A program made the position numbers and the translations under genes. A stretch of DNA of 64,000 bases, taken from positions 14,136,001 through 14,200,000 of the forward strand of contig NC_135257.1 of assembly GCF_964204865.1 (NCBI RefSeq), read 5' to 3'. This DNA comes from Styela clava. Taxonomy: Eukaryota. Below the pieces are notes generated by a model. That model did no database searches and was not told the DNA's origin. It saw only the letters and a list, made by a program, of their open reading frames with translations. This document shows positions 1 through 64,000 of the stretch, in pieces; position 1 is the first letter of the stretch, and each line of letters starts with the position of its first letter.

Positions 1-753
1 ATTTTTTCAATCTTAAATTGAATGCGCATTCTCAAGCAAGAAATGTTAAAAAATAAAATTTAATGATATAAGGGTGAAATTTGATATGTTTTTTGTGAAA
101 TTTGGTGTATAAATAGAATCAAAAAGAAATGATTATCACACACATCAATATTTTTCAGGCAGTAACGACTAACGAGCTTATTTTGAAATGGGTGTTTATG
201 AAAATAACTGAAGTGTAAAATATCCATGGGTTTAAGGAAAAAATCCGCTGTGAGTGGTGAAACCCACAATAACATGTTAGGAAACTATTCCAAACATCCA
301 GAGATTATGAAAACGCATTTAAAGCGAGATTCCGCTTAAAATTACTTGGTCAAAATAGTAACCTTCGCTCTAATTGCTCAGTGAAGGAATGTAAACAATG
401 CAATGTTTTGCAAAAATATCTAAATACTGCTCATAAATATTTTTTAAAAAAGAGAGATGATTCAGCTACTTTAAGTTCTAGAAATTTATTGTTAAAAATA
501 AGCTACATACCTTGCGTTGTCAAGCGGCAAACTTACAACGAAGGTAATGTATGTAATGAATGTACATTATAAATATGTAAGAACACGTGACATTGACTTG
601 AATAAGAAGATTCATATCGTGGTTTAGTTAACGATCATCAAATAATCTTACAATGTGTTATACATTTCTGGGATCTAATACTAAATTATGGAGGCAATAT
701 ATTGTTTCTGCAATTTTAGGTAACAAACAATAGTTGACATGACTAATAAATAG

Positions 754-910
754 ATCAATCAATCAATCAATCAATTTTATTCGGTCACTCTGATACAAAC
801 AAAACACAAAACAACAACAAAGGGACAAACAAAATACAGAGGACCTGGAGGACGGGCATAACTTGATAAAAAAAGTTAAATACGTACAATTACGTGCCCG
901 TTCCCCCATA
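754..910 (-). mobile_element. Probable 3' end of a CR1/L2-type LINE or LINE-mobilised SINE
   Basis: Minus strand ends ...CCGAATAAAATTGATTGATTGATTGATTGAT (AATAAA followed by a (TGAT)5 tail at 754-773), preceded by a hairpin with ACGGGCA/TGCCCGT arms (~852-901). The 5' boundary is not defined. Confidence 0.4.
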
Positions 911-1216
911 ACAGGCAAAACACAATAAAACAAAAACACGATGTGACATCGGGCAATATCTTATAATTCAAATTAAAATGTGAGACGTGTATGTGCTTTT
1001 CATATACAGATATATGGATTAAAGAACACTTGCTGACAAAAAATGGTGATGTTGTGGGCCTACTTCAATTATATTGCAAAAATAACACAGTGACAAATTT
1101 TTTTTTACTAAAAAACAAGCTTGGTAAATGGATTGGATGTTCCATAGCAGTCTATGCACAAATCATGGATTGGGGTTTTGTGTTATTTTGTCGTTTTCGG
1201 TTAGTTCACTTTAAAA

Positions 1217-1458
1217 TCATTGTATCCGTTCCAATGCTTCCAACATTAATATCGAATTTCCACGAACGACCACCATTCAGCCATTCCAACAGGTGCAGTG
1301 ATCCCATCTTTTCTACGCTCTGTTCCATTATACACGACTAGATTCATAAAAGGATCGAAACCTCGCAATATGCCCGTAACAAATCGTCCACCATTTAACT
1401 TTAAATCCAATCTTTTATCCATAAACTTCTTTAATTCTAGGGGATGGGCTTTGCTCAT
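1217..1458 (-). pseudogene. SNRPG: Intronless Sm protein G copy with an 8-bp frameshifting insertion
   Basis: [41 protein letters not shown] matches SmG. After ...APVGM an 8-nt insertion (plus 1273-1280) shifts the frame. Removing it restores [20 protein letters not shown] ending at 1217 (77 aa). Confidence 0.85.
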
Positions 1459-1964
1459 GTTGATATTGCGCGATACAGATTACAGATACCGAAACATACA
1501 ACGCGTAGCATTAACTAGTCTTTTCAAGCTGACACGTCCGCACCCGACGACGGTCGGAACGGAAGCAAATTTGTTACAACCTGAATGAGGTGGTAAGATA
1601 TATAACTTGTAATGGCACCATAGTTAGCGCTCTAACCACCTCGCCAACCGCCTTCACCAAATGCGTGTGCAACACTTCGATAAATTTAATGCAAATTCCC
1701 TTGTTACGTAATATATAAAGTGACATCTCGGTCGTCGAACATAATTTGTTTCGGATTAGTGTTCGACTACCGAATTGTTCGAGTACCGAAACAATGATAA
1801 TCATTTTAATCCGTTCTTACGCATTCTAAATTACCCAAATATTAACAAAACGTGTACCAACAACAATTATTATGTAAATGTGTACATAATAAAGATTAAA
1901 TATAACGAAGATAAAAATATAAAAAATAAATTTGTATCAGTTACGGTACATTTGAGCAAATTTC

Positions 1965-2422
1965 CAGGCTTGTCCATGGGAAACGTCCCATGGGATGGGA
2001 TGGGACAGCACAGATTTGTATTTCCCATGGGACACGTGGGACACGAAAATCGTATGATTTTCGGGGAAATGATGGTAAAACATTTCGGTATGGGTTTCAT
2101 ATCCATATATTTGAGCATAGCTCTCTTGTTAGTTATATATATATTCAACCAAATATATTCAGCATTAAAAATATACTTCGTAAGGGGGCTGATGGACGCA
2201 TGTATAATAGTTATGAATATAAAGTTAACAAAGTCGGTAATTTTGTTGTTTTGCATGGCCATTCGTACATGTAGTCCTATTTAGTAGACGCTAAACCTAA
2301 ATTTACCAAGTTTTATTAAAATTTATTTCAATGGGAATCCCATGGGATGGGGTGGGAAAGGCATAATTGCTATTTGATGGGATTGGAATAGGACAGAAAA
2401 ATATGTCCCATGGACAAGTCTG
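1965..2422. mobile_element. hAT-type MITE
   Basis: TIRs CAGGCTTGTCCATGGGA / TCCCATGGACAAGTCTG; perfect 8-bp TSD CAAATTTC (1957-1964, 2423-2430); subterminal ATGGG repeats. Confidence 0.92.
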
Positions 2423-4328
2423 CAAATTTCTGTGGGTCCCAGGATTTTTATTTAAGTGCGATGACGTCATCAAAATTGCGCACCTTATTGCGGGCACGCT
2501 TTCGCGTTTATCGTGATATTACCGTAGCTGTAATTTATCGTGACAGATTGCATACTCGTTTTGGCTTTCGTGAGCATAGCTGCCTTGTTAAATGATCAAG
2601 AGGTAGTCGAAATGTGCGTTCGGGCGACGTCGGATGACGTCAGACGACGGATTATGCATCCACTGCCCACAGAAAATAACAAAATGCTGAATGGTAGATG
2701 GACAATTTTATTATTTAACAATTTCTTGCAGAGCGACTTGAAAACAAAAATTCAAACTACAGTATATTGCTTCACCGTATTCAGTCAACGGCGTATTTCT
2801 CTCTAGCTCCGTTGTCTGGTTGTCTGACAGCATACAAAAAGCTAGTTTTACACTAAATACCTGCGTTCCCCATTTACTTGATTTTTATTTATCAACAGGT
2901 TGAAACAGGTTTTTTTGCGCACCAGCAGTGAAAAACTACAAATCTTCAGTTATGAAAATAATTTACAACTTATATTAATTCCGCAATGAAAGAGTGGGGT
3001 TGGTGCTGTACAGCCAAAAATATGTATATACAACCAAGTCCTATACATATTGAGACAACTAAATATATATGCATATACAGCCAATGACACGTGCATTACA
3101 GGATTTTACAGAAAACTTGCACCAGCACATGATATGAACGATCAGCTGTTTCGGGGCTTTGTGATATCAAACCTGTTGTACTCTTTACTACCAATGGCCA
3201 AACCAAGAGAATATAAATATTGTTGTTATCACCATCAGATTCCTATTGTTATGAGCATTCATATATTGTGAGTTGTTATGGCATCATAGACTGCAACCTC
3301 TTGTACACGAACAACTAAATTGGGTGGCTTTATATATAAGTTGCCTGTATATGTATATTTTTCATGTGTATGTTACCAACCTATTGATTGCGACCTCTTA
3401 ATGTTGACCGGTATCTATTCTTACATGGGCATAAGTTTCATAAGATGATTTTTCATGAAATGTAGTTATTATTTTCTTTGCCAATTGGTTTTTAATTGAA
3501 TCTGTGATATTTATTCAATCTTTTTGTCTTTCACACAAACCATATTTGAATAATATAAATATTGTTAAAATATTTTTATGCATGGTAGATTTGAATTATC
3601 ACGGCTTAGGTTCAATGTGCTTTTAAGCAGCAAACCACCAGACATTCGTGCAATGATCACTCCCGACAAATACTATGGTGTATTACGAAGTATTGCTACG
3701 GGAAGTAAACCTTCTTGTTTTAGTTTCAGAGTACTTAGAATAAATATTGTTCATGATATGCGCAATATTGCGACACAGTAAACGAGAATTGTGTCGCGTT
3801 ACAGGGGAAAGGTAATGGTCGAAAAAACGTTAAATTCAACGATGATTTCTATTTTCAGTAAATCTAGTGAGACTCTATTTTATTAGCACAAACACGTGTT
3901 GTTAGAAATATAAATAGGTCTAGATAATTATGTCGAATATTACGCGTTATTGTTAGAGTTTTTTTATTACATTAATACTTGTGGAACGCGGATAGTCTAC
4001 ATACACATGTAATGCTTGTGAAACAATCATACCTCTGGGAATAGTACAGCTTTACAATAGTCTGATGACCGTGCTGTATGTCATTTTCATTTCTACTTGC
4101 TCGTCATAGCAAAACTTTTTCTGTGTATTAAACCGGGATCACCGGAATAAACACCACGAATTCAGAGTTTGGAGGTAAGTAGCCAGAGAGCATCCCCATT
4201 TAATTTCACAATCCCGACTACATACTTCTATATAAATCGGTTTCCTTTGTGTTTCACTTAATAATTTACCTTAACTATCATAGACGATTATAGAATAATC
4301 TTGTAGTTTGATTTGTGCTATTGGCAAA

Positions 4329-6551
4329 ATGAATTTTATAGTTTTTATTGTGGGATTTATAATGATTACGACGGACTATCATTCAGTTCATGGAACTGGG
4401 ACAGCTGCAGCAAATGGTAAGTTATTCCTTAATCAAATTGTAGTGGTAATATTTAAAGATTGGCAAGACGTAAAATACTTGTGGAATGTTAAACTTTCAA
4501 AATACAAGCTAAATCTACGTCAAAGCTCTCAGATGATAAAATCAAAGTATGTGGGATAGTTTTATACACTATGATGTATTGAACTTTTTCCTAATTCCCT
4601 CAAAGCAAAATCAACTTAATATATTTATGGGTGAGCCAACCAACAGCCACGTATAAATTGCACAACGCTCATATATATATGTATACATGGTTAATGTATT
4701 GTGTATGAGATTTGTTGGTGTTCTCTTCATAGCTGCCTCAATGAATATTATGTATTTTGGTTTGAAAAACAATTAATCATTTTTAGTTATCAATCAAAAC
4801 TCATTAAATAACTTCACAACCCATAAGAACTATCAGGATATTGCTGATTTAGAAATTAATGCAATCAATAAATTCATATTCTAAATTAATTTTAATTTCC
4901 GTATAATGTATTATTCCGTATATTTGATATTGAATTGTAAATTCATTCAGACTATACGCTGAAGATGTAGTGACCTAGACATGATGTAATGTCGGTAATG
5001 TTATAGTTTTATATGATTAAGGTCATGCGAGGCCAATTAATCAGCAGACAACATTTCTCCTTGTCAAATCACGGATTGCTTATCTGGTGCCATAATACGT
5101 AAACGCCTTTTCTCTCACTTTCAATTAAACTTGTAATAATTGTGATTATTACGTGAGTCGATTGATCGCACTGAAAAACTATGTTTGACTGATCTTTGCT
5201 AGATATTTTGCCGTGTGTCATTGCCGAAAAAATTTACTATCATGAATAACTGTAATTAATATCATACGTTTAAAATCATCTTACGCTGAGGATAGGTAGA
5301 AAGTACTTTTACAAGAAACTTTGATATACTATAATCATAAATTTTGAGTAAAGTCAATATATCATAAATAGTGTATATATAAACTGAAATAAAATATCAT
5401 TCGGGGGTACTCCTGAAGTATGCGCACCAAGATGTCGCATAACCTGAACCCTAACCTGGTACACATACTATGTTCCGGTTGTGCGCCATCTTGATGCACG
5501 CACATACTTCAGGAGGTCCCATTCGAGTCTATTGCAAAAATTGATATTTTTATGAAAATTTTTTAAATAAATGGCATGCTATATAATATATTCAAAAGAT
5601 AGAACAAAAATACGTTACAACATTGAAACGCAATGTAAATTGCGTTGCCACATTAAACTAATAAACAATAAAAGCGGATAATACAGTTAATTAACTTAAT
5701 GTATAGCATTTAGATACAAAAAAACGTCATTAGTGTCAGAAAATGAAAATCTTAGAAATTTTGGCAAATATGTATTCTGGGATTTATGACTTTCAATTTT
5801 CCAATTGTCGATGGAAAAATCTTTAATTATCTTTAATTTTAAGGATAAATTTTATACTTAGGCGTCCAGTTAAATATATTTCTGTTCAGATTGCAGATAT
5901 TTATAATAACATAACACTGTCGACCATGGCCTCGGAGAGCTTGTGAATTAGGCAAAAATAAGGAAAATAAAAACTTCTGATATTCGTAGCGACTGTGCTA
6001 TATTTTTCATATTATTTTAAATCAATGTTACTTGCTAGATGTGTCAAACGCTTGGACATCATGGTCACCATGCAGCGTAAGTTGTGGAACAGGAATTGTT
6101 TTTAGACGACGAGGAAGAGAATCTGATTCCAAAGGATGCAATATTGAAGAATGCCCGACGACAAGTAGGTGATCAATAGACAATAGTTAACTTAATGTAC
6201 TATGTTATGCAATTTTTCATTAGAAAAATAATGAAATAAAATAATAAAACTAATTTTATCCCATCGGCACAAACTGCTCAATTTTTGTTAAAAATAAATC
6301 ATTATTTAAATTATTCAAATTATTCATTATTACAGAATTAAAAGATTTCTTCACGGGTCAACATACATATAAATATTTATTTTATTTTTTGTTCTATTCC
6401 AGCTGATCTTCCGAAACAATCGACGCCACACGATTCTCAATTTTCTTCAACTACTTCAAATGGAGATGACGGGTTTACGTCGAAGCAACACTTCTACTCA
6501 TCATCTTTTTACAAGATCATACTTTCGTTATTTTTGTATTTTGCTTATTAA
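4329..6551 (+). CDS. Small secreted, possibly GPI-anchored protein with one thrombospondin type-1 repeat (~120 aa)
   Basis: Exons 4329-4416 (signal-like MNFIVFIVGFIMITT), 6039-6164 (AWTSWSPCSVSCGTGIVFRRR...GCNIEECP, TSP1 motif) and 6403-6551 (S/T-rich stalk, hydrophobic tail FYKIILSLFLYFAY*). Both introns are GT-AG, phase 1. Confidence 0.8.
5406..5519. mobile_element. Short GG..CC (Merlin-like) MITE
   Basis: Imperfect TIR GGTACTCCTGAAGTATG..CATACTTCAGGAGGTCC; 8-bp TSD CATTCGGG/CATTCGAG; same family as 32522-32757. Confidence 0.7.
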
Positions 6552-7097
6552 TCTTTAAAACCATATCGATTTGAAAAATTTTATTTAAGAAAATTCAACA
6601 TTTTTATGTGAATACTGTATAATGTATCAAATCCTTTCATTACAACTATCGCATATTCAATTCTTGGGTATTAAACTATGCAAACAAAGTATAAAAAAGG
6701 TAGATGGGTATGTCCAACATTTTTGTTCTTTTAATATTTTTTTACAAAACGTTTTTAAAGCTCCGATAACAAGGAAATAAATACAACATTTGAACAAATC
6801 CCTCAATTAGTAAGAAAATTATTTTCCCAAAACAAAATTCAGTCTTTTGATAAATAAAAGTTCAATTATGTGGAAATGAATCCCATGTAAAGTGAATATA
6901 TTTCTTTTCTTTTTATAAATGATAGTTACTGCATAAAAAGTTACTGCAATCGTGACTGTTATGTAATGATTTTCATCTGTTTATTCCAGCAAATCTAAAT
7001 CAATGTTATGTTCCACAGTCCCTACTGTCTTTACATATTTCATTATTTCAATATATTCGTACTTGGCTCCTATTTGTGTTTGATATTTGTTCCGAGT

Positions 7098-10000
7098 TTA
7101 GTCGAATTCACCATCTGTTGATAAATCATATTCTAAAATAAATATAAATAGTGTTATATATATTATTAAAAACCTTACGTCATTTATTCGTATTAAGTCA
7201 TATATACAACGTGATAGCATTCCATTATCTCATATCGCAATCCTGATTGACCCTACAAAATAGCAATTTTTAGGTAATTAATTCGTATCAAATCATATAC
7301 AACACGATAGCATTCTATTGTGTTATAATATCGCAACCCTGATTGACCCTTCAACATAGCAGTTTTGTATGTTTGTGGGCTATACTACAAAAAACTACCA
7401 ATAAAATTAGTTTTTCAAGATCTGCGAGCCGGGCTTCGGATTGAACACATATCACATGAACTGGAATCATCGCAGATATATATTTACCTTCATTAGTATT
7501 GAAATTCAAGTCATCTTCTATTTCGCTTAAGTCGTCGTCTCCCCAAACTTCTGTCTCCTTTTCCATCATTTTTTTCTTCTGAAAAATAATTTATTTTGAC
7601 CTAATTTACACAATGTAATTTCTTTATTCTGAGAATCACTTATCAAGTCTTACCCGTTCTTGTACTTTGTGAGCACGGTCTTCTCTTCGTTTTTGCCGAG
7701 CTACTATGGAATGACGTTCCTGCTCACGAAGTTTTTCAGCTTGAACTTGCTTCAATACAAGCTGAGAAATATACTACTGCCTTATTATAAACTTTCTTAC
7801 TGTATGACATTTGGTATTCTTATTATGATCATGCGACTAAACAATTTTGCAATAGCATGATTATATCACATATCGTCACGCTAATAACCGAATTGCGTAA
7901 GTCATTTTTAGCAGTTTCGAGAAAAACGTAAAAAACTTCCTAATGATATTGTTATGCCATTTAGAGTCAATCATTTGCCATGGTTCAATTTTTTGATCGT
8001 AGCCGGATTTAAGTTAATTTGTATGACGCAGTTAAGTGACGTCATAATGGCGCACTGTGACTTAGGCAGAAATGTGTCTATGACTTGGGGACATACGCAA
8101 TTTTGCAACTTTACTATATGCACCAGTTCTGAAAACTAAACATTCCAGAAACGAATGTAATTCTCAGTATCTACAATGTCTAATCCCCAAAATAGCTAAT
8201 CTGTTTTAATTACATTATTTTTCATGTTTAAAAATATATATTTCATCAATATAACACGTTCTGCAAACCCACCGAAATAAGACTAAGATTAAATATAAAG
8301 AATAAAACAGTAATGCACCCAATATAAAAGCCAACCAAGGTGAATTGGACTCGGACAGTGAATATCACAAGTGCACGTCTTCCTATACTGTAGTATAAAT
8401 TCAAATTAATACGCGCTAAGCTAGAATCCGAGATGCAAAAACTCGAAAATACTTCGGCGAGGTTATTTTGCCTTTGTGACGTCACAATAGTCCTGCTGGA
8501 ACACTGATAATTCATTATGACGAAACAATTGCACAAACGTGCATGTCATACTAAATCTCCATTTTTAGGGGTTTCGGAATTCTTAAAATAAAATCTGAGT
8601 TAACAGACAGGTGCGCAGCATTACATAAATACCTATTTTATGAAAAACTCAAAATCATCAAAAATGACTTACGCAATTCGGTTATTAGCGTGACGATATT
8701 ATACTATATAAATATTTCAATTCGTAACTGTGTCAAATTTCAATTTGGCTAAAACAGGCTTGTCGCCACTTTGTTATCACTCTATGTGCTGAGAAAACGG
8801 TATTTACGAATCCCCTCGGGTTTAATATGTTATTCTTGATGGACAAGTCAAATATTTCCTCTTTCTCTAGTGCAGAACAAAAAACAAAATCATTCATTCT
8901 AAGTAATAAAAATAATAGGGCACTAATGAGAATATTTCTGAATGCTAAGTGAATGCGAAATACGAGAAGGCTTAAAGTAAATATGTCGTGCTGCATGAAA
9001 TATATAATCTACGATAAAAAGTTTTCAAATTGAATGGCAAAAAAATATTTTGTGAAAAGTAATCAAAAAAATACTTTCATTCGAGATTCCATTTCAGATA
9101 GAAATCGTTCTGATTGGTATAGGTCATAGGATAAGCAAACAAGAACAGTAGGTATTAGTTATATTACGTTTAAATATCATCCTTTTATAATTAAAAATGA
9201 CGCGGCCACAAACCTGCCTAATCTGTTCATTCCTGTTTAAATTTGAGCCAAAAGGCTCTAGCGTTGATTTTGTATTTTTTGATACTTCCAGTCGTGACTA
9301 AAATATAACAAATATTGAGTTATTTCGACAATATGGAAAAGAACATTTTTCCCATATCTCAAGTTCACAACATTATCCCAAACCGATACTGTGAATACCT
9401 TACTTTGATGATATTCAGTGCTTTTGTGTATTATACGAATCCAACTCAAACGCGCTAATTCCATAAAAATATATAAAAAAATTGATATTATTGATTTCCT
9501 GATCGGATTTCCAGTTGTTGATTACAATTTATTATCTCTTACTATTAGTATTAAGCTGACAATTGTTATGTTTACCGTTAAACGCTTCGGTGGATGACTT
9601 CTTATAATACTTTTTGACGATGTTGGTATATTGAACGATATGCCTGAAATTAGAAGAATGTGTATTATAGGGGTAAAAGATCATTCACGCTATTTTTCAC
9701 GCAGCGAAGATTGAATTCTTTATCACTACTCCGCGTTAAAAATGAAATTTTGGTATAAATTGAGACATATATATATATTAATACTTGTAGTACCAGCGAC
9801 AAAATTGCAAGTTATATTAAATTCAGTTGATATAAATTTCGAATAAAAATGTGTAGCAGTCAATGGCGTGTTATTTAAATATACTGCTGATAATGAAATA
9901 TATTTGAGTTATGTTATTTTTTAGAGCATAGATCTGTGAATAACAAAACTTACCCTTCTTTGGTATGATATGATTTGCGATTTGTTCCTCGTCTGCAGAC

Positions 10001-10137
10001 TTCACTATTTCTTCCGTTTCTAAACTGATACCACTATCACCTGAAATTCGTTTTTGCCTGCTACCCTGTGATACATGATTTCCCACACGATTCGATGAGT
10101 TTGCCGGTTCCACTGATTTGCTGGAGAAGCAACCCAT
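7098..10137 (-). CDS. N-myristoylated CCDC198/STMND1-like protein (153 aa)
   Basis: Exons 10137-9954, 9643-9576, 9297-9214, 7578-7488, 7132-7098 with consistent phases. Starts MGCFSSK, contains SFNIPTSSKSIIRSHPPKRL (compare FDIP...SIIKRHPPQRL of CCDC198, from memory) and ends in an acidic tail ...TDGEFD*. Confidence 0.75.
7184..7366. repeat. Diverged ~95-bp tandem duplication in an intron
   Basis: ATTCGTAT..CATATACAAC..GATAGCATTC..ATATCGCAA.CCTGATTGACCCT..ATAGCA.TTTT occurs twice. Confidence 0.7.
7640..7800 (+). mobile_element. Decayed CR1/L2 LINE ORF2 C-terminal fragment
   Basis: With frameshifts it reads ARSSLRFCRA-LWNDVPAHEVF-SLNLLQYKLRNILL, resembling the ..LWNxLP...SLxxFKxKLKxxLL end of CR1/L2 ORF2. 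Confidence 0.45.
7873..8696. mobile_element. Non-autonomous TIR DNA element flanked by TA
   Basis: ~37-bp TIR TCGTCACGCTAATAACCGAATTGCGTAAGTCATTTTT at both ends, TA on each side; lies in an intron. Confidence 0.88.
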
Positions 10138-12664
10138 TTTACTCACATATTTTTTTTCAAATTGTCATCCGAAGTTCTGTAGTATCACTGTACAACACCA
10201 GTTTCACTAGCTACTGGTTCTTTGGAATTTGCTTGGATTACATTGTATAAAGCTTGTTGTTCTTTGTGACACTTCGTGAATGAGATTACGTGTCAGCGCC
10301 GACTATTGTTTCCATACTGTCATACTGATAAACTTGTAAAGGTATCTTCACCTCTTGTGTGTATATAGAAAACTAATATTGCCTACTATATTAAACTATA
10401 CGTAACTATCGCATCACGAATAACGTAACAACCCCAGCTGATTGCGCCTTGGCGTATAGAGGGCTTCTAGCGCCTACCTGTTATAAACCGCCCTTCTCTC
10501 TATAGCTTGCATGGCAGAAATCGGGTTCGAGTATCATATAATTGAGGTTCGATAGTTGACTGTCGACCTTGCAGCTTCATTAGATTTCCATATCTTTTAA
10601 TTTACGATTTAATTTGCGCGCAATTTGTTGTAAGTCATTCATCTGTCTGAAATTGCCCTCTATAGTCCGTTAAACATTTAGGCTAAAATATTAACTTCCT
10701 GATGATGTTTGCTCGGGCTCATCCTTGACTATGCATTCAATAATAGATGACATATAGGGTGAATCTTGCAGAAATTGTAGATGAGTACACAATCAATATG
10801 ATACAACTTAATAAAAACTGACATATGTCCATATTGACATTCTGTGTCCAATATTGAGGTAGAGGTCAAAAAGTTACTGAAATGTTTATTCTTTTACCTC
10901 ACACAGTCATTAATATTAATTCCAGTGGATTATCAATTTGTTTGGCTGATAAACAATATAATTTACTGATGACACAATTCATTTCCGGGATTAATTAAAA
11001 TTAGTAAATTAGGCTACATACGATAAAAAAAATCGGAGTAAGCACTTTGTTTTGTCACTTCATGCATTGCATAAACATGATTACATCAAAACTGTTATCA
11101 TTAAGCCGGGCACTCAACTTATTTCTAAAAGATCCAATTGCTGAGTTAGCACGATCAGCCACCAATAATGTAGGTTAAATAGTTTTAAGTAAATCATTCT
11201 CAACTTTCCTTGGTCTGTTTGTTGATTTCGCAGAGAATTGGGATTGCGAAAACCCACAAACGAGAAAATCACAGGTTATCTTTGTCGATAGCATGTTTAA
11301 TTGTCCACCATGGGGTTAGTATTTCGGAACTGAATTGGAGAATTTGGGATCTTGATTTTACGATAGAGTTATGTGCAACATGAAAAGTGGGAAAAGCGGA
11401 AAACTCCTCTGCATACAAGGTAGACAGAGAAGATTCACAACAGATGAGCTTCCGAGTTTGTTAAGAGTGCATCAAAATTACAAAATGCCATCTGCGAACC
11501 ATGATTTTGACACAATATTTCGTTTGGGGCTTCTTATTTCATGTTGCTCTCAAAATAACGATACAGAAAAGTGACTTTTCTATTGGTTTGTTGTTAAAAG
11601 GTAAGCATGCAATTTTAAATTCTGTCACATAGTTCTTGTTTCAAGGAGTTGCTATCATTCAAGAATAGATAATTACCCGCAGAATCTTAACTCCGACAAT
11701 GCTCGAAACTAAACAGACCAAAGTTGTGAGGAGTGGGTGGAAAAATATAATCAGATAAAATGTTTGATAAAAGTAAAGTTCTTTAATGAAATTCCGGTAT
11801 TAGATGGAAATCTATGAGAAAAGGTTTAAATCCAAGGAATTTGGGATCGGGCTAACCCAATTTAGAACGTCAAGATCAGTAGCTTTTCAGCAACAGGAGA
11901 TGAGGATTCAGCGAGAAGATTGCTATGTAAATCCTATCCCATCAAACATGGCGAATGATCAAATACTAGTCGCCATAAGGCGCGAGAGAGAAGAAATGGA
12001 AATCCGCCCAAGATTTCTCATGTATCTTGCCAGAATTGGAGCCAGCAGTTTACCTTATATCTTGGATTAATTTTAGAATTGTTTTAAAATTTTCGCTTTC
12101 CTTATTATATAAATTATTTTGGCATTTTTCATTTATTTAAGAGATAAAATGGTCGACAAATTTAGTATTTAAATTAGTATTTTGTAGAAATAGAGGATCG
12201 TTCTAACCAACAGATCTGTCAACCATGAATTACGGTACCAGCTTGCTTGAACATGTGTTGTGTGGATCGGTGTCTGTGAAGAAGGTTTTGGAGGGGTTTG
12301 GATTATATCATTGTATCAATGCTCTGTTTCTATTCCTTACTACTGTACTGTACATCATTTATTATTTGTGAATATTGCAACATAGGGTCAGTAGAGTACT
12401 TTACAATCACTGAATCAACTTTATTTTTTCTGAAGTCAGCAACTAGATCATTGCATTATTCCAGGTTGTGTTTTATTTAGTCAGTATATTTAGACATTCT
12501 GACATTCACACATTGCTTCACTGATCTGACTCTACATCGGGTTTTAGTTTTTATTCCCCGACTCTGTGACTGGAAGTTTTATCACTGAGAACACTTTCTG
12601 ACTTTGTACAAATCCTGTTGAACGAAGAAAGATATTGCCAATTCTGCAATTAGAATAAAGAATC

Positions 12665-15600
12665 ATGGCTGATTGGGGTTAGATATTGTTCATGCTAATG
12701 TTTCTTTTTATTATTGCCTTACAGTATTACCGCACTGACATGTAAAATTGACTTTAATTATTTAAATAATTTCCTAATCAAACAACTACCGTTAAGATAT
12801 GGTTAAATCATACAAAATTTTTTTTTCTATTTCATCACTTGTTACATGTATGTGAACAAGGATATTTTTTACAATAACAGAAGATGAAGATTTTGAACCT
12901 CCAACTATTGACAAACCCGTTGCGCCAGCTACTGATCTGTGGGAGGGAGAAGATGAAGAGGATGACATCAAAGATAACTGGGATGATGAAGAGGAAGAGA
13001 AAAAGCCAGAAACACCGAATCAAGGTTTAATATAGCTAGGCTTTCAACTTACAAGACCAAGGCTAATGTTGAAATTTCAAAAATATTTTATTTAAAAATA
13101 TTACAAAGAAATAAGTACTGTTTTTTAAGCTGGTAATCTAATTATAGTTTGAAACAATGTTCAAAAGTAGTTAAATAAAAAGTTACAGGATATTCAAAAT
13201 TAAAAATATAGGTTTTTCTCAATTTCTCAAACAGGTTTCCCCCTTTTAGGTTAGAACCCTCGATATTGTAATTGTTTTGCCATTGAGTTCTTTAATATAA
13301 AAGCCTTGTTGATTTATTAATTTTTCAGATTTTGGTTGACTTTGTTTTAAATATCATCATATTGACTAGCGGAAGTTTTATAATATGACCAACAAACATG
13401 CAAAGCAAACTCATTGAATATACAAAGACTCTCTTCGTTGAAGGCACAGTTTATAGAATCCATATCTGAAAATATTATTTTAGAATGATTCAATTAGTTT
13501 TTGCTGTTTCTACTACCAATCAACCAAGACTTTGTTTTGTTTCATTCTTGAATTCTTCCATTTGAAAATATCTATTTACACATTCAATAATTCAAAAAAA
13601 TTATTATCTGAAAAAAAAAAAATATATATTTTGTTTGAGTGATTGAACAATTTTTTCTGTCCAAGTGATTTCAACTGATATCCTCAAAATTTGGATTTGC
13701 TTTCCAGTTTATAGGTTTGATACAAATTATTATTATTGGTGAAATAATTCACTTCATATTTGACTGAAAATTTATATTGAATTCCTGGCCTTGCATGATT
13801 TTTTTTTGTTTCTTCATCAGCTGCAGCTGCAGGAGAACCAAAGAAAAGTACAAAAAAGGCACTGTCTAAGAAACTAAAGGAAAAAGAAGAACAAGCAGCT
13901 AGAGCAGCAGAGGCAAAAAGGCTGGCAGCACTTGCAGAGAAAACGCCAGAAGAAATTATGGCTGACAAGTTGATGGCTCAAAAGTTATCTGAAGAATCTG
14001 ATTTTGAAGTTGCTAAAGATACATTCGGTTGGTTTTTTGATTGATATTTGTTAAACATATGTAGAATAAAGCAAAATAACTGATTTTTTGTCATGAATTT
14101 CTTCAAATAAGTAGCTTTTATATCGAACACTGTCTTACAAAGAAAACTCTAGGAATAGTAATTTGTGATGGCAATTTCATATCGAAGTCAGTTTTATGGT
14201 TATGGTTAATTATGGTTACAATTTGCTTTATTTTTAGGGGAAATCTTTTAGGATGTAAATGGTGATAATGCAGCAACATAAGCGAATGAAGTGTAAAAAA
14301 ATTTTTTTTTCAGGTGTAACGTCTGCTGATTTGATCACAATAGACAATTGTGATCCAAGAACTAAAGAAGATTTCATAAATTTCGAAAAGTTAATTTCAG
14401 AAAAATTCTCAAAATATGAATCGTCTCCGCATTATCAATCCTTCCTTGAAACCTTATTTCGGAATTCTTGCTTAAGTCGTGAGTTGTTTTATTACAGTAT
14501 TTTTAGTCTCATCTATATAATTAATATTTTTTCCCAAAGTTACTGGCAATCCGTCACATAAACCATCGTATTTAAATGAGACTGGGTAGATGTTTATTAA
14601 GGAGCAAACCTTCGGGGGTTCTTCCAAAAATCTGTAACTAGCCTATATTAAAAAGGGTCATCTGTAAATGGACTTTCTATTCGAAATGTCTGTGAAATTT
14701 AGTCGAGCAGATTTGGAAATTGGAAACACTTTGGGAATTTTTCCATATGGATCCTTTTAGATTAATCAGTAATTTGATGAATAATAACTAACATGATAAT
14801 TACTTTAGGGAAACAATAATGGAGACAGCTAGTATGTCCTGACATATTTTTGTTGTCTGACTGATTTTCCTGATCTAAATTGCAATATTTCTAGATAGGA
14901 CTTGTTACAAATAAAGCATCCAGAGCTGCTTAATATTCAATGCATTTCTCATTCATCTGCTTTTCCTTAGTTGATGCCGAATCTTTGAAGAAACTCATAA
15001 GTTCTTTGAATGTTTTACAAAGTGAAAAAGCAAAACAAGAAAGGGTATGTTTTAGATTTTTGACGACTTACAGATTAATTGAAAATATATGTACACACAC
15101 AAAAATTTGTACCTTAATTATGAAAATCATTTTGTATGGTGTTCAGAAATCCTTTCATTCATGGTTTGAGACTGCGTCTTCACCAAGGGATTCTTGCCAT
15201 CATGATAGCAAGCATATTCTCAATGCTAAGCTGAATATGCCACAGTGCAGCCAATTCCCTCACTGTGATCAAATCTGTTATTTCCATTATTACTTATCGA
15301 TTTTAATTGGTAAGAATGTTGATAGGTATCTGTCTGTCTGTTTGTTTGTCTATTAGATGCACGCGATATCTCAGGAAAGCGAGATTGAATCTGCCCCAGT
15401 TTTGCATGTGCATTCATCATATGTCGTACCAGAAGCCTATTGATTTTGGATGAATTATGTAGTATAATTAGCGAGTTATTAATTAATTAGTGTTGGGACA
15501 CAAGGTGTCACTATGGAGTAAGAGCGCTGTTTTGGGGGATCACCTAACTTTTAATCGATAAGTCTTCAATCTCTGACCGATATTCTCGTTTTAATATTGC

Positions 15601-16145
15601 TGCTTATTTACATAAAACCACTTGAGATGTTTGAAGTTTTGCTTTAGGATACCTACATTTTTTGTTCAAATTGCTTTTGAGAATTACAGGAAAGCAGAAT
15701 GGTTATTTTTTTTCAATGTCTTGTTCTGAATATGGTTTCTTGATCAGGTACTTCCTAAGTATGTGAACCAAAATGGCGGACACCGAAACGTAGTATGGGT
15801 ACCAGGTTAGGGTTAGGCCCTTGATCATCTGTCTATTTTTACTGTGCCTGTCCTCCCTGTATAGGTATCATGCCTTTTCATTCTTGCAGCATATTTGTGT
15901 TCTCAGATACCTAAAATATATATATAGTAATATCATAATATAGGATTGGTTTTTCAGAAAAAATCTTCTAACCACAAATTATAGATGACATTGAAATCAT
16001 AACAAAACATTTTTTGTTTATATTGTAGCAAAAGAAGGGTGGCAAAAAGACAAATAAGGCCAAACTCACTGGTGGAACAAAAGGAGGTGGGAAGGATGAA
16101 TTTATTGACTATTCAGCATATGATGAAATGGAAGATTTTATGTGA
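12665..16145 (+). CDS. EIF3J: Eukaryotic translation initiation factor 3 subunit J
   Basis: Exons 12665-12677, 12881-13024, 13821-14027, 14314-14478, 14971-15044, 16029-16145. Motifs MADWEDEDFEP, WEGEDEEDDIKDNWDDEEEE, EESDFEVAKDTFG, YDEMEDFM*. Confidence 0.95.
15287..15592 (-). mobile_element. Helentron/DINE-1-like non-autonomous element
   Basis: Reverse complement of the element at 30014-30258; (CAGA)n microsatellite and terminal hairpin; inserted in an EIF3J intron. Confidence 0.65.
15747..15820. mobile_element. Truncated GG..CC MITE (left arm only)
   Basis: GGTACTTCCTAAGTATGTGAACCAAAATGGCGGAC..GGTTAGGGTTAGGCC matches the left arm of 32522-32757. Confidence 0.65.
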
Positions 16146-18721
16146 CAAAGTTTTAAAACGCAGGAAAAGTTGATACAGCTTGTGGTGTTACAGGAAAAGA
16201 AACTTTATTATATGTATTTATTAGGCTACACCTGGAATCAGATTAGATTTCACCATCACAAAATGTTATTGGTGTCATATTTGGCCATATGAATTATCCC
16301 ATCTTCGCATTATCATAAAAGATTCCTACCCATGGTCCCTTCAAATAAACTATTAATGGAATTTCTTGTAAAATTTGAAACCATCATAAGCATCATTTTG
16401 AAATCTTGAAATAAAAATTAAAAACTGCTTCTCACGCCCAATTACTTCACACAAGAATTCACTATCTTAGACCCTCGCATTTTTATTAATAATGGCATTC
16501 ATGTTTTTGTTGTGGTTGAATTTGAGCAAAGTAGAGTGGCCAATTGTATACTTACTAAAAATCGTATTTTGACTCAACCTAATTATACTATTAGTAGGCA
16601 AAACGTGTATAAAATATTTTGTGATTAAAACAATTGTAGGCAATGTTATATTTACTTATAGTGAAATTTGTATAATATCTGCAGTTGTTGCTCTACTTTT
16701 ATGTTGCAGTTTCTGTTGAAATTGAATCATGATTGTGCCATAATAGCTGCCTTCATGGTACTTGATTAATAACAGAAATTGTTTCTTGGTCCTATGCAGC
16801 GGCAGCAAGCTGCCTGCAATTACTTTGGTTTCAATTTTAATCTGGTGTGCAGGTTGAGCATGAATAATATACAGAATATATTGAGCAAAGAATAGCGTGC
16901 TTCACAGGAGAAATTTGATAAGAAAAAAAGTATTTTAGGTTTTCGTTTAGATTCAATTCCTTATGTTCATTGAAGGATATGATATCTTATACAGTTTACT
17001 TCATATACATAAGTATTGATATCCCATTGCCAAACACATGAAAAATATCATATTTTTTGGTTCAATTCATCTCTTTTATGCTTTATTTTGTTGCATGGAA
17101 CACATTGGTTTATTAGTTGAAACTTTCTAAAAACAGCAATTGTTGGCACTTATTTTGAAAATGAAAAAAATCATGGTATTCTTGCAGGTGAGAAGTCGGA
17201 TATAACCAGAAAAGAAAACTTGTTTTATGTAGTTATCGAGACATTTAAAACTGCATTTCATATTTGGACATCCCATGAACATATTCGTAGGCGTGTTAAA
17301 TTTTTTATCATGAAAAATATTGTTCTTTATACTTCCAATCTAAATTATGACTATTATTGGTGTGAATTTCACTTTAATATTAAGCTATTTCGGTATTTTA
17401 AATATCTCTATTAGACATATCACATAGTGTTATTCCCCAACGTGTTGCTCGTAATATTCATTGGTGAAAAATTTTTTCACTGGCTGGTATGTTCCATTCA
17501 TTCTTGGTACAACAGAGTAGTTTTTTTACTAGTAAATTGATTCGGGAATTTACAACCACTTATGTATGCACATAATGGTACTCAAAATCTATCCGAGATA
17601 TTTTTGATCCGTGCATCTATCCTTATTCTATATTGTTATTAGCTGGATTTCGTACTATCATGAAGTAAAAATGAATTGCATATTGCAGTACACCCAAATT
17701 TGGTAATATCCGATGATTTTAGGATTCAAAATATTTTTCTTTGAAAAATTTATTGTCATAATCTCTCAGACTCTGATGATCAGACATAAAATACACTTCG
17801 TATCCTTTTTGGGCACTGTTAAAATTGAAAAAGGTTTTATTCGCATTACTAAATTCAAGTTCTATAAATATGTAATATCTTAAATCAAAATCTCTGTTGA
17901 ACATGACCAAATTTTTATTATGTAATATATTCAAATATATCCTTTCAGAAAGTATTTGGAACAGATGACAATTTGGTTTAGCCATCCTTGGGTGCTGATA
18001 TCTTGATCGATTATTTGTGCCATCTTATTCAAAAAATTTAAATTCTTCTGGGTTGTTTCTACCATTTAGCATTATTATCATTATTTTGAAGAATCTGTGC
18101 TGAGTAAGGTATTTTGGATTGTTACCTGTGATACTGGACTTGTATAATTTATCAAATTGTTATGTGTTATTGTCTTCAGTGTTCGGCGGTGGCAGTTTGG
18201 CATGCGTGTTCATATTCGTGGTTTTGGAAAGGATTCAAATACAAAATGGAAAAGGAGTTTTATCGTTATATTATTTCGTAATAAACCCTGAATTGAGTGT
18301 CAACAGTTGAAGATGATTAGATTAATAGGTCTAGTTATGTTACTGAATGAAGATATTGCTAGTAAGAATGAATACCAGGTGCTGTTGAATTCAGCGTAAA
18401 AAGGCTGCATTTTTTTCTGGTGATGGACGCCAGGAAAACCCTTGCTTTCGTCAACGCTTGAATTTTTTAAAGCGGTATTTTGTCCTCTATGACTGCAGGA
18501 CGAGTTGCCTCGGCGCATATGTCATAAATAGATCGGGTCGCGTGAGTATGAACAGATGGCGTTGTTTATTTGCTCAATGACTCGACACATCCAATTTAGA
18601 CTAACTGATAAACTTAGGCAACATATATTTACTGTATTTTTTCATAACTGGCTTGCAAATTTGCGAGTCCTGTAGCTGGTTTAGTTTACTTGGGGAGTCG
18701 AACATTATTACAGCTGCAAAT

Positions 18722-24605
<5,884 letters not shown>

Positions 24606-24759
24606 TGATGGATCATGAGAAATTGTTGTTGTTTAATAATTCGCATTTCCCGGTCAAAAATAATTTACATATTATATAATTGATTATAATTCAACTTCAT
24701 TCAGACGAGATGAATAAAATTCAAATAATACACAAAATTTTTAGAAACGAGTTATGACG

Positions 24760-25600
24760 ATTTGGGCGCGGATCTTCCAATTGTCTGCATATCTGAAAAG
24801 CAAAGTATAAAATCTGAAAGTATAAAATTTGAGTTGCTAAATAAAAAGAAAAGATGGTTTATCGTAAGACGCGATATCGTAAGACGAAATCGGATTCGCT
24901 GTTAGCAGTCGCGCTTTTGTTTTCATACCAAGGGGTCTTTTTCCATTTGTCGGAATTGTTCGAAAAACATCACTCAACTCCGCTGTCCAGAGAAATGGTT
25001 TTCTTCATTTAGCTCAGTTTGCGTGGCAATTTACTGTGGAGACGAATGTTCAGACAAATCAACATCAGCCCAAGGAGTTCCTTGAAATACCTTGGACTTA
25101 TTGGTGACATTTGTGTTGAAAGGAAACGATATTGCGCATAGACATGCTCTTTTCAGAAGGAATTTTCAGAATTCTCTGCAGTTGTTTTTTCGCGATCCAC
25201 ACCACGAATGGCTTGGTCGGAATTTAAAAACGCGTATCGATTAAATTTTAGACTTCTATAAACAGCAACGTCCAAAGGTCGGCACACGTGTGTGGTAAGG
25301 GGAACTAATGCCAAAAAAAATACATTTTCTGAATCCTATTCGGCATAAACAGCGTCATGAGGGCCGTTCTTGCATAGTTAACTTAATATGGTTCTTGGCA
25401 TCAACGCCATGTTCCGCGGCATTTACCGCGCATTGTATTGTAACATGCTCGCGAGAAGCTGTCTGTCCCAAATGCGTGTGGCGACGATGACGGATGGAAA
25501 CAATAACTTTCTGGGCTTTTTTTTATTTAGATTGAGCATGAAAGTGATGGGGTAGGCAGAGTTTGCAGGGGTGGCGATAATAGGGGCCTTGACGTTAGTT
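24760..25600 (-). mobile_element. Decayed pogo/Tigger-type (DDE_1) transposase
   Basis: Fragmented minus-strand translation QKVIVSIRHRRHTHLGQTASREHVTIQCAVNAA ... KNGPHDAVY ... TTHVCRPLDVAVYRSLK matches the pogo REHITV..CVNAAG and HTTHxxQPLDVxVFxxLK motifs; multiple stops and frameshifts. Boundaries approximate. Confidence 0.7.
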
Positions 25601-26028
25601 CTTTGATAGCAATTCTGGAGCCTCAAAATTTTTATCAGGGTATAATAACGGAATTGAGTTCAATTTGATTAAGTAATGTTTTACCTCATAGGCCGCGAGC
25701 CGAGGCCATTTATCTTTCAGTTTCGTGGCGCACATAAGGTAACTACCCGAAAATGATTATAAAATGTTCCTTAGAAATTCAGTAACAAATAATGCCTTGT
25801 TCCCATTTCCAAAAGTTGCACGTTTTACGGGAAAAACACTTTTACTACAAAAAATATGTGCTATCATCTGTCCTATATTCTCTGCTCTTCCGGCAACATT
25901 GGCCAATGAACGCAGACTTATGCGTGACGTAACACATAACTTTCAATCAGCTGTTCGCGTGCGGATGAATCTCAGTTTTATTGCTCAGTCTTGTGTTAGG
26001 TTGGGTGCGGTAGCCTTTCCATCGTTTT

Positions 26029-26872
26029 TGGACACGTAGTGGACATAACTATTGTTTCAATATTATGTTGTTCTTGTTGGGCACGTAGTGGACATAACGA
26101 TCGTTTCAATATTATGTTGGTCTTGTTGTTGTTGTTCTTTGACACTTTTTGGACATCTAGTGGAAATTCTAAAAAAAAACGCCTTTCTCTTTCATTACTG
26201 GACCGAATGCTTCGAAATTTTTACTGGTTGAAGATGAAATTTTTCTCCATAAGGCTATTACTTTTATTTATTTCAAATATTTTTGTTAGCTCTGTGAGAT
26301 TTGTTTTTGTTTGCTATGACGTCACCGAACGTTCTACGGACGCATAGCCGACACTCCTCTTCTTTTTGATCACGTGCCATCGAACGTCGATGGTTCGTAA
26401 CGAAGTCCTTACGGTACTTTGCTACGATTTTTTCCTTACGCTGATCGACGGTACGGTAAACCGTACTGTACTGCGAACAGACGTGTCCGTATATTTGGGC
26501 GTAGCTCTCTTGTTCTTGTTATTTGACACAGAATAACACACCTAGTGGAAATATTTAAAAAAAACGCTTTTCTCATCGAATACTGAACCAATTGCTTTGA
26601 AATTTTCAGTGGTTGAAGATAAAATTTTTCCCCAGAAAGCTATTATTTTTATTCATTTTAAAAAATTTTGTTAGCTCTGTGAGATTTGTTCTTGTTTGCT
26701 CTGACGTGATTAATCGTTCTGCGGACATCGGACGCCATTTTGTGTCCTACTGTACTGCTTCGCTTGGTGTGAATATATTTGTAGACTGTGATCTGACGGT
26801 ACGGTAAACCGTACTGTACAGCGAACAGACGTGTCCATATATTTGGGCGTAGCTCTCTTGTTTTAGTTATTA
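26029..26872 (-). mobile_element. Two tandem copies of a Helentron/DINE-like repeat
   Basis: 26150-26340 is similar to 26535-26730, and 26447-26522 to 26796-26870 (..GACGTGTCC.TATATTTGGGCGTAGCTCTCTTGTT). Also a (GTT)n microsatellite and a duplicated CACGTAGTGGACATAAC end. Confidence 0.55.
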
Positions 26873-27857
26873 TTAATTGAGTTATGCTAAGACGGTGTTA
26901 AAAAGTATAAGTAAGGTGTTATACACTCGTATATTCTTACCATGGATAGCAATTTTAGTTGTTAAATAGGCTTTGTAGGGCAACTTCAAGGACTGAAGGA
27001 GGACTAGACCTAGAAAGATATAAAGTTACGGTACAAAGATATTTCCATGCTTGTATGGAAGGTTTAGAATTAATTTAATGACGATTCTTGAGTATTCAGC
27101 AGACCCTTTAATATAGACTACAGTATATTTGATTAAAAAATAATGGCCGTTTGTGTGATGCATGTTTGTAAGAACGAGGGGAAAGTGACCCATTTCACTG
27201 ATAGAGATTCACTATCAAAGTTGAGTTAAATTTCAAGTTAAAACAACTCTAGTCGTTGTCTGTGCGCTCAATGTGTTATATTATTCAATCATACCATATT
27301 TTTCATTTATTTTTAAGAGTGTTAACGTGAGTGTTTTGTTTTTGGCATATAATCAACAGTTTTAGAGAAAAGACCTAAAGATATGTTTATAATCTTGGTT
27401 ACCTACCGGTAGTCTTATGTTCTTTATTATGGCCTGAGTGAAGTGAAATGCACATCCCAGCCTTCTCGCATTCGGCCATATGAGAGACAGTGCTTGTCAT
27501 GTCGCTGCTTCAAAGTCCATGACGAATCTTTTCACACGTGTACCTGAAAAAATTTAAATGCAGTATAGTTTTGATGGCCCTGAAAACATTTTCATAATCA
27601 CACGAAGATAACTAGTTCTTAGATAAGTGGATGAAACTGGGCCGCTGTTATCTTTTAGCCCTTATCTCCGAACTCACACCTATATTATCTGCGTTTTATC
27701 TTATTTATACGAACGCAAGATAGAGACGCAAGAGATACCAAATAAGAAAAAGCTTTCTACTAACATTGAAAAATAGATGAGCAAAATTTGGGTCTCATCG
27801 GAAGAATTGATAAAAGGAATAGGTAAAAAGGCTAAACTCTGTCTATACTCTATAATT

Positions 27858-29259
27858 CAGGGGTCACCAAACTTTTTTTTACCGCGGGCCGGGTATGACT
27901 CAAATTGTGTTGAAAAGGGCCGGATGAATATTTTTGTCAATGCAATACAATAAATTCACAAATGTTGGGAATATCGCAGAATATAGATCAAGAACATCCT
28001 AGGAAAAAAATTAACAAGATTTATATATCTAAACAACTATCCAGAGTTTAGCTGTTATCAAAACGTTGCTGCCATGAATTAGAAATGTTACAAAATCTGC
28101 GGCAAAAAATTTACGCATCACGTCTGCTCGTAAATATATACTACTACGGTCTGCTAAGTACCGTTACGCCGTGTTGAAATACCGCTCATAAAAACGACTA
28201 CCTGCTGTAGCTTGGAATTCTATGAAATTTTGACATAATTTAGATATTATAAACAACTATTATCTGGTATTTGATTTTTTTCATTAGCGCATAAATTTCC
28301 CAACATTCGACGCTTTTAAAAATTACGCTCCAGTTATACGTAGTGCAAATTAATGATATTGTCTATGGACACCAATAAAATTTATGTGGACGTGTGTATT
28401 TCTTTCCTAACTTAATACAATTTTTATGAAGTTCGTACAATCAGAACATCGTTAATTATTACCCACAATGAACCACTGTCAAACTATCATGCACAACTCC
28501 AGCGTTTATTTGCGACGATCTTTCGGCGGTGTCAATGACCGTTGCCAGAAGAAAATTCTGAAATAGTCTCAATATACCATAGATGTGACGCACATCGAAA
28601 GATTAGTGATTGATATGTGTTATTTTTCCATATTTAGTTCAGCTCTTATCAAAAAAGTAATACAATCATTATGGAAAAAATTGGCCTGTCGGGCGGTACT
28701 AAAATTCCGATATCTCTGTTATTTCTTGACCGTTTATTATAAACTTGGTATTGTTTTCTATTTTTACTCAGATCTTTCGACTGGAGCAGTTTTTATTTAA
28801 ATCGGATAAACCTCAATTTTTTGTAACATACCTACATGAATATCCGCATTAAAGCAGTAAAAAAGTTAGTGTGGCTTTTGGAGCAGTACGCGAGGGATTA
28901 CAGTACTGTTAGCACAAAATGCACATTCGACGTTTATTTTAGCACCAAAAACAAACAGTTTCGTCGAAAGCACGCACCACGAGTGTACAAGTGTATCGCA
29001 GAAAACGTTACGTACTGGTAGCATTCAAAAAATCTGTCAGGGTGACAAAAGTGTCTGAGCGGATGCGGAAAGGCCTATTATTACGTCGCTTTTTTGCATC
29101 TTCCGATTGGCCAATGTTACGAAATAAACAAGGAAGACGATGCTCGTGAAAATCTTCCTTGGAAAAAAATTTAGCCATTTTTGCGTGTTATTGAGGACCG
29201 GATAAAATGACGCCGCGGGCCGGATAAAATAACGTCGGGCCGTAGTTTGTTGACCCCTG
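27858..29259. mobile_element. Non-autonomous hAT (Charlie-like) element, 1.4 kb
   Basis: TIR CAGGGGTCACCAAACT / AGTTTGTTGACCCCTG; subterminal CGGGCCG motifs; flanks CTCTATAA(TT)/CTCTATAT (imperfect TSD). Confidence 0.85.
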
Positions 29260-29270
29260 CTCTATATGGA

Positions 29271-29804
29271 AGAAAATAGACATGGTGAGTTAGCCCTCTC
29301 TCTCTCGAACTCGCGATGTCGATCAACAAATATAAAGAAAATAGACATGGCGAGTTAGCCCTCTTTCTCTCGAAGTCGCGATGTCGATCAACAAATATAA
29401 AGAAAATAGACATGGCGAGTTAGCCCTCTCTCTCTCTTTCGAACTCGCGATGTCGATCAACAAATATAAAGAAAATAAACATGGCGAGTTAGCCCTCTCT
29501 CTCTCTCTCTCTCTCGCGATGTCGATCAACAAATATAAAGAAAATAGACATGGTGAGTTAGCCCTCTCTCTCTCTCGAACTCGCGATGTCGATCAACAAA
29601 TATAAAGAAAATAGACATGACGAGTTAGCCCTCTCTCTCTCTCTCTCTCGCGATGTCGATCAACAAATGTAAAGAAAATAGATGATGATAGATTGATGAT
29701 TGATTGAAATAGACATGGCGAGTTAGCCCTCTCTTTCTCGAAGTCGCGATTTCGATCAACAAATATAAAGAAAATAGACATGGCGAGTTAGCTCTCTCTC
29801 TCTT
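29271..29804. repeat. Minisatellite, ~8 units of ~62-68 bp
   Basis: Unit AAAGAAAATAGACATGGCGAGTTAGCC(CT)nCGAACTCGCGATGTCGATCAACAAATAT with a variable (CT)n tract. Confidence 0.95.
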
Positions 29805-30013
29805 GCATCCAATGGCTGTTTAGAATAAAATGAGGCTGCCGGTAGCGAAATAAAACTTTGTAACTAATTAGGTTAGATTGTATACTGTTGATTTAGTGCT
29901 CACACCAGAGCCATTATATAACTAGTCTGGAAGCTCTCTTTTTTATTTTTTTATTGTATTCCATAAAATAAAACAATATTGCAATATAATTGCAATAAAC
30001 AGTATCAATCAAT

Positions 30014-30258
30014 AAACGAGAATATCGGTCGGAGACCGAAGTAATTAGTTAATAACTCGCTAATTATACGACATAATCAACCCAAAATCTATGGGCTTCT
30101 GGTCCGAGGTAAGATGCATGCACATGCAAAATTTGGAGCAGATTCAACCTCGCATTCGCGAGATATCGCGTTCATCTAACAGACACACAGACAGACATAC
30201 ATACATACAGACAAATACCTATCAATATACTTACCGATCTTAAGATCGATAAGTAATA
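30014..30258 (+). mobile_element. Helentron/DINE-1-like non-autonomous element
   Basis: Starts AAACGAGAATATCGGTC; ACAG/ACAT microsatellite; 3' hairpin TACTTACCGATCTTAAGATCGATAAGTA; homologous to 15287-15592. Confidence 0.65.
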
Positions 30259-30900
30259 ATACATCTGGAAGCTCTCGCTTTTTTGCAGGACACCGAGTTG
30301 TTGACAGCGACATCTGGTGTTGGCGTGGGTTTTACACCCCTGTTGTCTGCTGGACAGCCGAATCAGTAATGTGTGATTGTTTTCAGGCCATGTTTACACA
30401 TTTCAAGTTGCGCGAAGTTGGCAAGATATAGAAAACTGAAATAAAAAGGCAAACTATTAATATTAAACTTAAATATAGACTGTATATGCAGAAAAGGTAG
30501 TTTAGAATCCTATCCTAAGCTACTAGTAACTCCGGTGCTGGTAACATTTGTTTTTTAGTTACAGACTAGTTATATAATGGCTCTGCTCACACAATCAATT
30601 AATATGGTGATATATTTAGCATGCTTAGATGTAAATGATAAGTTGAGACATCCTTTGCGTGTCGAGTACCGTACGGTACCGGTGTGCCTTTCGGTACCGG
30701 TCTATGAGCACGCTTCCATGTCACTTTGTTATCCCTTGCACAGTATTCGAACCAAACACATTTAATATATTTATCCTCGCTATTGAAGTTGTAAATGAAA
30801 CCTTTCCATCTATCATTACAAGAAGAGCTTTCGTGCAGTTCAGCAGTTGCTGGTATACGGTACCGGTACCCGTTGTAACCGCCGTCGCATGGCGAGTGGT

Positions 30901-31940
30901 CCATGGCCCAGTCTGGATTTCATGGCCTTTTTGAACGAGAAATCGGGCGTGCAATCAGAAATTCCCGCGTGCAAATAAGAATTCCTGGCGTGCAATTATA
31001 GCTCACGACGTGCAAAACAACTGCACTCGCGTGCAACTGACTTTGACATCAGATACCTCTCAATACATCCGCGTAAAATTACCGGTATCGGATAAAAAAT
31101 ACGTTGAATCAGAGAAAAAATGGACGTTTGACCTTTGACCCCAAACATTATTTCTACAGTTTGTCGCTAATTTTGAGAGTGTTTGTGCGACTTTGGATAC
31201 CGGTACTGTTCAGTACATCCGCGTAAAATTATTGGATAAAAAATACGTTGAACCAGAGCAAAATGGACATACTTTGTCATTAATTTTGGTAGTGTTTTTA
31301 CGTAGAATTAATGGATAAAAAATACGTCAAATTAGAGCAAAATGGACGTTTGACCTTTGACCCCAAACATTATTTTCATACTTTGTCACTAATTTTGGGA
31401 GTGTTTGAGCAACTTTAGATACCGGTACTGTTCAGTACATTCGTGTTAAATTATTGTATGAAAAATACGCTGAATCAGAGCCGTACTTGGCCATTGGTGC
31501 GGAGGCGATCTTTTCGTCCATAACTATTCTCACGGGATTCCTATTTCCTATCATTCAACACGATATGGACCTTCCCCCGAGCATCGACTTCCTTGTTTAC
31601 TTCGTGACATTGGCCAATCAGCAAGATGCAAAAAAGGACGTAACAATGAGAGGAATTTTTCGCGGGTCAAAGGTTGGGGAAAGGTCCATGGTCTTTTTGC
31701 TTCGCAATATTTCGATCAGACCAAATCTTGCAGGCTGGTATTCGTCGACAATTGTGGAGTTATAATATTTTGGCATTTTTATATTACTGGATTATTGATT
31801 TTAAAACCATTTAAACCGATTTACATTGGTGAGCAGTTGCAAATTTTCGGCGTGCAAAATTGATTTCGCTCGCGTGCATTTTTGCGGAGCGCTAGCGCCC
31901 TCGGGCGTGCACCTGCCATGGAATCCAGTCTGGTCCATGG
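30901..31940. mobile_element. Unclassified TIR element with GCGTGCAA subterminal repeats and internal tandem repeats
   Basis: CCATGGCCCAGTCTGGATTTCATGGC at the left versus GCCATGGAATCCAGTCTGGTCCATGG at the right; GCGTGCA clustered at both ends; repeated GATAAAAAATACG..AAATGGACGTTTGACCTTTGACCCC blocks at 31060-31480. Confidence 0.7.
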
Positions 31941-32521
31941 CGAGTTAGCCTCCACCCGTTTCTCTCATACCATCAGACCATTGATGAAGGCTTCATATTA
32001 CAGTATTACTATTCTTTTACATCCATCAGAAAAACAATGTATAACATGGACCTTTCCACGAGCATCGACTTTCTTGTTTACTTCGTGACATTGGCCAATC
32101 AGCAAGATGCAAAAAGTGACGTAACAATGCTCCCCTTTCGCATCCGCTTAGACACTTTTTTCACTTTTTTCACAGATTTTCAAGCGTGGTCGTAAACATT
32201 ACCTCGTTTTCGCAATTTTGAAGTCTATTCGTTAGTTTTCAGTTGTGTTTCGGAAACTTGAATATAAATCAGATAATTTAATGATCACTCTGTCTTCCTA
32301 GTAGTTTAAATTTAATTGCAGTAATAAAAAATTAGTGTAGAAATAGCTATGATAGACTAGGCTAAAATTCTTTACCGGTACTTTAAAGAACAGATTGTTG
32401 TATGCGATGAATCATAATGATGGTTTGAAACACATACCCAATTTTACGATCGCCAACTTGCAATAGCACTCTTAAAATATCCCCGAAAATTTTGCAATGG
32501 TAAAGAAATTATAGAAAAAAA

Positions 32522-32757
32522 GGGGCTCCCGAAGTATGCGAACCAAGATGGCGGACATCGGAATGTAATATGTGTACTAGGTGAGGGTTAGGCCATAATT
32601 TTAGGTATAAATACTACGGGAGGCTCTTGGCTAGTCTTCGAACTGATAATAGGACTAAAATAAGGAAAATTGGAAAAAAATTATCGCCTAACCCTAACCT
32701 GTTACCCATGTTACGTTCCGATGTCCGCCATCTTGGTTCGCATACTTCGGGAGCACC
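32522..32757. mobile_element. Full-length GG..CC (Merlin-like) MITE with long TIRs
   Basis: ~80-bp TIRs (GGGGCTCCCGAAGTATGCGAACCAAGATGGCGGACATCGGAA...); perfect 8-bp TSD GAAAAAAA. Confidence 0.9.
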
Positions 32758-33501
32758 GAAAAAAAATTTCAGAGGTCAAAGGTCGGGAAACGGTTCATAG
32801 GCTCATAAATAGATGAAAGCAATAAGTCGATCAAAATAAAAAGTTTGTAAATAACAGAACGATAATGTTGTGGTAATGATCTGGAAAGGGTTAGGATAAA
32901 CCTGGGTGAAGCTAGCAGACAGCCTATGAATAAGACTAATTAATTCCATCAGAATCTGTTACCACACCCTGACACCACCCAACACATATTGAACAGGATT
33001 CAATGTGAATGTGATTGTTGTTTTCATTATGTCTATAAACAATGTATACAATAATTTGAGAGGAGCATTTGTAATATGGACAAATGTAATTTAATCATTT
33101 CTGTAACAAAGTAAAAAATATGTCCACAAACCAAAACAAATTTGGGTTAGTTCAAGGTATTCATACATGCTCTATTATAAGTTCACAAATTTTTCGGCGA
33201 CCTCTCAAATTTCTATCATATTTATACTACCAACCCGATTTATTCAGACTATTCAAATAGGATATTATCTTCATGGACAGATTTAGGATTTTTAACCCTA
33301 ATAATTATATAGATATGTATGGGCAAATGCAAGTTGTGAGAAATAAATGGAAAATATGTGGCAGACACAAATATCTGTAATAGAATGAATAGTAACCAGT
33401 ATATAGGCTACCCAATATAAATTACAACTATTAACATCGCATGTCTGCATGTGACATTCATATTATTCTTATAATATTCTATTATTATTATTCTCACAGA
33501 A

Positions 33502-33984
33502 ATGTTGTGCCAAAACAGACTTTTTGTTATTTTTCGTACTAATGTATTTAATAATAAGTGCAAGAAAAAATTTTCATCACAGATAGTATCTGGAAAACCA
33601 TATGCTTCAGATGTTTTGACAGCGCATCTACGTCAAAGGAACTATCCACATTGGACCTCTTATTTTGTAAAGCAAAATAGTGTTAAGAATGATCAATTTG
33701 GAAAATCTCATTTCAATTGGTCAGTTGATTCAGTAAACTACCATGTCTTACGAACTGGATGCTGGCCATTTTTAAAATACCATTGTACAAAGCGTCCATA
33801 TGAAGATCTCCGGTGGGATAATTGTTTTTTCGGGTTTTTAAAAGTCATCAATTTTGGTATTCCCTGCTTTGCTTATGGAGTCGGCTCTTGGTTTCTAATC
33901 ACTTTTGAAGAAAAGGTTAAAACAAAATATGGCAATGTAACTGTTTATTTTTTATATAAAGAAGATAAAGATGCTAGATATTGA
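33502..33984 (+). CDS. C15orf61: C15orf61 (DUF4528) homolog, intronless
   Basis: [71 protein letters not shown] matches the family; splice-acceptor-like TTCTCACAG lies 2 nt before the ATG. Confidence 0.92.
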
Positions 33985-34074
33985 TATTGTTACTTACAGT
34001 TACCTTGTGAATACCTGAGGCATTCTGTCTATTGTGGATTTACCTCATCCATTTTCATTACAACAGTGTAATCT

Positions 34075-35376
34075 ATGGCTGAGTTTTCACGATGGAAAGC
34101 AGCTGCACTTGCTAAAGCAGATTTAAGCAGGAAAGGAAGCATAGATTCTGCAATTGAAAACGTTGTACATTTTATTAATGGGCAGTCTGGTTATTTCACC
34201 ACGAGCTCTTGCTCTGGAAGAATATTGCTATGTTCTGATGATGTGACTGGTGACAAAAAGAAGGATGAAAACAATGATGAACCTCGCACAAATAATACCA
34301 AGAAAGGTTGTCAATGGTATTTTGTATCCCATGAGATTGTAAACCCTGTGGATGTAATTGAACACTTAAAGAACATTCGAGGGCCGAGCAAACTAAAATT
34401 TGAACCATTTGTTATGCATGTGCAATGCAATAATATAGAAGCAGCCAGGTGTTTTCATCAAGCATCTGTAGCATCTGGATTTCGTAACTCTGGAATAAGC
34501 CTTGGAAAAGGAGGGAGAAAAATCATATCAGCTGTAAGAGGAACTGCTTGTTTGGAAGTGCCTCTAACGGATATTCAAGTGAGTTTATTATATTTAAGTT
34601 GAATACAAACTATGTATATTGGTCTGTATTTTGTTGAATATGCAACAATTTTGACAACAGTTAAACAATAAATCGAGATGCATTTTTTGCTTCTTGTTTT
34701 GGTCTTGTATGTGTTAGTTAAATTGTTGCTAATTGGCACAATCGGTATTTGGGAGGAGAAGGAGGATTTTTATTGATATGTATATTTTTCTAATTAGCTC
34801 GAACCATTTTGTAACTACTCATCAGGATACTGGTGATGATCAGTCCATTGTGAGCAGAGAAATTTGAATAGTGAGGTACATCTACCTTCAACAATAGCTA
34901 TTGAAATTGTTATTGATGTTGTACTTATGGTTCAAATATTTCTCATTTTGCCTAATACCTAAAGGAGTAAAGGGTCACTGATAAACCATTGACAATTGGT
35001 TATATTATAATCCCATGCTGTTGAGGTATGTGACATTAAGTCTCAATAATTTTTTGGTCATAATGACTAGAATCATTTTCATACTCTAATATTGGATATC
35101 TCTAATTGAAAATGTTGATTCAAGGAAACTAATCATTGGTTTGATTGCTTAATTTTATCTAGGTATTATATTTATATTTGAAAATATTACATATATAACA
35201 TGCTGTGCAGTCTTATGCACAAAAATCTATTCATTCGTTTAATATTTCAGGGAAACCGAATAACTGATGATAAATATGTTGACTATATCATAGAAACCGC
35301 AAATAGAAAACTCCACCGGAACTTCGAAATGATCAAAGTTTTTGAAAGTGAATTGAAAAAGACTCTTCCAAGTTAA
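34075..35376 (+). CDS. TYW3: tRNA wybutosine-synthesizing protein 3
   Basis: Exons 34075-34578 and 35251-35376. DLSRKGSIDS, YFTTSSCSGRI, LKFEPFVMHVQC, SGFRNSGI, AVRGTACLEVPL, ANRKLHRNFEMIKVF. Confidence 0.95.
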
Positions 35377-35602
35377 AATTTTGGCAAAAAAAGTCTTTTA
35401 TGAAGATGAGAAGCCTTGGATGGTACTGAAGGTTTTGAAGATGCTGATGAATGAGAGGCAAACTGAAGAATGTTGCTTAGACACTTCTGATGTTGTGCAT
35501 CATGCGCAAATCATTTGGCTACACATAATCTTCATTTGGTATCCGACATGCAACATTAATATTAATGGCAAAATATTGAATTCTATTTTCATCATTCAAT
35601 GC

Positions 35603-36480
35603 CAAGGGTCACCAAACTACAGCCCACAGGCTGAAACCGACCAGTGGCGCCCTTCCAACTAGACCGCGATAACAGGAACAAAGTTTTGTCCGAATTTTTT
35701 TTCTATGAGATGTTTCCCTTAGAATCGATTTCCTTGTTTATTTCGTAACATTGAGCAATCAGCAGGATGCAAAAAACGACTTAACAATAAGCCTTTTCGC
35801 ATCAACTCAGACAGATTTTCAGTCGTAGTTGTGAACAATACCTCGTTTTTGCAATTTTGAATGCAATTCGTTAGTTTTTGGCTGTGTTTTGGAAATTTAA
35901 GTATGAATCAAATATGTCAATCATCATTTTGTCTTCTTAGGAGTTGTATTATGGTTGCAGTGATCCAAAATTATTCTAAGAATAGCTGTGATGGAATAGG
36001 CTTAAATTCTCTACGGGTACGCAACATTTTTTGCGAAGAATGTACGCTCCGGCGCGTGCTTTCGGCGAAACTGTTACTGTGTACGTTTCTTGTGCCAAAA
36101 TGAACGTATACGTGCATTTTGCGCTAATAGTACTGTAATCTCTCGTGTACTTCTCCGAATTTCACAAGTCACATTAACTTTTGTACTGCTTGCATGCTGC
36201 TATGCATGCCAGCGATGTTTTGCTAACAGCTAACTTCAGGATAGTTTTCAAGATCTAGACATCTTGTATATTTGTTTTGCTATGATTTTCTCAATCTATA
36301 TTCTGCGATATAGAATTTGATATTCAAATCTTCAGAAATGTAGAATTCATATTGTTGGATAAATTGAATGGATTTCCCAACTTTTGTAAATTTATTGTAT
36401 TGCATTGACAAAAATATTTGTCCGGCCCGTTTCAACACAGTTTCATACCTGGCCCATAGTCAAAAAAGTTTGGTTACTAT
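35603..36480. mobile_element. Inverted, diverged copy of the 27858-29259 hAT family
   Basis: Ends CAAGGGTCACCAAACTAC / AAAAAGTTTGGTTAC; 36090-36150 is the reverse complement of 28885-28945. A further fragment lies at ~32055-32380. Confidence 0.75.
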
Positions 36481-37068
36481 GTATGACATAGGCCAAATTG
36501 ATTGTTTTTGCATCCCAACAGGCAATAGCAAAGTATATTATATCTAAAAGCAATATATTTTTCATTTCACTTGATTGAAATTTTATTAACCCAAGTAAAA
36601 AGGCAATTACGACAAAAATATTGCATACATACATTTACCGAAAATTTTTTTGAAACATGTTCCTGGCTATGAAATATATGGGTGCAAACGACCCCTGAGG
36701 AGGGTTGCATCATTGATGACTAGGTATCAATGGTTGCATGCTTTAGTGGGTTTTAAAATGTTAGTTATAAGTTCTGTTTTATAATGAACTCTGTAAATAC
36801 AGTTTCTTTGGTTTCGAAAAATATCTGTCTTAAATTGACACTCCTTTCACGAATTAAAATATCAAATATAACTTGCGCGGCGATCGTCTAGATGTCTAAA
36901 ACAAGAACCGGTGCGCTGATATAACACTGAAAGAATGGAACCACCATAAAATCAACATTGGTTGCATGGCTACGATGGTTCAAATGTTGGTGCGTACCAA
37001 TGTAACAGAGGTGAAAAGAAATGGATACAAGTATCCGCGTAAGTACGAAGGTGGGATGAACGTAGATC

Positions 37069-37557
37069 CAGTGGCGTAGCATCCACGGTCGCGGGAGGGC
37101 CCACAGCGAAAAGGGGCCCAAGCGGTTAGAATTTAGATATTTAAGCCGCAAAACTAAAAGCTGCATTGCAAAACCAGTAATACACATCTTATAATGTTGC
37201 TGTTAGTTCTGCTCAAATCGTTTTGTTACGTAACAATGCCTGGGAGTCGTCGATTTTCGGCGTCTTGTGGTTTGATCGCACCGGCAAAATTACGAAGGCT
37301 GTCAAAATTATGTCGAAAGCGAAACCTCTCAGTGGCGCACAGAAACACAGAAAAAGGGCAGAAGAGGAAGCACTTATGAAAAAAAGTGACCAAGATAAAC
37401 GGCAAATTTTAGGTTACCATTGCCTTTTAATAGCGACATGTTAGGCTTTTTGACGAAATAAAAAAAAGGGTTGTTTTAGCTTATGTCCAAGAGTTTTTAG
37501 GATTATTCCCACGAAATATTTTTGCGGGGGGGGCACGAGAGTCTTGCTATGCCACTG
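37069..37557 (+). mobile_element. Internally deleted hAT element retaining a transposase-like N-terminus
   Basis: TIR CAGTGGCGTAGC / GCTATGCCACTG; perfect TSD CGTAGATC (37061-37068, 37558-37565); encodes MSKAKPLSGAQKHRKRAEEE, resembling hAT transposase starts. Confidence 0.88.
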
Positions 37558-37944
37558 CGTAGATCCGAATGTCCATGGTTGTTACCTTCATTGGCGCAAA
37601 GTTACGGATAATGTACGTAGGACCATAGACGCTGTCATCACTGAGTGATGGTTATTATTTTCCGTGCTGTCATATATTCCGGCTCAACCCAGAACAAAGA
37701 TGCTTCTTTATATTAGTATATTCAGTTACAAGTGGAATTCGTTTTTATTGTGCTTCGAGTATATTCTGAGGCATTCACTCGTTAATAATGTGATTATAAG
37801 TTCGCCAACTGGGCAGAGGGGACACGCGAAAACTTCCGGTAATGTTCAGTATCAATTGTTTGAAATAAATACTTATGTTGATATGTCACCTCGTATAGCC
37901 TACTATGTATTATCGATTAAGTTGGTGCCTGCTCGCTGGGATTT

Positions 37945-38125
37945 CAGGTGTGCCTTATCGTGCTTGTCCCGAACCTCTAATTACTATGCGTGGGTTCGAA
38001 TGCCATGCGGGGATAGTTATGTGGAAGACGAGAATGGTAACCGGAAGAGAGGCGGTGGTGGTTCACCATATGGTTAAGCCGCCTTTTTGCCTTTCCTCTC
38101 CCCCGGGATAAATATGTAAATCCCA
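37945..38125 (+). mobile_element. tRNA-derived SINE, internally deleted
   Basis: B-box-like GGGTTCGAATGCC; the segments GCGGG..TTATGTG and TGGTAACC.GA.GAG.GGC.GTG recur in reverse at 52745-52920. Confidence 0.5.
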
Positions 38126-38371
38126 TTGTTTTGTGACTCAGGACGTAAAATTTTCAACGAAAAATGAGGACGAATCCTCCAAAAGGAGGACGTATGGTCA
38201 CCCTAACAAAACTGGGAATATGTTAAGATTCGCTGATCCAGACAGGTTCCGAATGAAGTGTTTTGCCTGTGACGTCATAATGCATATTTAAATTGAACTT
38301 AAAATTAAACTGACATTCAAATTCATTACTTTGTTCAGGAAGTCGTATCAAACGTCAAACCTTGATCAAAA

Positions 38372-41300
38372 ATGGGAGAAAATTCCGAAACAAGAGGAGA
38401 GAATAAACGAGGCGACAAGGTAAATTGTTACTTCGAATGGGATAGATGGCAAATAAGCGTTACACTCAATCACGTTAAAATAACCAGAGCTCAGGTTTTT
38501 ACTAAGTGTGAATATCTAGAAATTCAAAAATAAAAAAATTCCAAATTGTTTTTTGCGTTTTCCTCAAAACTCCAAATTGTGACTTAGGCCTGTTCTGTTC
38601 TCATCCGGCGATATTTGAATTTTTTGTGTTGAAACAATTTTATTCATAATTTTCAGACCTTTTTTATATTGCGCAAATTTCCATCAGATATACTCATCAA
38701 GCTGGTGTAAATACCGGATATACAACATACGTAAAATTAGCCTAATTAAATGGGAAATACATAAATTTAAACTACGTTAAATGCATCGAGTACGCAAATA
38801 TATTATATATATATTAATCCTCATTACAGAAATGGAAGCATTTCAAAAGCTTTGTGAAGATCTTCTTCTGTTTGACATGCATTTTTCCGAAAGTAAGTTC
38901 GTTTTTACGAGATATGAATACTATTGAACTTTATTGATTTATAAGCAAAGAAAACTACATTAAACATAGCTATGTTAATTGCTCTATAGTAACACTTATG
39001 TCCTCTAATGCAGGGCTTCCCAAACTATATTAAAATTTTTCCCGGCCCTTGTCCACGTTAAATAATGCCAAAGAGTTCGAATTATTCATTTTTGTTGTTT
39101 TATTGGCACAGCTAACTCTCAACTTTAACATGTCTACTCAATAACAAAAACAAGCACATATTTATTCAGATTAACGTTTCTCAATTATTCAGTGTAATAG
39201 GTACGAATGCTTTTTTCTGCATAGCAAGGCCCAATGTATGTTTGTTTATACAGGCCTAAATGATGAATTACGATGTCTGGCTACCGACGGCATGGTCCTT
39301 ATCTCCAATTGTTCACTCTTATTGATCAAACTTAGCATAAGGCAGCATTTTGTGCGACGCCAAATTATGAGGGAAAAAAACTCATGGCGCACCTACACGA
39401 AAAATATACTGCCTCAAAACAAAACACAATTTTGTCATCGTTAATATGTACTAAATGTCTTTTGAGGTTTTTAATCATGTAGGCCCGAGGAATAAAGGCA
39501 AAAAATTAACGTTTCTTTTTTTTTTTTATCTCTGCCTGTTTTTTCTTTAAAATGCTAAAGAACGGCAAAAGGACTTTGATTCATAACTAGGAATTTGTTT
39601 AAAAAGAATTGTTCTAAAACAAATGTTTTAAATCAAGTTTTGCCTGTTTTGTTCAAAATGGCTGTACTATTTGCTTTTTTGTATCAAATAGTTTGAAGTA
39701 AAATGAATGTAAAAACTTGCCAAGCGCTTCTTATATGCAATAAATCTTTCAAAACGCCACAAATATCGATAGAGGACCTGAAGCTGTAGTTCAGTGGTTG
39801 GCGCAGTAAGACGCAACCGATAAGCCCTTCACCTTCCAGGGCCGCGGTCCCTAGTTTGGGAAGCCCTGCTCTAATGAACTATATATTTTATTCATTCAGA
39901 AATCCAAAACAAGAAGACGTGGTGATGAATCAGTTGGTGAGAGAATTACTGCTAATATTTAGGAGGTTACATTGTCGTCAATCAATATCACAAAACTTGG
40001 AAATATTTATGTTGCCTTATATAAATATGAAAGTTTAATATTTTTATTTCATTTGTGTGTGTGTAATATGAAAGTATATGGCGATTTTGACAATTTAAGA
40101 TTTTTGCGCCATGCAATTTTTTCGTCATTACTTTTTTAATTTTATTCAATTACAGATTGCGCGATCTTGACTGGGGAACATTTCCGTGAAAACGTCGAAA
40201 ATGAGATCGCAAAATGTGAGTGTGAAGTATAAACAAATCGACGCATGAAATCCAAATTGGGCTAAGTCCATTTTTCTAGTTTTGAGAAAAACGCAAAAAA
40301 CGTTTTTTTTTTGTTCCTTTTTTTTATTTCTCTAATACCTTACATCGACGATGTCTAGTTTTTATGGTCTACCAAAGTTACAATGAAGGCCATATTTAGA
40401 TGGTATAAAAAAATTTGTGCTCTGCCCCAATTTTTTTTTGGGGGGGGGGGGGTTTGGACTTAACCCTTTTTGGCTCTAAATTTTCTGGACCAGAAACAAT
40501 TTTATTGGACTTAGGGCCCCTTTATTTGGTTATTATAGAGTCTGGTATGGACTTAGCGCTTGGTATTATATTTTTTTAGAGGAGCTATGTCCAAAAAACG
40601 GACTTAGCCCCAACTTACAATGCAGTTATCCAGAGATAAGTCCACTATAGTAGACACAGCTCATTTTAGTTCTCAAATGTTCTAAAAAAGGCAGGGTTAT
40701 GTCCATAGCTGTCTTGAGATCTAGAGCACCTAGAGATAAGGCAAATAGACCAAAATATAGAGCTAAGTCCAGGAAAATCAGCAATTGAAAAATGTCATTT
40801 TTTGGAAAAGTGGACTTAGCACTGTTTGGTTTTGAGGTGTCGAAATGTTTTGTAATAAGCGTAGTGATGGGGCTACGTACATAATGACAACCTAAAATAC
40901 CAGAATAGAATATTTCAAACAAGTGCCGTAAAGATGTTATGATAGACTAATTGTTTTAAAACCGGGACATTCCTATTTCAACGGTGATCTCAGATATGGT
41001 TGTCGGTTTTTGTTGTTAGTACGTGGAGTGAGTCGGGTAGGAATTAAAAACTCAATGTTCACGCCCAAGCTATAGCTGTATAGACTCAGAGATGACATAA
41101 ATGAATGAAGAAAAGTCATTTCGCACTAAAAGCTATTCTACTTTCCTTCAATTAAAATCAAAAGCGTTTATTTTATAACCAGGTACGTTGAAGACTGTTG
41201 TGGTGGATCCAAACATTGAGGATAAAAAATCAGTTCACAGCATAGGTAATGATAATACATTATAGGAAGTATATATATGTTATTATGTTTAATTCAGGCA

Positions 41301-43281
41301 CTTTTACACGTGGTAACCATAAAGGAATATGATACTTACGAAAAATGACATTAAAAAATATATTGCCCATATTTCCAATTTTGCTTATATTTAACTAAAA
41401 TATACAGTATTATAACAATTATTTCGAACTCGATTGTTCAAAAAAATATGTTTTTAACCTTCGCGATAACGGTCAGTAACAAAAATGCGAAAGACTTTCT
41501 AATAGAAAATAATGGATCCAAGTGCCTATAAATAATGAAACTGTGTTTACTGCATTTTAGAATCAGTTGCGAAGCCACCAGCAGGCCCAGTATCAAAAAT
41601 GCTCCAGGGAGGAGGTTTGATAATAACATTTTTACCGAAATAAAAAATAATCGTAAATCGGAAAACTTACGCAGTTCATATCAGTAGATTCTCATCCACC
41701 GATGTTAGTAAATTACGATTTTGTTAATTGGTCTTTGACTCCAATGCGCTCCATTTTGACAAGATTGTTACAAATTTTTCTGATGCATTCTAAAATTAAT
41801 TACAGGTGATTTTCTTGTGGACCTTGAAGCTCAGAATTTAGTACAAGCTGGTAAGTTTTTAAATTGATTTGCGCATTCTATTTTTCATTATATATATATA
41901 TTATATTGTAATGTTGGATGTTAGCTTCTCACTTGGCGACCCTGATCAAGATTTTGCAACGAAAGATATGTTGGCAACGCATAATCTGCGATATTCACAT
42001 AACAAAACATTAATGATCGAATAGGTAGATACGTAAGGTCTAATGATTAATAGGCCATCATAATGTTAGGAAAATACCATAGAAGTGTGATTTAGAACAC
42101 TGATCATATTAATCACTCTCTCTACGTCAGCAGAATTTAAAGGGTTGTACCGAATGCAACATTAAAATGTTCGGAATTATAAAAACCAGCACTAGTTGAG
42201 GTGAAACATCGAGCCGCGAATAAAAGGCTTAAAATAGCGACTTTTTCATTAGCCCAAAATCAATTTTGCAAAACGATTCTTAGGTCTATTTCCTGTTCAA
42301 TGATTTAGTGTGCCAGAAATTGGGACAATTATTTTTTTTTAAATTACTTTTGCATTCGTAGCTTTATACAAGGCCAAAGAAGATTTAATTCGGACCGCTG
42401 ATGGAGACGGAAAAGGTAAATATTTTAATACAATCAAAAACATCTGAAATGAATATATTTATTTTATAAGGTTAAATGATTTAAAATTGTCTTGCGTATG
42501 AAGTGACGAAAAGGTCAATTAATGCTTTTACTTTTTCTAGAAGTGTTATTACAACAAAAAGCTAAAGTCATTGTGGACGAAGGTGATTGTATTGCATGTT
42601 AGATATGATATTTCAGGATTCTAAGTATCACGTTTGAACAAATTTATTTTTGCCAAGGGCCGCATTCAGAATTTTTTTTTTTTGCAGAGGGTCAAATTTA
42701 GTGGATGAGACTGTTGAACTAAAGCTGAAAAAAAATTAATATTTTTGTAACAGTTCATATTTAAGATATTTTGAATAAAGTTTAAAAATAAATCGAAGAT
42801 GTGTAGTTGTGAGAAAGAACGTTCTCCTAAAGCATGAGCCACACAGAATACTTTAGCGTGCCACATGCGACCCGTCGGCCATATTTTCCCCATCTCCGAC
42901 CTAAATAGTAAGGTTAGCAGCCTTGGTAATTCTTCTCGAAACAATTGATTTGCCAACAGATCTATGGTACTAGAAGTTCAAACCCAATTTCAATTAATTA
43001 TTAGTAAATTTTTTTTTTTAACGGGAATGATTTTGCCTTAAGTAAGGCCTCACACTCACTGACATTTCTTTTTCTGCTCACAGCAATTTACGTGGCCATG
43101 AACATTCTCATGAAAGATCCTGTTGTGAAGCAGTCAGGTATGTTCACCTAAGATTTACATTAACTCAATGGATTTGATTTCAAAGATTTGACCGAGGTCA
43201 CCAATTTCCTATAAGTCCCTATCCTTATTGTATTAAAAAATAATCCCTTTATATTTTTCAGATATTGGAGATGGAAAATGA
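38372..43281 (+). CDS. Uncharacterised 161-aa protein with a Cys/polybasic membrane-targeting segment and two AKAP-like amphipathic helices
   Basis: Ten phase-consistent exons with GT-AG introns: 38372-38419, 38830-38892, 39900-39936, 40156-40215, 41183-41245, 41806-41850, 42362-42415, 42541-42582, 43084-43137, 43262-43281, giving one open frame. The first exon is the least certain. Confidence 0.7.
38476..38613 (-). mobile_element. Terminal fragment of the TIR family at 60189-60839
   Basis: Near-exact reverse complement of 60189-60323. Confidence 0.8.
39011..39868. mobile_element. hAT MITE in an intron
   Basis: TIR CAGGGCTTCCCAAACTA / TAGTTTGGGAAGCCCTG; perfect TSD CTCTAATG (39003-39010, 39869-39876). 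Confidence 0.93.
40238..40843. mobile_element. TCG..CGA TIR element with GGACTTAG subterminal repeats
   Basis: Imperfect TIR TCGAC.C...AAA.CCAAA...GCTAAGTCCA; GGACTTAG/CTAAGTCC motifs shared with 60189-60839. Confidence 0.6.
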
Positions 43282-44186
43282 ATGGGCGTATTTTATTATT
43301 TATTTGTTTTTTATTAATAAAATTCACAAAAAAATAAACTTTGGTATTATCTACGAATTGTACTTACCTGATGGGGAATCAAACATTACATTGTATAATA
43401 CAGTTAATACTTAAACTTAGGTATATCAGAGACTTTTTAACGGATGCAGTTCTGAGTTATGTTCGATTGTAGTACTTAATATCGATGATACATCTCAAAA
43501 TTTCCATCTTCCATTTCGAGTCATGGGAACATTTCTATGGGACCACTCTAACATCTTTTTAAGTAACAATAATTTCATATACACTATTATTCTATAATGA
43601 AAATAAAACATTTCTGTGTTTAGTCTATGGTTGGCCCAAAATGGTAGCTACACGTGGCGTGAAGAAAGTACCTCACAACTCGAGGTTGACAATAATTTCG
43701 CATATTCTTTTGAATAGACTAGGTATATATTTACGGACTGGGATATTCTTGTTTTTCGGTTGACGAAACAATAGATCATTCTCTCTTTTTGCTACGGGTT
43801 GAAAACTAAATATTCTATCATTCAATTAAGGCATAAATAGCTCTTTCATGAAATACTAGGAACGAACCTCAATTTATTCTTTTATAATAGTTTGTCATTT
43901 TCATTATTTTTTCTTCATGTAAACCCGTATGCGATTTTTATATCTGATAAACGCCTAATCCCACTTGAATATTTTGCGCGTTCATTTGTCTCTTACTTTT
44001 GCTTGGGATTAAATGATATTGTATAAGGGCAGAGTGGAATTTTTATATGAAGACAAGCGTGGTCGAAATAAACGTATAAAAAAATTCGACTCCGGCTTCA
44101 GGCTTTTCACAGTCAGAAATTCCGACTCCGACTCGACCCCCGGGAGTTCGTTATTTCTTAATTGTCGACCGTGGGGCTCTGGAACT

Positions 44187-46451
44187 ATGGCGCCTGGACT
44201 TGAAGGTGGGTTGCGTCGTGAATCGAGTCGTATTCAAGAAAGTAATTCTAGAAGAATCCTTGACAACGCTGCGCGAATTCGACGTTTGAATCGGCAGCTT
44301 GAGTCGTTGGAGAAAGATAATTACCAGGTGATTTAATTATCGCCAGACTGGTAGGTACCGGTGGCGGTTCCGTGTAAACTACTGCTGTACCGGTACCGGT
44401 ACTATACCGTACCGTACCGGTACTACCATAAGTTAGTTGTGATACGTCACTGAAGTAAATTCTAATTAAGTAATAGTAAATCATCTGGCTGATTGGTACC
44501 GGTACTGGTAATCAGACATATTTCTGTTATTTACAACTGTTTTGTCTTGTGTCATTGATCTGTGCCCCTCGATCTGTACCGGTACCGGTATATGACAAAA
44601 TGGGGTCTGGTACCGTAACTTAATTTAGTAGGGTACCACGTGCACTTTTAGTTGGCCTGGCTCAACAATTTTTGCTTATGTCATTCCTGACTACGTCACC
44701 GAAAAATTACGTCATTGCGACCTCACAGTGGTGTAATAAGCCACACCAAAGTATGCGGATGGTCGTCCAAAACGCGCAGACCATCATCCGAAATTGAGCA
44801 AGCTATTTCTCTCGTTGTTTAGTTGCAACAATCACGATATGAGAGAGATCGCCGACATTAGCGAGTTCGTTATCGGTCGCGCTGATGTCATTTCGGGCGT
44901 ACTTGTATTTTGACAAGCTTTATGACGTGATGGTGACGTCATAGCGACGTAATTTTTGGATGGCATAGTCAGGTGGAGGTTAGGAATAACATATGCAAAA
45001 TTCGTTATGCTACGCTCACTATACTTTACGCTAATATCACAATACTCTGAATACCAGTCTATCACACAAACCAACAGCGCAGTTTTTTGACTGTTTCCTT
45101 GTTTCAGGCGACTTTTTCGCTCTTGACGAGCATCTGAGCATAGAGAAACTGTTTTTATGGTTTCAGTAAGAATAGAATTTTCAAGTTCTGCGTTATCCAA
45201 TTTATTGCCCAAGTTGCACTTTCTTATCATGTCATTCACATATACAGGAGGATCCTCATACAAACTTGTCCAGTACGAAGAAAAAGGGTCCAAGATTTGG
45301 AATTGAATCTGATGAAGATAACGAAGATACAGAAGGACCAGTGAGTATATTTTTCAGTTTGTTGCAAGCAGAAAAGGATTTTTTTTACACTATGTTACTA
45401 TGAAGTACATTAAAGGCATGAATCTTTATTTGTGCCAATTGGTTTTTCTTCGAAAGCTCAAAGTTTATCACAAATCAAAAAGTTTAAAACTGAATCGAAC
45501 ATCGTAACATGTTGACTAATTTTTAGTTATACAATATTTTTTATAAAGATCATAATTCTCAAAATTAGTTAAGATTGTGAAATAGTTAATAAGTTGAGAT
45601 AGTTCATGATATTCTCTATTATGATGGGCTTTGGATACATGCATCAACAACTGTTCATGAATGTCAATAAGTATTAATTTTATCACAATAGTCCACGAAA
45701 CACTTTGGAAATGCAAAAGATTAAAATAAAGGGTTAAATGTAACGAGTACACAAGTTGCTATAGTATTGATGACAGCTTCAACTACAAGAAAAAATTTTG
45801 TTTAAATATTTCAGGCAGTCAAAAAGAAAAAGAAGACTCGAGGTGATTTTTATAAACAAAGATTCAGAAAAAATATATCCGCTTTGCTTGATGAAGAGCG
45901 CATTCGTCTGCAGGACAAGGACAAAACGAGACCAAACTATTTTGGTGCAGTAGCACCACTTTCTAAGTAAGAGTAATATTATGAGAGATTCTTTAGTCTT
46001 CGATCCCATTGTTAAATACCAGAATTTTGTTGATAGGATTTGCTCAAAAAGGCCTCACATAAACATCTTATAACAGTGTTAAAAATATTCAACAATGCTT
46101 TTTGTGAAAAATAGGTCAATTACTGGATGGTCAAATACAATTAGTGCCAATTCTCACATAACCTGTTTGTTACCTTTGTGTAAAGGAATATCATCAACAT
46201 TATAGTGATGTGATGTACGGTGTATCTAAAGTGACATAATAACGAATATTTTGGCAATTGAGTGTATGACAAGATTCTTTCGTTCTGTCAATTAATGCAA
46301 TCAATAAAATCCCAGGTTTCCTCAAAGACACTTTTGTGCAGTTTGTGGATCTTTGTCCAACTATACATGTGTGTCTTGTGGTGCAAGATATTGTTGTGTA
46401 AAGTGTCTTGGAACCCATAGAGATACACGTTGTTTGAAGTGGACTGTGTAA
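44187..46451 (+). CDS. ZNHIT1: Zinc finger HIT domain-containing protein 1 (SRCAP/SWR1 subunit, Vps71)
   Basis: Exons 44187-44327, 45248-45340, 45815-45966, 46316-46451. RRILDNAARIRRLNRQLESLEKDNYQEDPH, KKKKTRGDFYKQRFRKN, FCAVCG..YTCVSCGARYCCVKCLGTHRDTRCLKWTV*. Confidence 0.96.
44630..45050. mobile_element. Degenerate long-TIR MITE in ZNHIT1 intron 1
   Basis: TTTTGCTTATGTCATTCCTGACTAC..AAAAATTACGTC is inversely repeated as GACGTAATTTTTGG..TAGTCAGG..GGAATAACATATGCAAAA. Confidence 0.5.
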
Positions 46452-46462
46452 TCAAAAGCATA

Positions 46463-47773
46463 ATGGCACAAAGTATCATTGATCAATTGCAAGAGAAAAA
46501 CAACCAACTAGAAGAAGAAATAAAAACTTGCAGAGATTTGTTTAATAATCTAAATGAAGAGAAGGATCTAGAAAGCCATGATAATCGTAGAGCATTCATG
46601 CTGAAGGCTCAGATCTACCAGCTTGAGAGACAATGTATGCTTCTTTCACAAGCACAGTCAAGTCGTGCACAAGTATTAACTGAAATAGAAAGTCAGTTGA
46701 AGAAGATTACAGACATTTTACAACATGCAATATCTGGGAAAACTTCTGGACCAACTGTGCCTATGGATCGTCGGGAACTTATGGATTTAGTGGGAACATT
46801 ACAGAAGCTGAAAAATTCCTTGTATAAACAATCTTCTTTAGAAAGTGCTGATAGTCTTCGAATACAATCTATGATGTCGGGTAGTAAATACGCAAATTCA
46901 CAAAAGCCTGTTGACTGCTATGATGTATGTACAGGACACATAGGACATATTAATTTGAAACAAGTTGCCCATCTTGAACAAGATCTATCAGCACTGTATG
47001 GCCGGCTCTGTGGCTTGAAATATTTTTTGCATTCATCAATCGTTGATGGAAAAGCTGACAAACGAGAAGTTTTAACAAATGCTCCTTCTGCAAAATTAAC
47101 TAAGCCTGTTGTATCCAAAATACATGAAGAAACTAATCAATGTATTGAGGATTTAGCACATTGCTGCAGTGAGCTGGTATCTCTATCACTGTTGTATCCT
47201 AATGCACCTTGGCCTGTGATAAAAAGATCCAAACAGACTGAAATGACACCTGAAAAAATTATGCAAACATTTCCACCAGTTGCACAAAAAAATCGTCAGA
47301 TTCAGTCTTCAGTTAGTTCTGTCTGCAAAATGCATAATTACTTGAATCATATGAATGATTTAAAACTAAATGCAGCAGAACTACAAATTTCTTTTCACAA
47401 AGCGATTTACAAAATACAGCTGGATTATTTAAATGATCTGAGTGAATGCATTATTGAAGCATTTCATAACTCTGAAAGAAACATGTTAAAAACTGTGTGT
47501 GATCCAGTTGCTGCTATCTTGAATTCATGGTATTTATTGAAGCAAGATCAAAGTGGCGATCATCTTAAGAAATTTTTAAGTGATATGAAGCAATATGAAG
47601 GCCAGCTTAAGGCTGTTTCTGAGCTCAAAGTTACTGAAAAAAAATTAACCACTGGAGGAAGTGCTCTTTTGAACAATTTCAAAGAAGCCTTAAATTCAGC
47701 TCTCAAAAAAGTTGAAACTGAATATAAACATAAATTTGCAGATGCAGAAAGACATATTGAACATTATAAATAA
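46463..47773 (+). CDS. Uncharacterised intronless 436-aa coiled-coil protein
   Basis: 1311-nt ORF in AT-rich DNA, first ATG at 46463; heptad-rich N- and C-terminal segments; motif RRAFMLKAQIYQLERQC. Confidence 0.85.
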   Translation: MAQSIIDQLQEKNNQLEEEIKTCRDLFNNLNEEKDLESHDNRRAFMLKAQIYQLERQCMLLSQAQSSRAQVLTEIESQLKKITDILQHAISGKTSGPTVPMDRRELMDLVGTLQKLKNSLYKQSSLESADSLRIQSMMSGSKYANSQKPVDCYDVCTGHIGHINLKQVAHLEQDLSALYGRLCGLKYFLHSSIVDGKADKREVLTNAPSAKLTKPVVSKIHEETNQCIEDLAHCCSELVSLSLLYPNAPWPVIKRSKQTEMTPEKIMQTFPPVAQKNRQIQSSVSSVCKMHNYLNHMNDLKLNAAELQISFHKAIYKIQLDYLNDLSECIIEAFHNSERNMLKTVCDPVAAILNSWYLLKQDQSGDHLKKFLSDMKQYEGQLKAVSELKVTEKKLTTGGSALLNNFKEALNSALKKVETEYKHKFADAERHIEHYK

Positions 47774-48206
47774 ATCATTTCCACTCTTTCGACATTACTT
47801 ATTATACAGTTGGACAGTATACTGGTTTCACTATAAAGAAGATAGTCAGATTATGAGTTAATTTAGGCTATAATATCTATATATTGATAATAATCTGATA
47901 ATTTAATTTTAATAAAATAAGCTCTAGCACGTTGAGGTGGATAATCATGAATTATATAAGTATGTGGATGAAGATCTCATAATATGTCCACCAGACCACC
48001 ACGATATATTTTCTGCAATTAGGAAATTTTGAATAATTGGTGATTAAAATCACAATGATATTATTAGATTTTTTCATATTTCTACTCTCTACCTTAACCG
48101 CCTAGCATAACATGTATTTTACTGTTCTGCTGTTATAACTTCTTTATTTGAACATTTAGGTAAATCTTAATTTCCTAGTAAATACTACGTACATATAAAA
48201 AAAATT

Positions 48207-51200
48207 ATGGCAGAAAAAGAAGATTTGCTTTCCTCAAACAATTTCACCGAAGAAGAGCAACGATGTGCAAGTGATGCATATGATGCTTTTCTCAGAGATA
48301 AATACGATTCCTGCATCTCTGGTTTGAAAAAAATTCAGAAAAATCATCCCGGAGATTGCAAGCTTATGCATAATCGTGCTTTAGCGGAGTATTACAAATC
48401 AGGCCTAACGAAAACAGCCGATTTAAAAAAGGCATTATCTAAGGTACAGCGTTCATTCTTAGTTCGTTTTAAAGCATTTCAAAGTATATCATTTATTTGA
48501 CCATGTCCCTACTTCTTATCCAGGTTCACAAAGTGACTCAACAATCACATCAGGAGGACGATGAGATTACTGAAGAAATAACTTCGAATGAATACTCTGT
48601 TTTGCATTACAATCAGTCTTTACTTTATTATTTCCTGCATCAATACAGGTAATAGTTTTGTCTAAAATATTAAGCTAGTACTGATGTTGTCAAATGTTTA
48701 AACTTCCAATACTCATTGACTAGATTGTAAATTATGACTTATAGTTTGAGTTAGTTTGATAAAGTGTTTCTGTTCTCGTCAAACATGATAGGTCAGTCTG
48801 ACGACTTATCCCATTTTTGTTATCTTCATTCAATTTTAAATATTCAGATGTGAAAGTAGTTATCAATCAATGAATCTTTACAATTATGAATTTTAAATTG
48901 TCCTTCTGGAGATTGAACTTCCAAGCAATAATTTATATCATATATTTTCTCAGGGAGGCTCAAACATTGCTTCAAGCACTCGCAGAAAATCCAGAGGTGG
49001 CGATCAATGTCAGGGAAATATGTTTGTTACTGGTAGAAGTCTATCTCACTAATTATGAACCAGAAAAAGCAGGTTTGTTATCAAGGGTTGGACCAAGTAC
49101 GAAGGCCACGTAGGTCTGGTGCTTGGAAAAAAGATGAATAGGGAAAATAAGACGTGGATCAATTAACCACACAGGCTGTTATACAACCTGCACTTTTTTT
49201 GCATGTTGACTTCAATGGCTCTAACTGAACAGCTGTTCGGTCATTTGTCTGGATATATAGTGTCTATCTGCACTGAGATAAATATTCGTATCGAACAAAG
49301 AGAAACTTCACTTCACATTTTGTCTCCTCACTCAATTTTTATTTTGAAAATGTCATTTCAGTGTTCTGTGGGCAAGACTGATTCAAATAACTACATTTGA
49401 ACTACATTGCATATGCACAACATTAGACTTGATGACTTTGTTAAATTTAAATATGGTTCCCAGAAAAAAAAAAGGTTGAATGTTAACAGGTTTATATCAT
49501 TTTTATATTTTGATAACCGTGCTCACAATCTTCAGCCATAACCATGTTCTATATTTATTCTTTTATTTTTAGTTCGACTCATAAACAAAATTGAAGAAAC
49601 TTTTCTCAAACCTGTTTCACCTCAACAATCAAAACATGGAAACACAAATGATGGAAAAGACAAAGGTATGCTATGGGTGCTTCTCAGTCCGAAATGTAAA
49701 CAGAAACTATTTCCAGAAATTCAATTCTTTCATCTAAAGAGACTCAATGCAACTCTTCATGAAAAAATTTTCAGATTTTTTCTCTTGTATCTATCTCTAT
49801 TGTGAAGTAGTTTCCAAACAATTCTACTCAATATTTCTTTAAATGATAGCATTAGGTCATATTATATCTAATTATTAGGAATTGTGTTTTTAGTCAGTGA
49901 TTTATTGTTTTAGCAAAACCGCAGAAGATTAACATAAAGGAGATGAAAAATTTATTGCCATTGCTGAAAACACGTTGTTGCTTACAGCTGAAATCTATGA
50001 AGGTTTTTTTTTACTTTTCATCATCCGAAATACATAGATAATTTAATAGATTAAATCAAAACAATTTTGATTTGATTGTAAAGATTCATTGGTTGATAAC
50101 ATTTGCAAAAACTATATCGTCTTCTAGGAATTTTGGTCTTGGAGAGACTTGAAAACTTGGCTATGAAATCTTATATTCAATCTTTTTTGCCATATTCATT
50201 CAGATCTCGACGGCTTAATGATGACTGTTTAGTAATGAGAGAAAGGATGTCAGTATAGAATGAAGCAATCAAATATAATTAATCTAACCTTTGTATATTA
50301 CAGGCTTGTAAAAGGGAATTGAAGGCATTCACAAGTCTGGAGAGCAGTCCAGATTTCCCTGCACAAACTATACAATTTATATCTGTATTTTTGAAGAGCA
50401 ATTTTGAATTCCAGGTTGGTTTGTACACTTTTGTATGTGTTAATTAATAGTATTATGTACTCTACTATGTTGTGAAATATAACAAGGGCTGATAGTCAGA
50501 GAAATTGATATCAAACTCGGCATAAGAGAAAGCATTTTTTCAGTTCTGATAATAAACATTGAACAATAAAATAAACTTGTATTTATTTTAGCGTGGTAAT
50601 TTTCACAAAGCATATAAATTGTTGGGTAGTTCACCTCCGTCATCATCTGTCAACACTTCTTGGCTTCAAAATGGAGAATCTTTATCTACCATGTTTTACA
50701 ACAATTTAGGTTTGTATTTTATTCCATGACATTGTGTAGCAGTTGAGACTGATTTAGGGTGTTCATTCATAAATATTAAATCAAATATAAAAATCAAATG
50801 GTACAGCAGAGTGTCCATGGAGTTCAATTTTTCAACAAATTTACCTATGTTATGAAGTCAGTTCTCGATATATCTCAACCATTTTTTTTGAATTTTTAAT
50901 CAGTGTTTATTCAAATTTTTTACTTCATTTAACACAGTAGTAGGAATCAACAAATATATGAACTAATGGCTTGCAATTAGGAATATATAAACACCCTGTA
51001 GCTGTAATCCTATTTTATGGTCTTTTTAAAAAAAATGGTTTTGGCATTTTAAATCGATGATCATTTGCCGAATTTTTTCATATTTTTTTTTTTATTTAGA
51101 AAATAGGGTTTTAGTTATGAATAAAAAAATGTTTGATGAGTCATAAAAGTAATAGTCCTTAATAACTTAAGGATAACTTAATAACTAAGTATAAAAAGGC

Positions 51201-54200
51201 TCGTCTTACTATACATTTTTCAATTAATAATACAATTTTTGTTTCAGGTGTCATACATTTCTATACATCCAAGCATAGCCTTGGAACATTTTATTTGAGT
51301 AAAGCTATCGAGGAGAATGATAAAGCTATCAGTACTAATACTACATCGAGTAAGAAGGGAGATAGCAAACAGCAACAATCAAGTAATACAAAGACAATAC
51401 AAATGCTGAACATGAATAAAAAGTTTGTATCCTGTTTTTCAGTTGTTAGTAACCTGGTCTCCTAATAATTATACAAGAATAGTTACCAGGATTGTCAATA
51501 TTCAAAGAGTTCCATATTCTTTGAATTCTCCTAATTTTTTGATTTTGAGTGATTTGATTTTGATGTAAATTTATAATATTTAAAAAACGAATAATACCTT
51601 TTAAATCTTGACGTAAACGCTAATTTCATTGTAAGATTGATGAAAATACCTAATTATTTAACATGAAATAATAATATAAGTTTTTGTTATATTTTATTAA
51701 ATAATAGTAATCTTGTATATTTTAGCAGTGAAATATGAAAAGGTTCCACACAAATCTAAAAATTTATATTTGTAAACAATATTAGGATTTCATATAGTTT
51801 ATAGTAAAGTATTTTAGGATAACACTGAACTGGCATAAGATTTATATTTTCACAACATATTTATTGGCTTGTCACTCTGAACAAGACTCTTCACAAGAAG
51901 CCATTGATATGAAAGGGAAACGAAATCTTTGAGAATTTACACTTTCAAAATAACTTTATCTTTCATTCACACAGGTTTGAATTGCTTTACAACATGGGAA
52001 TTCAATTGTTATTCTCTGGTAAACCATCAGCCGGATTTGATTGTCTTATTGCTGCTGTGCCGGTATTTTCTTCCAATCCTAGATTGTGGTTGAGACTTGC
52101 TGAATGTTGTATTCAGTGGTGTTGCTCCCCTGATAAATCTGACGGTCAGTATGATGGTTATGATTATACTATTTTGTTATTAAAGATAAATATTCAAGCG
52201 AGTGAGTCTGTGTATGTTTAATCAAAAGATATCAATGCTTAATAATTCGGCATTCTGGAATTTTATTTTGAAATTAATCCAAATATTTTTTAAAAACTAT
52301 TCTGCAGTAAAATTAAGTTTCTAGGTCTAAAGTTTTAACATAAAAAACAAGGTATTAATTATCTGATCTTTAAATTTGTTGAAATAAATTAAATCGACAA
52401 TAATTTGGTATATCTTAATTGTATTGCGTAATACATTTCCATCTACCATCATCCAATCGTGCCAATTCAATTTTATTGTTACTCACAGCTCACAACTCAC
52501 AGAAACATCTATCTGGGCCACTCAGATATACTGTTGTTGGATCAGGGATTCATCAAAAATTAATTTTACATCCTATCACTCAAAATTGGAATGGTAAGTC
52601 AATCGTAATGTTTTTGTTATATATTAACAAAATTTGTGTGAAAAGCTGTCTATCAGCATTGCATCAGTTTAAATAGAAAGGTTAGGAAAATCATATTTAT
52701 TCAGAGGGAAAGAAAAGTCATAAAACGCCTCATTCATAAATGACACCTCACGGCCGCTCGTCTGGTTACCAGCTCTGGTATGTGAATAGTTAACCAGCTG
52801 TTTCAGATGCATCGGCTTAAAGGGGGAATAAGCCTTAACCGACCAGTGGTTACATGAATCACCCTATGATGGCGAGGAGTCAGCAGGCAGCAATCCACTC
52901 GCACATAATCATCCCGCAGGGTAATCAGAGGTGCAATGGTGTATTCCTTAGAAATTTGAACCTTAGATGTGTAATCTGCGATGCCAACACAGGTAGATCT
53001 AACACTTTAACTGCACGGCCATCTTACCACACTTTCTCTATTCGTGCTTATTTACTATTAAGGAATAATAAACAAATTCCTGTGAAATATTTACAGGAGC
53101 AGGAAACTCAGTTATGCCAGGACCAACTTTAGAATTTGCTTCTGTATGCTTGCAAAATGCTTTAACGATATTAGCTGAAGCTGGCATTACTGGTGAGGAA
53201 ATTAAAGAAGGTAGAAAGAATTCCAAGTCAGATGTAAGTATTAAATAAACTTTGAATTTCACGATCCCCCTAGCTCCACCTATACTGGATACATTTCTTT
53301 TTTACCTTTGGGCTCCAAGTCATTTGAGGTTTTTTGGTATAAAAGATCGGCCCAAATGCAGTTTTGCAGATTCGGGACTCAAAACATGATATAAGGGTTT
53401 TAAATTACCAGTAAGCTTCGAACTTTTTTATATACAAATTTAGCTTAAAAATTTTTTAATTAATATTACATAGAAAAAAAGGATGGTTTTCATTATTTGT
53501 ATGAAGTATTAGGTAGCTCCAGCTAATATCGTAAGCTTGGCTCCGGTTTCAGTCCAACAACATCACCGCTCTGACTCTGGATTCCCAGACCTGACTATAA
53601 TTGTTTCAAATTTTTCCAAGTTTCTGTAATTTTACTATTTCGGTTACAGATAAACAAAAAGCCTGTCTTATCGATACCTTGTTTACCTGGAAATCCATTA
53701 GCTGGCCAAGAATTATCGAACTTTCATGCTTCGATACTTGCGAACGGTGCTTTTGTTGCACTCAGTCTTGGCAACAACTTGATGGCATACGAATATTCCA
53801 AACTTCTTCTGCGACTTCCTAATATTTCTGGAAGGCATAAATATCTTGGTAGAATGTATTCTGCAGAAGCTTTGGTGTCTTTAGATAGGATTTCTGACGC
53901 CATTCAACATCTTTCTGGGGATTCTGTTTCTGACATGAGCGATGGATCAGGTATTTTTTTCCAGTTGGTAATGTTACTATATTTATGCCAGCAAAGGTGA
54001 TGGATATAAAAATGGTCGTCTCCATTTTCTTTTTAAACCAGGGATAGAGTAACGGAGCAATACTATGTAAAAATTGTCATTTCTCTGCAATTATGGCTTT
54101 ATAATGCACCAACATCACATTAAAATATATACAGGGATGTCCAAAACGAATCAAATATTCAAATTCGGTCAAAATTCATTACATTCGATATAATAAATCT

Positions 54201-56919
54201 TTGAATTTAGGAATAATTTAGTAGAACATTCTCATTAAAAAATTAGGAATTTTTAACCACCAGATAAGCTGATCTAAAGTTACGATATCCCACTTGGTAA
54301 CAAACAACACTGAGATCAGTGACTCTTGTATTTATGTCGTTTTAGGTATGATCAACATGAAGATATAGTGATTTCTGTAATTTTCCACATGTATTCGGTA
54401 TTCCATAATCGAAAATATTTTCTCAGAATGTATTCGGATTTCGGAATAGTGAAGTATTCCGTTTTGGCCATCCCTGAATATAGAAGTCACCAAAACTCAG
54501 TTTATATAGGTTAATTTCAATATCTTGTTTTCCCTACACTTCAAACAGGTTTGAAAATTTGCTGGCATCTGGTCTAAACCAACATGCATTCAGTTATTTG
54601 GCCTGTTAGGTTAATTACTCCTTTGGTTGAACACATCATATCATGATTGAAAAAGAAATACATAATATTTAACACATTAATATTTTTTCAATTGTTCGCA
54701 GGTGATAGTGGAACCAGATCCCAGTCTCACTCAGATGATTTGTCAAATCAAGTTATTCACAGACCAACTGGACCAAAAACAACACAAATTTGTTTCAAGT
54801 ATGGTATTTCCTAATATTTTATTCTTTCGATTCAATTTTCAAAATAGTAGCTAATCGTGGTCTATGATCGTTGGGGGATCTGACTTCTCAGGTTTAGATT
54901 GATGGTCTGAATCATATTCACTATTGTATTGTTTAGCAATAATATTCTATTCTATTCCTGAAGAATTTCTCTCGTTCAACAGACCTATTGTAGAATATAT
55001 TTGATATGAAAGATTATTTTAGAATGTATTCAGAAAGCTAAATTATTCAGTTTTGGCCATTCCTGCATCGTTGTGGTTTTAAAACTTTGCATGGGTGTTC
55101 AATTTCTGGTAAAAATTGTGAAAAATTGTTTATGAATTTGTGTATAAATTTCAGGTCACCTCAACATGCGCAAGGATGTATGCTTCTCAATTTGGCAGTT
55201 GCTCATACCTTGAGAAGTGAATTTGAGAAGGCACAAAAACTTCTCAACCAATTTGCTTCACTCATATCTCCTCAGGAAGTACCGCCTAATGCTATCTTAT
55301 TAGCGGTTTATATTAATATTCACATGGAAGGTGGATTACCTTTAGCCATGGAGGTTGGTAAATCCTAATACCCTTGTAGATTTTAGCACCAGCTCACAGA
55401 AAGTGTTTTCTAGAAGTTTTGAAGTTGAGAAATGGCTTTACAAAATATTTCTCAGAAAGGCTTTATATAAGCAATTCAGAATATTTACTATTTCGGAATA
55501 ATTTCATCCAGTTCCCAACCCAGATAGGAATTTTGTTGTGTTCGCGGAAGAAATACAAAAATATAACATTGTATATGGTGTAGTTTTACTGGTATTGTTT
55601 AGTTATTTAATATCATCATAATGCATATTTATGGACACATTATAAACTACTCAAACCGCACAAAAGGCAGAGCGTGAGTTGTGCCTAAGTTGCAGAACTA
55701 TATTTAAGGATCCAATAAAAATTGAAGAATTAATCTAAACAGAGTTTTCATGCATAAAGGGGGAGAAATATAGAGGCCCTATTGGGAATATTTTGAAAAA
55801 AGTTTGGAACCATTGCATTAATCAAATCAAGCATAAAATTTTGTGCAAACTTATTGAAACCTGAGAATTTTTGCACAACAGTATTGTCAGAGATATTAAT
55901 TTATATATGCTCGTACGACTGTGCTGAAGACTGCTTTTTCCAATCACCATTTGCCACTATTTCACAGATTCTACAGCATAATTCATTAACACCCCATATG
56001 AATTCTTCTGCAATTGGAAATTTACAAACACATTTCAGGCCTCAACAACCATTGGGTGCCCCAGGTATTTGCTGTTTAATTTACTAGGCGTATACATAGT
56101 GTGAATAGTAAATACCTCACCACATTTATAGATGGCCAATTGTTTTATTATGTATTGGCCTATTCATATATTCGATCTAAGGCAATGGTAAGGTCGATCG
56201 CAAGATTTTGGTAGGACTTCTATTCTACAAAATTATGAAATTAAATTATATCCTTTGCAGTTTGCAGACTGCTGAGATTCAGCTATTCAGTCTGGGCTCT
56301 AAAAACACTCGGTGCGTCAAGTATTTTCTGTTTGGCATGGCCTACCCAATTTATTACACCGTGGGTAAGGTATTGAGCATTGGGTTTAGAATTTTAACGT
56401 TTGATTGCATCATATTCATGGTAACGTCTAACACAATGCTACTAGGCAACCATACCCTTGAACGAAGATCCTAGCTTGTAGCTGTGGATATTCAGTAAGA
56501 AACCACCTTAGTTTTGAAACGACCAGGATGTTCACAGTTCAGCATATGCCTGAAAAAATTAATTGCACCCCACAGTGCTTGGTTGGCTCGGAATTTGCAA
56601 CTGAGATCTTTAGAGGCTATCTCTTGGCAAATAAGACATATCACCATTTAAATGATTTCAATCTGTTTGTTTTTTTTGTATTCTATCATCAGGTGCAAAA
56701 CAGTTTTCATCCACCATGGTAGCGAATTCACCCAACGGAATGAGCAGTAGTAACGGGTCAATTAGCGGAGGAAGTAGTGGATCGAGATCAAAATCTTCTA
56801 CCCCGCAACCCCAGTACAGTAATCCACCTTCTGGGTCGGTAACACCGGAACGGATCGTCAAAGGATCAACAACCAAATCTGATAGCGGAAACACAAAGAC
56901 TAAAAGAGGACGGCGTTAG
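48207..56919 (+). CDS. CNOT10: CCR4-NOT transcription complex subunit 10
   Basis: 16 exons: 48207-48443, 48524-48648, 48954-49072, 49573-49665, 49914-50002, 50304-50414, 50592-50709, 51248-51422, 51975-52144, 52489-52593, 53097-53233, 53650-53950, 54702-54798, 55155-55353, 55968-56064, 56693-56919. Motifs [56 protein letters not shown]. Confidence 0.95.
52745..52960 (-). mobile_element. SINE-like repeat in a CNOT10 intron
   Basis: GC-richer island homologous in reverse to 37945-38125. Confidence 0.5.
54132..54476. mobile_element. hAT MITE in a CNOT10 intron
   Basis: TIR CAGGGATG(T/G)CCAAAACG; TSD AATATATA/AATATAGA. Confidence 0.85.
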
Positions 56920-57249
56920 GAATCATTCTAATATAAATAAAGAACAGTGTTGTCATCAAAATTATTTGCTATATATTGTAAAAATTAGCAAAACATAGTC
57001 ATCTGGCTAGAAAATCGCTGGTCTGTGTAACTACTCCATAATGTAAAATTCAGTAAATATAAATTCTGAATATTGATTCAAATTATCGATACAAATTTCA
57101 AGTGGATTTTATAAATTCTTCTTTTTGTTTGAGTCCGCAGACATCACTATTGAAGTGCAGAGCCATTCCTGTTATAAAAAGCGGTATTGAACCTCTTGAC
57201 TGCCTGGAATTAAGCGTAAGCAATTTGTGTAAAAATCTGGAAATATTAT

Positions 57250-57950
57250 GCTTAGCCGAGGGATATAAAGAGTCAAATTTGTAATGCCTATCTGTACTCT
57301 TTTTGAAAGTATTTCTCGAAGTCTCGCCTCTGGGAGAATCTGAATAGAGTCCAGAATACTGATGGATTTACTGATGCTTAGTTTTTGCTCTCTGGGATAA
57401 TCAAACATGGAGGCCTTGTTTCGAACCTTCTAAAGAGGTGTTGAATAGAATTTTTTGTAAGAGGCTTTTCTGTGAAGTACAGCTATAAAGGCCAGACGTC
57501 AGCGCTGATAGGGAGGGCACCTCTCGCTGATAGGGACGGCGCCTTGCGAGAGGTCTTCAAAAATATACCGCAGTTTAGTTTGCTATGGCCATATTCGAAG
57601 GAGATTTTAGCACGTTTGACTGGGTATATATTACCGCCGGATACACGGTCCGAAACCGGCAATCTGACCTAAGATCGTTTTCTATATCCGTGTTTTTGAG
57701 AGCATGATGCGGACATTTCCTTCGTCTACTGTAGCCTATTTTCGGCGTAGGTTGATAGTATCACTAAATAAAGGACATAGATTACATCGGGAAAATAATT
57801 TTTATTTCGTGGTGTGCGATTTGTTCTGTGTATATGAACAGGCACTATATAGTACCCGGGGTTGTCCGAAACTATTCGAATACTGTTCAACTAATTTCAG
57901 AATAATGGAAACTTCTCGCCGCCAGCAAGGTGTTTAATTTTCGAGGGAGA
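57250..57950 (-). mobile_element. Possible decayed tyrosine-recombinase (DIRS-like) retroelement fragment
   Basis: GC-richer island. Stop-riddled translation FSDTINLRRK*ATVDEGNVRIMLSKTR..IYPVKR ... HLFRR loosely follows the YR RxSD..L / SKTD / CPV / HxxR motif order. Confidence 0.3.
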
Positions 57951-58277
57951 TCTTCAAACGATTTTCCGCGTTTTGCAGGTGTTGTTATGACGATGGAATG
58001 TGCATTTTTGACTCGCGGCCCATATTGTTGCAAAATTACTGCACGGTTGCAATGCTAGCCTTCCACTAAATTTATGCCTTCATTTCCAGTTACGTCGGAA
58101 AATTGAGAATTAGGTAAAGCCGTAAAAACCAAACGCACTCCTTTTTAAAAAGCCGTCCAACAAAGCGTTTACTCCAGCCAATGCCACACTATCGGTTCTG
58201 CACTTTCAGGGCGAAAGTAAAATAAATCTTTGAGGAAATATTGTATACTTATGAATGTAGCGTGTTACACACAATTC

Positions 58278-58490
58278 GGTACTCCCGTAGTATATGTATC
58301 AGGTTAGTGTTAGGCCATAACTTTATTCCGATTCTTCTTGTTTTAGTTCTGTTACGAATTCAGGGAATGTCTGTGTTAGCCAAGTGAATATCCCCCTGCC
58401 CATAGGTTTCAGTTCCTTTACACAACTTGATGTGAAGTAGGCGAACAAAATTAGTTACCTTCATATTAGTACACATACTTCTGGAGCGCC
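58278..58490. mobile_element. GG..CC (Merlin-like) MITE variant
   Basis: GGTACTCCCGTAGTAT..CATACTTCTGGAGCGCC; TSD CACAATTC/CGCAATTC; internal GGTTAG.GTTAGGCCATAA. Confidence 0.75.
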
Positions 58491-58570
58491 CGCAATTCAG
58501 TATAATTCTTAAAAACGATTGGTCAAATTAATGTGGAGTAATTTCAAACATGGTGGCGATTCGCATAGAT

Positions 58571-58954
58571 CAGGGGTCGGCAACCTACGGCCCGCGGAGC
58601 AATATAATCCGACCCGCGGCGCTTCACTGAATTATAGTAACGAATTATAGCTGTTTTGTCGATTATATTTTTTACGCAAAAATAATACGTGTAGACTAAA
58701 TTATATTATAACGTAACAACTATTTTTTCACAATTATTTAGACAAATGGCAACAAAACGCAGAAAAGTTGATGCTAAGTGCAAAGGGTTTAATGGCGTAA
58801 AAAATATTCAAATGGTCAGCCTTCGCGCGCTGCTCAAAATTTAACTTCTGATCTGTGTGATAAAATGTGATTCATCGGCCATCCATTCGATTTTTAACAT
58901 TCTAAAAATATGTGCGGTTTTGACCCGCGAGCAACAAAAGGTTGCCGACCCCTG
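58571..58954. mobile_element. hAT (Charlie-like) MITE
   Basis: TIR CAGGGGTCGGCAACCT / AGGTTGCCGACCCCTG; TSD GCATAGAT/GCATAAAT. Confidence 0.92.
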
Positions 58955-60188
58955 GCATAAATCCAACCAATGTCAGATACTAAATAAGTTGTGTTCATGC
59001 GCTTTGTTACGATACCCAATAAATTATCGCAAGTGGGAAAACAAAAGTTGGTTTATTCGAAAATTTAAAATTTTTTTTTTACCTTTTCCACTTTTTGGCA
59101 TTTAATATTGATAATAATTGTTAGAAGAATCGACTTTTCAGAGGATGATTTTTTGTTGCGTAAAATATTCAATCCGTGACCGATACAGCCTTTATAATGT
59201 CTTACCTTATGAATTTAATTCTGTTCAACGTAGCTCATTGTTGCGTCAACTTGGAAAAAATAAAAGCAACATTACCACAGCAAAAGAAAACGAATGAAAT
59301 GTGTAAAAAAGTTTGTATTACAAGCAATAGCTGGGTTTTATGCCTCACAAAGCACATAAAGTTATAATTTCCAGTCGGAAGAACGACAACGACATCCACA
59401 CACACATAAATGATAAAATGTCTGGTTTTTCTTTATATGCATATATTGGAATGGTCATCTAGCTTTACTAAAACTATCAAAAGTTTTGTAATACTTCCCG
59501 CCTGTGTTTATTTATTAGTAATCAAACAATTTTATGTTAAATACTTGCTTTCTTGGGATACCGTTCACTGCCTATAAATATTTGCTATTTTAGGATGTGG
59601 TTGAGAAATTATTGACACCTGTCGAATACATTTCCGTTTTATCAGCAGGTGAATCCGAAAAAAAGTTTACAAAATCTTTCCCGACTCCAGTTCTTTATAC
59701 TTAAAAGTTTTTAACTATATATATATATACATTTATTCCGAATAACTTGAATGGGTTCCGAATTTACATTTGGGCCAATCACGTCATCAAGATTACCATT
59801 AGGCACAGTTCAATCGTGAATTAATAACTGTCAAGAGGCGAGCGTAAGAAGTTCTCTATTTTCCATCTTGTGGAGTGAAAATAGATCAATATGCGAGGCA
59901 ATTGATTTCCTTCAAATTACAGGACAGATTTAGGATAGTACCAACTAGTCGGTGTTTGTGCGTATTCAACGACTTAGGTCCAAACAGTGGTTTATATCAA
60001 TGGCGTGGATTTATTGCACTTTGCGTATCTTCATTTTGGCATAAATTGTAGCTGAACGGAGAATATTTTCCATCTGGATAAAGAAAAACTGAAAGCTGAA
60101 AGAAATATTATTTGAACTCTGATAGAAATCTGGATTATTTTGATCAAAAGAATTACTGTTTCATTTTCTTTTGTTGGATTATTATATA

Positions 60189-60839
60189 TTGTCGGATGAG
60201 AACAGAACAGGCCTAAGTCACAATTTTTAGTTTGGAGAAAAACGCAAAAACAATTTGGAATTTTTTTATTTTTGAATTTCTAGATATTCACACTTAGTAA
60301 AGACCTGAGCTCTGGTTATTTTAATATGGGTGAGAATATCTTTGTAGTCAATATTTTTTGGCACTTCAGCTTCAATTCCTTCCTGCTTTTTTACCCCCAT
60401 AAAGGATTTTATCCCATTCTGTTCTCACCAACTTCTGAAATTTTTTGTATGGGATGCAAGGTAAAACAAGGTGACTTAGGCCTAAGTTGCACTGAACAAA
60501 TTTTTAGAGATGTATGTTTCGGACATTTCATTTCTGATGTTCATGCCCATCATATTAGAACTTAGGACTATCTTTTTTCAATATTTTGAGGTTTTGAGCC
60601 ATGCTCTACAAGGTGGTAGTCTTGAAATCCTGAATTTCGCAATAATAAAAATTTTAGCTGGACGTAGGCCCGTTCTGTTCTTGAATATTTTAGTTTAAGT
60701 CCAGCTAAAATTTTTATTATTGAGAAATTCAGGATTTCAAGAACACCACCTTGTAGAGCATGGCTCAAAACCCCAAAATATTGAAAAAAGCCAATTTTTC
60801 AAAAATGGGACTTAGGCCCCTTCTGTTCTCATCCGGTGA
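60189..60839. mobile_element. TA-flanked TIR element with an internal ~95-bp palindrome
   Basis: TIR ..CGGATGAGAACAGAA..GGCCTAAGTC; internal inverted repeat 60572-60663 versus 60699-60790. Confidence 0.8.
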
Positions 60840-61643
60840 TATATGTACTTGTGTAGTGGTATGTATATATATATATATATATGTTAATTCTTGTCGTGGT
60901 GGTAAGAAATATATTAAGTAAGCTGACAATTATCAAGAGTTAGGATGCATGCACAATACCATAGTGGCCTATAACTCAAATGTGCGAGCTACATAAAACA
61001 AATTTTCGTTAATATTCAAAAAAGAACTATAAATGCATATAATACGGTCAGTTGTGCTAGAATGTAAGTAATGGCTAGAGGGTGGGTACAGTAAGAGGGG
61101 CAAGGGTGAAATATACAAAACCGTTTATACAAGGGTGTTTATAAGAAAAGATAATCCTACATCAGATACACGGGATATATGCATATTGATAAAAGCGAAC
61201 TGAGTGTAAACACAGCGTCCTTGAACGTTGATACCGTATGAAATAAGTCGAGGTAGGTAAAGAATAAGAGCGAGAGATGGATGTTTTCTTTTTTATACTT
61301 AATCGTTCGTACAATTCTGTTTAGTAGATCAAACGAGTACGACAAATGATTATTTATGCTCGTTTTTAATTTCACCACAATAAAAGCTATAACACTGTTA
61401 GGTGACGCAATTTGCATCCGTTCCGCGGCGAGTACGACATGAGTCATTTTCTTTGAAGATAATTTGATATCCCGGGAGAGAACGAATGTGTGAAATAGAG
61501 TCTGCCTCAAGAGAATCACATGAGGCTTTTAACGCAAAAGACAATTGAAATTTAGATAGAGCTTATGTCTCGCCGCGCTATTAGAAAAATTGAAACAGTT
61601 ATTAGAGATTTTGTGTTACGTTTGGACGCAACCGTGAGCATCA

Positions 61644-62345
61644 TCTGACATTCCCCGCAGGTAAGTAACAGATACCCTTTACATTCTGGAGAAGTCGATA
61701 TATGCTTCCTATTTACCGAAAGATGACAACGTAACTTGTTGTATACGCATGATGCAATTGCATGATAATTCAAGTTATTTGCTAAGTAAATTTACAGTAA
61801 TAGTCAGTCAGCGCTAAAAGTGCTGGCATTGTTATAATATTACATCCCAAGTGTGGCTAGGGTCGCCTTAAAAGCCTTGATGATATGAACCCACTTCAGT
61901 GATAATAGCCAATTAGTATCGAGAAATGAGCGTTTAATAACATAGATCAGAGAGTGGTGCGAAGAGTATTGTTGTTGATGCTCAATTTCCGACATTCTGA
62001 CATTCCCCGCAGGTAAGTAACAGATACCCTTTACATTCTGGAGAAGTCGATATATGCTTCCTATTTACCGAAAGATGACAACGTAACTTGTTGTATACGC
62101 ATGATGCAATTGCATGATAATTCAAGTTATTTGCTAAGTAAATTTACAGTAATAGTCAGTCAGCGCTAAAAGTGCTGGCATTGTTATAATATTACATCCC
62201 AAGTGTGGCTAGGGTCGCCTTAAAAGCCTTGATGATATGAACCCACTTCAGTGATAATAGCCAATTAGTATCGAGAAATGAGCGTTTAATAACATAGATC
62301 AGAGAGTGGTGCGAAGAGTATTGTTGTTGATGCTCAATTTCCGAC
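61644..62345. repeat. Apparently identical 350-bp tandem duplication
   Basis: 61644-61993 equals 61996-62345 by eye, joined by a 2-nt linker AT. Confidence 0.95.
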
Positions 62346-64000
62346 TCGAGCTAATTGTAATGTATAGAAACAGGCACGGATCCGTTAAAATGATAACATA
62401 TTGCTTGTTTGATATTTGAAATTTTCTAGTCTTTGTTATGTAAAAGTACCGCTTCCGGTTTTTCTCAGTGGTCATGTATCGGGTTGTGAAATTTTTAAAA
62501 TGGTCGTAGTATGCACAATGGTTGACAATAACATAAGAAACAAAACGATTAAATAATTTTAAAGCAACACACCTTTCTTCCGGGTAACATCTTACCTAAC
62601 TTTTTAATTCATCGATTCCGAAAAGATGAGAAATGAACAATGCTGTTTAAAAGTGTATATCTTTTAACCTAATAATCTATGAATGTAAGTTTTATTCCAA
62701 ATTACAATCCGACCATCCATATAGTGCGGTATGATGTTGAACGAGAAAGCTTGTATTTATCAAGACTGGTATTTTGTGTACTTCTGTTGCCGTGTGGTTC
62801 AGGCCATTTATTTAAAACGGCCAGCACACCATGACCTCGCATCGCTGATAAACAAATACCCAATGCTAGAGAAACTGTAATTAAATATTCCAACAAACCT
62901 CTCAATTTACAAACCTCACAGCGGCAATGTGGACAATGAACATGTGCGAGACGCTGGCTAAAACATTCCAGTAATCCCAGTGTGAGTGAATAAATTCTTT
63001 CATCGCGTTTTTACCAACCAAATGCGCCGTGACATTGAAAACATTTTCGCTTAGCATATGTTATTTAGTGTCTTTTTGATTTACCGTAAAACAAAAACTT
63101 ATGTTATATGTTGTTAAGGCAGTGATGGTGGTTGATCTAATTGATTATTTTATTCTGTCGCCACGTGACAGAAGGCTAAACGTTGGTTGATTTATTTCAC
63201 CCATTTGTTTTGTTTATTCACTGAAATTTGAGCTGCTGACTGTCATGATTTATACATTTCCCTTACATGACTCAGGCTGTGAATGGCTTTTAGCACGAAA
63301 GTGCCTATCGATGCCCAAATGGATGTATTTAGGATTCAGCATTTTGGATTGTCATCTGGCAAATGCCTCGAATATGCGTAAACCTCTCACTGATGTAATT
63401 TTTGAAAAAAAAATAGTAAAGGCGTTCTTCAAAATCGAATAGTTCATTTTGATCGTAACTTTGCGAAGTAGACTCAATAAGTCATGAACTCAAACCGAAA
63501 TCCGCGTTGACCCACGACCTCGGCAAAAGCACTATGAGCATTATATAAGTTGAAATACTTTTACCCCATTTCAAAATAACTTTGTAATATTACAAATGAA
63601 ATCCAGTTAGTCTATTCCTCAGTTGCCAAATCTCTATTATTGCATCTGAACGAAAGTTTGCTATTGTTGAATTGGAAGTATGAAAATGGGAAAAGAGACT
63701 AGTTATAGAATATAGATACAGTTGTTTTTATTCAAGATTAATATGACCAAATATATCGTTTATTGCTTTGGGTACGTAAGACGTTCATTCCAATTGCGCA
63801 CTGATCGTAATGATTCACGTTGTTTCGTTTTACGCAGTATATGCGACGGATATGAGCTGTAGCAAAACACACAATATTTACTTTAAACTAAAGGTTATTA
63901 CATGTTTCTGCCAGATCAAATCATTCTCGGAATGGTTATAAAGCATGGCTTTGAGCGGGAAACATTTCAACATTTCAATCCAATGCTTCGGATTATTCAA

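What the first reader, a model, noticed from the sequence alone, without database searches (positions are those of the whole stretch)
38372..43281. Hidden 10-microexon gene: candidate membrane-anchored AKAP with two tandem PKA-binding helices
Seen: exons of 20-63 nt, invisible to the ORF track, splice into MGENSETRGENKRGDKKWKHFKSFVKIFFCLTCIFPKKSKTRRRGDESVDCAILTGEHFRENVENEIAKCTLKTVVVDPNIEDKKSVHSIGDFLVDLEAQNLVQAALYKAKEDLIRTADGDGKEVLLQQKAKVIVDEAIYVAMNILMKDPVVKQSDIGDGK. Known: AKAP helices follow (L/I)xxxAxx(I/L)Vxx(A/V)(I/L)xxA; both VDLEAQNLVQAALYKA and LQQKAKVIVDEAIYVA fit. The FFCLTCIF segment flanked by basic residues resembles palmitoyl/polybasic anchors of small AKAPs. Inference: an undescribed compact scaffold tethering two PKA (or other D/D-domain) dimers to membranes.
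Basis: partly seen in the sequence, partly recalled or inferred. Interest (0 to 1): 0.75.

Follow-up and report, generated by a model that had tools for sequence, protein, structure and literature searches.

The report
Expressed mini-exon gene family, AKAP-like helices
This is a real, spliced and expressed small animal gene, one of at least seven intact copies in its genome, whose protein carries two helices that fit the published docking motif for protein kinase A, though actual binding is untested.

Summary
The gene is real. Contigs of three RNA-like runs carry the exon joints; a DNA-like run does not.

Three corrections:
The product is about 179 aa, not 161.
- The exon 9 to exon 10 joint is not among the rows shown.
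- The gene is not unique. The genome holds six more intact copies and one partial copy in a 5-kb tandem array on contig C3, plus a degenerate copy on C18.

Window versus array copies give dN/dS 0.24-0.30 overall and 0.10-0.17 over the helix exons.

Read across the exon 8/9 junction, helix 2 fits the published RII-docking consensus LxxxAxxIVxxAIxxA at 7 of 7 specified positions. Helix 1 fits at 4 exact plus 3 conservative (consensus). The same phase-1 intron splits both helices at the same motif Ala.

The basic/hydrophobic two-Cys segment is kept in 7 of 7 copies. Gly2 is present in only 1 of 7.

Exon-by-exon Pfam and PDB searches found nothing. The joined-protein search was left out by rule. 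My verdict is a plausible new AKAP-type scaffold with binding unproven.

The parts
38200..38371 (+). Proximal promoter and 5' UTR block conserved with the C3 paralogues. It contains TGACGTCA at 38270-38277 followed by an AT-rich TATA-like stretch, and an in-frame TGA 9 nt before the ATG.
   Evidence: Alignment of 330 nt upstream of the ATG in 7 copies: only about the last 170 nt align well. TGACGTCA is kept in 6 of 7 copies (c5 has TGAAGTCA). The octamer occurs 7 times in the window against 0.66 expected, so it is not specific to this gene.
38372..38419 (+). Exon 1, coding part (48 nt; MGENSETRGENKRGDK).
   Evidence: Joint to exon 2 in X1 and X2. The paralogues start MDNNSE..., so Gly2 is present in 1 of 7 copies.
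38830..38892 (+). Exon 2 (63 nt, phase 0-0): basic amphipathic stretch followed by a hydrophobic two-Cys stretch (KWKHFKSFVKIFFCLTCIFPK). Proposed membrane-binding and S-acylation segment.
   Evidence: FVKIFFCL[T/A]CIFP with both Cys kept in 7 of 7 copies. Best 11-residue hydrophobic moment is 0.68, reached by 90 of 2000 shuffles. No Pfam or PDB hit.
39900..39936 (+). Exon 3 (37 nt, phase 0-1): polybasic KSKTRRRGDESV.
   Evidence: Present as letters between the 38892>40155 joint in X1 and X2. Peptide identical in 7 of 7 copies despite 3 synonymous differences.
40156..40215 (+). Exon 4 (60 nt, phase 1-1).
   Evidence: Joint 40215>41183 in X1, X2 and X4.
41183..41245 (+). Exon 5 (63 nt, phase 1-1).
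41561..41614 (+). A Pro/Gly-rich linker (SVAKPPAGPVSKMLQGG between two split codons) placed before helix 1.
   Evidence: Joints 41245>41561 and 41614>41806 in X1, X2 and X4, absent from X10. ag/gt sites and 97-100% identity in 6 of 6 full paralogues.
41806..41850 (+). Exon 6 (45 nt, phase 1-1): first part of helix 1. Motif positions start at 41817.
   Evidence: Peptide identical in 7 of 7 copies with one synonymous change. Joint to exon 7 in X1 and X4.
42362..42415 (+). Exon 7 (54 nt, phase 1-1): end of helix 1 (motif ends at 42375), then the DGDGK loop.
42541..42582 (+). Exon 8 (42 nt, phase 1-1): first part of helix 2. Motif from 42549, supplying L, A and IV of the consensus.
   Evidence: AKVIVDE kept in 8 of 8 copies that have the exon. 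Seen in X1 as letters between the 42415>43082 joint, in the C3-type version.
43084..43137 (+). Exon 9 (54 nt, phase 1-1): end of helix 2. Motif ends at 43097; the helix runs on to the Asp-Pro.
   Evidence: IYVAMNILMKDP kept in 8 of 8 copies.
43262..43281 (+). Exon 10, coding part (IGDGK plus stop).
   Evidence: The stop is kept in 8 of 8 copies and the acceptor ag in 7 of 8. No RNA joint for this junction is among the rows shown.
43316..43321 (+). AATAAA polyadenylation signal, 35 nt after the stop.
   Evidence: Sequence. Conserved in the downstream alignment of 8 copies.

Best explanation
The locus is one copy (contig C9) of a recently amplified family of small genes. Each is built from 11 very short coding exons and encodes a soluble-looking protein of about 179 aa.

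My reading is that the protein is a peripheral-membrane scaffold of the AKAP type, working in three steps:
1. Inferred: the basic amphipathic stretch, the conserved hydrophobic two-Cys stretch and the polybasic run of exons 2-3 hold it on the cytoplasmic face of a membrane, probably with S-acylation of the two Cys.
2. Partly shown at sequence level only: two helices, free of Pro and Gly, are separated by a Gly/Asp loop. Each presents the aliphatic face that fits the groove of an RIIa-type docking/dimerization (D/D) dimer. The partner would be PKA RII first, or the SPA17/ropporin-type D/D proteins that the same genome encodes. One molecule could therefore hold two dimers.
3. Inferred: 8 of 9 internal exons are multiples of three, all in phase 1-1 from exon 4 onward. 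Exon skipping could therefore give in-frame isoforms with one or two helices, or without the linker.
For: Gene reality:
- Intron-precise joints appear in three RNA-like runs and none in the DNA-like run.
- 6 further intact copies keep every exon open, with ag/gt sites.
- dN/dS is 0.24-0.30 overall and 0.10-0.17 for exons 6-10.
- The proximal promoter and AATAAA are conserved.

Docking motif:
- The consensus LxxxAxxIVxxAIxxA comes from PMC3682517. Exon 8 supplies L, A and IV, the split codon supplies A, and exon 9 supplies I and A, giving 7 of 7. The same holds in the C3 copies and in the C18 copy.
- Helix 1 has A, V, A, A exact, and V, L, L in place of L, I, I.
- Of the hydrophobic positions 2, 5, 6, 9, 10, 13, 14, 17 given in PMC12083921 section 5, 7 of 8 are filled in both helices. 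Helix 2 fills 8 of 8 in a register shifted by four.
- The 6-position core AxxIVxxAIxxA, contiguous in any frame, occurs only 9 times in the 377-Mb genome, against 4 for the reversed control. An exact fit inside a verified coding frame is therefore not expected by chance; my rough estimate from typical residue frequencies is 1e-8 to 1e-7 per position.
- Both helices are cut by a phase-1 intron in the codon of the same motif Ala, which points to duplication of a two-exon helix unit.

Partners and precedent:
- Partners exist. There are at least 4 RIIa-domain loci: RII-like, RI-like and two SPA17/ropporin-like.
- Dual-helix anchoring proteins are known: SKIP and AKAP220 and RSP3 (listing abstract).
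- AKAP79 uses polybasic regions plus two palmitoylated Cys (listing abstract).
Against: - There is no binding data and no structure prediction.
- No homology to any AKAP family was detected: Pfam exon by exon gave 0 hits for 9 of 9 pieces at E up to 10. PDB phmmer gave 0 hits for exons 2, 6, 8 and 9. These pieces are only 20-21 aa. Pfam also missed a contiguous AKAP-like helix in a 198-aa frame elsewhere in the genome, so the blanks weigh little.
- Per-exon hydrophobic moments of the helix exons are not above shuffles: e6 994, e7 280, e8 677, e9 1306 of 2000 shuffles reach the observed value.
- Three of the nine free positions of helix 2 are hydrophobic (V, Y, V). The helix may be buried, or may pack against helix 1.
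- A tandem array of near-identical copies is not typical of AKAP genes.
- Gly2 is not conserved.
- Kinship outside this genome is unknown, because the joined product was not searched.
- The RNA status of the runs is the tool's guess.
Confidence: 0.45

Rival explanations
1. The two helices do not dock D/D domains. They pack on each other as a helical hairpin, or between molecules as a four-helix bundle or coiled coil. The protein would then be a self-associating, membrane-proximal structural or adaptor protein with other partners, and the consensus fit would be a by-product of an Ala/Ile/Val/Leu-rich helix.
For: Helix 2 is hydrophobic on more than one face. Per-exon hydrophobic moments are not above shuffles. 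The general hydrophobic pattern (7 of 8 positions) is weak evidence on its own; by my estimate it would arise once or twice by chance in a protein of this size. No AKAP family signal was found. High copy number suits an abundant structural protein.
Against: The exact 7 of 7 fit involves specific residues (Ala, Ile-Val, Ala-Ile, Ala), not just hydrophobicity. It is kept in all copies, including the degenerate C18 copy. The core is rare genome-wide.
Confidence: 0.3
2. The helices dock only non-kinase D/D proteins (SPA17/ropporin type) as an architectural element, for instance in cilia or flagella. No PKA anchoring is involved.
For: The genome encodes two SPA17/ropporin-like RIIa domains with the best RIIa scores. 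Non-kinase D/D proteins bind AKAP helices and organise cilia (PMC8339350 passages). RSP3 uses two helices in this way (listing abstract). An abundant structural role would fit gene amplification.
Against: A lipid/polybasic membrane segment is not expected of an axonemal protein. The fit is to the RII consensus. No tissue information is available.
Confidence: 0.15
3. The family encodes precursors of secreted, cationic, amphipathic peptides (antimicrobial or toxin-like), as tandem arrays of mini-exon genes often do. The KWK.FK start of exon 2 recalls cecropin-type peptides (a recalled resemblance).
For: Tandem array. Very short symmetric exons as in schistosome micro-exon genes (PMC4350168 passages). 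Exon 2 is the most amphipathic piece.
Against: There is no signal peptide: 16 hydrophilic, charged residues precede exon 2, and the hydrophobic run is only 9-12 residues. By hand, the Kyte-Doolittle 19-residue mean is about 0.7, below the usual 1.6 (scale and threshold recalled). dN/dS is low, unlike micro-exon genes.
Confidence: 0.04

Closest known systems
AKAP79/150 (AKAP5)
   Same: N-terminal polybasic regions with two reversibly palmitoylated Cys for membrane attachment (PMC9521714, abstract as listed), plus a C-terminal RII-docking amphipathic helix.
   Different: AKAP79 is far larger, has one helix and has further enzyme-binding sites. It is reported as a tetrapod innovation (PMC12083921 section 4). 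No sequence kinship was detected here, although only exon pieces were tested.
Small lipid-anchored AKAPs (smAKAP, AKAP18 alpha)
   Same: Short proteins made of a membrane anchor plus a docking helix. smAKAP is called membrane-tethered in PMC12083921. The details of their N-terminal acyl anchors are recalled, not seen.
   Different: Those use an N-terminal Gly/Cys acylation signal; here Gly2 is present in 1 of 7 copies. smAKAP is RI-selective through an F/Y-A motif at helix positions 1-2, which neither helix here has. This protein has two helices.
Dual-helix anchoring proteins: SKIP, AKAP220, RSP3
   Same: Two docking helices in one polypeptide, able to hold two D/D dimers (discussion passage; listing abstract for RSP3).
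   Different: Those are large multi-domain proteins. SKIP and AKAP220 are placed at or after the base of vertebrates. Here the two helices are adjacent copies of one two-exon unit in a 179-aa protein.
Schistosome micro-exon genes (MEGs)
   Same: Most of the coding region lies in very small symmetrical exons, which permits in-frame exon skipping, and the genes form families (PMC4350168 passages).
   Different: MEG products all have signal peptides, show high dN/dS and appear restricted to flatworms. This family has no signal peptide and dN/dS of 0.24-0.30. Its exons (37-63 nt) are larger than typical MEG exons (typical size recalled).

Membership tests
AKAP (functional class) | A 14-18-residue amphipathic helix with aliphatic side chains at positions 2, 5, 6, 9, 10, 13, 14, 17 (PMC12083921 section 5). 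| tested here: met
   Read by eye from the per-exon translations. Helix 1 fills 7 of 8 positions. Helix 2 fills 7 of 8, or 8 of 8 in a register shifted by four. There is no Pro or Gly within either helix. The per-exon hydrophobic moment is not above shuffles, so amphipathicity itself is only moderately supported.
AKAP (functional class) | Fit to the RII-docking consensus LxxxAxxIVxxAIxxA (PMC3682517). | tested here: met
   Helix 2 fits 7 of 7 specified positions in the window copy, the C3 copies and the C18 copy. Helix 1 fits 4 exactly plus 3 conservatively.
AKAP (functional class) | High-affinity binding to the D/D domain of a PKA regulatory subunit. | not testable with these tools
   This needs overlay, pull-down or a complex prediction with the joined product. 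Only the presence of partners was shown.
AKAP (functional class) | A targeting element that fixes the complex at a subcellular site. | tested here: inconclusive
   The basic amphipathic, two-Cys and polybasic segment is conserved in 7 of 7 copies. Acylation and localisation are untested.
Type I (RI-selective) AKAPs | F/Y at position 1 and Ala at position 2 of the helix (the FA motif). | tested here: not met
   In the registers above, positions 1-2 are L-V or E-A for helix 1 and L-L or K-A for helix 2.
Pfam AKAP-related families (RII-binding, AKAP7, smAKAP, WSK motif) | A match to the family profile. | tested here: inconclusive
   0 families matched for 9 of 9 exon pieces at E up to 10. The pieces are 20-21 aa and both helices are split by introns. 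The whole product was not scanned. The family names are recalled.
Schistosome-type micro-exon genes | Coding region mostly made of very small symmetrical exons. | tested here: met
   8 of 9 internal exons are multiples of 3 (63, 60, 63, 54, 45, 54, 42, 54 nt; the exception is 37 nt).
Schistosome-type micro-exon genes | Signal peptide, with a secreted or surface product. | tested here: not met
   The N-terminus is charged and hydrophilic, and the hydrophobic run is only 9-12 residues (hand calculation). No predictor was available.
Schistosome-type micro-exon genes | Accelerated protein evolution (high dN/dS). | tested here: not met
   dN/dS is 0.24-0.30 between the window copy and the C3 copies.

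The most novel reading that the evidence does not exclude
An animal lineage outside the vertebrates independently built a compact, lipid-anchored, dual-helix A-kinase anchor by duplicating a two-exon helix unit, and then amplified the gene into a tandem array. Its symmetric mini-exons would let splicing choose how many D/D dimers each molecule tethers. Small membrane-tethered and dual-helix AKAPs would then not be vertebrate inventions, as current surveys state.
Probability: 0.25. Interest if true: 0.7.

Novelty: new member of a known kind. Interest (0 to 1): 0.5.

Why it matters
AKAPs are defined by a short helix rather than by common descent, so new ones are hard to find by homology. A recent survey places small membrane-tethered and dual-helix AKAPs at or after the origin of vertebrates (PMC12083921).

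This protein is 179 aa, expressed and selectively constrained. One of its helices fits the RII consensus exactly, a second related helix sits beside it, and it has a conserved acylation-type segment. That makes it a directly testable candidate for convergent invention of such a scaffold. The neighbouring genes are animal-type; that the organism is not a vertebrate is my inference from genome size and composition.

The gene structure is also unusual in its own right. All internal exons are 63 nt or shorter, nearly all are symmetric, and the gene sits in a 5-kb tandem array. It is a clear case of a gene that ORF-based tracks miss.

Tried and rejected
- **Pfam, exon by exon.** Nine pieces were scanned, each an unbroken window stretch of 20-21 codons that in some cases runs a few codons into the intron to reach the tool's minimum length. 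There were 0 hits.
- **PDB sequence search.** Exons 8, 6, 2 and 9 gave 0 hits at E up to 10.
- **WSK-motif idea for exon 2** (recalled resemblance to AKAP5/AKAP12 polybasic motifs). It has no Pfam support and I kept it only as a loose analogy.
- **Cecropin-like peptide idea.** Rejected for lack of a signal peptide.
- **EF-hand idea for the DGDGK loop.** By eye it fails the recalled loop consensus at positions 5, 6 and 12.
- **N-myristoylation.** Rejected as a family trait, because Gly2 is present in 1 of 7 copies.
- **Transmembrane helix or signal anchor in exon 2.** The hand-computed 19-residue hydropathy mean is about 0.7, so this was rejected.
- **cAMP-response element as a specific link to cAMP signalling.** The octamer is conserved in 6 of 7 promoters. 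It also occurs 7 times in the window against 0.66 expected, so it looks like a common promoter element here.
- **Hydrophobic moment per exon.** It gave no support for the helix exons.
- **Positive control for the motif.** Two of the 9 genome-wide core matches lie in open frames with AKAP-like context. Pfam names neither as an AKAP.
- **Bacterial-type promoter/terminator scan** and **tRNA scan**. Neither is relevant to this gene.
- **Earlier notes of the scan.** Nothing on this gene.
- **Literature.** Searches for 'A-kinase anchoring' with 'microexon', and for AKAP with invertebrate, tandem array and amphipathic helix, listed no paper describing such a gene. These two searches are my only basis for 'not found in print', and the organism's name is unknown to me.
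- **Supplementary files.** The supplements of PMC12083921 (Figs S1, S2: AKAP lists per clade) were not seen and may bear on the claim about invertebrates.

Full report
**What is in the sequence.** The window is AT-rich (about 34% G+C) animal-type DNA. Its neighbouring open frames are a DUF4528 (C15orf61-type) protein and TYW3. One search used coordinates one base off and was corrected. The lengths are 48, 63, 37, 60, 63, 45, 54, 42, 54 and 20 nt. All nine introns begin GT and end AG, behind pyrimidine-rich tracts.

**Expression and splicing.**
- Thirteen public runs hold words of the stretch. Nine runs from three studies hold 7-13% of the words, which is about the exon share; the tool guesses these to be RNA. 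Four runs from a fourth study hold 50-57%.
- I laid one RNA-like run from each of the three studies (X1, X2, X4) and one DNA-like run (X10) on 38200-43500.
- Intron-precise joints appear for e1-e2 (X1, X2), e4-e5 (X1, X2, X4) and e6-e7 (X1, X4).
- Exon 3 and exon 8 were too short to be laid. They appear as the 'letters between' the joints 38892>40155 (X1, X2) and 42415>43082 (X1).
- None of these joints is in X10, and no genomic copy lacks introns. The joints therefore come from spliced RNA.
- In all three RNA-like runs, exon 5 joins 41561 and 41614 joins 41806. It is in frame, phase 1-1. It turns the junction codon from Gly to Glu and adds a Pro/Gly-rich linker.
- The coding sequence of the observed transcripts is then 540 nt, about 179 aa.
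- A direct e5-e6 joint and the e9-e10 joint are not among the rows shown; three rows were not shown.

**A gene family, not a lone gene.**
- A DNA search of the window's own genome (377 Mb; the window is on contig C9) found seven collinear matches on contig C3 at a spacing of about 5 kb, and one weaker match on C18.
- After fetching the region, exon-by-exon BLAST and alignment showed six complete copies (c1-c6) with all eleven exons, open frames and ag/gt sites. One partial copy (c0) holds exons 7-10.
- Exon 5b is 97-100% identical in six of six full copies.
- The C18 copy is collinear from exon 3 to beyond the stop. It lacks recognisable exons 1, 2, 5b and 6, and has an in-frame stop in exon 4 if spliced as in the window. 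It is probably decaying.
- By eye, the exon 8 letters in run X1 differ at 2 of 40 places from the C3 copies and at 8 of 40 from the window. The contig over exons 2 and 4 differs from the window at 2 of 65 and 1 of 61 places, against 5 of 63 and 5 of 60 for the C3 copies. Both the window-type and the array-type genes therefore seem to be transcribed. Contigs cannot prove this.

**Constraint.**
- Nei-Gojobori counts, summed codon by codon over complete codons, give dS of about 0.18-0.20 and dN/dS of 0.24-0.30 between the window copy and each C3 copy.
- By region, dN/dS is 0.10-0.17 for exons 6-10, 0.17-0.27 for exons 3-5b and 0.72-0.81 for exons 1-2.
- The six comparisons are not independent, because the array copies are nearly identical to each other.
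- Overall DNA identity including introns is 78-84%, against 88-100% for exons with 15-nt flanks on each side.
- About 170 nt before the ATG, and the AATAAA 35 nt after the stop, are conserved.
- Exon 6 is identical as peptide in 7 of 7 copies. AKVIVDE of exon 8 and IYVAMNILMKDP of exon 9 are kept in 8 of 8. The FVKIFFCL[T/A]CIFP stretch, with both Cys, is kept in 7 of 7. Gly2 is present only in the window copy.

**The helices.**
- A paper gives the RII-docking consensus as LxxxAxxIVxxAIxxA (PMC3682517, introduction passage). Another gives the aliphatic positions of the 18-residue helix as 2, 5, 6, 9, 10, 13, 14 and 17 (PMC12083921, section 5 read in full).
- I read across the exon 8/9 junction by eye. 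Exon 8 gives L, three free residues, A, two free, then I-V and two free. The split codon gives A. Exon 9 gives I, two free, then A. All seven specified positions fit.
- The same is true of the C3 copies and even of the C18 copy.
- Helix 1 (exons 6/7) has the four residues A, V, A, A exactly, and V, L, L in place of L, I, I.
- In both helices a phase-1 intron cuts the codon of the same motif alanine. Exon 7 ends, and exon 10 consists of, a D-G-D-G-K-like tail. The two helices therefore look like copies of one two-exon unit.
- The six-position core, contiguous in any frame, occurs 9 times in the whole genome against 4 for the reversed control. The exact fit in a verified reading frame is therefore unlikely to be chance.
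- The looser hydrophobic pattern alone would not be significant.
- Neither helix has the F/Y-A start of RI-selective anchors.

**Evidence that weakens the reading.**
- Per-exon hydrophobic moments of exons 6-9 do not exceed shuffles.
- Helix 2 carries V, Y and V at free positions.
- Pfam and PDB searches of the exon pieces were blank. These pieces are short and the helices are split. Pfam also failed to name a contiguous AKAP-like helix elsewhere in this genome.
- The promoter's TGACGTCA is common in this window, 7 against 0.66 expected, so it says nothing specific about cAMP.
- The joined product was not searched, folded or docked. Kinship outside this genome, and hence 'undescribed', remains open.

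**Partners and comparison.** The genome encodes at least four RIIa-type domains. By eye, these are one RII-like, one RI-like and two SPA17/ropporin-like. Non-kinase D/D proteins also bind AKAP helices (PMC8339350 passages). The closest known systems are:
- AKAP79, with polybasic regions, two palmitoylated Cys and one helix (abstract as listed);
- the small tethered AKAPs;
- the dual-helix anchors SKIP, AKAP220 and RSP3;
- for gene structure, the schistosome micro-exon genes. Their signal peptide and fast evolution are not found here.

**Verdict.** The AKAP-type interpretation is the best available reading (about 0.45). It rests on an exact, conserved motif fit and a conserved acylation-type segment, not on any binding or homology evidence. 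The main rival is self-association or some other partner (about 0.3). I class it as a likely new member of a known, functionally defined kind, with an unusual gene architecture.

Noticed in passing
G000:C3:5306946-5338018 (loci L002-L008, L009-L016): A tandem array with a period of about 5 kb. It holds six intact copies and one partial copy of the gene, 78-84% identical to the window copy including introns.
   Followed up: yes
G000:C18:16573233-16575954, minus strand (L012): A degenerate family member. Exons 3, 5, 7, 8, 9 and 10 are recognisable. Exon 4 has an in-frame stop if spliced as in the window. Exons 1, 2, 5b and 6 were not found. The donors of exons 7 and 9 are shifted. The helix 2 core still fits the consensus.
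   Followed up: partly
window 2462, 2635, 8037, 8477, 26317, 38270, 44934: The palindrome TGACGTCA occurs 7 times against 0.66 expected from shuffles, and 0 of 100 shuffles reach 7. It may be a common promoter element or part of a repeat in this genome.
   Followed up: no
window 38471-38612 and 40237-40843: High-copy repeat sequence in introns 1 and 4. Summed contig depth in the DNA-like run is tens of thousands, against a few hundred elsewhere. The two stretches include 95-nt arms that are 71% complementary to each other (38518-38612 and 40237-40331).
   Followed up: no
window 39085-39969: Intron 2 also carries very high-depth repeat sequence. By eye it includes a tRNA-like stretch near 39775-39870, but ARAGORN calls no tRNA anywhere in the window.
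   Followed up: no
window 44686-44739 / 44920-44973: 54-nt inverted repeat arms, 72% complementary and rich in ACGTCA-type words, 180 nt apart. The second arm lies inside a 153-aa frame on the minus strand that has no Pfam match.
   Followed up: no
window 33502-33984 and 34075-34602: Two intron-less open frames 90 nt apart: DUF4528 (C15orf61-type, E 1.8e-62) and TYW3 (E 1.1e-39). Only the identities were checked.
   Followed up: partly
window 46430-47773: A 447-aa single-exon frame, coiled-coil-like by eye, with only a weak sub-threshold Exo70_N match (E 0.0055).
   Followed up: no
G000:C2:9529833-9529867, minus strand (L022); G000:C8:6363735-6363769 (L023): Two contiguous matches to the AxxIVxxAIxxA core lie in open frames of 198 and 96 aa. 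The second lies just after a weak IQ motif. Both are possible further anchoring helices of this genome, and Pfam names neither.
   Followed up: partly
L018 (C4), L019 (C1), L020 (C8), L021 (C18): Four RIIa-domain loci in the genome. By eye, two are SPA17/ropporin-like, one is PKA RII-like and one is RI-like.
   Followed up: partly

What the first reader, a model, noticed from the sequence alone, without database searches (positions are those of the whole stretch)
46316..46470. ZNHIT1 stop lies 11 nt from the next ATG, with an in-frame TAATG stop-start overlap
Seen: ..TGG ACT GTG TAA TCA AAA GCA TAA TG GCA... ZNHIT1 ends at 46451, and a second stop in the same frame (46461-46463) overlaps the ATG of the 436-aa ORF. 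There is no room for a promoter or poly(A) signal, and the only AG in the gap (46457-46458) lacks a pyrimidine tract. Known: ascidian operons can lack intercistronic DNA, and UAAUG overlaps drive termination-reinitiation in some viruses. Inference: either SL resolution leaving ZNHIT1 almost no 3' UTR, trans-splicing at the exon-4 acceptor (46315), or a true bicistronic mRNA with coupled translation.
Basis: partly seen in the sequence, partly recalled or inferred. Interest (0 to 1): 0.75.

Follow-up and report, generated by a model that had tools for sequence, protein, structure and literature searches.

The report
Tight ZNHIT1 two-gene operon junction
In this sea-squirt genome the ZNHIT1 gene and an unnamed conserved gene lie only 11 bases apart and are copied into one RNA, which is the compact operon layout already known from ascidians rather than a new way of making two proteins.

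Summary
ZNHIT1 (4 exons) stops at 46449-51. An intronless 436-aa ORF starts at 46463. A second in-frame TAA overlaps that ATG, and the only AG in the gap is 46457-58.

The genome is Styela clava-like, so it is an ascidian. RNA contigs from 4 of 4 runs (3 studies) splice out all three ZNHIT1 introns and run unbroken across the junction. One 1810-nt contig holds spliced ZNHIT1 plus nearly the whole ORF. Co-transcription is therefore shown.

Both coding ends sit at conserved protein termini. One distant homologue (P0005) carries an N-terminal extension that matches a frame-shifted reading of the ZNHIT1 C-terminus. This implies a stop only 8 nt before its ATG, so the tight junction looks conserved.

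The layout fits the intercistron-less, spliced-leader (SL)-resolved operons known from Ciona. SL addition and ZNHIT1 3' end formation could not be tested, because only contigs were available.

The TAATG overlap is at chance level (about 0.056) and ribosomes translating ZNHIT1 never reach it. I found no support for reinitiation or leaky scanning.

The scan holds many unchecked first-reader notes of candidate operons elsewhere in this genome.

Verdict: an extreme but ordinary member of a known kind.

The parts
44187..44327 (+). ZNHIT1 exon 1 (CDS from ATG 44187, context gaactATGg). Transcripts begin somewhere in 44067-44186.
   Evidence: Read. Matches PDB ZNHIT1 residues 5-41, E 1.1e-7. Joint 44327/45248 is GT..AG in 4 of 4 runs, and the depth bin 43900-44066 is 0 in 4 of 4 runs.
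45248..45340 (+). ZNHIT1 exon 2
   Evidence: Read. Joints on both sides are seen in 4 of 4 runs.
45815..45966 (+). ZNHIT1 exon 3
   Evidence: Read. Joint 45966/46316 (skips 349, GT..AG) is seen in 4 of 4 runs, written with cut +4 in two of them.
46316..46451 (+). ZNHIT1 exon 4 with the zf-HIT domain, ending in the real stop TAA 46449-51
   Evidence: Pfam zf-HIT E 3.5e-10. Aligns to residues 112-154 of the 154-residue ZNHIT1 chain 8x15_L, that is, to its last residue.
46452..46462 (+). 11-nt spacer TCAAAAGCATA. It holds the only AG (46457-58, candidate SL acceptor and candidate poly(A) addition point) and the first two bases of a second in-frame TAA (46461-63) that overlaps the ATG.
   Evidence: SNP 46456 A>T in run X1 keeps the AG. 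No stable RNA fold here, z +1.26.
46463..47773 (+). Intronless 436-aa gene (Styela clava LOC120345713-like). It is all-helical, has no Pfam family, and belongs to a wide family of unnamed proteins. ATG context agcataATGg.
   Evidence: 99% identical to the Styela clava protein. Single copy in G000. 241 representatives in the profile search. 26 synonymous against 8 non-synonymous variants. The start Met is aligned in 6 of 8 homologues, a seventh (P0005) has it after a 10-aa extension, and the eighth (P0003) starts 15 residues later.
47769..48055 (+). 3' region of the downstream gene. AATAAA overlaps its stop (47769-74), with further signals at 47911 and 48043. Contigs run on at lower depth to about 48009-48055.
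   Evidence: signals. records 5, 13, 16, 17 and 21.

Best explanation
ZNHIT1 and the 436-aa gene form a two-gene operon of the Ciona type, that is, one without intercistronic DNA. A single promoter upstream of ZNHIT1 exon 1 drives a primary transcript that runs through both genes to poly(A) signals after 47773 (shown: co-transcription).

The downstream gene is most likely expressed from a monocistronic mRNA made by spliced-leader trans-splicing at the only AG of the spacer (46457-58). That would give a 5' UTR of SL plus CAUA in front of a strong-context AUG (inferred).

ZNHIT1 is then translated from one of two RNAs. One option is an mRNA polyadenylated at the G of that same AG, as in Ciona, with a 7-nt 3' UTR. 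The other is the spliced, unresolved dicistronic RNA, which is clearly present. Under the Ciona model, a given transcript gives either the upstream or the downstream mRNA, not both.

The second TAA that overlaps the ATG plays no part.
For: 1. The organism is an ascidian. The ORF is 99% identical to a Styela clava protein.

2. In Ciona, operons with directly abutted cistrons are the rule, and the poly(A) is added at the G of the acceptor AG. In the cases examined, 16 of 18 lack AATAAA within 40 nt. There are 1310 candidate operons, rich in single-exon genes (PMC1488885, passages and section 14; PMC2760879, passages).

3. Contigs with all three ZNHIT1 introns removed cross the junction in 4 of 4 RNA runs from 3 studies, each with far more than 31 nt on both sides. 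X6 record 19 (1810 nt) joins exons 1-4 to the ORF as far as 47763.

4. This is not DNA carry-over or plain unspliced precursor. Intron 2 bins are 0 in 4 of 4 runs. The intron 3 bin is 0 in 3 of 4 runs and 3.18 against 126.6 in X1.

5. Both genes are real and their ends are fixed. ZNHIT1 aligns to the last residue of the solved protein. The downstream Met is the conserved family start, with 26:8 synonymous to non-synonymous variants.

6. The junction appears conserved. Homologue P0005 (39-42% identical) starts MSKVDSIRRL-M. MSKVDSI is exactly what a DNA encoding C-L-K-W-T-V-stop gives in the frame the ORF uses here. The core pattern occurs at 2 of 127,966 six-frame positions of the window and at 2 of 84,056 positions of the 177 proteins on file. 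This implies a stop 8 nt before that ATG, with an AG formed at TAAG.

7. There is no AATAAA in exon 4 or the spacer, as in most Ciona operons.
Against: No SL was seen on the downstream gene and no poly(A) on ZNHIT1. One search lists no loose end at 46459, 46458 or 46316. However, 7 loose ends and 238 contig pieces were not shown, and contigs drop short tips.

I could not find the SL RNA gene of this genome. The Ciona SL motif has no array in it.

The AG at 46457-58 has the weakest pyrimidine context of the 9 nearby AGs.

A 7-nt 3' UTR with no recognisable signal is extreme.

Unresolved dicistronic cDNAs were rare in Ciona (2 clones against hundreds for operon 41). Here the dicistronic path is assembled in every run, which could mean that much of it is never resolved.

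The P0005 argument is read from a protein, not from its DNA.
Confidence: 0.68

Rival explanations
1. The spliced dicistronic RNA is the mature mRNA for both proteins. After terminating ZNHIT1 at 46449-51, ribosomes, or their 40S subunits, resume at the AUG 11 nt downstream (termination-reinitiation).
For: A spliced dicistronic RNA is assembled in 4 of 4 runs. The spacer is very short (11 nt here, an inferred 8 nt in P0005's source). The AUG has A at -3 and G at +4. The region is unstructured.
Against: The upstream ORF is 173 codons long, and reinitiation after long ORFs is inefficient without a dedicated element (general knowledge, recalled). No TGGGA core of the viral TURBS motif 1 (the element upstream of calicivirus restart sites that pairs with 18S rRNA; motif recalled) occurs in any of the 4 exons. 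The TAATG overlap is not the terminating stop and is at chance level. Ascidians have a well-documented alternative in SL resolution.
Confidence: 0.1
2. Ribosomes reach the downstream AUG on the dicistronic mRNA by leaky scanning, helped by an AUG-poor ZNHIT1 coding region.
For: Only 4 ATG triplets lie in the 533 nt from the ZNHIT1 start to the ORF start, against 10.8 expected by shuffling (P 0.011). Four other coding stretches, three 533-nt chunks of the ORF itself, and the introns show ratios of 1.2-1.6. All three internal ATGs are out of frame and in weak context.
Against: With the protein held fixed and synonymous codons resampled, 4.7-5.9 out-of-frame ATGs are expected against 3 seen (P 0.20 and 0.04). 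The poverty therefore comes mostly from a Met-free, K/R-rich protein. The ZNHIT1 AUG is in strong context (A -3, G +4), so few ribosomes would pass it.
Confidence: 0.03
3. The downstream gene has its own promoter or SL acceptor inside ZNHIT1: a TSS in intron 3 or exon 4, or SL at the exon-4 acceptor 46315 or at the better-looking AG 46340-41. The bridging contigs would then only reflect read-through or overlap.
For: The AG at 46340-41 (ttttgtgcAG) and the exon-4 acceptor have better pyrimidine tracts than 46457-58. In Ciona operon 42, one SL EST used a different acceptor from the intercistron boundary.
Against: Intron 3 carries almost no RNA: 0 in 3 of 4 runs, 3.18 in X1. The exon-4 acceptor is cis-spliced to exon 3 in every bridging contig. 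Paired acceptors are preferentially cis-spliced (passage of PMC1488885). Use of 46342 would put a 17-codon uORF (ATG 46367) ahead of the start.
Confidence: 0.12

Closest known systems
Ciona intestinalis operons without intercistronic DNA (Satou et al. 2006, PMC1488885; Satou et al. 2008, PMC2760879)
   Same: An ascidian host with same-strand genes directly abutted. A dicistronic RNA is detectable. There is no AATAAA near the upstream 3' end. A single-exon gene sits in the operon. An AG lies in the boundary just ahead of the downstream start.
   Different: Here the two coding regions themselves are only 11 nt apart, so the upstream 3' UTR would be at most 7 nt and the downstream 5' UTR 4 nt plus SL. 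The SL and the poly(A) site are not shown. The species is a stolidobranch (Styela), for which I found no paper on operons.
Caenorhabditis elegans SL1-type operons (cited in PMC1488885 as its refs 42 and 43; details recalled)
   Same: There is no intercistronic sequence, and the poly(A) site of the upstream gene abuts the trans-splice site. Formation of the upstream and downstream mRNAs from one transcript is thought to be mutually exclusive.
   Different: The three characterised nematode cases carry a canonical AATAAA (passage), and this junction has none. The phylum and the SL are different.
Oikopleura dioica operons (23-30 nt intercistronic, per a passage of PMC1488885)
   Same: A tunicate with a single SL used for operons and monocistronic genes, very short spacers, and no AATAAA in the upstream cistrons.
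   Different: Oikopleura keeps a short intercistronic region between the mRNA ends. Here the whole CDS-to-CDS distance is shorter than that.
Viral termination-reinitiation at UAAUG/AUGA overlaps (caliciviruses, influenza B; recalled)
   Same: A stop and a start lie within a few nucleotides on one RNA that exists in the cell.
   Different: The overlapping TAA is not the stop that ends ZNHIT1. No TURBS-like TGGGA was found. The upstream ORF is a cellular gene in an organism that resolves polycistrons by trans-splicing.

Membership tests
Ciona-type SL-resolved operon without intercistronic DNA | Two independent protein-coding genes on the same strand, less than 100 bp apart (operational definition in PMC1488885 and PMC2760879) | tested here: met
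   The gap from stop to ATG is 11 nt. ZNHIT1 was confirmed. The downstream family is conserved, with its own start Met.
Ciona-type SL-resolved operon without intercistronic DNA | Transcription across the boundary (a dicistronic RNA) | tested here: met
   Spliced contigs bridge the junction in 4 of 4 runs from 3 studies. Introns are at or near zero depth.
Ciona-type SL-resolved operon without intercistronic DNA | The downstream mRNA carries the spliced leader at an AG at the boundary | not testable with these tools
   All runs are kept as contigs only. No loose end is listed at 46459, but short tips are lost in contigs and 7 loose ends were not shown.
Ciona-type SL-resolved operon without intercistronic DNA | The upstream mRNA is polyadenylated at the G of that AG | not testable with these tools
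   The same limit applies.
Ciona-type SL-resolved operon without intercistronic DNA | The host uses SL trans-splicing (an SL RNA gene is present) | tested here: inconclusive
   The Ciona SL plus GT and the Ciona Sm motif find no gene array in G000. The one array hit is a tRNA gene array. First-reader notes of the scan mention an SL RNA gene array elsewhere, but I did not see it.
Ciona-type SL-resolved operon without intercistronic DNA | No canonical AATAAA within 40 nt of the upstream 3' end (16 of 18 Ciona cases) | tested here: met
   There is no AATAAA or ATTAAA between 46303 (intron 3) and 46519.
Termination-reinitiation (viral TURBS type) | The terminating stop of ORF1 overlaps or abuts the restart AUG | tested here: not met
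   The terminating stop is 46449-51, 11 nt upstream. The TAA that overlaps the ATG is a second, unused stop.
Termination-reinitiation (viral TURBS type) | An upstream motif complementary to 18S rRNA (TGGGA core; recalled) | tested here: not met
   0 matches in the 4 exons.
Termination-reinitiation (viral TURBS type) | The downstream ORF is translated from the dicistronic RNA | not testable with these tools
   This needs Ribo-seq, polysome data or reporters.

The most novel reading that the evidence does not exclude
ZNHIT1 has no 3' end of its own. The fully spliced dicistronic RNA is a stable mature mRNA, and the 436-aa protein is made from it by coupled termination-reinitiation across an 8-11-nt spacer that has been kept in at least two ascidian lineages. 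This would be a cellular chordate example of a truly bicistronic mRNA.
Probability: 0.08. Interest if true: 0.8.

Novelty: new member of a known kind. Interest (0 to 1): 0.33.

Why it matters
Ascidian operons without intercistronic DNA have been known since 2006. How their upstream mRNAs obtain a 3' end, and whether one transcript can yield both mRNAs, was left open in that work.

This junction is about as tight as such an operon can be. Both coding ends are pinned to conserved protein termini, only 11 nt lie between them, there is one AG, and there is no poly(A) signal. Any signal for 3' end formation must therefore sit inside the ZNHIT1 coding sequence, or ZNHIT1 must be expressed from the dicistronic RNA.

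That makes it a clean natural test case for the mutually-exclusive-processing model. It does not by itself change what is known.

Tried and rejected
1. TAATG as a functional stop-start overlap: rejected. It is not the terminating stop, and its chance expectation is about 0.056.

2. ATG depletion of ZNHIT1 as a sign of leaky scanning: it looked striking against mononucleotide shuffles (4 against 10.8, P 0.011). It largely vanished when the protein was held fixed (P 0.20 by permutation, 0.04 by codon usage).

3. RNA structure at the junction: none (z +1.26, 178 of 200 shuffles fold at least as well).

4. Hunt for the SL RNA gene. The Ciona SL plus GT with up to 2 mismatches gave 160 hits against 63 control hits. 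The excess was one array on C3 that proved to be tRNA genes with an upstream ATTTGCAT-containing box. A single-copy Ciona-like 16-mer followed by GT at G000:C1:7296198 is not repeated. A pattern of SL end plus the Ciona Sm motif gave 42 hits against 92 control hits. The SL of this genome therefore remains unknown to me.

5. Synteny in other species. The metagenome scan gave two loci (L009, L010) with a distant, intron-split homologue and no ZNHIT1 exon upstream. These are not informative for ascidians. Ten family members with long N-terminal extensions carry no zf-HIT, so no fused gene calls were found. A second protein search with P0005 added two homologues without extensions.

6. Function of the downstream protein: no Pfam family, no PDB sequence match, a low-confidence AF2 model (pLDDT 66, pTM 0.33), no fold match at E <= 0.001, and only generic coiled-coil neighbours in the Atlas.

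7. Contig depths either side of the junction are similar (for example X2 37.3 against 34.4, X4 36 against 25.6). The tool warns that contig depth cannot rank parts of a gene, so I draw nothing from this.

8. Papers. PMC2860165 is not held. Supplementary figures and tables of PMC1488885 (Fig. S3, Tables S5-S6), which list the Ciona operons and their boundaries, were not seen. They may show whether a ZNHIT1 operon or similarly short spacers exist in Ciona. Only 3 papers in the library hold both 'Styela clava' and 'trans-splicing'; I saw the listing only, with 1-2 mentions each.
Full report
**What is in the sequence.**
- ZNHIT1 ends ...TGG ACT GTG TAA at 46449-51.
- Eleven bases follow (TCAAAAGCATA).
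- ATG 46463 then opens an uninterrupted 436-codon frame that ends at 47771-73.
- A second TAA in the ZNHIT1 frame (46461-63) shares its last A with that ATG.
- The only AG of the spacer is 46457-58. Its upstream 20 nt are 35% pyrimidine, the lowest of the 9 AGs from 46314 to 46458. The three cis acceptors of the gene have 45-60%.
- No AATAAA or ATTAAA lies between 46303 (intron 3) and 46519.

**The two genes are real.**
- I read ZNHIT1 as four exons: 44187-44327, 45248-45340, 45815-45966 and 46316-46451.
- Exon 4 carries zf-HIT (E 3.5e-10). It aligns to residues 112-154 of the 154-residue ZNHIT1 chain 8x15_L (E 3.4e-20), that is, to its very last residue.
- Exon 1 aligns to residues 5-41 (E 1.1e-7).
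- The downstream ORF is 99% identical to 'uncharacterized protein LOC120345713' of Styela clava, which names the organism as an ascidian.
- It is single-copy in G000.
- Of 8 homologues, 6 start at the same Met column, P0005 has it after a 10-residue extension, and P0003 starts 15 residues later.
- Of the 34 variants that one search lists inside the ORF, 26 are synonymous and 8 are not.
- A profile of 9 members finds 241 representatives at E <= 0.001.

**RNA evidence.**
- No raw-read RNA run was on offer. Nine runs guessed to be RNA hold 0.54-0.76 of the sampled words, all kept as assembled contigs.
- I laid four of them (X1, X2, X6, X4; three studies) on 43900-48900.
- All three ZNHIT1 introns are removed at GT..AG joints in all four runs. 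The runs are therefore RNA and the exon model holds.
- In 4 of 4 runs a contig crosses the stop/ATG junction with far more than 31 nt on each side:
  - X1 record 1: exon 2 part, exon 3, then 46316-46577.
  - X2 record 8: runs to 46577.
  - X4 record 14: exons 1 (30 nt) to 4, then to 46665.
  - X6 record 19: 1810 nt, exon 1 from 44211, exons 2 and 3, then 46312-47763.
- Contig breaks fall at polymorphic sites, not at the junction.
- Intron 2 bins are 0 in 4 of 4 runs. The intron 3 bin is 0 in 3 of 4 runs and 3.18 in X1.
- The junction-spanning RNA is thus spliced RNA. It is not DNA, and it is commoner than intron-bearing precursor.
- The bin before 44067 is 0 in 4 of 4 runs, so the unit starts just upstream of ZNHIT1.
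- After the ORF, contigs go on at lower depth to about 48009-48055, past AATAAA signals at 47769 (overlapping the stop) and 47911, and in two of the four runs (X2, X4) past ATTAAA at 48043.

**Limits of the RNA evidence.**
- A contig across two genes does not prove one molecule.
- Contigs lose short dead-end tips such as a 16-nt leader or a poly(A) tail.
- No loose end is listed at 46459, 46458 or 46316, but 7 loose ends and 238 pieces were not shown.
- SL use and the ZNHIT1 3' end therefore stay untested.

**Conservation of the junction.**
- One homologue, P0005 (Logan assembly, 39-42% identical), starts MSKVDSIRRL before the conserved Met.
- In the window, the ORF's frame read backwards over the end of ZNHIT1 gives LFEVDCVIKSI-M.
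- I enumerated every DNA that encodes C-L-K-W-T-V-stop and read it in that frame. The allowed residues are [LMV][FLPS][EKQ][MV]D[CGRS][ILMV].
- MSKVDSI fits at all seven places, and P0005 is the only one of 177 proteins on file with the pattern in its first 80 residues.
- The six-residue core occurs at 2 of 127,966 six-frame positions of the window and at 2 of 84,056 positions of all proteins on file.
- The reading requires ATA followed by AGR, that is, a TAA stop 8 nt before the ATG, with an AG formed at TAAG.
- This is an inference from a protein. I could not see the DNA.
- Other routes to synteny gave nothing. Two metagenome loci hold an intron-split distant homologue with no ZNHIT1 upstream. 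There are no zf-HIT fusions among 10 extended family members. A second search found no further extensions.

**What it most likely is.** Ciona operons are defined by same-strand genes less than 100 bp apart. Where mapped, they have no intercistronic DNA at all.
- The SL is joined to the base after an AG whose G receives the upstream poly(A). This relation held at all the mapped boundaries and was seen in 41 of 55 upstream cDNAs.
- 16 of 18 lack AATAAA within 40 nt.
- Dicistronic cDNAs exist but are rare.
- The authors argue that one transcript can give only one of the two mRNAs (PMC1488885, passages and section 14).
- 1310 such candidate operons, rich in single-exon genes, were later counted (PMC2760879, passages).

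The present locus meets every feature I could test: spacing, two independent genes, a dicistronic RNA, no AATAAA, a single-exon member, and an AG just before a strong-context AUG (agcataATGg). I therefore file it as a Ciona-type operon, with SL addition at 46459 inferred. What is unusual is only the degree: the coding regions themselves are 11 nt apart. ZNHIT1 would then have a 3' UTR of at most 7 nt, or it is translated from the unresolved dicistronic RNA that is so readily assembled here.

**Rivals.**
- Termination-reinitiation. The overlapping TAA is not the terminating stop. The overlap is expected about 0.056 of the time by base composition. No TGGGA core (recalled TURBS motif) occurs in the four exons. 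There is no stable fold at the junction.
- Leaky scanning. ZNHIT1 exons hold 4 ATGs against 10.8 expected (P 0.011), while the other coding stretches tested (four others, plus three chunks of the ORF itself) and the introns show ratios of 1.2-1.6. With the protein fixed, 4.7-5.9 out-of-frame ATGs are expected against 3 seen (P 0.20 and 0.04), and the ZNHIT1 AUG is in strong context. I reject this as evidence.
- An own start inside ZNHIT1, or SL at the exon-4 acceptor. Intron 3 is nearly silent and that acceptor is cis-spliced in every bridging contig. A minor use of the better-looking AG at 46340-41 cannot be excluded.

**The SL itself.**
- The Ciona leader (printed in PMC7986045) has no gene array in this genome.
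- The apparent array on contig C3 is a tRNA gene array.
- A Ciona-like single copy on C1 is not repeated.
- A donor-plus-Sm pattern is not enriched.
- First-reader notes of the scan mention an SL RNA array and many candidate operons elsewhere in this genome. I saw titles only and tested none, except that I looked at the C15orf61-TYW3 junction in this window, which has a 90-nt gap.

**Literature.** I found no paper on operons or trans-splicing in Styela clava. Searches listed none, and one search found 3 papers holding both terms, 2 of them listed with 1-2 mentions each (listing only). The supplements of PMC1488885 that list the Ciona operon boundaries were not seen.

**Verdict.** Co-transcription is shown, the junction is probably conserved, and the mechanism is most likely ordinary ascidian operon resolution. 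It is a tidy extreme case and a good test locus, not a new kind of system.

Noticed in passing
window 46463-47773: The downstream protein belongs to an unnamed family with no Pfam domain and an all-helical prediction. The family is old and wide. Named members are all 'uncharacterized'. They occur in Ciona, amphioxus, lungfish, anchovy, starfish, Lingula, bivalves, an annelid, a rotifer, corals, a sponge, a choanoflagellate, Planoprotostelium, Piromyces and Rhodelphis. That spread over flagellated lineages hints at a cilium or centriole role. The AF2 model is weak (pLDDT 66) and no fold match was found.
   Followed up: partly
G000:C3:24847563-24961794 (sample L008): A tRNA gene array of about 115 kb, with units of about 0.5-1.9 kb. 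The sample of 4.1 kb holds 13 tRNA matches. About 40 nt upstream of one tRNA type lies a conserved box ATTCTATTTGCATAAG that contains the octamer-like ATTTGCAT. It mimics the Ciona SL at 15 of 16 positions but is not an SL gene.
   Followed up: partly
window 44568-45068 (ZNHIT1 intron 1): Repeat-derived RNA is found at very high contig depth (up to 1401 in X1), with many divergent loose ends. A 153-aa antisense ORF (44832-45293) runs into exon 2 and has no Pfam family. This is probably a transposon family expressed elsewhere.
   Followed up: partly
window 47769-47779: The AATAAA of the 436-aa gene overlaps its own stop codon. In two runs (X2, X4) contigs diverge behind 47779 into 138-153 nt of other sequence, which is probably a divergent 3' UTR allele.
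   Followed up: no
window 47991-48649: CNOT10 starts at ATG 48207 (exon 1 matches PDB CNOT10 residues 22-91, E 5.9e-8), with an 80-nt intron at 48442-48521. In X1 its contig begins at 47991 and overlaps the tail of the upstream unit by 28 nt. ZNHIT1, the 436-aa gene and CNOT10 may therefore share read-through transcription. In 3 of 4 runs the bin 48075-48241 is empty.
   Followed up: partly
L001 1501-1518 (G000:C1:7296198): A single-copy 16-mer, one mismatch from the Ciona SL, is followed by GT, a possible stem and a U-rich stretch. It is not repeated anywhere in G000, so it may be a relic or a chance match.
   Followed up: partly
L009 / L010 4305-6207 (metagenome contigs WLWI01005412.1, WLWD01001110.1): An intron-split distant homologue of the 436-aa protein (three collinear pieces, 35-57% identical) lies in an unidentified eukaryote within a metagenome. 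This contrasts with the intronless ascidian gene.
   Followed up: partly
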